Below are positions 1 through 39,800 of a stretch of DNA of 39,800 nucleotides, piece by piece. A program made the translations under genes and the position numbers. A model generated the notes under the pieces. That model was given only the letters and a program-made list of their open reading frames with translations. It was not told where the DNA came from and did not search any database. The stretch is from IMG/VR virus record IMGVR_UViG_3300028430_001052. The stretch is one strand, 5' to 3'. The stretch is from a virus. Numbering within the stretch: the first letter of the stretch is position 1; every line of letters starts with the position of its first letter.

Positions 1-431
1 AACTAGAACGCATAAGAATCTCTCAATCGTTTGAGGACCTTTTTAGGCCAAAACAACCCTCATTGTACCAGGTCATCAATAATAGACTTGCCTTAACGTA
101 TGCTAAGCGAAATCGGCTCTTAGTTGTGTTAGACCGTCCAACGACACCATTGCACAATAATTTAAGTGAGATCGCCGGTCGTGGAGCTAAAGTTAAAAGT
201 AAGATATCAGGCGGTACGCGTAGTAATCTTGGGCGACGCGCGTGGGATACATTTGGCAGTTTGAATCTTACCTGTCGTAGGCTTGGTATTAGTTTTTACG
301 ACTTTTTGATGGACCGTTTGCTCGGTCTCAATAAAATAGCGCGTCTTGGAGAGGTCATTGGCGAAAGAATACAATCGATAGTTACACGGAATGCCGTGAA
401 CGATTTGGCCATTGTCTTAAATGTAGCTTAG
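1..431 (+). CDS. C-terminal part of the IS66-family-like DDE transposase, in the same frame as 38435..39800
   Basis: Frame is continuous with 38879-39800 and ends at TAG 429-431. The tail ...LVVLDRPTTPLHNNLSEIAGRGAKVKSKISGGTRS...FYDFL resembles the IS66 TnpC C-terminus. Confidence 0.7.
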   Translation, partial: LERIRISQSFEDLFRPKQPSLYQVINNRLALTYAKRNRLLVVLDRPTTPLHNNLSEIAGRGAKVKSKISGGTRSNLGRRAWDTFGSLNLTCRRLGISFYDFLMDRLLGLNKIARLGEVIGERIQSIVTRNAVNDLAIVLNVA

Positions 432-481
432 CTCCATTTTGTCCATATACTCTTAAATTTCCCGATTTTATGAGCACTTAC
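1..481 (+). mobile_element. Right-hand portion of an IS66-family-like (single-ORF, ISBst12-like) insertion sequence that starts at 38298 and continues across the window junction
   Basis: Bases 1-141 equal 39660-39800. The right terminal inverted repeat TTTATGAGCACTTAC (467-481) is the reverse complement of GTAAGTGCTCATAAA (38298-38312). The 8-bp CATTCCTT lies immediately outside both ends. Confidence 0.8.
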
Positions 482-489
482 CATTCCTT
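482..489. repeat. 8-bp target-site duplication (CATTCCTT), right copy
   Basis: Identical octamer at 38290-38297, directly outside the left IR. 8-bp TSDs are typical of the IS66 family. Confidence 0.7.
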
Positions 490-601
490 GGCCTGTTTTA
501 TTTTTCATGCTATTGCTTATTGCTTTTTATGTAAATCTCGTTTTTGTTGTTTCTCTAATAGACTTCTTTCTAAGGTTATGTTTTTCCCCTTTTCGATACA
601 C

Positions 602-800
602 GCCTTTTTAAATCGTAACTTAGAGTTATTTTTCAACGTAAGATCTAATATGAAACAGCGTTTGATGTCATTAACGGATAAGATTTTGCTAAGGAAGAGG
701 TCTGTAATCGAAACTGTGAATGATCAACTGAAAAAACATTTCTCAAGTTGAACACGCTCGTTATAGGGGTGCAAGAGGCCACAATTATTTATCATTATGA
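602..800 (+). pseudogene. 3' fragment of an IS982-family transposase gene, frameshifted
   Basis: The sequence ...NVRSNMKQRLMSLTDKILLRKRSVIETVNDQLKKHF continues after a 1-nt frame slip near 744 as QVEHARYRGARGHNYLSL*. This matches the conserved IS982 C-terminus (KRxxIETvNdqLKN..qIEHSRHR). No N-terminal half is present. Confidence 0.6.
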
Positions 801-802
801 CC

Positions 803-1141
803 TTAACACACTGCAATAAAGCCTTTATGTCGGAATATTCCAGTACGCGAGCGTGGACGCTTAACGCGGATTTGTATTTCACAACCCAATATAGAAAGAT
901 AATGCAGCAGCGTATCAGTGCTAAATGCAGATAACCGTCCAGACACCAGCATAGAAACTTTTGGTTGTGTAATGTTTAGCTTCTCCGCGACTTCTTTTTG
1001 AGTTAACTTACTGGCTTTAATTAAAGATCCGACTTTATGAAGCAGTTTTGCTTTTGTAAAAAGCTCCTCAGGCTGTTCTAGTCCAAGGTCGGCAAAGATA
1101 TTGTCCCTAGTAATTTCATACTCTTTCATTTCTTTATTCAT
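803..1141 (-). CDS. higA: XRE-family HTH antitoxin (HigA-like)
   Basis: Contains NIFADLGL...KLTQKEVAEKLNITQPKVSMLVSGRLSAFSTDTLLHYLSILG, a typical HTH_3 antitoxin. It overlaps the upstream toxin gene by 8 nt. Confidence 0.75.
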   Translation of the reverse strand: MNKEMKEYEITRDNIFADLGLEQPEELFTKAKLLHKVGSLIKASKLTQKEVAEKLNITQPKVSMLVSGRLSAFSTDTLLHYLSILGCEIQIRVKRPRSRTGIFRHKGFIAVC

Positions 1142-1511
1142 GGGATAAGCCTCCTTTGTTTTTCCAATCTTTGTATAACGCTTCTGCTAACTTAAGGCGA
1201 GAGCGTATGAGGTCTATATCTTGCTTTGGAGTTTCAATTCCTCGCTTACTTTTCTTCTGAAAAGCATGTAAAACTACTATAGCGTCACTAAATTTAACCG
1301 TATATACCGCTCTAAATGTATCGCCTTTATGATCTTGAATCAACTCCACGACATTAGCCCCTCCAAATCCTGAAAGTGTTTTGGCCATCTCAGGATGTTC
1401 TCCTAGCTGTGCTTGATAAAGTCCATATCCAAAATCAGCAATAACATCCGACGGCATATCCATTAGATCGCGTTTAGAAGAGCTTACCCAAAGTATCGGT
1501 TTAGTTGGCAT
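1134..1511 (-). CDS. higB: RelE/ParE-superfamily toxin (HigB / phage Gp49-like, DUF891-type)
   Basis: Shows the pattern W..SSKRDL..MP..V...FGYGLYQAQLGEHP..AK.L.GFGGA.V.EL......DTFR.VYTVKF.D.I.VLHAFQKKS. The toxin-first order with an XRE antitoxin is typical of HigBA. Confidence 0.7.
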   Translation of the reverse strand: MPTKPILWVSSSKRDLMDMPSDVIADFGYGLYQAQLGEHPEMAKTLSGFGGANVVELIQDHKGDTFRAVYTVKFSDAIVVLHAFQKKSKRGIETPKQDIDLIRSRLKLAEALYKDWKNKGGLSHE

Positions 1512-1591
1512 TTTGTAATCCAGTCTTTTCCTTAATTATACCATTATTGATATAGTTTTGTCAATGGAAGGCTGGGTTTTAAAATGAGAAT

Positions 1592-1774
1592 CTACATAAC
1601 AGGGTGCTTTTCGATCCACAAATCAAAGAATTCTGTCTCATTGATAGTTTGCATACAATAGCGTTTTGCTTCCTCATATGAGGCGCACACGGCAACAACC
1701 TGGTCGTGTTCATGTGAGTCGATTCCTAAGACTACATAGACCATTGAAGGGATATCTTTAATTGATATTAGCAT
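1592..1774 (-). CDS. Small hypothetical protein (60 aa); its last 18 codons lie in a 55-bp repeat
   Basis: ORF is tightly packed behind rusA with a 17-nt overlap. The C-terminus QTINETEFFDLWIEKHPV is duplicated at 37737-37835. Confidence 0.45.
   Translation of the reverse strand: MLISIKDIPSMVYVVLGIDSHEHDQVVAVCASYEEAKRYCMQTINETEFFDLWIEKHPVM
1599..1653. repeat. 55-bp perfect direct repeat, copy A (partner at 37744-37798)
   Basis: ACAGGGTGCTTTTCGATCCACAAATCAAAGAATTCTGTCTCATTGATAGTTTGCA is identical at both loci and in the same orientation. Confidence 0.9.
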
Positions 1775-2252
1775 GTTCAGCCTCTTCTATTCTTATATGT
1801 TCAGCGATTGTGTTTAGCAGTGCATCATAATCTGGTACAGACTGCTCTAGTTCTTTTACAAAGATAATGGTTTGCCCTTCGTTCAAGTTACAGAGTGTTT
1901 TACTTCTAAGAAGCCATGTGATACGCGCGTCGTCATCCCACAAGACTCCGTTGAGAGCATCATTAAGAAACTTTTCAAGGTTATCTCCATCAGGCTTTTT
2001 TATATGCGGGAAGAGGTTTTGGAGCGCTCGCTTTCTTGCTGATAGAGCTTTTGGAGCAGGAATCCGATAGTGCGCTATCACAAGTAGAGGCCCTGTCAGA
2101 AGTGGGAGGTTGTTTTTTTCTAGGTGTTTCTTCACAAACAACTTCGTTTTCAGCATTCCCTTGCAACTCGGGTTGTATGTTCCGTGTCTTCCTAGCCTCC
2201 ACGACCCCTTTGCTTTTGGTGTGTACGGTATTGTGATTTTGTAAGTAGACAT
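1758..2252 (-). CDS. rusA: RusA-family Holliday junction resolvase
   Basis: Contains ITIPYTPKAKGSWR...GPLLVIAHYRIPAPK...HIKKPDGDNLEKFLNDALNGVLWDDDARI, with the RusA catalytic Asp cluster present. Confidence 0.75.
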   Translation of the reverse strand: MSTYKITIPYTPKAKGSWRLGRHGTYNPSCKGMLKTKLFVKKHLEKNNLPLLTGPLLVIAHYRIPAPKALSARKRALQNLFPHIKKPDGDNLEKFLNDALNGVLWDDDARITWLLRSKTLCNLNEGQTIIFVKELEQSVPDYDALLNTIAEHIRIEEAEHANIN

Positions 2253-2751
2253 ATTGGTCCCATTTCATGAATTGAAAAACAGTTCTCGGATTCGAGCTGT
2301 AAAACTTTTGCACGTCGATTTTAACGACTTGACGGTAGGAGTTGATGAGAACGTGGTGAAGCATCTCTAAAAAAGAAAGAAGGTAATCGCACAATTCATA
2401 AGAATAGACTGCAGGGACGGTATCGCTCCGGAGGTCATTCAGCTTGATATTAGCGTTCTGTGGAGGAGTCACATAGAATCGCACGATTACCACAACTGGT
2501 GTGTGGGTTTTGTAATAAGAGCGGAAAAAAGACTTAAGCAGAGATTTCCACTTCATATCACGAAAAAATTGTACCGATCGAGTTCTAGACCCGACCGTGT
2601 ACTTGATACTATAGATGAGAGGCTCGCCTGGTAGTACAAGCTCTGCATCTACAGCACCGGATTGCAGGATTTTTTGGTTTTTAATGATTTGCTTTAGTCC
2701 CAAAACGCCCACCTTAACGAACAAATTGCAACTGAAACAAAGCACAAACAC
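1990..2751 (-). CDS. RusA-like paralog with degenerate catalytic residues; start (GTG) uncertain, and the 3' 263 nt overlap rusA out of frame
   Basis: Contains LVLPGEPL...VVVIVRFYVTPP...ELCDYLLSFLEMLHHVLINSYRQVVKIDVQKFYSSNPRTVFQF. This follows the RusA layout, but the D..DN and DD motifs are replaced. The tail after FMKWDQ is low-complexity. Confidence 0.45.
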   Translation of the reverse strand: MFVLCFSCNLFVKVGVLGLKQIIKNQKILQSGAVDAELVLPGEPLIYSIKYTVGSRTRSVQFFRDMKWKSLLKSFFRSYYKTHTPVVVIVRFYVTPPQNANIKLNDLRSDTVPAVYSYELCDYLLSFLEMLHHVLINSYRQVVKIDVQKFYSSNPRTVFQFMKWDQYVYLQNHNTVHTKSKGVVEARKTRNIQPELQGNAENEVVCEETPRKKQPPTSDRASTCDSALSDSCSKSSISKKASAPKPLPAYKKA

Positions 2752-2784
2752 ATGGAAAAGGCGATAAGCACATCAAGGTGCTTG

Positions 2785-3024
2785 CTAAAATTTCTTAGTA
2801 GGCTCATATTCCTCCGCAGTAGACATGATTTCATCTGAAATTTTACAAATCAGCTGATCTAGGCTGGTGTTTACTATCTTTTTTGCTTCTTCCTCAGCAA
2901 TATCCATTACATACTCACACAAGGTCATCCACGAATCAAAAGGGTGAGCTTCTCCAACTAGATGATGGTTCAGCTTGTATTGGATTCTCTTTCCTTTGAT
3001 AGGCTTGAGCGTTCGATTGGCCAT
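2785..3024 (-). CDS. Small acidic hypothetical protein (start uncertain, possibly the internal Met)
   Basis: ORF only. It overlaps the upstream ORF by 89 nt if the first ATG is used. Confidence 0.3.
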   Translation of the reverse strand: MANRTLKPIKGKRIQYKLNHHLVGEAHPFDSWMTLCEYVMDIAEEEAKKIVNTSLDQLICKISDEIMSTAEEYEPTKKF

Positions 3025-3331
3025 TCTTGTCCCCTGGTTTCATGTCTTTTAATGCTAGCAAGATTGCTTCTTTGAGTTGGTCTAAATAAGCTTTGTCTAG
3101 ATAGCTAACTAATGGAATATATTCAGGCTTTCTGCCATCTGAGTAATTGACTTCTTTTTGGGGGAAATTCACCCAACGATTGTCGCCTTGGACGAAGTAA
3201 CGACAATCCAAAGTCTTTCTTCCATAAGGATATTCTACGAGAGTAAAGAACGCTTTTAGAGCGCCTTTATTTACCTCGCGATATTGTCCAACTTCTATTT
3301 CGCTGGCTGTATTTCCGACTTTAACTCTCAT
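2936..3331 (-). CDS. SpoVG-like putative nucleic-acid-binding protein
   Basis: VNKGALKAFFTLVEYPYGRKTLDCRYFVQGDNRWVNFPQKEV parallels SpoVG VN.dGrmrAiasItlD..fvvhdIrVi.G.nGlFVamPSkr. Confidence 0.4.
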   Translation of the reverse strand: MRVKVGNTASEIEVGQYREVNKGALKAFFTLVEYPYGRKTLDCRYFVQGDNRWVNFPQKEVNYSDGRKPEYIPLVSYLDKAYLDQLKEAILLALKDMKPGDKNGQSNAQAYQRKENPIQAEPSSSWRSSPF

Positions 3332-3591
3332 ACTTGTTTTAGCTCCTCTTGTGCTATTTGGATTTGTTCAAGGACATAACAGTGCAACGCATTTGCTAAT
3401 CTATCTTCATCAAAACTGTGGCCGACGATGGCTTCACGACAAATGGAGACTAAGCTTTTCAAATTATCAAGCCTGTTTACCACGTCTAAAACGCTTGCAT
3501 TATGCTTGCATTTTGCGTGTATTCTGTTCATCTCTTCTTGGCCTGTAGATTCCCAATCATCAAACAGAACTGCGTTTCTCTTTCTTTGCAT
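3328..3591 (-). CDS. Hypothetical protein (87 aa)
   Basis: ORF in the operon, with a 4-nt overlap with the downstream gene. Confidence 0.4.
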   Translation of the reverse strand: MQRKRNAVLFDDWESTGQEEMNRIHAKCKHNASVLDVVNRLDNLKSLVSICREAIVGHSFDEDRLANALHCYVLEQIQIAQEELKQV

Positions 3592-3829
3592 ATGCCTCCA
3601 AACGACGCTTTTTCTCGTCTATGACTAAACTTTTAATGATATGTTTTTTCTCTTCTGGACAAAGACCATCCATTTCTTTGCTAAAATTTGATCTTCCGTA
3701 ATCTATTTTTTCCTCGTCTGTAAAACAAAGCTTACAAACATCAGGACGCTTACTGTCGGATAAAAAGGCTCGGTAATTTTTTGTAAAATCGCACCTTATG
3801 CACTTGATACCCTGTTTACTTTGCTTCAT
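3560..3829 (-). CDS. Small zinc-ribbon-like protein
   Basis: Cys pairs C-x2-C ... C-x2-C (IKCIRCDF...VCKLCF). Overlaps neighbours on both sides. Confidence 0.4.
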   Translation of the reverse strand: MKQSKQGIKCIRCDFTKNYRAFLSDSKRPDVCKLCFTDEEKIDYGRSNFSKEMDGLCPEEKKHIIKSLVIDEKKRRLEAYAKKEKRSSV

Positions 3830-4727
3830 ATGTTAAGAGCTCCCCGTAGCCGTCCCACATTTCTTGATAGAAGAGATAGGTTGTCCCTTCGATTCCGAAC
3901 ATTCGGTTTTTAGCTATGCGTACTTTTACTTTGTTTGGATTTGCTTGATCATCTGTTCTGGCACATCTATGCAGAACAATGACGTTGTCCGCATACTGTT
4001 TGATTGCTGAGGAGCCTTTAAGCGAATGCAAACCTACTTCTTCATTGTTATTTGCAGATTGGCGTGGATGGCAGATCAGCAAGAAATGCATAGAAAGAGC
4101 GAAAGCAAGCTCATGTAAGCGCTTCACGGTCTCATCTATTGCTTCGTGGAGCTTTTCTTTTTTGGCGTTAACGAGGTAATCTAAGTGATCCAACATCACA
4201 ATTTCGATCCCTAGCTGTTTTGCCTTTACTAGTTGTTGAGCTAGAGAATTAATGTCGGTTCCAATTGTATTTGGATTGATATAGACCTTATAGCGGGAGG
4301 CCCACTCGTCAAACTGTTCGTTTTCATGGACGCCGAAGTTACAAACCTTCATTGGACGGCGAAGGATGATAGAAGCTAGCTTGCGCATAGTCGTTTCAGG
4401 CTTCATTTCCCAAGAGTTGATCCATACAGGAATGCCTTGCATCGCACAATTGACAACTAGCTGCGTACAAAAGGTTGTCTTCCCAGCTCCGGTGTCAGCA
4501 GTAACTACAGTGACTTCGCCTTTACGGAGCCCTTGTAGATAACGATCTAGACACTTCCAGCCAGTGGAGTAACCTTTGTTAATCTCTTTTCTGTAATCTC
4601 GAGGCAAAGAAGCGAGAGGCGTAAGACAATCTTCATGGGGAGCCGTTGGCAGCCCAAACTGAAGGAAGTTCTCTAATCCTTTTTCTTTATCTTGTTGAAT
4701 TCCAGAATATGTTCCTTGCCCTTCCAT
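3816..4727 (-). CDS. DnaB-C-terminal-type (RecA-fold) replicative helicase
   Basis: Walker A is VTADTGAGKTTF and Walker B is IVMLDHLDYL. The sequence LKGSSAIKQYADNVIVLHR is typical of the DnaB_C family. No DnaB N-terminal domain is present. Confidence 0.7.
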   Translation of the reverse strand: MEGQGTYSGIQQDKEKGLENFLQFGLPTAPHEDCLTPLASLPRDYRKEINKGYSTGWKCLDRYLQGLRKGEVTVVTADTGAGKTTFCTQLVVNCAMQGIPVWINSWEMKPETTMRKLASIILRRPMKVCNFGVHENEQFDEWASRYKVYINPNTIGTDINSLAQQLVKAKQLGIEIVMLDHLDYLVNAKKEKLHEAIDETVKRLHELAFALSMHFLLICHPRQSANNNEEVGLHSLKGSSAIKQYADNVIVLHRCARTDDQANPNKVKVRIAKNRMFGIEGTTYLFYQEMWDGYGELLTYEAK

Positions 4728-5110
4728 AAGTCCTTCAAATAATCAAGAAGAAGTGGCCTTAAAGGTGAATCGAATTCGTACAAGTCTAATTCTTCGGAGA
4801 TAGTAGGAGAAGCTATAGAAGGAGATGCCTTATTCAGCCAATTGAGGATAAATCCTATGTTCCCTTTCCTCTTTTTCCCTTTCGGAGAGGTGAGCCATAG
4901 ACTCATCTTCTTAAGCTCTGAGTCAACATCTACTCCTTTGTAGGTTTCTCTTAGCCGCTTAAGTTCAGCGGCTTCAAGCCCTACAAATTGCAGCCTTTCT
5001 CGGTCAAAATAGACAGAAGTACTTTTATCCTTAGCCACGTTTACTTCATATAAATTCTTTAGGCTTGGAATAATTATATACTTCTGGTAGTGTGAAATTG
5101 CAGTTACCAC
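4673..5110 (-). CDS. Hypothetical replication-associated protein (possible helicase loader or initiator, by position)
   Basis: Lies immediately upstream of and overlaps the helicase gene. The motif W..SPKGKKRKGNIGFILNWLNKA resembles phage replication-organizer tails. Confidence 0.3.
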   Translation of the reverse strand: MVTAISHYQKYIIIPSLKNLYEVNVAKDKSTSVYFDRERLQFVGLEAAELKRLRETYKGVDVDSELKKMSLWLTSPKGKKRKGNIGFILNWLNKASPSIASPTISEELDLYEFDSPLRPLLLDYLKDLWKGKEHILEFNKIKKKD

Positions 5111-5154
5111 ACTTTTGGAAGTTAGCGCTTCCTAGAAGTTATGTAATTACCCCG

Positions 5155-5187
5155 AAAAGGAGCTTTTAGCGAAGCTCCTTTTTTTTT
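5155..5187. terminator. Bidirectional-looking intrinsic terminator hairpin
   Basis: AAAAGGAGCTT-ttagcg-AAGCTCCTTTT followed by a T-run. Lies between the RHH regulator gene and the replication genes. Confidence 0.6.
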
Positions 5188-5226
5188 CTTGTAACGTACT
5201 GTTTTTTCAGTTTGTGTGCAAGTCTT

Positions 5227-5463
5227 TTATTTAATTCTTTTTGTTATATGAGATCTCGACTTCTTAAAACACTCTCTGAGTCGCTCATTGTTTTCGTAAG
5301 TGTATTTTAGCGAGTTTCTTATCAACTCTTGTATCGTAACTTTTCTTCCTGTGTTAATGCTTTCAAGCGAAGCTATATCGTGAAGCATTTGATACATTGA
5401 TTTCTCTATTCTAGCTGATACCACAAGGTTTTCTTCGAGAACAGTTGGCCTTGACATTAGCAA
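5227..5463 (-). CDS. Ribbon-helix-helix (CopG/Arc-like) putative transcriptional regulator
   Basis: VVSARIEKSMYQMLHDIASLE...TIQELIRNSLKY has a beta-alpha-alpha layout. The gene is divergent from the recombination operon. Confidence 0.45.
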   Translation of the reverse strand: MLMSRPTVLEENLVVSARIEKSMYQMLHDIASLESINTGRKVTIQELIRNSLKYTYENNERLRECFKKSRSHITKRIK

Positions 5464-5505
5464 ACCTCCATAATAATGAGCACAAAATAATATTTACCCT
5501 AAATC

Positions 5506-5534
5506 TTGACAAGAACGATGTTGCCATATATAAG
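5506..5534 (+). promoter_or_regulatory. Sigma70-like promoter candidate for the exonuclease/ERF operon
   Basis: TTGACA (5506-5511), a 17-nt spacer, then TATAAG (5529-5534). Confidence 0.45.
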
Positions 5535-5549
5535 TTAAAATTTTAACTT
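5532..5549. promoter_or_regulatory. 18-bp perfect palindrome, candidate operator overlapping the -10 element
   Basis: AAGTTAAAATTTTAACTT is its own reverse complement. Confidence 0.5.
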
Positions 5550-5673
5550 TACACCATTTACACAAAAATAAGTTATAAAAATTTTAGGGAAATTAAGTGG
5601 CTCTACTAGAGTTTGGGATTTTTACTTACTTCCTCTCTATGCTCGCTCATGAATTGAACCAGGGAATATCCAT

Positions 5674-6255
5674 ATGAAACACCCAAGAGTTACCGAAATC
5701 CTGAAAAACTTCACCAATTATGAGCATATCCCACAACAGATACTAGGAAGAGCTGCAGCAAGAGGAACCTCGGTACATGCTTTGTGCGCAGGAATCGCTC
5801 AAGGTGCATGGATTCCGGATGGCATGATTGACGAAGAACTGGTTGGATATGTCAATTCTTTTAAGAAGTGGAGCGAAGTACAAGTAAAGTCTTTTTTGAT
5901 CATCGAAGAAAGATATACAAACGAAGAACTTAAGTATTCCGGACAAGTAGACTTTGTAGTGAAAGGATCGGACAACGAGTTGTATCTAGTCGATCTTAAG
6001 ACGAGTGCCCGACCACAAAAGACATATCCAGTTCAAATGGCAGCTTACAACCATCTTCTGCAACATCACAACATCTCAGTCAAAGGAGCAATGCTCGTCT
6101 ACTTAAATAAGGACGGGGAATTTCCTGAAATACATCTTTTAGAGGAAATGAGCGAAGAACTCCATATTTTCCTCTCAGCATTGGACTGTTGGCACTATTT
6201 TAACAAAGGCAAAAAAAATGGAAGAAAAAGAAAACCAAGCGTTGACAATACCTAA
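5674..6255 (+). CDS. PD-(D/E)XK (Cas4/RecB-like) exonuclease
   Basis: Contains GTSVH...YSGQVDFVV...LYLVDLKTS...QMAAY, and is paired with a downstream annealase. Confidence 0.6.
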   Translation: MKHPRVTEILKNFTNYEHIPQQILGRAAARGTSVHALCAGIAQGAWIPDGMIDEELVGYVNSFKKWSEVQVKSFLIIEERYTNEELKYSGQVDFVVKGSDNELYLVDLKTSARPQKTYPVQMAAYNHLLQHHNISVKGAMLVYLNKDGEFPEIHLLEEMSEELHIFLSALDCWHYFNKGKKNGRKRKPSVDNT

Positions 6256-6892
6256 TCAAGGACCACTCTCAGCTGAAGCAATTCAAATGCCATTTCCAAA
6301 TATCTTTCAGAGAATTATTGGCATCATGAGCGAACTGAAGCAAATTTACAAAGGCAAGCTCAAGGTTAACGGACAATATACCTTTGTTAGCCATGATGCA
6401 GTAGCGGCAGAGATTCACCCACTTTTAGTTAAATATGGCATCGTGGTTATCCCTACAGTAGAAGAAATGGCTCAAGATAACAACCGAACAATGGTTAAGC
6501 TTGCTGTGTCATTTGTCAACCCAGATATGCCTAAAGATAATTTTATGGTGAAATATCATGGCTATGGAATCGACAATGGAGATAAGGGGCCAGGAAAAGC
6601 GATTTCTTACGCATATAAATATGCGCTTTTAAAGACCTTCTGTTTAGAAACTGGAGACGATCCGGATAACGATGCACACACAACCTACCAGCCGAAAAAG
6701 TGCTTAGAATTTGACTCTATTCTGCCTCCAGATATGAGCGAAAAAGACAAAACCAAGCTTAAAAAGTTCTTAACCTATAGTTCACATGCATTACAGCTCC
6801 ATGAAGAGGACGTGAAAAGGGAAGCGGTAAGTAGGCCTAAAGAGTTCCTAAGAAGATTCCAAGAGTGGAATCCGCCTAAGAAAGGGGAATAG
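6218..6892 (+). CDS. erf: ERF-family single-strand annealing protein
   Basis: Contains YTFVSHDAVAAEIHPLLVKYGIVVIPT...GYGIDNGDKGPGKAISYAYKYALLKTFCLETGDDPD. Confidence 0.7.
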   Translation: MEEKENQALTIPNQGPLSAEAIQMPFPNIFQRIIGIMSELKQIYKGKLKVNGQYTFVSHDAVAAEIHPLLVKYGIVVIPTVEEMAQDNNRTMVKLAVSFVNPDMPKDNFMVKYHGYGIDNGDKGPGKAISYAYKYALLKTFCLETGDDPDNDAHTTYQPKKCLEFDSILPPDMSEKDKTKLKKFLTYSSHALQLHEEDVKREAVSRPKEFLRRFQEWNPPKKGE

Positions 6893-6893
6893 A

Positions 6894-7061
6894 ATGCACG
6901 ATGTGACTATAGGTGGTGTCAAGTATTTTTCTGTTTTAATCGCCTTAATAGCCATGTGGATGATATTTATTTTCGCATTTTCAGGGGATTTTAGCCTAAG
7001 CAAAGAAATCCTATGGCTTCAAGGGCTACAAAGAGACCATATGTTTCCAATATTTTCCTAA
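6894..7061 (+). CDS. Small membrane protein (55 aa), not in the ORF track
   Basis: The ATG lies 2 nt after the erf stop. Hydrophobic segment YFSVLIALIAMWMIFIFAF. Confidence 0.3.
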   Translation: MHDVTIGGVKYFSVLIALIAMWMIFIFAFSGDFSLSKEILWLQGLQRDHMFPIFS

Positions 7062-7090
7062 AGAAATAAGTTATGACGAGGAGGAATAGA

Positions 7091-7267
7091 ATGAAAAAAG
7101 TGTTTTTAGCTTGCACATCGGTCCTATTATCAGCATGCACAATCAGCTTTCAAAATATCAGCACTCACGGAACAGCGACAGACTTGGTAGATGAAAATCA
7201 AGCAACATCTCCTACCGTTTCACCTAATATCAACGTTCCAACAACGGGAAGCCTATTCAAAAAATAG
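7091..7267 (+). CDS. Small lipoprotein (58 aa)
   Basis: GAGGAGG lies upstream of ATG 7091. MKKVFLACTSVLLSAC contains the lipobox L-S-A-C. Confidence 0.55.
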   Translation: MKKVFLACTSVLLSACTISFQNISTHGTATDLVDENQATSPTVSPNINVPTTGSLFKK

Positions 7268-7277
7268 CGGAAAAACT

Positions 7278-7592
7278 CTATGCAGATAATCTTTTTAAAA
7301 TATATGAATTAATACTTAATCTTTCTTGCGCTGCATGAGCCACTACTTTGACATACAAATCTGGAGGCATTCTAAGATTAAATTTTCCTGAATGAGGTTT
7401 TTCGGGTTCTTTGCCTCTTTCTTTACACCAATCAATGTAATCATCAATTGAATCTTTAAAGGCTTGTTCAATTTCATCGACTGTTGTTCCCTGAAACGTA
7501 ATCACGGCCTTAAGCGCAGCGACTTCTCCGTGAAAGATCCGTGCTTCGTCGTCATAAACAACGCATCCTGTGTATCCTTTATATTTTAACAT
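7278..7592 (-). CDS. hicB: HicB-family antitoxin
   Basis: Contains YKGYTG.V.YDDEARIFHGEV......ITFQG.TV.E...AF..SIDDY..WC.E.G.EP, followed by a C-terminal RHH-like segment. Confidence 0.75.
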   Translation of the reverse strand: MLKYKGYTGCVVYDDEARIFHGEVAALKAVITFQGTTVDEIEQAFKDSIDDYIDWCKERGKEPEKPHSGKFNLRMPPDLYVKVVAHAAQERLSINSYILKRLSA

Positions 7593-7843
7593 GGCTTAAC
7601 TCCTGCATTTTCTAAAAATTTTCGTACAGAAACTACAGCTCCTTTATCGGTTTCTTTCTGTGGATGAGGTCTATGGAATACAGCTTCTTCATCATTAAGC
7701 AATATTCTTACTCTCGAGCCTCTTCCTTCTTCAATTTTCGCTCCAAGAGCAACAAATAAAGATTCTACATCTTTCCAATTGATATTCGTTCTTACTGGCG
7801 TACAAAAGATAGCTTCTAGTATGCGTTGATGTTTTCTATTCAT
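7586..7843 (-). CDS. hicA: HicA-family mRNA-interferase toxin
   Basis: Contains ..W.DVESLF.ALGA...EGRGSRVRI.L......FHRPHP. Overlaps hicB by 7 nt. Confidence 0.75.
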   Translation of the reverse strand: MNRKHQRILEAIFCTPVRTNINWKDVESLFVALGAKIEEGRGSRVRILLNDEEAVFHRPHPQKETDKGAVVSVRKFLENAGVKPC

Positions 7844-7919
7844 ATTTTCATGATATCAAAAAATGGGGCCAAAGTCAACGGTGCAGAAATTTTTTAAAGA
7901 CAAACGCTCTAAAAGTGTC

Positions 7920-8066
7920 CTATTTCTTTTTAGTTTTAGCGCTCTGGGGTTTACCTGCCTGATTTAACGCAGCAGCAACAGCTTGCTTCTGCGGGTATCC
8001 CGCTTCTTTCATTTCTTTAATATTCTTAGAGATTATTTTCTTGCTTTTACCTTTGGATAATGGCAT
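7920..8066 (-). CDS. Small lysine-rich protein (48 aa), not in the ORF track
   Basis: MPLSKGKSKKIISKNIKEMKEAGYPQKQAVAAALNQAGKPQSAKTKKK. The KxxSKNIKE...PQKQAVA.AL pattern recurs in small phage and bacterial proteins, from memory. Confidence 0.45.
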   Translation of the reverse strand: MPLSKGKSKKIISKNIKEMKEAGYPQKQAVAAALNQAGKPQSAKTKKK

Positions 8067-8077
8067 ATGTCTTCCTT

Positions 8078-9544
8078 ATGAAAACTTTAATTTTTTTACT
8101 GCTTCTTACTTCCGCTCCATGTATTGCTGAGAGCGTCTTTATGGGATTAATTATAAAGCATAATGATTCCACTATTCCAGCGTTTCTGGAAAAAATTAGC
8201 GCACTTGACTACGACAAGAAAAAAATTAGCGTACACATCGATGTGCTAAATGATAAAGCGCTTCCTAAATTGTTGAAATGGTGTGACGAAAATCATCGAT
8301 TATATCAATCAATGAGCTGGAAGAAAAGCTGCGAAACAACAGCTAAGACGAAAGAAGCTTATTTAAGAGCTTCTAAAGACTTTGATTTAGTATTCATTGT
8401 TCCTTCAGATGTGTTTTTAAACCGCTTTACTTTAACTCACCTTGCTAATAAACAACTTCCAGTAGTAGCTCCGTTATTGCGTCCTCTACCAAAAGCAGGA
8501 GACCCTTACCGCAATTTTTACCTTACCGCAACACAAGAGGGCTATTATGCATCTAATTCTGAAGAAACAGAAATTGCGGACAGAAGAAACATCGGAACTT
8601 TTAAAGCCGACTGCGTCCATGGAGCTCACCTAATTAGGACTAAATACTTGGATAAACTCTCATTTTTAGGTAAAGCGCCGTGGAGCTTCATTGATTTTAG
8701 TAACACGGCTCGTAAAAATAACGTTGATCAGTACATTTGTAATGAAAGAGAGTTTGGGTTTTTACTACATAACGACATAACAGAAGATGTAGCGTTGCCT
8801 TTTCTTTCTGAAAACATCACAAGGGAGAAAGTTCAAAGTCTTGTAAAAACTGAAAACGATCCAGAACTAGTTAAATACTTGGATTCATTTCCGATTGAAG
8901 TATACTCTCTATACCCAGTGGAAAATGATCTTTATTGGGTAGATGAGAAATGGGATTGGGTGAAAGGACACTACATCAAAAAAGGATTGCGCTGGGAACC
9001 ACATATCGAAGCTGTTTTTAAGCAATATGTAAACCCTGGAGATACTGTTATCGATATTGGCGGTCACATAGGCACCCACTCCATTAACCTCTCTCGGTTA
9101 GTGGGAGCAACAGGAACTGTCCATGTGTTTGAGCCACAATCTAAGCTATACACAGAACTCAGCGTAAACACGGCGATTAACTCATGCAACAATGTTAAAG
9201 CATATAGATTTGCTCTAGGCCAAGAGGAAAAAACGGTTGAAATTGTACACCCCTGCTCAACTAACGAAGGTATGGCATGTATAGGACAAGGTGGCGAGAA
9301 AGTCACGATGAAGCGGCTAGATGATTTTGGCATAAATAACGTTAGCCTAATCAAAATCGATATTGAAGGGCATGAGATTGAAGCGATAAAAGGTGGACTT
9401 GAAACGATTAAAAAAAGCAAACCTGTGATAATAGTTGAAGTTTTTCGTGGTCCAGAATGTGATGAACGCCTGATGTATCTTAGATCTCTCGGATATCAAG
9501 TTACTCATTTGGAAGACAATGACTACCTATGCCTTCCTCTTTAA
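8078..9544 (+). CDS. Signal-peptide protein fusing an N-terminal GT-A glycosyltransferase-like domain to a C-terminal FkbM-family methyltransferase
   Basis: N-terminus is MKTLIFLLLLTSAPCIA/ES. The GT-A-like region shows LPVVAPLL, NFY...GYY and ICNEREFGF, reminiscent of the Anp1/COLGALT N-terminal domain. The FkbM motifs are VIDIGGHIGTHS, VHVFEPQ, FALGQEEKTVEI and LIKIDIEGHEIEAIKGG. The ORF track starts at 8060, but ATG 8078 gives the signal peptide. Confidence 0.65.
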   Translation: MKTLIFLLLLTSAPCIAESVFMGLIIKHNDSTIPAFLEKISALDYDKKKISVHIDVLNDKALPKLLKWCDENHRLYQSMSWKKSCETTAKTKEAYLRASKDFDLVFIVPSDVFLNRFTLTHLANKQLPVVAPLLRPLPKAGDPYRNFYLTATQEGYYASNSEETEIADRRNIGTFKADCVHGAHLIRTKYLDKLSFLGKAPWSFIDFSNTARKNNVDQYICNEREFGFLLHNDITEDVALPFLSENITREKVQSLVKTENDPELVKYLDSFPIEVYSLYPVENDLYWVDEKWDWVKGHYIKKGLRWEPHIEAVFKQYVNPGDTVIDIGGHIGTHSINLSRLVGATGTVHVFEPQSKLYTELSVNTAINSCNNVKAYRFALGQEEKTVEIVHPCSTNEGMACIGQGGEKVTMKRLDDFGINNVSLIKIDIEGHEIEAIKGGLETIKKSKPVIIVEVFRGPECDERLMYLRSLGYQVTHLEDNDYLCLPL

Positions 9545-9561
9545 GATTAGATGGAAACTTA

Positions 9562-9586
9562 AGAGGCTCCCGAATTGAGAGCCTCT
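9562..9586. terminator. Hairpin between convergent genes
   Basis: AGAGGCTC-loop-GAGCCTCT lies between the stop at 9544 (+) and the stop at 9595 (-). Confidence 0.5.
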
Positions 9587-9594
9587 ATCTTACT

Positions 9595-10578
9595 CTAACT
9601 AATCAATTCGAAGCTCACGTTTGAATAAATCCCAAAGCTCTCTCCTTCCGCTCCAACAGTCTTGGTGCTCCCGCTAATCACAGCCACAATAGATGCTGTT
9701 TGTCCGGCGGTCATGCTGCATATTTGACTGATACACTTTGAGAACATGTTGTTGCTGTCTCTGCAGACTCCTGGGTTAAAAACATATCTATACGTCACCC
9801 AACCGGCGATTAGTCGCACTTCACCGGCTGTATGACCAGCGGCCAAGTTATTGAAGGTAACACAAGCTGTAACCAAATATTTTCCATCGATAGGAACCGT
9901 AAACAGGCCTGTAGAGGGATTATAATTTGAGTTTTGATCAAACAGCTCTACATCAAAAATTATTGGGTTAATAAAAGTCCCATCTCCGGTTGCATTAGTC
10001 GTGCTTGCGTTAAGATAAGCTGTTACACATGGATTTAGAGGTTGAGTAACTTCCCCTGTCGGCATAACCGCTATAAGCGTTTCATCTCCCCCTCCTGACT
10101 CAGGAGTTACACTATCATTTGCCCCTGTTCTTAATTTCCATGGATCATTTGTTGTTCCATTATCGGGGCCTACACAATAAGAGCGAGAGGTTCCAATTGC
10201 TGTCCTATAAAACGGGCTTCCAGAAGAGGTCCCTCCTGTTGAAACGTGAGCGATAGCAAATGAGCTGGAGCTAGTGTTGTCTGTATTACTTACAGTCAGT
10301 GTTCGTGCCACTCCAGCAGTAGAAGTTGTGAATGTATAGTCATTGGAAAGGCTTGTGCCCCACGTAGGATTCCCCGCACCATTGGAGCTCAAAATGCTAT
10401 TGTTGGCATTTGCAGTCAAGTCTATCGTGACTGTAGATCCAGAGCCTGATGTCGAAATAGAAGTCCCCCCTAAAACATTCAGATTGTTTGAAGTTGGCAC
10501 TGCAGTTCCTGTATCCTCTGTAAACTGAAGTGGCACACTAGGCGATAATTGGGCACTTGTTGAACCTGACTGACTCAT
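9595..10578 (-). CDS. Tail fibre / receptor-binding protein with a C-terminal C1q/TNF-like jelly-roll head
   Basis: Last gene of the virion operon. The N-terminus is Ser/Thr/Gly-rich. The C-terminus IIFDVELFDQNSNYNPSTGLFTVPIDGKYLVTACVTF...MTAGQTASIVAV...SNVSFELIS parallels the gC1q signature. Confidence 0.6.
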   Translation of the reverse strand: MSQSGSTSAQLSPSVPLQFTEDTGTAVPTSNNLNVLGGTSISTSGSGSTVTIDLTANANNSILSSNGAGNPTWGTSLSNDYTFTTSTAGVARTLTVSNTDNTSSSSFAIAHVSTGGTSSGSPFYRTAIGTSRSYCVGPDNGTTNDPWKLRTGANDSVTPESGGGDETLIAVMPTGEVTQPLNPCVTAYLNASTTNATGDGTFINPIIFDVELFDQNSNYNPSTGLFTVPIDGKYLVTACVTFNNLAAGHTAGEVRLIAGWVTYRYVFNPGVCRDSNNMFSKCISQICSMTAGQTASIVAVISGSTKTVGAEGESFGIYSNVSFELIS

Positions 10579-10579
10579 T

Positions 10580-10921
10580 TTATACCCCCGAAGAATAAAT
10601 TGCTTCTATGTAGACGCTCCCTGAGGTGGGAGCTCCAGAAGAATATTTGATGTAGAATTGTGTTCCAATCTGCATTACAAACCAATCGCTATCTTGCACA
10701 TTTAATGCATTCGTAGCCAAGTCGTATAAAGTGTAACTTCCTGCAGGAACGAAGAAATTGTCATTAGTGCCATCAGCGCTAATGAGCATGTCGGCATCTG
10801 TATTGTTTGTGATTTTAAATACTCTCCAATTGCGATCAAGAGCACTTCCTAATGTTGTGTATGAGTTTGTGATCGTACCAAAAGCTTTGCTACGAAGCGT
10901 GTCGAAACGAACTATTGCCAT
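10580..10921 (-). CDS. Small virion-associated beta-rich protein
   Basis: Called from position between the internal proteins and the fibre, plus composition. Confidence 0.35.
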   Translation of the reverse strand: MAIVRFDTLRSKAFGTITNSYTTLGSALDRNWRVFKITNNTDADMLISADGTNDNFFVPAGSYTLYDLATNALNVQDSDWFVMQIGTQFYIKYSSGAPTSGSVYIEAIYSSGV

Positions 10922-10967
10922 GAATCCTCCCTAAGATATCAATCCAAAAGTTTATTTGTTGTTTGCT

Positions 10968-12731
10968 TTAATCAGCGTCATATATCTCTAATTCGCCCAT
11001 CATGTCGTCCATGAAATCGTCCACACTCCCCCATTCTTTGCCTATCTGTCTCTCAAGTTGGACAAAATCCTTCTTAAGCAAATTAAAAGCGCCTTCTGCG
11101 GTGTGCTTCAAAGTGAGTTTATATATTTGTCTTGTAGCATCTCTCGTAAGCAGTTTTCCTTGTATATGCTTTGCAAGAGGCTTTACTAGCGAGAGTGCCG
11201 CGCCTTTAATATTATGTGGAAAGTAAATGAAAGGAGCTATTTGCCCTAAAGATCTGACTTCGTTGGCTACAGATGATCCACGTAGGTCTAAGAATTTAGT
11301 CATCTTTTCTTGCGCTTCTTTGCCATACTTAGCTATTTCAATGATCTCTTCAACGGCCTTCTCTCCTAAGTTCCTTCTTAGGTAATTTCCTTGCTTAGAA
11401 TGAAGAATTCTGTCGAGTTTCTTTGAGCTGTATCCGTCTTGAAAAGCTTTCTCTAATATGCTCTCTGACTGAACAAGCTTAGACTTCTCATGATAGATTT
11501 TATTTGCTGCTTTAAATGCATTAGACACATCTGCATTACCGTGCTTAGCCATTGCATCGACTAGCTCATCTTTAAGAAACTCGTAAGTCTTTCTTATCTG
11601 TTCCTCTTTCCCAGAAAACTCAGGCTTTTTATAAATCGATTTCATGTCTGAGTTATAATTCATATGTTGATTGATCAATTGCTCTGAAGAAGGATTTGAT
11701 ACTTTCAAAATATCTCTCTCTTCTTCCAATAATTTGATCGTGCTCTTTTGTGCATCGCTTGGAGATGGAGCTAATGCTTTTATACGAGCAATTTCTCTAT
11801 CAATATTTTCTACAATCGTATCTGTTTTAATGAGATTAGGCTTTGCTTGGGCCATGCGCCTTGTTTCTGCATAAGCATGTTCGCCTAGGGCATCTAAGTT
11901 TATACCTTTATCACGAAGCCTACGAATTGGGATTTGGTTCTCAACAATTCGGTTGAGCGCCTCTTTCGTGGAGAGCTTTAATTCTTCTTTCAAATTAGAC
12001 TCGGCATTTTTAAACAAACGCCCTTTAAGTAAAGGCTCCCTTTCTTTGACCATGAATTCCTTAAAAGGAAGTGCATACTTTTGAGCTGTTTTTTCTAAAT
12101 CTCTTGCCGATTTAGGCACTACTTTGGCTGTTTTTTCAAAAGCTGCCGGAGACAAACTAACTACATCCCCAATAATTTCAGCTTTTGTCTTTCCAAGTCC
12201 GCCCTTCTCTAACGCATGAGTCGTTCCAGCACCAATAGCTCCAGAAGCTAACTTTTTCGCAATGCCTCCAGGAGTCAAAGAGGCAATCTCAGCAAATTGT
12301 TTTGTTCCTTTGCCTAAACCAGTTCTCGGCTCAAGAGAAATGCCTGTCAATTCTTCAAAACCTTTCTCAGCTAAATCTTGAGTAGGAATAAAGTGGGCTG
12401 CTTCAAACACACTTCGCACATAATCTTCTCTATTGAATGGCTTCCCTGTTTTACGAAAAGCTTCTTCAATATCGTCAAGGTCTGATAACCCTTCACCAAT
12501 CATTCCTAGCTTCAGGACGTCCGCTGGCCAAGTGAAAGCTTTCAGCGCTCCACGACCAGCTTGAGTAAAGACATCACCTGCCGTTTCCCAAAATCCAGGT
12601 TTCTTCTCATTCTTCTCCTGCGCATAAGACTCCATATCAATGAAGCTATCTTCAAGATTTTCATCCTTTTCTTTTTCATAAGAAGCCAGATCGATTCCAA
12701 AGTCATCATCTTCCATCGTTTTTTCTACCAT
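10968..12731 (-). CDS. Internal virion / ejection protein-like (T7 gp16 position)
   Basis: Large helical, charged protein in the gp14-gp15-gp16 position of a T7-like order. Confidence 0.4.
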   Translation of the reverse strand: MVEKTMEDDDFGIDLASYEKEKDENLEDSFIDMESYAQEKNEKKPGFWETAGDVFTQAGRGALKAFTWPADVLKLGMIGEGLSDLDDIEEAFRKTGKPFNREDYVRSVFEAAHFIPTQDLAEKGFEELTGISLEPRTGLGKGTKQFAEIASLTPGGIAKKLASGAIGAGTTHALEKGGLGKTKAEIIGDVVSLSPAAFEKTAKVVPKSARDLEKTAQKYALPFKEFMVKEREPLLKGRLFKNAESNLKEELKLSTKEALNRIVENQIPIRRLRDKGINLDALGEHAYAETRRMAQAKPNLIKTDTIVENIDREIARIKALAPSPSDAQKSTIKLLEEERDILKVSNPSSEQLINQHMNYNSDMKSIYKKPEFSGKEEQIRKTYEFLKDELVDAMAKHGNADVSNAFKAANKIYHEKSKLVQSESILEKAFQDGYSSKKLDRILHSKQGNYLRRNLGEKAVEEIIEIAKYGKEAQEKMTKFLDLRGSSVANEVRSLGQIAPFIYFPHNIKGAALSLVKPLAKHIQGKLLTRDATRQIYKLTLKHTAEGAFNLLKKDFVQLERQIGKEWGSVDDFMDDMMGELEIYDAD

Positions 12732-14113
12732 GAGATGTAACCTCTAGATTTAGCTTCATTTATTTTACTATTTGGAATAGCTTTGAACTTTCCATTCGGA
12801 GATTGCATCAAAGTGGTGTCTTTAAATCTAGGGTCATTAGCCATTAGATCCATATAGTTTGCTGCTTGATCGAGGTTGTTGACCTTGTTGATGATTTGTG
12901 CTTCTTTTTCCTCCGTATTTCTATCTACGACGTTCTGGACATCAGAATAGCTTGCGTTCCTTCCATAATGCTTCAAACCTCTCTCTAACTCTGTATTATG
13001 AGTAATTTGCAAGTCTTCCATTAGCTTCATTTGCTCGATAATCAAACGTCGCCCATCTGCCGTGTTCAATAACGTTGGAAGTCGAGACTTAAATGCTTGA
13101 ACGTCGAAATTCGTGACTCTAGATCCAAAGTAGTTCTTTGCATCGATCATGAAGTCGTTCATTGTCTTCACAAAATCTTGCGTCTCTTTGTTAACTAGCC
13201 CAACCAAAGAAGCAACAGCATATGGCTCCCCCGTCCCTGGGTTAATTACAAGACGCCCCATTCCTTCTGGAAGCTTTCGGCTATTGTTTAGGGTGCTTAA
13301 TCGGTTATAGCGCAAAAGAGCGTTCGTATGAGACGTGCTCTTTTCTTTAATCTCTCGCAATAGCTTATTGTTGAAAGTCTGGTTCTTATCTCTCCACTTC
13401 TCTTGCTCTGCAGCAGTCGTGTTCGCAGGCATAGGAAGCTTAGGCCATTCTTCTTTCTTTGCCTTCGGTGCCTCTGCATTTTTCACTCCCTCAACAATTG
13501 CTTCGCCTATAGGAGCGATTGTTTCTTCAACAGAAAGGGGCATTTCTTGGTTTTTAACAACGTTTTGCCCGTTCATTGCGGTTTGCCCTGTCGAATTCGA
13601 TTCAATTCCAGGAGCGGCCTTTTCTGAAGGAATTTGAGCTTGTTGTCGCATCCCTCTGGCAAGCTCATTTTCAACTCGTTTAGAAATTGCTTGTTTAACC
13701 GAGTTGGGCACATAAGGATTAGTAAGTGCCTCAGCCTCTTCTTGATTGTACCCTTGCGCCAAGAAGTTGTTGATTGAGCTTGTTCTATCCTCAGGAGCTT
13801 GTTTTCCAAGACCTGCAATTCGGTTTCTTTCTCCGGCAATTTCTTCTTGAGCTTGCGCTTTTCTCTTAAGCTCTTCGAATTGCTCAACACCAAGATAGTT
13901 ACTTAAGGCTTGTTGCTTCGCTTTAGGAGTGTAAGTCTTTGTGTTAGTGATTGCATTCAACACGTCTCTAGGAGTCGGGTTCGGTCCCAATCCCAAAATG
14001 GACTTTTGTAGCGCCCTTTCATCGGTGCGACCCATGTAACCTTCTGCAACGCCACTTCCCATCTTTCGAAAAGCGTCTGCCCAATCGTCTTTTGCTGGAA
14101 TGAATTGTACCAT
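12725..14113 (-). CDS. Internal virion protein-like (T7 gp15 position)
   Basis: Called from synteny and composition only. Confidence 0.4.
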   Translation of the reverse strand: MVQFIPAKDDWADAFRKMGSGVAEGYMGRTDERALQKSILGLGPNPTPRDVLNAITNTKTYTPKAKQQALSNYLGVEQFEELKRKAQAQEEIAGERNRIAGLGKQAPEDRTSSINNFLAQGYNQEEAEALTNPYVPNSVKQAISKRVENELARGMRQQAQIPSEKAAPGIESNSTGQTAMNGQNVVKNQEMPLSVEETIAPIGEAIVEGVKNAEAPKAKKEEWPKLPMPANTTAAEQEKWRDKNQTFNNKLLREIKEKSTSHTNALLRYNRLSTLNNSRKLPEGMGRLVINPGTGEPYAVASLVGLVNKETQDFVKTMNDFMIDAKNYFGSRVTNFDVQAFKSRLPTLLNTADGRRLIIEQMKLMEDLQITHNTELERGLKHYGRNASYSDVQNVVDRNTEEKEAQIINKVNNLDQAANYMDLMANDPRFKDTTLMQSPNGKFKAIPNSKINEAKSRGYISW

Positions 14114-14116
14114 CTT

Positions 14117-14632
14117 TTACCCCGCTATTGTTGAACCAAATCCTTGCCCTATTCCTGGGGCGATTCCTTGTAAGAAACCAGGAATTGCGCCAGTCGTTCC
14201 TTGCTTATAAACATTTTCAAAGCCTCGTGTACCTAAGACGGAATTGACTCCAGCAAGCCTGTTACTCTGTTGAACGTTCTGGTGATTCTGCTGTGCTTGA
14301 TACATGAGCTGAGCTAAGCGATCTTGCAAGTCACCCGCTGCTTTCAGTTGAGCGCGCCTCATTCCAGAGCCTAAAACCTGGTTTCCTGCGATAAACTTCT
14401 CTTGAATCTGTGGCAATATGTCCTCTTGAAACATTTTAAGCGCAGGCTTAGAAATGTTTTCTTGAAATCCTTGTTGATCAAACTCGCTTTTAAACAAATC
14501 GCCAAAAGGGCCTTCTCCGCTAGTTAAACCTTCATTGATCAACTCCATTAACGCTCGTTGCTCTGGAGTTAACGTGTTAATCTGTTTTACCTTGTCTTTC
14601 TTACCAAATAGCATTTCTGTTAACTTAGGCAT
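14117..14632 (-). CDS. Internal virion protein-like (T7 gp14 position)
   Basis: Called from synteny. The protein is Gln/Gly-rich. Confidence 0.35.
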   Translation of the reverse strand: MPKLTEMLFGKKDKVKQINTLTPEQRALMELINEGLTSGEGPFGDLFKSEFDQQGFQENISKPALKMFQEDILPQIQEKFIAGNQVLGSGMRRAQLKAAGDLQDRLAQLMYQAQQNHQNVQQSNRLAGVNSVLGTRGFENVYKQGTTGAIPGFLQGIAPGIGQGFGSTIAG

Positions 14633-14640
14633 CTCTCACC

Positions 14641-15117
14641 TCAATTCTTTATAAAATAAATCGTTACATAACCCGAGTAAGTCGAACGGTTTGTTCCTCC
14701 GCTTGTCAGCACAATATTGGTGCCGCTTCTTACTATTGAAATCTGATTCGCTGCTACTGCCACATCGATATGAGGCAATAAAAGCGTATTGCTAGTAGAT
14801 AAAGCTCCGTTGCTAATACAGCACACCATATCGATCACAGTGAAATCGCCAGTAATACCAAGAGGAATCGTGTTCGTCGTGCCTCCGCCTGCCCAAGCCG
14901 AAATCGCTATTGTTTTTGTCCAAACCGGCTTATTGTTTACCCATGTGAATGAAGTCATGCGCTCTCTTGTGAAGAAGCTTTCGTCATCGATTGTAGAGTT
15001 CACTGTATTAGCCACTAGAATATGTTGCTGCTGCAGTTGATGCTGAAACTGCTCTTGCTGGTCTTCTGGCTTACCTTCATATTTTTGCCAGCTAAAGTTA
15101 GGTTGTAGTTTTCCCAT
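14641..15117 (-). CDS. Virion / tail-associated protein
   Basis: Stop/start-coupled to the upstream 761-aa gene. Confidence 0.35.
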   Translation of the reverse strand: MGKLQPNFSWQKYEGKPEDQQEQFQHQLQQQHILVANTVNSTIDDESFFTRERMTSFTWVNNKPVWTKTIAISAWAGGGTTNTIPLGITGDFTVIDMVCCISNGALSTSNTLLLPHIDVAVAANQISIVRSGTNIVLTSGGTNRSTYSGYVTIYFIKN

Positions 15118-17402
15118 TAGCCAATGATCCTTCCAGCTGCTTTAAAGTAAGGCACTATCGCATGAATCTTGATTGGTTGGTTTTCTTCATCAGCTCCAAA
15201 GTCATCAGCATTTTGATAGATGCGCATAGTGTGAACTTTACCTGCTGAACCAACGTAGATTCGCTTCCAAACCTTAGACTGAGAGCCTCCGTTTAGTGTG
15301 AGAGTGGTTTCTTGATAGTAAGTGTTGAAGTTAGAGTCCATCTCGTTATCTATATAGAATTGAACACGAAATTTTGTCTCAGCATTTGTACTTACGAGCA
15401 AATCTACATATCCGAATCTCGCAAGCTCTCCCGCTTCGATGAAGGGGTTAAAATCTTTAGTGATCGCTTCGAAAAGACAAGGAGTGGTAGTGCCATCCAT
15501 ATCCGTGATGCTGTTTCCAAGCCCCAATTTATAAACCTTTCCATTATGATCACCTCCTAAATCTATTAAGGCGCCTTCTGTCTGTGAAAAAGTATCCCAG
15601 GTATAAAGAGCTTCTTTCCACTTATCGAAATTGTTTGCCCACACGTCATCAGCTGTGATTCTTCCAAACCCTAAACAGCTAAATGGGAAAGTGTAGACAG
15701 CGTAAGTATTATCGATATAGTTGAATGCTAAAACGCTATTAGATGGCTCAACTCCTCCCGTAGAATCATCGTCATAATCTCGATAGCAAAGCCAACCTTC
15801 TTTAAAATCATCAAACCTTTCTCCATAACATTGACCAATACTTCCCTGATCAATTGATAGTACTGGCTGCTGCTGGTCAACTCTCAGGTTCAAAGTGAAG
15901 TCTGGGATAATCTCATCTACTCGTTTGACGTTCACCCCATCTGATCCAACAATCGCTGGACGCCCAACAGAAGAGAACCAAGAGTCATAGTTGATGGCAG
16001 AATAGCTTGCGTCGCACCTCCAAATCACGTTAGTAGGATCCCACCGGAAAGGAGCAAAAGCGTCACCCGTATAACGAAAAACCATCTCCGAGTTAGAGAA
16101 TCGTACAACCAAATCTGTATTAATTACGCTAAATGTACGTATCACTTCAGAAGTTGGGGCTAAAAGCTGCTCATTATTGGTAAAGCTCAATGGGTTTCCA
16201 GCTTCAGACCAGTAAATTCCATTTAAAACAGGAGTGCCGCTTTCAAAGCATGAAATAAGCAAGAGTCTTTCCCTTTGTACTGCTACATGTAAAACTTTGC
16301 TGAGATCATATGGTGCTACAGTGTTTGGCTTTGAAGAAAGGTTTGAGTTCAAATACTTCAAACAAGTTCCATCATAGTATCTAGGAGCATCTGCTGAGTT
16401 TGTGATAAATGCTTTACCTTGATAGTTGGCGACTGAGAAGAAGTTGGTGAAATCTCCTGTAAAAGTATCCCCATAAACGCAGCCAGAAAAATTCATTTGA
16501 TTAGCAGCAGGCTGATTTACAGTGAAAACCATGCGCCACTGACCAGTCGCATAATTGATAAAATTTTGTGCCGCAGGGTTTAATGTAGAACCTGAAAGCA
16601 AGCCAGCGCCATTGTCAGTAATTGTATCTAATAAAGTCGCAGTTGGGCTAGAGCTGTTGAAGATTTTGAACTCAACTTCCCCAGGCACAAGTGATGTAGA
16701 TGAAGAGCCAGTAAAAGGGCCTGTTGTATTGTTAAAACCAGTAGCAATATTTAGAGCCTGTATTTCATGGGGGATTTCAGAAATTCCATAATCAGATTGC
16801 TGAGCAATCGCCATACTGGAAAGTAGCGTTACAACTTTTCCAACACGCTTTGTATCAAATATCAACACATCTTGTGAGCTGGTAGAACTAATAAATGGTT
16901 TTATACCCATTATAGGCTCTAAAGAACCTGGAGCAGAGTCATAAGTCAAGATAACGGTGTTATATTGCGTTCCCCCGACAGTCAAATTTGCAGGCGCAGC
17001 GGCTCCAAAAGTGACGCTAACAACTCCTGTCGTATAGTTGACTGTACCAGTTCCTCCATTGGATCCTGTTAAGGAGCCTGTTCCATTATCAGTGAAAGTT
17101 TCAACCTGGGTTGCTCCTGCATTAATAGTCGACTGCACAGTGATATTGTTTGTCGTCGGAACAGATATAGTCCCAGTAAAGGTTTTATTTGCCCCGTCAA
17201 TCACTCCCGTCAAAGCCACTTCTGTGCGATAACTCATAGTTGCAAAATGAAGATATCCAGGAATCTTCTCTACTACACCTCGATATAAATGAGCATTCTT
17301 TAGGACCTGAAAAGCATCTCTGGGCAGCAACCATGGCTCAACAGCTTCATCAAACCCTGTTCGAAAATTAGAAATAGCAAATGGAGTATATTCCTTTGAC
17401 AT
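15117..17402 (-). CDS. Tail tubular protein B / nozzle-like protein
   Basis: Size (761 aa), beta-rich composition and position match the gp12 slot of T7-like podoviruses. Confidence 0.45.
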   Translation of the reverse strand: MSKEYTPFAISNFRTGFDEAVEPWLLPRDAFQVLKNAHLYRGVVEKIPGYLHFATMSYRTEVALTGVIDGANKTFTGTISVPTTNNITVQSTINAGATQVETFTDNGTGSLTGSNGGTGTVNYTTGVVSVTFGAAAPANLTVGGTQYNTVILTYDSAPGSLEPIMGIKPFISSTSSQDVLIFDTKRVGKVVTLLSSMAIAQQSDYGISEIPHEIQALNIATGFNNTTGPFTGSSSTSLVPGEVEFKIFNSSSPTATLLDTITDNGAGLLSGSTLNPAAQNFINYATGQWRMVFTVNQPAANQMNFSGCVYGDTFTGDFTNFFSVANYQGKAFITNSADAPRYYDGTCLKYLNSNLSSKPNTVAPYDLSKVLHVAVQRERLLLISCFESGTPVLNGIYWSEAGNPLSFTNNEQLLAPTSEVIRTFSVINTDLVVRFSNSEMVFRYTGDAFAPFRWDPTNVIWRCDASYSAINYDSWFSSVGRPAIVGSDGVNVKRVDEIIPDFTLNLRVDQQQPVLSIDQGSIGQCYGERFDDFKEGWLCYRDYDDDSTGGVEPSNSVLAFNYIDNTYAVYTFPFSCLGFGRITADDVWANNFDKWKEALYTWDTFSQTEGALIDLGGDHNGKVYKLGLGNSITDMDGTTTPCLFEAITKDFNPFIEAGELARFGYVDLLVSTNAETKFRVQFYIDNEMDSNFNTYYQETTLTLNGGSQSKVWKRIYVGSAGKVHTMRIYQNADDFGADEENQPIKIHAIVPYFKAAGRIIG

Positions 17403-17989
17403 TAGTTACCTATAGCCGACCAATAAAAGCCTTTATAATTAGATGAATCTGAAAGTGCTCGCCAGTTGAAGGAGGCTTTGGCTGTTGCGTGCTGAACAGA
17501 TATAGTAGCCCGCGAACTAGGAGTAGCTCCTGATGCAAAACAGGCAGTTGTAGTAACGAAGAAACAATTATTGGGAAATGTAAAAGGAAAGGTTTGAGTT
17601 CCAGAAGTTCCATTTAAAGAAGTCGTTACAAAACCCCACTGAAGATAAACGCCACCAGGTAAACAGGTATACCCCGAAGCCGCAACCGATGGATTACGTC
17701 CTGTCAAAGCAAATGAACCTAGAGAATTCTGATAAGCTAATATTGGATTCGAACTGCCATCTCGATCTGCATAAAGAACTCCTCGTCCAGCACCAAGCCC
17801 AGGCGCTCCAGTGAAATCACTAAACGTAACCCATTGGTGATAGCCGTTTTTAGTGTCTGTGCTATCTCCGCTAGAGTAATGATCAACCTGGGCCCACGTT
17901 TGCAAATAGTTGAAATTAGCATTAATGATAGGCTGACTAGCAGCAACTGTTTGGTTCGGCTGCGGGACATTTGATGTGTAAAGAACCAT
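17402..17989 (-). CDS. Tail appendage / fibre-like protein
   Basis: The N-terminus QPIINANFNYLQ...GYHQWVTF...GVLYAD is common in phage fibre and baseplate proteins. Confidence 0.35.
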   Translation of the reverse strand: MVLYTSNVPQPNQTVAASQPIINANFNYLQTWAQVDHYSSGDSTDTKNGYHQWVTFSDFTGAPGLGAGRGVLYADRDGSSNPILAYQNSLGSFALTGRNPSVAASGYTCLPGGVYLQWGFVTTSLNGTSGTQTFPFTFPNNCFFVTTTACFASGATPSSRATISVQHATAKASFNWRALSDSSNYKGFYWSAIGN

Positions 17990-17998
17990 TTTCTACTC

Positions 17999-18913
17999 CT
18001 AAAATGCTGGGACTGAACGTTGATATAAATACATTTCATAAGTGTCTTGCATACAAACGTCTTTATAACGGTTGTATTGAGTCATTATCTGGTCGTACTG
18101 ATCCATTTGGTTGAAATCCGCAAAGATCTCTAAAGAGGCTCCATAAGCAATCAATGGGCCTAGATCGGAACGGAAAGGAACATCTGTGGTGTTAGTTAAG
18201 GAAGGAGGAATCTGTATCCCCTGCATCTTTATGAGGTAGACATCATCCGGTACAGGTCGCAGCACAAAATACTTCTGGTCATTCCTGGCTGATTGAGTAG
18301 CACTATCTAAAGGCGCACTCTTAAAGTAAAGAATCGACTGAGGCCTATTAGCCATGTAAGTTTGCGATGTTGCGGAAATGTTCGCATTAGCAGATGGTGC
18401 TACCGAAAATGTAATAGACACCGCGCCAGTAGTATAATCAATAGCGCCAGTAGCAGGTGAAAGAAATCCCCCGGCCCCGTCATCCTGGGCCACCTGACTC
18501 CCGTCGGTGACATATAAACTCCCTGGTAGTATTGGATAGGCAGAGACATTAAAACTGAAGCTAGTAGTTGTTCCATCACCTGTAGCAATTGCCGCTTTGT
18601 TGTCTTGTTCTGGCCAATCTTGGTAAAATAAATCGGGTGACGTATACCATTCGATTGGGTAGCCATCACACCAAACTTGAGGATTTAACGTTTGGAATGA
18701 AGTTGTAGGGCCGACATATTGATCTACGTTTGGCTCGGTAAAGAATTGATAATACGTATAGCCCCAAGAGATTTTCAGCTCTTTGAGCAACACGTATTGG
18801 TAAAACTTGTTGATATAGTCGTCCAATGTCGTGTTAGACATCATACCAGTAGAAGGACGACCTGTTGTAGATCGTACTTTTGATCTAATATCAGCAAGTG
18901 TCCATTCAGCCAT
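17999..18913 (-). CDS. Head-tail adaptor / tail tubular A-like protein
   Basis: Called from position after the capsid genes. The N-terminus reads LADIRSKVR...LDDYINKFYQYV. Confidence 0.35.
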   Translation of the reverse strand: MAEWTLADIRSKVRSTTGRPSTGMMSNTTLDDYINKFYQYVLLKELKISWGYTYYQFFTEPNVDQYVGPTTSFQTLNPQVWCDGYPIEWYTSPDLFYQDWPEQDNKAAIATGDGTTTSFSFNVSAYPILPGSLYVTDGSQVAQDDGAGGFLSPATGAIDYTTGAVSITFSVAPSANANISATSQTYMANRPQSILYFKSAPLDSATQSARNDQKYFVLRPVPDDVYLIKMQGIQIPPSLTNTTDVPFRSDLGPLIAYGASLEIFADFNQMDQYDQIMTQYNRYKDVCMQDTYEMYLYQRSVPAF

Positions 18914-19311
18914 TACGCCCTCTCACAAACAAAGTGTGTTTTAAATCCAGCGACATATACTTCTGGGATTCCATCGTTATTCCTGCGGTACTTTTCAATA
19001 TTTTCGCGGCAGCTTTCTAGATTGCGGATTACTTCATAAGGCAAATTGTATTCATGACCGTCTATTAGCTTATACATCTTGAAAGGATGAGTTTTGCTGG
19101 CATAGTGAAATTCTAAAGGATGACCAGGATCTCTTTGGTTACGGAATATAATCTTTTCGTAATGTGGCATCTCGTTTGCTATAACCACTTCGTTTTCCTT
19201 AAGTTCCGCAGCTACTCTTTCAATTGACTCATCAGCAGGTCCAGATAAATGTTGCTCTTGCAGCTTCTCTACAGGAACTTTTTTTTCAGGTCTTTTTGTT
19301 ACGATTGCCAT
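18913..19311 (-). CDS. Hypothetical virion-module protein
   Basis: ORF coupled to the downstream gene. Confidence 0.35.
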   Translation of the reverse strand: MAIVTKRPEKKVPVEKLQEQHLSGPADESIERVAAELKENEVVIANEMPHYEKIIFRNQRDPGHPLEFHYASKTHPFKMYKLIDGHEYNLPYEVIRNLESCRENIEKYRRNNDGIPEVYVAGFKTHFVCERA

Positions 19312-19425
19312 TAATTGACTCCTATATTGTTATAGATATAATTCTACGAGGAAGAGTCGCCTCCTCCCCGTCGGTTAACAACCAAATTAATAAATTTAGT
19401 TGAATACAATCCTATTGGATGGTGA

Positions 19426-20088
19426 CTACCAGCCAGTCGGCGTTTGCGTCCAAGCTTCCCAGTAGAAAACGTCAGCATTGTTACGGAACAAAGATGTTCC
19501 GAGAATAATACCAGACGATCCTGTGTCATATTGGTTTCCTGGAGGCGTACTACTAGAAGAAATCTTATTAGCAATACCGCCAGAAGTGTAAGTACCATAT
19601 GCAGAAGAATCGACTGCGTTTCCGAAAAGATCCCTTAAGCTAAATGAGTTTGCATCAACCACCGTAATAAGATAACGGTTAGCATTTAGCTGAGTCATTC
19701 CTCTTACACCACTGATTGTCACAGTGTCTCCTGTAGAGAAACCATGAGCAGTAGCAGTAATCACGCAAGGATTAGCCTTTGTTGCTGCTGAAATAGTAGC
19801 TTGAGTAGCTGTCCAGGAAGCACCTGTGTTAAAGGTTGTAAATCCGTTGCTTGTAAGAATAGACGGAACTTGATATACGCCCGTTACATCAGCATCAGTA
19901 GATGTTGTCTTGATAAGAGCATAGCCAGCCGCCATTCCGTAATTGAATTCAGCTTCTGAAACAACTGTCGCAGTTGCATACCCTGTGTAGTTAACTAGCT
20001 TAAACTTGCTAGGAACAAACCCCAAAGTGATTGTCTGCGCAGCAGCAGTTGAGGGGGCTGTAAATGTACCAAATCTGTATTGTGACAT
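19426..20088 (-). CDS. Capsid decoration / head fibre-like protein with an FCCH-like beta domain
   Basis: ANPCVITATAHGFSTGDTVTISGVRGMTQLNANRYLITVVDANSFSL is the motif often annotated as the ubiquitin-activating E1 FCCH domain in phage head proteins. The gene lies directly after the capsid gene. Confidence 0.5.
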   Translation of the reverse strand: MSQYRFGTFTAPSTAAAQTITLGFVPSKFKLVNYTGYATATVVSEAEFNYGMAAGYALIKTTSTDADVTGVYQVPSILTSNGFTTFNTGASWTATQATISAATKANPCVITATAHGFSTGDTVTISGVRGMTQLNANRYLITVVDANSFSLRDLFGNAVDSSAYGTYTSGGIANKISSSSTPPGNQYDTGSSGIILGTSLFRNNADVFYWEAWTQTPTGW

Positions 20089-20103
20089 GTTTTCCTCCTA
20101 GGA

Positions 20104-21048
20104 TTATAGTCTTTGAGTTGACAACAGACGTGTGATCCAGTTGTCATTGAGGAGGCGAGTCGCAAATGGATACTTGTACCCTACAGAACCTCGTTGGTTT
20201 AATGGATCAGATGTTCCGCTAGAGCCTAATGGCTTCACGATAAACTCAGCTTCTTTAGAACCAAGCTTCACAACTCCATAAGCCTCTTGTCCAAGGATAA
20301 TGCTGTTCCATACTGGTGTTGCAGCGCTGGAAGAGTATCCGTTAGTACTTAAGAGCCATCGAACGTTGTTGGTTGAACCCCACTCAGCTTCCAAAGCATC
20401 CGTTGGGTTTGGATAGTTAGCAGCTGACAAGAAGTCTGCGCAAGCCTCGAGATCGCTTTGGATTGTAACATCCATGAATCCCCAATATGAGCTACGCACA
20501 GGGCTTGTGTTGTAGCGGTTTTCCCCCACAATAGGCTTCGTCATCAAGCGAGCATTGCCCAAACGAAGAGCGCGCACTGCTGTTTTAATATCTGCTGTAG
20601 TGATTTCTGTTGGAGTTCCTCCGTTCACACCGTTTGAACAAGAGATCGAACTTGCTGTCGCGACCATCATGTTTCTGATCAACGTATCAATTGTTAAGCC
20701 CAATTGAAGTGAAAGAACACGTGTAGCTTCGTTAAGAACACGATCTTGCACAGTGAATTGAACTTGGTCTGTTAACACAACAAAGTTTCCGTACCACTTA
20801 ATTTGTGTACTGAAATCTGTTACGGCTAACGCATCTCCTGGAGGAGTTGTACCATCTTGAATTGGCACAGTTGCAGCAGAAAGAGTCGCATACCGTCTAA
20901 AGATCATCTGATCGCCAGAATTGAGAGGTATAGTTCTCTTCTGAGCGAACATGTCGTAGATGTAGTAAGGGCGAGCTAATGTCAACAGGAGGCGGTCAAA
21001 ATAGGTCCGCACTTCTGGTGGCACTTGTGTTGTAGTTGTAATTGGCAT
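20104..21048 (-). CDS. Major capsid protein (HK97 fold; N4 gp56/SIO1-like family, from memory)
   Basis: Follows the scaffold gene. The N-terminus YFDRLLLTLARPYYIYDMFAQKRTIPLNSGDQMIFRRY is typical of this capsid family. Confidence 0.7.
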   Translation of the reverse strand: MPITTTTQVPPEVRTYFDRLLLTLARPYYIYDMFAQKRTIPLNSGDQMIFRRYATLSAATVPIQDGTTPPGDALAVTDFSTQIKWYGNFVVLTDQVQFTVQDRVLNEATRVLSLQLGLTIDTLIRNMMVATASSISCSNGVNGGTPTEITTADIKTAVRALRLGNARLMTKPIVGENRYNTSPVRSSYWGFMDVTIQSDLEACADFLSAANYPNPTDALEAEWGSTNNVRWLLSTNGYSSSAATPVWNSIILGQEAYGVVKLGSKEAEFIVKPLGSSGTSDPLNQRGSVGYKYPFATRLLNDNWITRLLSTQRL

Positions 21049-21063
21049 ATATCAACCTTTCAG

Positions 21064-21819
21064 TTAGATACTCGCCAGATTCCTCGCTGCAATCTTCATA
21101 AAATCTTCGTCAGACATACTTGCGTAATAATCAGCAGCACTTAATTGCCCTTGACCACCAACGCTGGAAAGCGTTTGTGGTTTATGCGCATTAGCTATAG
21201 CTCTTTGTCCATTCATGTTGTTCTGAGGGACATTCGATACAGTTTGGGACGCTTTTGCATTAAGCTCCGCTAACAAGTAAGCTGCCTCGTATGGATTGCT
21301 CGCATTTTGGATCATCTCGGCAAATATCGGGTTTTTACTAGTTAATTGCGGGACGTGCTGAGTCACCATGTTGTTCCAGTCTTGGCGTTGAGTCTTCGTT
21401 TCGAGAGCAGTTAGAGCGTCTTTAATCTCATGTCTTAGAGATTGATTTTCTTGTCTGATCGCATCAAAAGCTTTTCTAACGTCGCGCGAATCATCCCAAT
21501 CTAATGCCGAATAGACATCTTGCTGAGCTGCTTGCGCCGATTCTGGTTGACGAGAAGGAACCTTAGAGTAAGCTTCCGCTTGACCCTTCCAATACTCCCT
21601 CTCTTCTTTCATCTTGGCAACTTCCTCACGTAATGCCCGAAAATTCATTTGTTGTTCGGACAATTGCTCCTGACCGGCGACGTCTGGCATATTTGCGCCC
21701 GCATTTAAAGAGTCATCGACGACATGACCAGCTGTTACGTCTTGATATGAGTTGTATTGTTGTGGCGAAATCTCAGGAAACAACTCAGTCCCTGGGCTCG
21801 ACATATCTAAATCTTCCAT
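21064..21819 (-). CDS. Scaffolding protein
   Basis: Acidic, Gln-rich and helical, located immediately upstream of the capsid gene. Confidence 0.55.
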   Translation of the reverse strand: MEDLDMSSPGTELFPEISPQQYNSYQDVTAGHVVDDSLNAGANMPDVAGQEQLSEQQMNFRALREEVAKMKEEREYWKGQAEAYSKVPSRQPESAQAAQQDVYSALDWDDSRDVRKAFDAIRQENQSLRHEIKDALTALETKTQRQDWNNMVTQHVPQLTSKNPIFAEMIQNASNPYEAAYLLAELNAKASQTVSNVPQNNMNGQRAIANAHKPQTLSSVGGQGQLSAADYYASMSDEDFMKIAARNLASI

Positions 21820-21870
21820 TATTGTTCCTCTTTGGTCTCGGCGGCAGACCTGTTGTTTTCGCCCGTCTTC

Positions 21871-21898
21871 AAAAAAAAATACTTGTCACTTTTGACAA
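21871..21898 (-). terminator. Weak hairpin plus T9 (attenuator/terminator-like) upstream of the scaffold gene
   Basis: On the minus strand, TTGTCA-AAAG-TGACAA is followed by GTATTTTTTTTT. Confidence 0.35.
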
Positions 21899-21913
21899 AA
21901 TTTTTTAGAGAAA

Positions 21914-22327
21914 CTATGCCAATAAAATCGACCCCGACTTTTTGGCAGCTTGTTCTATAGTTGGGACAAAATCCTTACTACTACTCGACAACTCTATCTC
22001 ACTGACAGGCACGTCGTATGGCAATGAAAGATCTGTTTCAACTGTTAGTTGTTTTTCTTCATGGCCCCACTTAAAAACCAAAACACCAACCATTGCGCGC
22101 GGTGGACGCTTTGCAATCACTTCCCATCCTGCAACAATCGTATTAGCGTTTTTAACGTGTGGTTTTGCTGCATACAACACCCAAAAATCGTGCTTTAATT
22201 GCTTAGAGTACAGTTCGGCGAGCTTCTGAGCATCCGTCCAGCAATCTTTTGCCATCGGTTCTCTTGTTTCTCCCATCTCTTGCATTCCAGAGTTACGCTT
22301 CTGTCCAATTAGTGTTGTTTGCATCAA
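21914..22327 (-). CDS. Hypothetical protein (137 aa)
   Basis: ORF in the late operon. Confidence 0.4.
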   Translation of the reverse strand: MMQTTLIGQKRNSGMQEMGETREPMAKDCWTDAQKLAELYSKQLKHDFWVLYAAKPHVKNANTIVAGWEVIAKRPPRAMVGVLVFKWGHEEKQLTVETDLSLPYDVPVSEIELSSSSKDFVPTIEQAAKKSGSILLA

Positions 22328-22337
22328 TGCTCCTTAA

Positions 22338-22583
22338 TTAAGCCCAGTTATAATCTCTGAATTGGCCATGCGCTTTGTTGAAATCGCTCTCAACGGCACG
22401 CTTTCCTGCCATTCCATAAGCTTCATCCATGGCATCCATCTTCATTTCATAAACACCTGCTTGCCAATCTTTAGCTACAGTTTCAGGTGTTGTTTCACTT
22501 TGATGGCTAACCATTGGCTCACGCTGGTTAAATCTTTCCATGCTTTCAAATCCGCCTTGTCGGCCTGAAGGATTCTCTCTCAT
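22338..22583 (-). CDS. Hypothetical protein (81 aa)
   Basis: ORF in the late operon. Confidence 0.4.
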   Translation of the reverse strand: MRENPSGRQGGFESMERFNQREPMVSHQSETTPETVAKDWQAGVYEMKMDAMDEAYGMAGKRAVESDFNKAHGQFRDYNWA

Positions 22584-22696
22584 GATTTCTTCTCCTTGTT
22601 TGTTTTCAATTTCTCTTTAATGCTTTTTGGAGCGCTAACACGATCTGTTTTTTTGAGCTGACTCCGAGCCTGCTCTAGTGCATTTTTCTTTTTCAT
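22580..22696 (-). CDS. Possible 38-aa lysine-rich peptide, not in the ORF track
   Basis: ATGA-type overlaps with both neighbours. Confidence 0.25.
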   Translation of the reverse strand: MKKKNALEQARSQLKKTDRVSAPKSIKEKLKTNKEKKS

Positions 22697-22893
22697 TTTA
22701 TTTTCAGCTCTAAATGGTGTGTCTTTTTCTGAAAGTTCTCATATAGCCCATTGCTTAAATGCCAGTTAGTGGGCATATAGGCCGTGTTAATAGACCCACA
22801 AGAGTCAATTATTCCCTTCACTTCACGGTCACTCATGCACTCAATGTAGCGCTTAAGCTTTGTGACTGCTAAAATCAATTCGTTCTTTGTCAT
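22693..22893 (-). CDS. Hypothetical protein (66 aa)
   Basis: ORF with a 4-nt overlap with the upstream gene. Confidence 0.35.
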   Translation of the reverse strand: MTKNELILAVTKLKRYIECMSDREVKGIIDSCGSINTAYMPTNWHLSNGLYENFQKKTHHLELKIK

Positions 22894-23198
22894 GACCCGT
22901 ATCCTTGTCCTTCAGTTCCATATTCAGCACTAGGAAGCAGTGTATTTTGCGGCGTCCTTGGGTTTTCATAAACCGGACGACCAGGAGTCACTCCTTGCCA
23001 ACTTTCCCAATACTCATGCTGCGCTCTTTCTGCGTTTAAAGCGCGCTGCAATTCCGTCGTTTCCGCGCCTCTATTGCTCTTTTCACGCGCAGTATAACCA
23101 CCACGCATCATCTGTTTCTTAGCCCACTCCCCAGGCAAAGGATGAGACTTTGGGGGATAACTATCGTATTGACCTGGCTGAGGCTTTAGCGTATTCAT
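22890..23198 (-). CDS. Hypothetical Pro/Gly/Gln-rich protein (102 aa)
   Basis: ORF coupled to its neighbours. Confidence 0.35.
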   Translation of the reverse strand: MNTLKPQPGQYDSYPPKSHPLPGEWAKKQMMRGGYTAREKSNRGAETTELQRALNAERAQHEYWESWQGVTPGRPVYENPRTPQNTLLPSAEYGTEGQGYGS

Positions 23199-23401
23199 TA
23201 AGGCTTCCCGCTAAATTGAATTCCATCCGTGTAATCAATCATTTGGCCTGCAATCATTTGGAATTTACGGCCACTCACCTTACAGCTCACTTCATTCTCT
23301 AAATACTCTCTAGAGTGGGGCTGCATTCCAACTACGTCTAATTGACTCGACCAACTTGGCTCAAGTTCCTCTCTCTGATACGCATCAAACGGACCGAACA
23401 T
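23198..23401 (-). CDS. Hypothetical protein (67 aa)
   Basis: ORF coupled to its neighbours. Confidence 0.35.
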   Translation of the reverse strand: MFGPFDAYQREELEPSWSSQLDVVGMQPHSREYLENEVSCKVSGRKFQMIAGQMIDYTDGIQFSGKP

Positions 23402-23461
23402 AATTTCACCTCTTGTAATGATCTTGCAGTTCTTTTAAACATCTCTTTAGACAGCGACTGC

Positions 23462-23650
23462 TCATTCGCTATACATCCATCTTTCAACCGGCTGCCCTTT
23501 ATAGTTCAATCCATCCCATCCCGTTCCCGTCCACCAACCAGGGATGATTTTTCTCCCTACGTCAAGATGGCATAGGGCATAGTGTTCTCTTTGACTCGGC
23601 TTCACTTGGCAAGCATCAAACCATATTTTTTTATCTTTCAGTTTCGCCAT
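23462..23650 (-). CDS. DUF551-like small protein
   Basis: The Trp-rich pattern W....KP......L......IIPGWWTGTGWDG......VERWMY resembles DUF551. Confidence 0.4.
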   Translation of the reverse strand: MAKLKDKKIWFDACQVKPSQREHYALCHLDVGRKIIPGWWTGTGWDGLNYKGQPVERWMYSE

Positions 23651-25604
23651 CTATAACTGCCGGTTGAGGAACTACTGTGTCTTTAGCTGCTAAGCGATTT
23701 TCTTCTTCAACATCTCGAATGATTTTAAGCAGAGACTGAGCATTTCTAAGGTCAATCTCTTGCATTTCTTTTGCTGCGCGTACGTCATTGAGCGTTGTAC
23801 GGGATCTTTCTTCTTGAGCTGCTGCCAATCTCTCTTCGCTAAGGGCGGCGTCGTATTTGATTCTGCTAAGCCGCTCTTGACCCAAGGCAATGTCCCCAAA
23901 GGCTTTTGCTTGAAGCAGCTCGTTGACTTGCTTCTTGTCTTCGATCTCTTGCTGCTGGACAGCTTGAGCCACTTCCGACCTTTGCTTAAGTAGCTGCATG
24001 CCTTTCTTGCTGATTGGGTATGGCGAAAGCTCCCACATAAGCTCGTCTGGAACATCGACGCCGCCCATTTTCATTGTCCAAGCTTGCATAAAGGCTGACT
24101 GTTTTTGGTAATCGGTCATCGGCATTTCAGCAAAATCAATGTCGTACTCAAGGAAAGTTCCATTATAAAACTCCATGGTCGGAGGTTCCTTGATCAACCT
24201 CTCTACCTTTTCGGGGGTGAACTTTTGGATCATCTTGAGAACTTTCTTGTTCAGCAGATAATCAGCCTCTCTAAAGTTGTCCATGATAGGTCCAAGCTGC
24301 ATGATCGCCATAGATTGCTTCATTTTGAAAAGCATCGCACTCATACGGTCAGTTTGATCGTTTCCTAACGCTCCTAGATCCACAAAATCTTTAATATCGG
24401 CATCAAATGATTCTTGTAACGCGAACAAGCTCTCAGGAATAGAAGGAGGGTCAATCTTCTCTGCATCGGAAATCTCAAAACCAGGGTTAAAGAAAATAAC
24501 TTTGCCTTGACCACTCTGAAATAGCGCTTTCGGATTTGAAACAGCCCCAGACTTAGCTTTCCATCCGATGCCAATCTGAGAATCAACAATGTCAAGAAGC
24601 TTAGACTTGCGCATGTTGTACTCTTCCTGACTATCACGAAGCAATCTCTGAAGCCCTTGCCATTTCCATTGAGCTAAGTCATAAGAAGGGTCAAATACCG
24701 AAAAGTAAGGAACAAAAGGATATTCTCCAATCCCCCAAGGGTCTTCTCCACTGTACAGGAGTCTGTTTTCTACGATAACGTTGTACTCAACAGTCCGATA
24801 ATACCCTTCAATTACAGCAAGATTTGGAAAGAACTTTTGAAGCGCATCTAATCGCCTCTTATCTCCTTTCCAAGGCTTCTGCTCTCCAGTAGTCTTGTCC
24901 ACTAAGAGCCAGCCTTTCTTGTATCGTTTCTTCCAGTATTCGTTATAGGCTAATAGCTGCTGCAATCCCCATTGACGCGCATAAGGCTCATACGTGAATT
25001 TCTCATCACGATTGCCATATCCCATTGAGTCTATCTCTCTTTCGCAACCAGGTACTAAGGATTTGATAACGTCTTTGCTGAGGTATTTTCTACGCGCAAT
25101 AAACGTACAATCTTCAAGATCTAAGCGAGTACAAAACGGATCCCAAATGACATCATTCCAATTGTCCAGGTGAAAATCGATACGACCATTTACATAGTCT
25201 TGCCTGTAATCTACCCAAGGAGAAACCCAAGAAACCCCTGATATTAGGCTGTTATGCTTTGCTTTGTTGATCGTCTTGTATCCCTTCGGCTGCATCTGAG
25301 TTTGAAGAAGATCTGTCAGTTGATCGGCAGTTTCTGGGTTCGAATTTTCACGAGGAACAACGACGCTTTGCATTTGATTCGCGCTCAAATAGCCGCTGAC
25401 CATGTTGATAGTTTTTCTGGACTTATTGAATGTAAAAGAGTTACGCCTTTCCTCGTTCAGGTATTTTAATTGGTCAAGGCTCCATTGGTTGCCGAGATAA
25501 AACCCTGCGTCTCTATATTGCTCAGCAAATAGAGGATTCAGAATCATGTAGGCACGATTGTAGTCTTGAGTGAAATCGGAGACGATATCGTAATCTGTCG
25601 GCAT
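23631..25604 (-). CDS. Portal (head-tail connector) protein
   Basis: 657 aa and first gene of the virion operon. The C-terminus is an acidic coiled coil. Size and position are typical for podovirus portals. Confidence 0.65.
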   Translation of the reverse strand: MPTDYDIVSDFTQDYNRAYMILNPLFAEQYRDAGFYLGNQWSLDQLKYLNEERRNSFTFNKSRKTINMVSGYLSANQMQSVVVPRENSNPETADQLTDLLQTQMQPKGYKTINKAKHNSLISGVSWVSPWVDYRQDYVNGRIDFHLDNWNDVIWDPFCTRLDLEDCTFIARRKYLSKDVIKSLVPGCEREIDSMGYGNRDEKFTYEPYARQWGLQQLLAYNEYWKKRYKKGWLLVDKTTGEQKPWKGDKRRLDALQKFFPNLAVIEGYYRTVEYNVIVENRLLYSGEDPWGIGEYPFVPYFSVFDPSYDLAQWKWQGLQRLLRDSQEEYNMRKSKLLDIVDSQIGIGWKAKSGAVSNPKALFQSGQGKVIFFNPGFEISDAEKIDPPSIPESLFALQESFDADIKDFVDLGALGNDQTDRMSAMLFKMKQSMAIMQLGPIMDNFREADYLLNKKVLKMIQKFTPEKVERLIKEPPTMEFYNGTFLEYDIDFAEMPMTDYQKQSAFMQAWTMKMGGVDVPDELMWELSPYPISKKGMQLLKQRSEVAQAVQQQEIEDKKQVNELLQAKAFGDIALGQERLSRIKYDAALSEERLAAAQEERSRTTLNDVRAAKEMQEIDLRNAQSLLKIIRDVEEENRLAAKDTVVPQPAVIDGETER

Positions 25605-25706
25605 CCCTTACCTGGACTAAAAATTGAAAAAATAACTTTACACCCGATTGCAGTAAAGTCTTTTTTTGAATTTTTATCAAGAGAATACTAATACCAAAAG
25701 TATGCT

Positions 25707-25735
25707 TTGACAAGTTTTTGAAATGTATATATTTT
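25707..25735 (+). promoter_or_regulatory. Candidate promoter reading toward the rep-like gene
   Basis: TTGACA (25707-25712), a 17-nt spacer, then TATTTT. A perfect TATAAT also occurs at 25825-25830. Confidence 0.3.
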
Positions 25736-25740
25736 TAGAT

Positions 25741-25770
25741 AAAAAAAAGCTCAACCTACCAGAGTTGAGC
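25741..25770 (-). terminator. Minus-strand intrinsic terminator between the rep-antisense region and the portal gene
   Basis: GCTCAAC-8 nt-GTTGAGC is followed on the minus strand by T8. Confidence 0.55.
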
Positions 25771-25935
25771 CTTAAGAAAGAAACCGCCTGGCAAGAAATC
25801 TAGAGTAGAAAACTGTACCAGCAGTATAATGGCGTTGAGAATATTAAAAAACCAACGCTTGTGTGACGTCATTATATGACACTCTATATTTTTTGCCACG
25901 CGAAAATACGCCTACGCAAAAATTATGGAGTTGAA

Positions 25936-26940
25936 ATGGTCCGCTTTAGAACAATCAAACAAGAATTTACCTCTGTACCCAACGACGTTATCCAAGGATT
26001 TTACCTCTCGGCCAACGCCCTTGCCGTACTAGTTACCTGTCTATCCTACCCAAATGATTGGAAATATCGACCAGTCAGTATTTGGAAAAATCTAAAGCTC
26101 AGTCGCGATAAAACCTATGCCGCTTTTGACGAACTCGTTGAAAAAGGACATTGCATTCGCATTCGATCATTAAGAGGAAACCTTAGAGCTGAGGTTGACT
26201 ATATCTTTTTCGATCAAATAATAACTTGTCAAGATTACATAAAAGAAAACGAAAAAGAGTTGAGCGCTAGCAATATACAGGTTGAACATAAGTGGAATTT
26301 CAAAAAATGTTTTCGACATCCTGAACCTTGGAATCCCGAGGGCGGGGAACCCGAGGGCCAGGAAGTATTAAATAAGATCGAACAAAGAAGATCTATAAAA
26401 GAATCGATTAGGCCAATTGTTCATAACTCCTCTCAGCCAAAAGACTCGCCACCAAGCGCTCCTCCTCCAACTCCACCTCCTCCCAAGAAGCCATCTCAAG
26501 ATTCGACTAATTCGATTCCTTCTTATTCAGAAGGTTTTTCGATTGATTTTTCGAGTCCTGAACTATTGGAACTCATTGAGATGGAGCCAGAATATGCGCC
26601 CTTTTTCCGTCCAGAAATTGTGACCCGCTGGATAAAGAAATATAGCCCAAAAACTGTTCTAGAAACCGTAAAATTTTTCTTCCAAGTGAAGTCCAAGCAA
26701 GCAAAGCCTATACCAAAACCTGAAGCCTGGATGGAGGTGGCGTTAAAGAAAAAGTTTACTGAGGTAGACAAATCCACTAAGGAAAACAAAGAATTTGCTG
26801 AAAATCTTAAGAAAAAATACCGGCTACAAAGCCTGAAAATAAACAAGCGCTACTGCCAAGACACTGAGACTGGAAAAGATTATTATTACTATTTGCCTCC
26901 AGAGGTTTTTCAAAGAGCCCTACAGCAGCTAATAGAATAA
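25936..26940 (+). CDS. Winged-helix replication initiator / replisome-organizer-like protein with a proline-rich linker
   Basis: GGAG lies 6 nt before ATG 25936. The N-terminus FTSVPNDVIQG..LSANALAVLVTCLSYPNDW...LSRDKTYAAFDELVEKGH is wHTH-like. The linker is PPSAPPPTPPPPKKP. The C-terminus ...IVTRWIKKYSPKTVLETVKFF...PEAWMEVALKKKF resembles a DnaD/organizer domain. Confidence 0.5.
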   Translation: MVRFRTIKQEFTSVPNDVIQGFYLSANALAVLVTCLSYPNDWKYRPVSIWKNLKLSRDKTYAAFDELVEKGHCIRIRSLRGNLRAEVDYIFFDQIITCQDYIKENEKELSASNIQVEHKWNFKKCFRHPEPWNPEGGEPEGQEVLNKIEQRRSIKESIRPIVHNSSQPKDSPPSAPPPTPPPPKKPSQDSTNSIPSYSEGFSIDFSSPELLELIEMEPEYAPFFRPEIVTRWIKKYSPKTVLETVKFFFQVKSKQAKPIPKPEAWMEVALKKKFTEVDKSTKENKEFAENLKKKYRLQSLKINKRYCQDTETGKDYYYYLPPEVFQRALQQLIE

Positions 26941-26961
26941 TTTTAACAAGGAACTACAAGC

Positions 26962-28293
26962 TTATGCTTTCCAGCCCCACAGACCCTTCATGCGATCGTA
27001 ATCTGAGTCATTTACGCCTCGATCCGAGCGATGATTCTGCTCCGTTATCGCCATCATACGAAAGGCATCTGCTCCATGAGATGAATAGTCATGGTGCGGA
27101 CGATCGCTATAGACACGATACTTTTCGTTGTATTGCTTGCGATAGTTTTCAAGGCATTTCAGTCCGTGCTCGCAACCTTTTTCATCGAACCAACATCGGG
27201 AAAGAGTCATCCTCACCGCTTCAATCCCCGATTCCAAGCTCAGTTTTGGCGCAACACGGAAGTTCAGACCCAAACGACGAGCTGTTTCGAGTCTTGTCGC
27301 ACCAGTTGTTAACTCCCTCGCTTGAATATCATGCGGGGCAACGTGAAGATCATATACGCAGCCAGTCTCTCTGCGGTATTCGTCTAAAATGCGTGCATAA
27401 TGCGTTAAACCTTCGCCTGAATTTTCATAATAATTGACAAGATGAATCTCTTTTCCAACAAACTGAGCAAACCAAATAGCCGTAGAATCGCCGACACCGA
27501 GGTCCCAATACGTTCTAACGGGTACTGCTGGATCATACGCAACTCTTGTGATCTGTCCTTTTTTGCGCAATTCGTCTATCTGGCGGCCATAATAGGAGCC
27601 TTCTTGACCTCGATTAAAGTTGCAATAAAACTCTTGCTGAATCATGTCTTCTGGCATCCCTTTGCGGCGCTCGGCTTCTACTTGCTCTTCAGTCAACACT
27701 CCGGTATCTCTAACGGTAAGGACTTGGAAGAACCAGTCAGACGGATTCTTACGGGCAATTTCGGCAAGCTCCCACCCATGGTTTTTACCTCGAGGCGTAT
27801 AGATAAAAGCACACCATCCACCGTTGGCTGCCAGAATTGGTTTAACGAAATCATATGCCATAGGATCCATAAGAGACCACTCACTGAAAATGACTCCTCT
27901 TGGGTTGGTTCCCATGATAGCGTCGTAGCTATCGGCTCCTATAAGCTGTATCAAAGACAGACCTTTAGCTCCCTTGATCCATATCTTCATCTCAGTGTTA
28001 TTCGGATTTCCATCAACAATTTGCTTAGGAATGTAGTCGAGCATTCGTTGGCCAGTGTTTGTCATACCATCCCAAACTACACGCTTAGCCTGAGCAAAGG
28101 AAGGAAGAAAATAGTAGTAAGTACCAGGCTCAAGATAGGCACGTTTAATCATATAATTCCACATAGTGGTGTCTTTACCGCCCCGTCTATGTACGACCCA
28201 ACATGCGTTTCGGCAACCGTCGTCTAAGGCGTTTAAAATTTTCTCTTGGTATGGCCTGGGTGAATATCCATAGGGAAGCGTTAATTTGCCCAC
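26962..28293 (-). CDS. terL: Terminase large subunit
   Basis: Contains PRPYQEKIL...VHRRGGKDT (ATPase), IIFSEW, then the nuclease half YWDLGVGDSTAIWF...HDYSSHGADAFR. Confidence 0.85.
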   Translation of the reverse strand: MGKLTLPYGYSPRPYQEKILNALDDGCRNACWVVHRRGGKDTTMWNYMIKRAYLEPGTYYYFLPSFAQAKRVVWDGMTNTGQRMLDYIPKQIVDGNPNNTEMKIWIKGAKGLSLIQLIGADSYDAIMGTNPRGVIFSEWSLMDPMAYDFVKPILAANGGWCAFIYTPRGKNHGWELAEIARKNPSDWFFQVLTVRDTGVLTEEQVEAERRKGMPEDMIQQEFYCNFNRGQEGSYYGRQIDELRKKGQITRVAYDPAVPVRTYWDLGVGDSTAIWFAQFVGKEIHLVNYYENSGEGLTHYARILDEYRRETGCVYDLHVAPHDIQARELTTGATRLETARRLGLNFRVAPKLSLESGIEAVRMTLSRCWFDEKGCEHGLKCLENYRKQYNEKYRVYSDRPHHDYSSHGADAFRMMAITEQNHRSDRGVNDSDYDRMKGLWGWKA

Positions 28294-28372
28294 GATTTCT
28301 CCTTAACTTTTTATTCTTCTGATGAAAAAATTAAAAAAAATACTTTACATAATAGATAAAAAAAAGAGATTT

Positions 28373-28409
28373 GCTCGGGCTAAATTTTCTTACGTCGATG
28401 AACCCGAGC
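28373..28409 (-). terminator. Hairpin (GCTCGGG ... CCCGAGC, large loop) downstream of the early/middle genes
   Basis: 7-bp GC-rich stem with a T-run a few nt downstream on the minus strand. The 23-nt loop makes it weak. Confidence 0.3.
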
Positions 28410-28498
28410 TTTTAATTTATCTCCCCAGCCTATCGTACGCACTCCAGAGATCCTCCCCCACCCCTCCCGAAGAATAAGCCAGAAACAAAACACAGAGT

Positions 28499-28894
28499 CT
28501 ATTGAGAAGTGTAGCGATAACAGGCTACATACACCGGATAGTTCCTAACCAGTGTCACTATCAAGCGAACAAAAACTAAATCGCCATGTATTTGTAGGAG
28601 GCGTTCTTGTGGTGTTTCACTTACATAGAACTTATCTGGATAAAGTTTTCCAAATTCTTTCAGCGCATCAAATACATTCATTGTGGGTCTTTCTAAATAA
28701 AAGTCCTTAAAATCCTGTAGAGCATCTACTTTTTCTAAAATATCCAAGGAAATTTTAATTTGAGTTTCTATAATAGATTTTGTCAAAAATGATGCTGCAG
28801 ATTTTCTCACTGCTTGATTAGAGGATGCATATTCTATAGATTTTTCTATGCAATCTCTTAATTCAGTGAACCTATTCTTCTCTTTTCTCATCAT
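28499..28894 (-). CDS. Hypothetical protein (131 aa)
   Basis: ORF only. Confidence 0.4.
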   Translation of the reverse strand: MMRKEKNRFTELRDCIEKSIEYASSNQAVRKSAASFLTKSIIETQIKISLDILEKVDALQDFKDFYLERPTMNVFDALKEFGKLYPDKFYVSETPQERLLQIHGDLVFVRLIVTLVRNYPVYVACYRYTSQ

Positions 28895-29090
28895 TTTTAC
28901 TCTCTATCTCATCCATGCAGCGGATTTTGTGTCCTTTCTCAATCTGCCTAAAATATTCACAAACCTTTCCTTCTTTAGGAGGAATTGTAAAAAACATCTG
29001 TATTGTGTCAGGAATTGCCCTGTATCTATAGCAATCCTTCTTCATGGAGCAATCTCCCCCTACGCACATAGAAATGTCAGGCACAACCAT
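28872..29090 (-). CDS. Small Cys-rich protein (C-x4-C-x5-C-YRY motif)
   Basis: MVVPDISMCVGGDCSMKKDCYRYRA... AAGGA lies upstream of ATG 29090. The ORF-track start at 29114 is a TTG. Confidence 0.4.
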   Translation of the reverse strand: MVVPDISMCVGGDCSMKKDCYRYRAIPDTIQMFFTIPPKEGKVCEYFRQIEKGHKIRCMDEIESKNDEKREE

Positions 29091-29117
29091 TTTTCCTTTT
29101 GATAATTGCAACAATAG

Positions 29118-29420
29118 CTATCCATTCTTACCTGCTTGCAATTCCATTCTCTTCCAAAGATCTTTGAAGTGAATTTTGATATTACACAATCTTCCCGCAT
29201 GAGTTTCAGCTATGCGAGAGACAAGATATACAGTACGAATCAGACGCACGTTCCGCTCGTTTTCTTCTCCTACAGCGTCAGAAACCCAATCAGCCTCATT
29301 TTCGACATCATAAAGCTCAAAAAGAGGTATAATATCTCGCAAAAATGCTGTTAGCTGATCACAATCCCAATACTCTAGAAATTCGTTGATTTCTTGCTCG
29401 AGGTGCTTTTTCCTGGCCAC
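29118..29420 (-). CDS. Hypothetical acidic protein (100 aa)
   Basis: ORF coupled to the upstream gene. Confidence 0.4.
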   Translation of the reverse strand: MARKKHLEQEINEFLEYWDCDQLTAFLRDIIPLFELYDVENEADWVSDAVGEENERNVRLIRTVYLVSRIAETHAGRLCNIKIHFKDLWKRMELQAGKNG

Positions 29421-29674
29421 TACTCAACAACTCCTAAGATATCTCGTTCTGTAACCAGCAAATGTTCTTCATCTGTTTTGTTAATCTTGGAACCAGCATA
29501 AGGAACTATTAGCAGTGTTTCTCCAGGCTCAACTTCAAGTTCAACTCCCCCGCCTTTATTGACCAAGACAACTTCAAAAGGCTCATCTTTAATCGTAACA
29601 TTTAGGATTAAACTACTTTTCTTCTCTTGTGGTTTAATCTTCACAAGTAGATTGCGTCCGAGTGCTCTTAACAT
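29420..29674 (-). CDS. GroES/Cpn10-like co-chaperonin with a short mobile loop
   Basis: LRALGRNLLVKIKPQEKKSSLIL...VEPGETLLIVPYAGSKINKTDEEHLLVTERDILGVVE aligns along its full length with GroES (RPLhDRVlVK ... GD.V.f..yaG.e......ey.i..e.DILa.ve). Confidence 0.65.
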   Translation of the reverse strand: MLRALGRNLLVKIKPQEKKSSLILNVTIKDEPFEVVLVNKGGGVELEVEPGETLLIVPYAGSKINKTDEEHLLVTERDILGVVE

Positions 29675-30054
29675 ATTCCCTGACTTTTCTTTTTAAGTGT
29701 TTCGATAAGGCTCGTTCTTTGTTCTTCTTTAACCTTTTTACTATCAGATGATTTTAGCTTGCTTAAAGAGGGCTTTTTACCATTTGGAACGACGCTATTT
29801 TGGTTATATGCCGGTTTATAGATTGGCCCTTTTAACCGATTTTCGAGGGCTTCTACGCTTTCGATTTCACGTTTCAAATACCATAAAGCTTTCTTTAGGT
29901 CTTGTAGTTCATTTTCTTTCTTTCCAGACCTTAGAGCGTATTTTATGACATTTCCAAGGTTGAAGTTCAGATTGAATGCTTCTATCACCTGTATAGCTTC
30001 TATCCCGTTTTGAGATATGTAGTGAGAAGGACTATTAATTACATCGTTTTTCAT
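29668..30054 (-). CDS. DUF3310-family phage protein
   Basis: GGAGGAG lies before ATG 30054. Contains SPSHY...IEAIQVIEAF..NF.LGNVIKYALR.GKK.....DL.KALWYL. Confidence 0.6.
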   Translation of the reverse strand: MKNDVINSPSHYISQNGIEAIQVIEAFNLNFNLGNVIKYALRSGKKENELQDLKKALWYLKREIESVEALENRLKGPIYKPAYNQNSVVPNGKKPSLSKLKSSDSKKVKEEQRTSLIETLKKKSQGIC

Positions 30055-30223
30055 TTTACTCCTCCGATGAGTTAGAAGTGTTTGGAAGTTTTTCAATTGC
30101 CCCCTCGGATGTTTCTATAATTAAGTCGCTCAAGCTAGAGAATGTTGGATCGTAGCCATTATCAAATACAACATAAAATAGACTTGGATCTAAGTAGCAT
30201 CTTAAGGGGCACACATCAACCTG

Positions 30224-30451
30224 TTAAAGTGTATTTTTTAATTTATCTTGTATGGCTTGCAATATCCAACCTGTCTTAGAGATCCCCACGGTCTTAGTTA
30301 GTGCTTCATCTATCTCTCTAGACATGTTTTTCGGCATCCTAAGATTGAAATTTGTGTGAGTGTCTTGGTTGTCTAAGTCAGCTTTCACATGTCCGCCTTT
30401 CTCGATCACTTTATTAACTTCATTTTTTGATTTTAGAGGTTTTAGCGCCAT
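30224..30451 (-). CDS. Ribbon-helix-helix protein, ParG-like partner of ParA
   Basis: NFNLRMPKNMSREIDEALTKTVGISKTGWILQAIQDKL lies directly downstream of parA. Confidence 0.55.
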   Translation of the reverse strand: MALKPLKSKNEVNKVIEKGGHVKADLDNQDTHTNFNLRMPKNMSREIDEALTKTVGISKTGWILQAIQDKLKNTL

Positions 30452-30469
30452 AAATGTACATCTCCTACG

Positions 30470-30505
30470 TGTTAAATGCGTTTATTGTGTTTATTGAATG
30501 CGTTC
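30470..30505. promoter_or_regulatory. Two AATGCGTT boxes 22 bp apart at the parA 3' end, upstream of the parG-like gene
   Basis: TGCG at 30477 and 30499. The 5' leader CTCCTACGT..TGCGTTT resembles the one upstream of parA. Confidence 0.4.
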
Positions 30506-31147
30506 TAAACACGTTGAAAATATACATTCATACAAAGCTTTCATCTCTTGAGTAGCCTTCTTGTCTTGTACCTTTAATTCGACAACCCCCAGGCCATCAG
30601 CTGCAGCATTGCTAAACGCCTTTCTTTGCCCAATACACACCGGAGCGCACTCAATATCGGGACACTCTTTTAACACTTCGATTGCAGCTTCGTTATCTTC
30701 TCCTCTAGAATCCGCTTGATTGATTACTGCTAAACAGATCAAATTCGGATTTACCGCTTTTATCTCTGCAATCATCTTTTTTAGTGGCCCAATTGTCCAA
30801 ATGTCCAACGATCTCGGCTTGAAAGGAATCACAAAAACATCTGCTATCACTAATGCAGATCTTTGGCTTGTAGTGTCTCTTCCCCCAACATCGATAATTA
30901 CATAATCATAATCGGCGCCCATCTTCTGCAACTGAGCATTTACCGCCTTTCCAGACAACTCTACCGTTACCCAAGAAGTATCGACTCCTTCATCTTCTCT
31001 TTGTTGCGCCCAATCACTTGCTGATTTCTGCTCATCTGCATCAACCAACAAAACTTTACTTCCAGATTCTGCTCTCATTACAGCTAAATTGGTGGCTATT
31101 GTTGTCTTACCACTGCCACCTTTGATTCCTCCGACTACAACGATCAT
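30491..31147 (-). CDS. parA: Short ParA/ParF-type partition ATPase
   Basis: Deviant Walker A GGIKGGSGKTT, then LLVDADEQ and VIIDVGGRDT. 218 aa with no N-terminal HTH. Confidence 0.8.
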   Translation of the reverse strand: MIVVVGGIKGGSGKTTIATNLAVMRAESGSKVLLVDADEQKSASDWAQQREDEGVDTSWVTVELSGKAVNAQLQKMGADYDYVIIDVGGRDTTSQRSALVIADVFVIPFKPRSLDIWTIGPLKKMIAEIKAVNPNLICLAVINQADSRGEDNEAAIEVLKECPDIECAPVCIGQRKAFSNAAADGLGVVELKVQDKKATQEMKALYECIFSTCLERIQ

Positions 31148-31159
31148 ATATTACTCCTA

Positions 31160-31255
31160 CGTTTCTTTTGCGTTTTAAAAACACATTTAATGCGCACTAA
31201 ATGCGTCGAAAATGTGTTTTTTATGCGCTTAAGGTACGTTTAATTTGCGTTTTAG
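31160..31255. promoter_or_regulatory. Iterated W-W-TGCG-Y boxes in helical phase upstream of parA; candidate centromere/operator
   Basis: TGCG starts at 31169, 31191, 31202, 31224 and 31246, giving spacings of 22, 11, 22 and 22. Confidence 0.5.
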
Positions 31256-31274
31256 TCAAGTGCATTTTTCACGT

Positions 31275-31442
31275 CTAATTTTTCCGAAAAAAGAATGAAT
31301 AAACCACAACGTAAGTCACCATTAAGAGGAAATAGAAGGCTAAAGTTGTTAAAGGGAAAAACACCCACGACCAAGAAATCGAAAATAATCCCGTCACTTT
31401 TAGAGTTAAGAGCATGCTAAATGCGATAAAAAAAATTACCAT
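31275..31442 (-). CDS. Small two-TM hydrophobic protein (55 aa), not in the ORF track
   Basis: MVIFFIAFSMLLTLKVTGLFSISWSWVFFPLTTLAFYFLLMVTYVVVYSFFFRKN. The start overlaps the upstream stop. Confidence 0.35.
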   Translation of the reverse strand: MVIFFIAFSMLLTLKVTGLFSISWSWVFFPLTTLAFYFLLMVTYVVVYSFFFRKN

Positions 31443-31443
31443 T

Positions 31444-31809
31444 CTATTTCTCTCCTTTTTTCACATCAGAAGCTCGCTGACATATCTCTAAAGCTGAAAA
31501 TGAGTTGTAAGAGTATAGTTTTCCCGTTTCTATGTCATAACAATTGAAATGTTCACCACAAGGAGAGACAAATCCCAGAGTAAATGCCCCTTCAGCCTTT
31601 CTCCAACCTCTAAGCAAATATCGTTTAACAACCTCATTAATCTCAGTTAAGGTCATTTTTTCTTCTTTAATCGCTTCTAGAGACGTTCCTTTTTCCTTTT
31701 TCTTTGAATTTTTCTCTTCTCTCTTCAATTTTTCCCCACTTTCGATCCTCGAATTCATCGTCTTCCCAAACGAATTCTTCTCTTCCACAATACCAAGGGT
31801 AAGTGTCAC
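31444..31809 (-). CDS. Hypothetical protein (N-terminal KE-rich region; start uncertain)
   Basis: ORF only. Confidence 0.35.
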   Translation of the reverse strand: MTLTLGIVEEKNSFGKTMNSRIESGEKLKREEKNSKKKEKGTSLEAIKEEKMTLTEINEVVKRYLLRGWRKAEGAFTLGFVSPCGEHFNCYDIETGKLYSYNSFSALEICQRASDVKKGEK

Positions 31810-31820
31810 TCAATTGATAA

Positions 31821-39800: not shown

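Follow-up and report, generated by a model that had tools for sequence, protein, structure and literature searches.

The window analysed here, a 39,800-nt stretch of viral DNA, represents the entire circular genome, about 39.7 kb long, of a tailed phage or phage-plasmid and carries a gene for a 488-aa protein in which a putative signal peptide precedes a GT-A-fold domain and an FkbM methyltransferase module (Table 1). As stated in the preliminary description, this is a lone + strand gene, the only one on that strand between the hicB, hicA and 48-aa ORFs on one side and the last tail-fibre gene on the other. The 48-aa ORF did not figure in that description. Gene callers used for public data take position 8078 as the start; initiation at an alternative ATG in the same frame, at 8060, would lengthen the protein by MAYVFL. 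The promoter of the fusion gene must lie inside the 48-aa ORF or adjoin it; no sigma-70-like promoter for this gene was found on the + strand at the scan threshold. An antisense ORF at 9064-9420 was rejected as a gene, because it only mirrors the frame that codes for the methyltransferase.

Table 1. Features at the fusion locus, with positions in the window
Feature	Position	Strand	Basis
hicB-hicA toxin-antitoxin pair	7278..7843	-	PHROGs 6e-36, 2e-27; Pfam HicB, HicA_toxin
hicB	7278..7592	-	
hicA	7586..7843	-	
48-aa basic ORF, divergent from the fusion gene	7920..8066	-	phrog_2423, 2.6e-15
GT-A-like/FkbM fusion CDS, 488 aa, product predicted to be exported	8078..9544	+	ORF list; identical protein called in public assemblies
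Putative Sec-type signal peptide (MKTLIFLLLLTSAPCIA, aa 1-17), cleavage expected between CIA and ES	8078..8128	+	heuristic n/h/c analysis
GT-A-fold domain, aa ~19-240, homologous to COLGALT1 GT1 / LH3 AC	8132..8797	+	phmmer/profile vs. PDB; AF2; Foldseek
FkbM methyltransferase module, aa ~255-488	8840..9541	+	Pfam PF05050 and TIGR01444 above cut-off
Hairpin, possible bidirectional terminator	9562..9586	.	between convergent fusion and tail-fibre genes; RNA fold 9540-9600
Last tail-fibre gene, convergent with the fusion gene	9595..10578	-	PHROGs unknown-function family 2.7e-10; weak tail-fibre match 7e-4

The hairpin downstream of the fusion gene has a G+C-rich stem of 8 bp, and the whole 61-nt stretch around it folds with an MFE of -15 kcal/mol (z -2.2). 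It had been described as the gene's own terminator; the hairpin is indeed present, but a clear U-tract is lacking and the scan with a terminator consensus did not pick it up. The tail-fibre protein beyond it has a Ser/Thr-rich N-terminal half and a C1q-like C-terminal domain (Pfam C1q, 25.4 bits vs. a cut-off of 23.7).

The designation of the gene as a moron is upheld by its orientation opposite to both flanks, the 3' hairpin and its absence from the related phage L245. The hicAB pair and the 48-aa ORF are also missing from L245, and hicAB is co-cargo sharing a variable slot with the fusion gene. The GC content of the gene is 0.366, vs. about 0.41 for the genome. No match to the GT domain was found on IMG/VR contigs of the same phage family, a DNA search with positions 7000-11000 against deposited phages returned nothing, and tblastn against deposited phages and plasmids returned matches to the methyltransferase domain only (at most 40% identity) and never to the GT domain. 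BFVD contains giant-virus and phage proteins aligning over both the GT-A and the FkbM parts. The protein recurs unchanged in 47 indexed sample blocks; among the places listed, the adjoining phage genes are the same and the contigs do not exceed 44 kb. The metagenomes containing the phage include lake samples such as JGI 3300008106 and 3300032116. The protein matched no defence-system model in PADLOC.

The host is probably an environmental (amoeba-associated) chlamydia, as suggested by sequence composition: the median tetranucleotide correlation of the phage is 0.74 with 21 chlamydial loci, vs. 0.32 with 48 GC-matched controls. Searches of PLSDB with the portal, DnaB-like helicase, recombinase and ParA proteins were uninformative in this respect, the matches being to Chromobacterium, to mixed taxa at 25-30% and, at about 50%, to Deinococcus or cyanobacteria. 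When integrated copies were sought, two capsid relatives came up, on contigs of 164 kb and 74 kb, with no identifiable host genes within their 10-kb flanks, and no tRNA or att clue was found. The known chlamydiaphages are Microviridae, and to our knowledge tailed phages of Chlamydiae are essentially undescribed.

Full-length homologs of the fusion protein come almost exclusively from Chlamydiota MAGs. The chromosomal homologs do not belong to O-antigen clusters; they are lone genes lying outside polysaccharide or glycan clusters, and the nearest of them adjoin genes for an F-box-like protein and a HEAT/Arm+BTB protein. F-box and BTB genes are types typical of amoeba-symbiont chlamydiae. GT paralogs with a signal peptide are expanded in tandem, and the GT-domain family as a whole comprises 2182 representatives, many of them multidomain, including metagenomic relatives (e.g. 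P0248) in which the GT-A domain is linked to GT25. Related chlamydial architectures include a reversed MT-GT protein (P0049), a GT4+GT protein (P0054) and, at locus L014, a classical GT2 joined to this MT module. That the two activities are fused in either order, and with GTs of two types, argues for a functional coupling of glycosyltransferase and methyltransferase. The phage copy differs from its family at just 5 of the positions conserved at 85% or more. The GT-A/FkbM fusion family is uncharacterised, and no description of it or of exported FkbM proteins was found in the literature.

The leader MKTLIFLLLLTSAPCIA, followed by ES, was divided heuristically into n-, h- and c-regions (MK, TLIFLLLLTSAP and CIA before ES). 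It shows a basic n-region, an uncharged stretch of 15 residues (aa 3-17) and small residues at -3 and -1, and a heuristic scan of the protein detected no further hydrophobic segment. A leader is present in about 36 of the 44 members of the fusion family, the exceptions resembling truncated gene calls, as well as in every related chlamydial architecture examined (among them stand-alone GT, MT-GT, GT4+GT and GT2+MT). By these heuristics the N-terminal leader reported earlier is a Sec-type one conserved family-wide. In the AF2 model this segment has a low pLDDT (64-71). The pattern in the close subfamily is C-x-[AG] before the cleavage site and [ED] after it. Cleavage by signal peptidase I after C-x-[AG] fits better than a lipoprotein anchored through the conserved Cys, because the -1 residue relative to that Cys is P in the window protein and variable in relatives.

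The methyltransferase module consists of a conserved pre-MT segment and an FkbM core (aa 323-475) with the motifs VIDIGGHIG, FEPQ and KIDIEGHE. Its assignment to the FkbM family, already made in the preliminary description, is confirmed by PF05050 (65.4 bits vs. a cut-off of 22.7) and TIGR01444 (87.5 bits vs. 37.7). Of the class I SAM-binding motifs, the Gly-rich motif I (VIDIGGHIG) has D326, G328 and G332, and FEPQ supplies the acidic residue after beta-2, E352; these four residues are invariant in the fusion family. Of its 44 members, 41 retain D428 and 42 retain E430, and both of these residues and the FkbM motifs are at least 90% conserved among 53 homologs of the module. All SAM-motif residues are retained in the window protein, and the domain is intact. 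Vibrio cholerae RfbT and rhizobial NoeI are FkbM-family sugar O-methyltransferases, which the window module resembles in its HMM scores above cut-off and its intact SAM motifs; its homologs match the RfbT family weakly. The characterised FkbM members are, as far as we know, cytoplasmic, whereas the subfamily of the window module carries signal peptides or lipoboxes across phyla. Among its 53 stand-alone relatives from free-living phyla (including Acidobacteria, Pseudomonadales and Myxococcota), a hydrophobic leader is present in 47 and a lipobox in 23, vs. 2 and 0, respectively, of 16 distant FkbM controls. Signal peptides or lipoboxes are thus carried by 47 of the 53, and the leader is an ancestral trait of both modules. 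It had previously been argued that the leader must denote either a type-II membrane anchor or export into a eukaryotic compartment. That choice proves too narrow in view of the same 47 free-living relatives: with stand-alone MT-module relatives that are exported lipoproteins in many free-living phyla, the leader alone implies no eukaryotic target.

The GT-A fold attributed to the N-terminal domain is borne out by structure prediction and by profile matches. The AF2 model of the fusion protein has a pLDDT of 94 and a pTM of 0.90, the latter implying a fixed interdomain arrangement, and Foldseek matches it to COLGALT1 (4e-19), LH3 (8e-17) and mimivirus R699 (7e-14), followed by TarP, SpsA and RmlT at about 1e-8. 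A family profile searched against the PDB retrieved human COLGALT1 GT1 (4.3e-33), the LH3 accessory domain (residues 273-500; 2.1e-19) and R699 (6e-10), and a single-sequence search found the COLGALT1 GT1/PLOD AC lineage at E 6.5e-11. All three sequence blocks noted previously can be aligned with COLGALT1: LPVVAPLL with TVVAPML, NFY..T..GYY with NFWCGMTSQGYY and ICNEREFGF with VCNKEEYGF. The window protein has no match to PF03452 (Anp1/Mnn9, GT62) at E values up to 1; chlamydial paralogs and long-form fusions do match it (e.g. P0019, 56 bits). Among solved structures, those nearest to the domain belong to proteins of collagen glycosylation from metazoans and a giant virus; its family is large and not specifically eukaryotic.

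COLGALT1 (GLT25D1) and LH3 (PLOD3) share with the window protein the blocks (V)VAP(L/M)L, NF..........GYY and CN.(E)E(F/Y)GF and an Asp aligned to the metal ligand D168, and they too have signal peptides, being secretory-pathway proteins. In the human proteins, however, the non-catalytic domain is followed by GT25 or a lysyl hydroxylase, while its partner here is an FkbM methyltransferase; the window protein has neither the COLGALT architecture (followed by GT25) nor that of PLOD (between GT and lysyl hydroxylase), and no collagen-like target is evident for it. Mimivirus R699, a collagen galactosylhydroxylysyl glucosyltransferase, is similar in structure and profile and shares the amoebal niche of the likely host lineage, but the profile matches its residues 311-457 rather than the N-terminal catalytic domain, at an identity of 16-17%. 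R699 comprises a catalytic domain and an adjacent accessory domain (PMC12279948), and residues 311-457 probably correspond to the accessory half.

The position of the DxD motif is occupied by P109-S110-D111, as previously read. A canonical DxD after beta-4 is thus lacking, and across the fusion family the site is [S/E]-S-[D/E], in which the last acidic residue alone is kept (40 of 44 members have D or E at position 111). The structural Ca2+/UDP-Gal site is formed by W135, R139, R147, D166, D168 and D265, and the COLGALT1 GT1 and LH3 AC domains are themselves non-catalytic (PMC12003778). The window protein keeps the equivalent of D168 and has Lys at the R147 position and a basic residue at the R61 position, but it lacks equivalents of W135, R139, D166 and D265, the W135/R139 segment being missing. 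S203, in place of D265, is unique to the window copy, with D or E found in 43 of 43 relatives. The stand-alone chlamydial paralogs retain D-C-D, W135, R139 and R147. The label "glycosyltransferase" is therefore best regarded as an assignment of fold, which holds, and not of activity, given that its nearest relatives of solved structure are non-catalytic and that the donor pocket of the window protein is remodelled, with most UDP-Gal ligands absent.

The GT-A domain might have no catalytic role and serve, in the manner of LH3 AC and COLGALT1 GT1, as an accessory or binding module; the protein would then simply be an exported methyltransferase with a substrate-recognition domain. We regard this as a serious proposal, though one somewhat on the doubtful side. 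It accords with the structural, non-catalytic role of the best solved homologs (PMC12003778), with the loss in the fusion family of D-C-D, W135 and R147 (now K) that the stand-alone paralogs kept, and with the further loss in the window copy of the acidic residue aligned to D265. It fits less well with the family's invariant S110, N146, N222 and E225 and nearly invariant R135, R145, R169 and E223, which indicate a selected ligand site, or with the acidic residue kept at D111. Moreover, bacterial GT6 enzymes are homologs of mammalian GT-A enzymes in which DxD is replaced and activity is nevertheless retained, independently of metal (PMC3516806, PMC3961637). They belong to a different GT family, are cytoplasmic and have no methyltransferase partner.

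The reading we prefer, with a probability of about 0.55, is that of an enzyme of lysogenic conversion, exported to methylate and perhaps also to glycosylate an extracytoplasmic glycoconjugate; lysogenic conversion is proposed because the gene adjoins the tail-fibre gene on the opposite strand. The accessory-module proposal overlaps this reading. The identity of the domains, the leader, the status as cargo and the distribution of the family are established; the export, activity, acceptor and biological role that we infer would be as follows. The product would be made as a preprotein and exported via the Sec pathway, with signal peptidase I probably cleaving after Ala17. The mature protein would consist of two rigidly packed domains, a GT-A fold of the COLGALT1-GT1/PLOD-AC lineage, whose remodelled donor pocket keeps only the metal-ligand Asp of DxD, and an intact SAM-dependent FkbM methyltransferase. 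It would act outside the bacterial cytoplasm, i.e. in the periplasm, at the cell surface or, in an intracellular chlamydia, in the vacuole lumen of its host. At this site the FkbM domain may O-methylate a sugar-containing acceptor, and the GT-A domain may either add the acceptor sugar or merely bind or position a nucleotide-sugar or glycan. Lysogenic conversion would consist in an altered bacterial surface or host interface.

It counts against the preferred reading that we know of no route by which SAM or nucleotide sugars are supplied to the bacterial periplasm. The non-catalytic nature of the solved homologs nearest to the GT domain tells against it as well, as does the loss in the window protein of the W135/R139 segment, the first Asp of DxD and the D265 equivalent. 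A precedent for the cofactors may be Chlamydia trachomatis, where UDP-glucose is reportedly imported into the inclusion lumen and used there by secreted enzymes. These glycogen enzymes resemble the proposed one in being nucleotide-sugar-dependent bacterial enzymes outside the chlamydial cytoplasm, but they use type III secretion, not Sec leaders, belong to other families and do not methylate.

The preliminary description had raised the possibility of a host-directed effector. Such a protein would leave the cell by Sec followed by type II secretion or vesicles and act on glycans or glycoproteins of the host, whether in the vacuole lumen, within the secretory pathway or in the cytosol. The idea gains from the likely chlamydial host, the F-box-like and HEAT/Arm+BTB genes beside the nearest chromosomal homologs and the tandem expansion of signal-peptide GT paralogs, and it would resolve the cofactor paradox since UDP-sugars and SAM are available in the host. 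The closest solved relatives are also ER-lumenal collagen-modifying proteins and R699, from a virus of the same amoebal niche (PMC12279948). Nevertheless, an effector is possible but unlikely: no secretion-system signal beyond Sec is present, the donor pocket is degenerate, the support from gene neighbourhoods is weak, and the leader itself is no indicator of a eukaryotic target, given that MT-module relatives are exported lipoproteins in free-living bacteria without a eukaryotic host.

P22-like phages carry O-antigen conversion genes in the slot downstream of the tail-fibre gene; the accessory genes of the P22 gtrABC type, beside the tail-spike or tail-fibre gene, alter the surface glycans of lysogens. 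The fusion gene occupies a matching slot, adjoining a tail-fibre gene, in a phage whose portal and ejection proteins are P22-like, and classical seroconversion at the cytoplasmic face would call for an uncleaved N-terminal anchor with both domains in the cytoplasm, where cofactors would be available for modifying a lipid-linked surface glycan. Some distant family members do have hydrophobic segments of 18-22 residues, but the stretch in the window protein is just 15 residues long, its N-terminus is basic (N-in) and a cleavage motif is present at -3/-1. The phage lacks the GtrA/GtrB/GT-C trio, with no flippase or GT-C partner encoded nearby; its product is predicted to be a single soluble exported protein and to involve methylation, and on chromosomes the homologs occur singly, away from polysaccharide clusters. 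We consider this mechanism quite improbable. Least credible by far is a decaying, non-functional passenger gene, for which the unique substitutions R116, H184 and S203 at otherwise conserved positions and a split version in one sample (P0115 + P0116) might speak, since the 488-aa ORF is intact and recurs identically in the 47 sample blocks, every SAM-motif residue is kept and the fold prediction is confident.

Should the enzyme be active outside the cytoplasm, it would carry out glycan chemistry with SAM and nucleotide sugars in a compartment thought to lack both cofactors in bacteria. A wider and distinctly speculative extension is that the phage-borne enzyme is part of an unrecognised chlamydial extracytoplasmic toolkit that uses host nucleotide sugars and SAM to remodel glycans at the symbiont-host interface. 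Such a toolkit would consist of signal-peptide GT-A, GT-B and FkbM modules in many combinations and would operate in the lumen of the vacuole or within the secretory pathway of the host. Given activity outside the cytoplasm, the one known case in chlamydiae, glycogen synthesis in the inclusion lumen, would grow into a whole family of secreted glycan-modifying enzymes, and phages would be shown to move such functions between strains. The exported FkbM subfamily of free-living phyla is a separate puzzle. Finally, homology to COLGALT1-GT1 and PLOD-AC provides bacterial and phage relatives for two enigmatic non-catalytic domains of human collagen glycosylation, and the stand-alone relatives with a complete UDP-sugar site may help to explain the original role of this domain.

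The protein encoded by the fusion gene begins with a leader (MK-TLIFLLLLTSAP-CIA, followed by ES) that has the n/h/c layout of a predicted Sec signal peptide, with no further hydrophobic segments after it in this protein. The leader is conserved in about 36 of the 44 members of the fusion family, and the leaderless members look like truncated gene calls. In the AlphaFold2 model (pLDDT 94, pTM 0.90) two confidently folded domains are predicted to pack against each other. The N-terminal domain matched two metazoan collagen-modifying proteins, COLGALT1 (6.5e-11) and residues 274-494 of LH3 (8e-6), in a single-sequence phmmer search; a profile of the 44-member family matched the same proteins at 4.3e-33 and 2.1e-19, plus the mimivirus collagen glucosyltransferase R699 (6e-10). 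Foldseek placed COLGALT1, LH3 and R699 at the top, with generic bacterial GT-A enzymes some 10 orders of magnitude lower. The domain thus has a GT-A fold, and the preliminary description was correct in this, in the sequence blocks it quoted and in reading PSD at the DxD position. The C-terminal methyltransferase (MT) module scores above the curated cut-offs of FkbM models, and its SAM motifs are intact, D326, G328, G332 and E352 being invariant in the fusion family and D428, E430 and G431 retained in no fewer than 41 of its 44 sequences.

The regions matched by the glycosyltransferase (GT) domain are the GT1 domain of COLGALT1, which binds a structural Ca2+ and UDP-Gal without a direct catalytic role, and the accessory (AC) domain of LH3, which has been termed inactive (PMC12003778). 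We mapped the GT1 ligands from that study onto an alignment of 14 stand-alone chlamydial GTs, the fusion family and the window protein.

GT1 ligand positions of COLGALT1 in chlamydial GTs, the fusion family and the window protein
Ligand	Stand-alone GTs	Fusion family	Window protein
R61	R 10, K 4	mostly K	K
W135	W in 13/14	lost (deleted or replaced)	deleted
R139	R in 12/14	deleted in short form	deleted
R147	R in 13/14	K	K
D166	D in 13/14	S, E or P	P
A167	C in 13/14	S, invariant	S
D168 (metal)	D in 13/14	D or E in 40/44	D111
D265	E in 13/14	D or E in 43/44	S203

The stand-alone paralogs read D-C-D at the DxD position, and within the fusion family the window protein is the only one in which the D265 position is not acidic. 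Since R135, R145, N146, R169, N222, E223 and E225 are invariant or nearly so in the family, the donor pocket is, as judged from the alignment, remodelled and not abandoned. One reading, which overlaps with the one we prefer and to which we give about one chance in three, is that the GT-like domain serves as a non-catalytic accessory domain, as the properties of GT1 and AC would suggest. Against it, two reports describe bacterial GT6 enzymes whose activity survives loss of the DxD motif (PMC3516806, PMC3961637); by analogy, its absence need not abolish activity in the window protein. We put the odds of sugar transfer by this domain at roughly even.

Stand-alone relatives of the MT module (31-46% identity, matching from about residue 255) occur in Acidobacteria (Vicinamibacterales), Pseudomonadales, Myxococcota, Burkholderiales, Verrucomicrobia and other groups. 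Among the genome-contig matches to residues ~255-488 (loci L016-L070), an in-frame, strongly hydrophobic segment lies just upstream in 47 of the 53 relatives counted vs 2 of 16 more distant FkbM controls; a lipobox was found in 23 and 0, respectively, and a twin-arginine-like motif in 10 and 2. In the exported relatives, conservation of the SAM motifs reaches 90% or more. Judging from these leaders, the relatives, including those of free-living bacteria, are a systematically exported FkbM subfamily, of which a literature search turned up no description. The cofactor paradox raised by the preliminary description therefore extends to the whole subfamily and is not peculiar to the window protein. 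With such relatives in free-living bacteria, the leader alone is not evidence for delivery into a eukaryotic cell, one of the two alternatives that the description drew from it. A host-directed effector seems to us unlikely, at about one chance in four.

Full-length fusions in GTDB representatives belong to Parachlamydiaceae, Rhabdochlamydiaceae and 'Chlamydiae bacterium' MAGs, with one labelled Verrucomicrobia and some unlabelled. The chromosomal genes stand alone in varied contexts, with no polysaccharide clusters in the neighbourhoods examined; neighbours include TopA-SWIB, CesT and Mla genes. Next to the two closest homologs on chromosomes lie genes for a 1050-aa HEAT/Arm+BTB protein (L254 7497-10649) and an F-box-like protein (L255 3077-3652), eukaryote-like gene types that are expanded in amoeba-associated chlamydiae. 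Environmental chlamydiae possess a modular set of GT/MT proteins, each with a predicted signal peptide: besides those tabulated below, it comprises a reversed-order MT-GT protein (P0049), a GT4 + GT protein (P0054) and P0019. The existence of fusions in either order, and with GTs of two unrelated types, provides good evidence, at the level of gene architecture, that the two modules would act on one substrate. A profile search with the GT domain gave 2182 matches at E < 1e-3 among 1.84 billion representatives, many of them multidomain, with GT2, GT25 (in COLGALT order), PLOD-GT, GT4, TPR or other MT domains, so that the domain is not specifically eukaryotic. Metagenomic multidomain proteins reach 1882 aa (P0248, P0255 and others) and combine it with GT2, MT, GT25 in COLGALT1 order, PLOD-GT and TPR.

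Features of the window and of related loci (window coordinates unless a locus is named)
Feature	Coordinates	Strand	Remark
IS fragment (DDE_Tnp_1_3)	470-751		within 63-1511, beside toxin-antitoxin-like pair
Gp49/HTH toxin-antitoxin-like pair	803-1511
DnaB-like helicase	3816-4727
Small lipoprotein/secreted ORF	7073-7267	+	leader with LSAC lipobox; Erf-to-tail-fibre cargo slot
hicB	7278-7592	-	upstream flank of fusion gene
hicA	7586-7843	-	upstream flank of fusion gene
48-aa ORF	7920-8066	-	upstream flank of fusion gene
Fusion gene ORF	8060/8078-9544	+	from ORF list; start 8078 in public gene calls, 488 aa
Hairpin, 8-bp, G+C-rich	9562-9586		RNA fold; between convergent fusion and tail-fibre genes
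Last tail-fibre gene	9595-10578	-	downstream flank, convergent with fusion gene
ParA	30491-31147
XerD-like recombinase	35011-35916
Small lipoprotein/secreted ORFs	L245 17087-17697		equivalent cargo slot of related phage
COLGALT-GT1-like GT paralogs	L064 2690-5540; L066 5971-7705		stand-alone, tandem arrays, intact D-C-D
Classical GT2 fused to MT module of window-protein type	L014 5059-6696

The related phage L245 (capsid 92% identical) has its tail and Erf/exonuclease modules in common with the window phage, with nothing between them but two small ORFs for secreted proteins or lipoproteins; hicAB, the 48-aa ORF and the fusion gene are all absent. A family-profile scan of IMG/VR returned MT-domain matches only (at most 37% identity). 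Copies identical to the window protein are indexed in 47 sample blocks, with the same phage neighbours in the places displayed and on contigs that are all 44 kb or smaller, and the second-closest protein among 5.8 billion has 56% identity. This makes the gene a true moron, as the preliminary description had proposed, and one that the phage lineage gained a single time. The slot may typically carry envelope-directed cargo. The region is GC-poor (0.366 at 8001-9000 vs ~0.41 for the genome). Of the terminator attributed to the gene the hairpin stands, but the fold is modest (-15 kcal/mol, z -2.2, for a 61-nt stretch), without a clear U-tract, and a consensus terminator scan did not pick it up. 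An antisense 118-aa ORF (9064-9420, -) was rejected as a gene: its tblastn matches arise wherever the MT is conserved, and it is a shadow of the MT frame. In one sample the gene is in two pieces on a single 18-kb contig (147-aa and 261-aa products, P0115 and P0116), explained by either a frameshift or a misassembly. The adjacent tail-fibre protein has a Ser/Thr-rich N-terminal half and a C1q match at residues 193-241 (25.4 bits vs the Pfam threshold of 23.7).

An exact 141-bp terminal direct repeat (1-141 = 39660-39800) indicates that the window represents an entire genome of ~39,659 bp, either circular or terminally redundant. It encodes a P22-type portal, an N4-gp56-type major capsid protein, tail and tail-fibre proteins, an Erf/exonuclease pair and two toxin-antitoxin pairs, and contains no tRNA genes. 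With ParA, the helicase and the recombinase beside tailed-phage virion genes, it looks like a phage-plasmid in gene content; these three functions are those of the chlamydial plasmid core (PMC7846284). Capsid relatives form 564 90%-identity clusters at E < 1e-10 (protein clusters at 70-95% identity), on contigs of ~42 kb or smaller for almost all among the matches listed. This capsid-defined family of ~40-kb phages, with at least 115 IMG/VR contigs, is by these signs widespread and episomal. L246 (1-2700), from a 43-kb variant of the phage, has an extra reverse-transcriptase (RVT_1) gene at the IS/Gp49-HTH site. ParA, helicase, recombinase and portal were uninformative about the host. With the homologous gene masked, tetranucleotide usage correlated with 21 chlamydial chromosomal loci at a median r of 0.74 (0.57-0.83) and with 48 GC-matched non-chlamydial genome or viral loci at 0.32 (maximum 0.76, a Verrucomicrobiae locus). 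Composition and family distribution together point to a host that is likely chlamydial, or at least of the PVC superphylum. To our knowledge, tailed phages of Chlamydiae are essentially undescribed.

We propose that the preprotein would be exported by Sec and cleaved after Ala17, and would act outside the cytoplasm on a glycoconjugate, where the FkbM domain may O-methylate a sugar, with the GT-A domain either adding this sugar or serving only to bind it. The slot adjoining the tail-fibre gene suggests a role in lysogenic conversion. If the bacterium is an intracellular chlamydia, the vacuole lumen would also count as a site outside the cytoplasm; C. trachomatis reportedly imports host UDP-glucose into its inclusion lumen. 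An anchored seroconversion enzyme facing the cytoplasm is improbable, and a decaying gene hardly credible.

Glycan-modifying phage morons are well known, and GT-A + FkbM fusions are also present in giant viruses and other phages, so both kinds are familiar. For exported SAM-dependent enzymes the source of cofactor outside the cytoplasm is a puzzle that concerns the whole subfamily. What is unusual here, along with this unexplained supply, is the COLGALT-GT1/PLOD-AC lineage of the GT domain, the secretion signals throughout the chlamydial GT/MT toolkit, and a carrier that may be a tailed chlamydial phage-plasmid.
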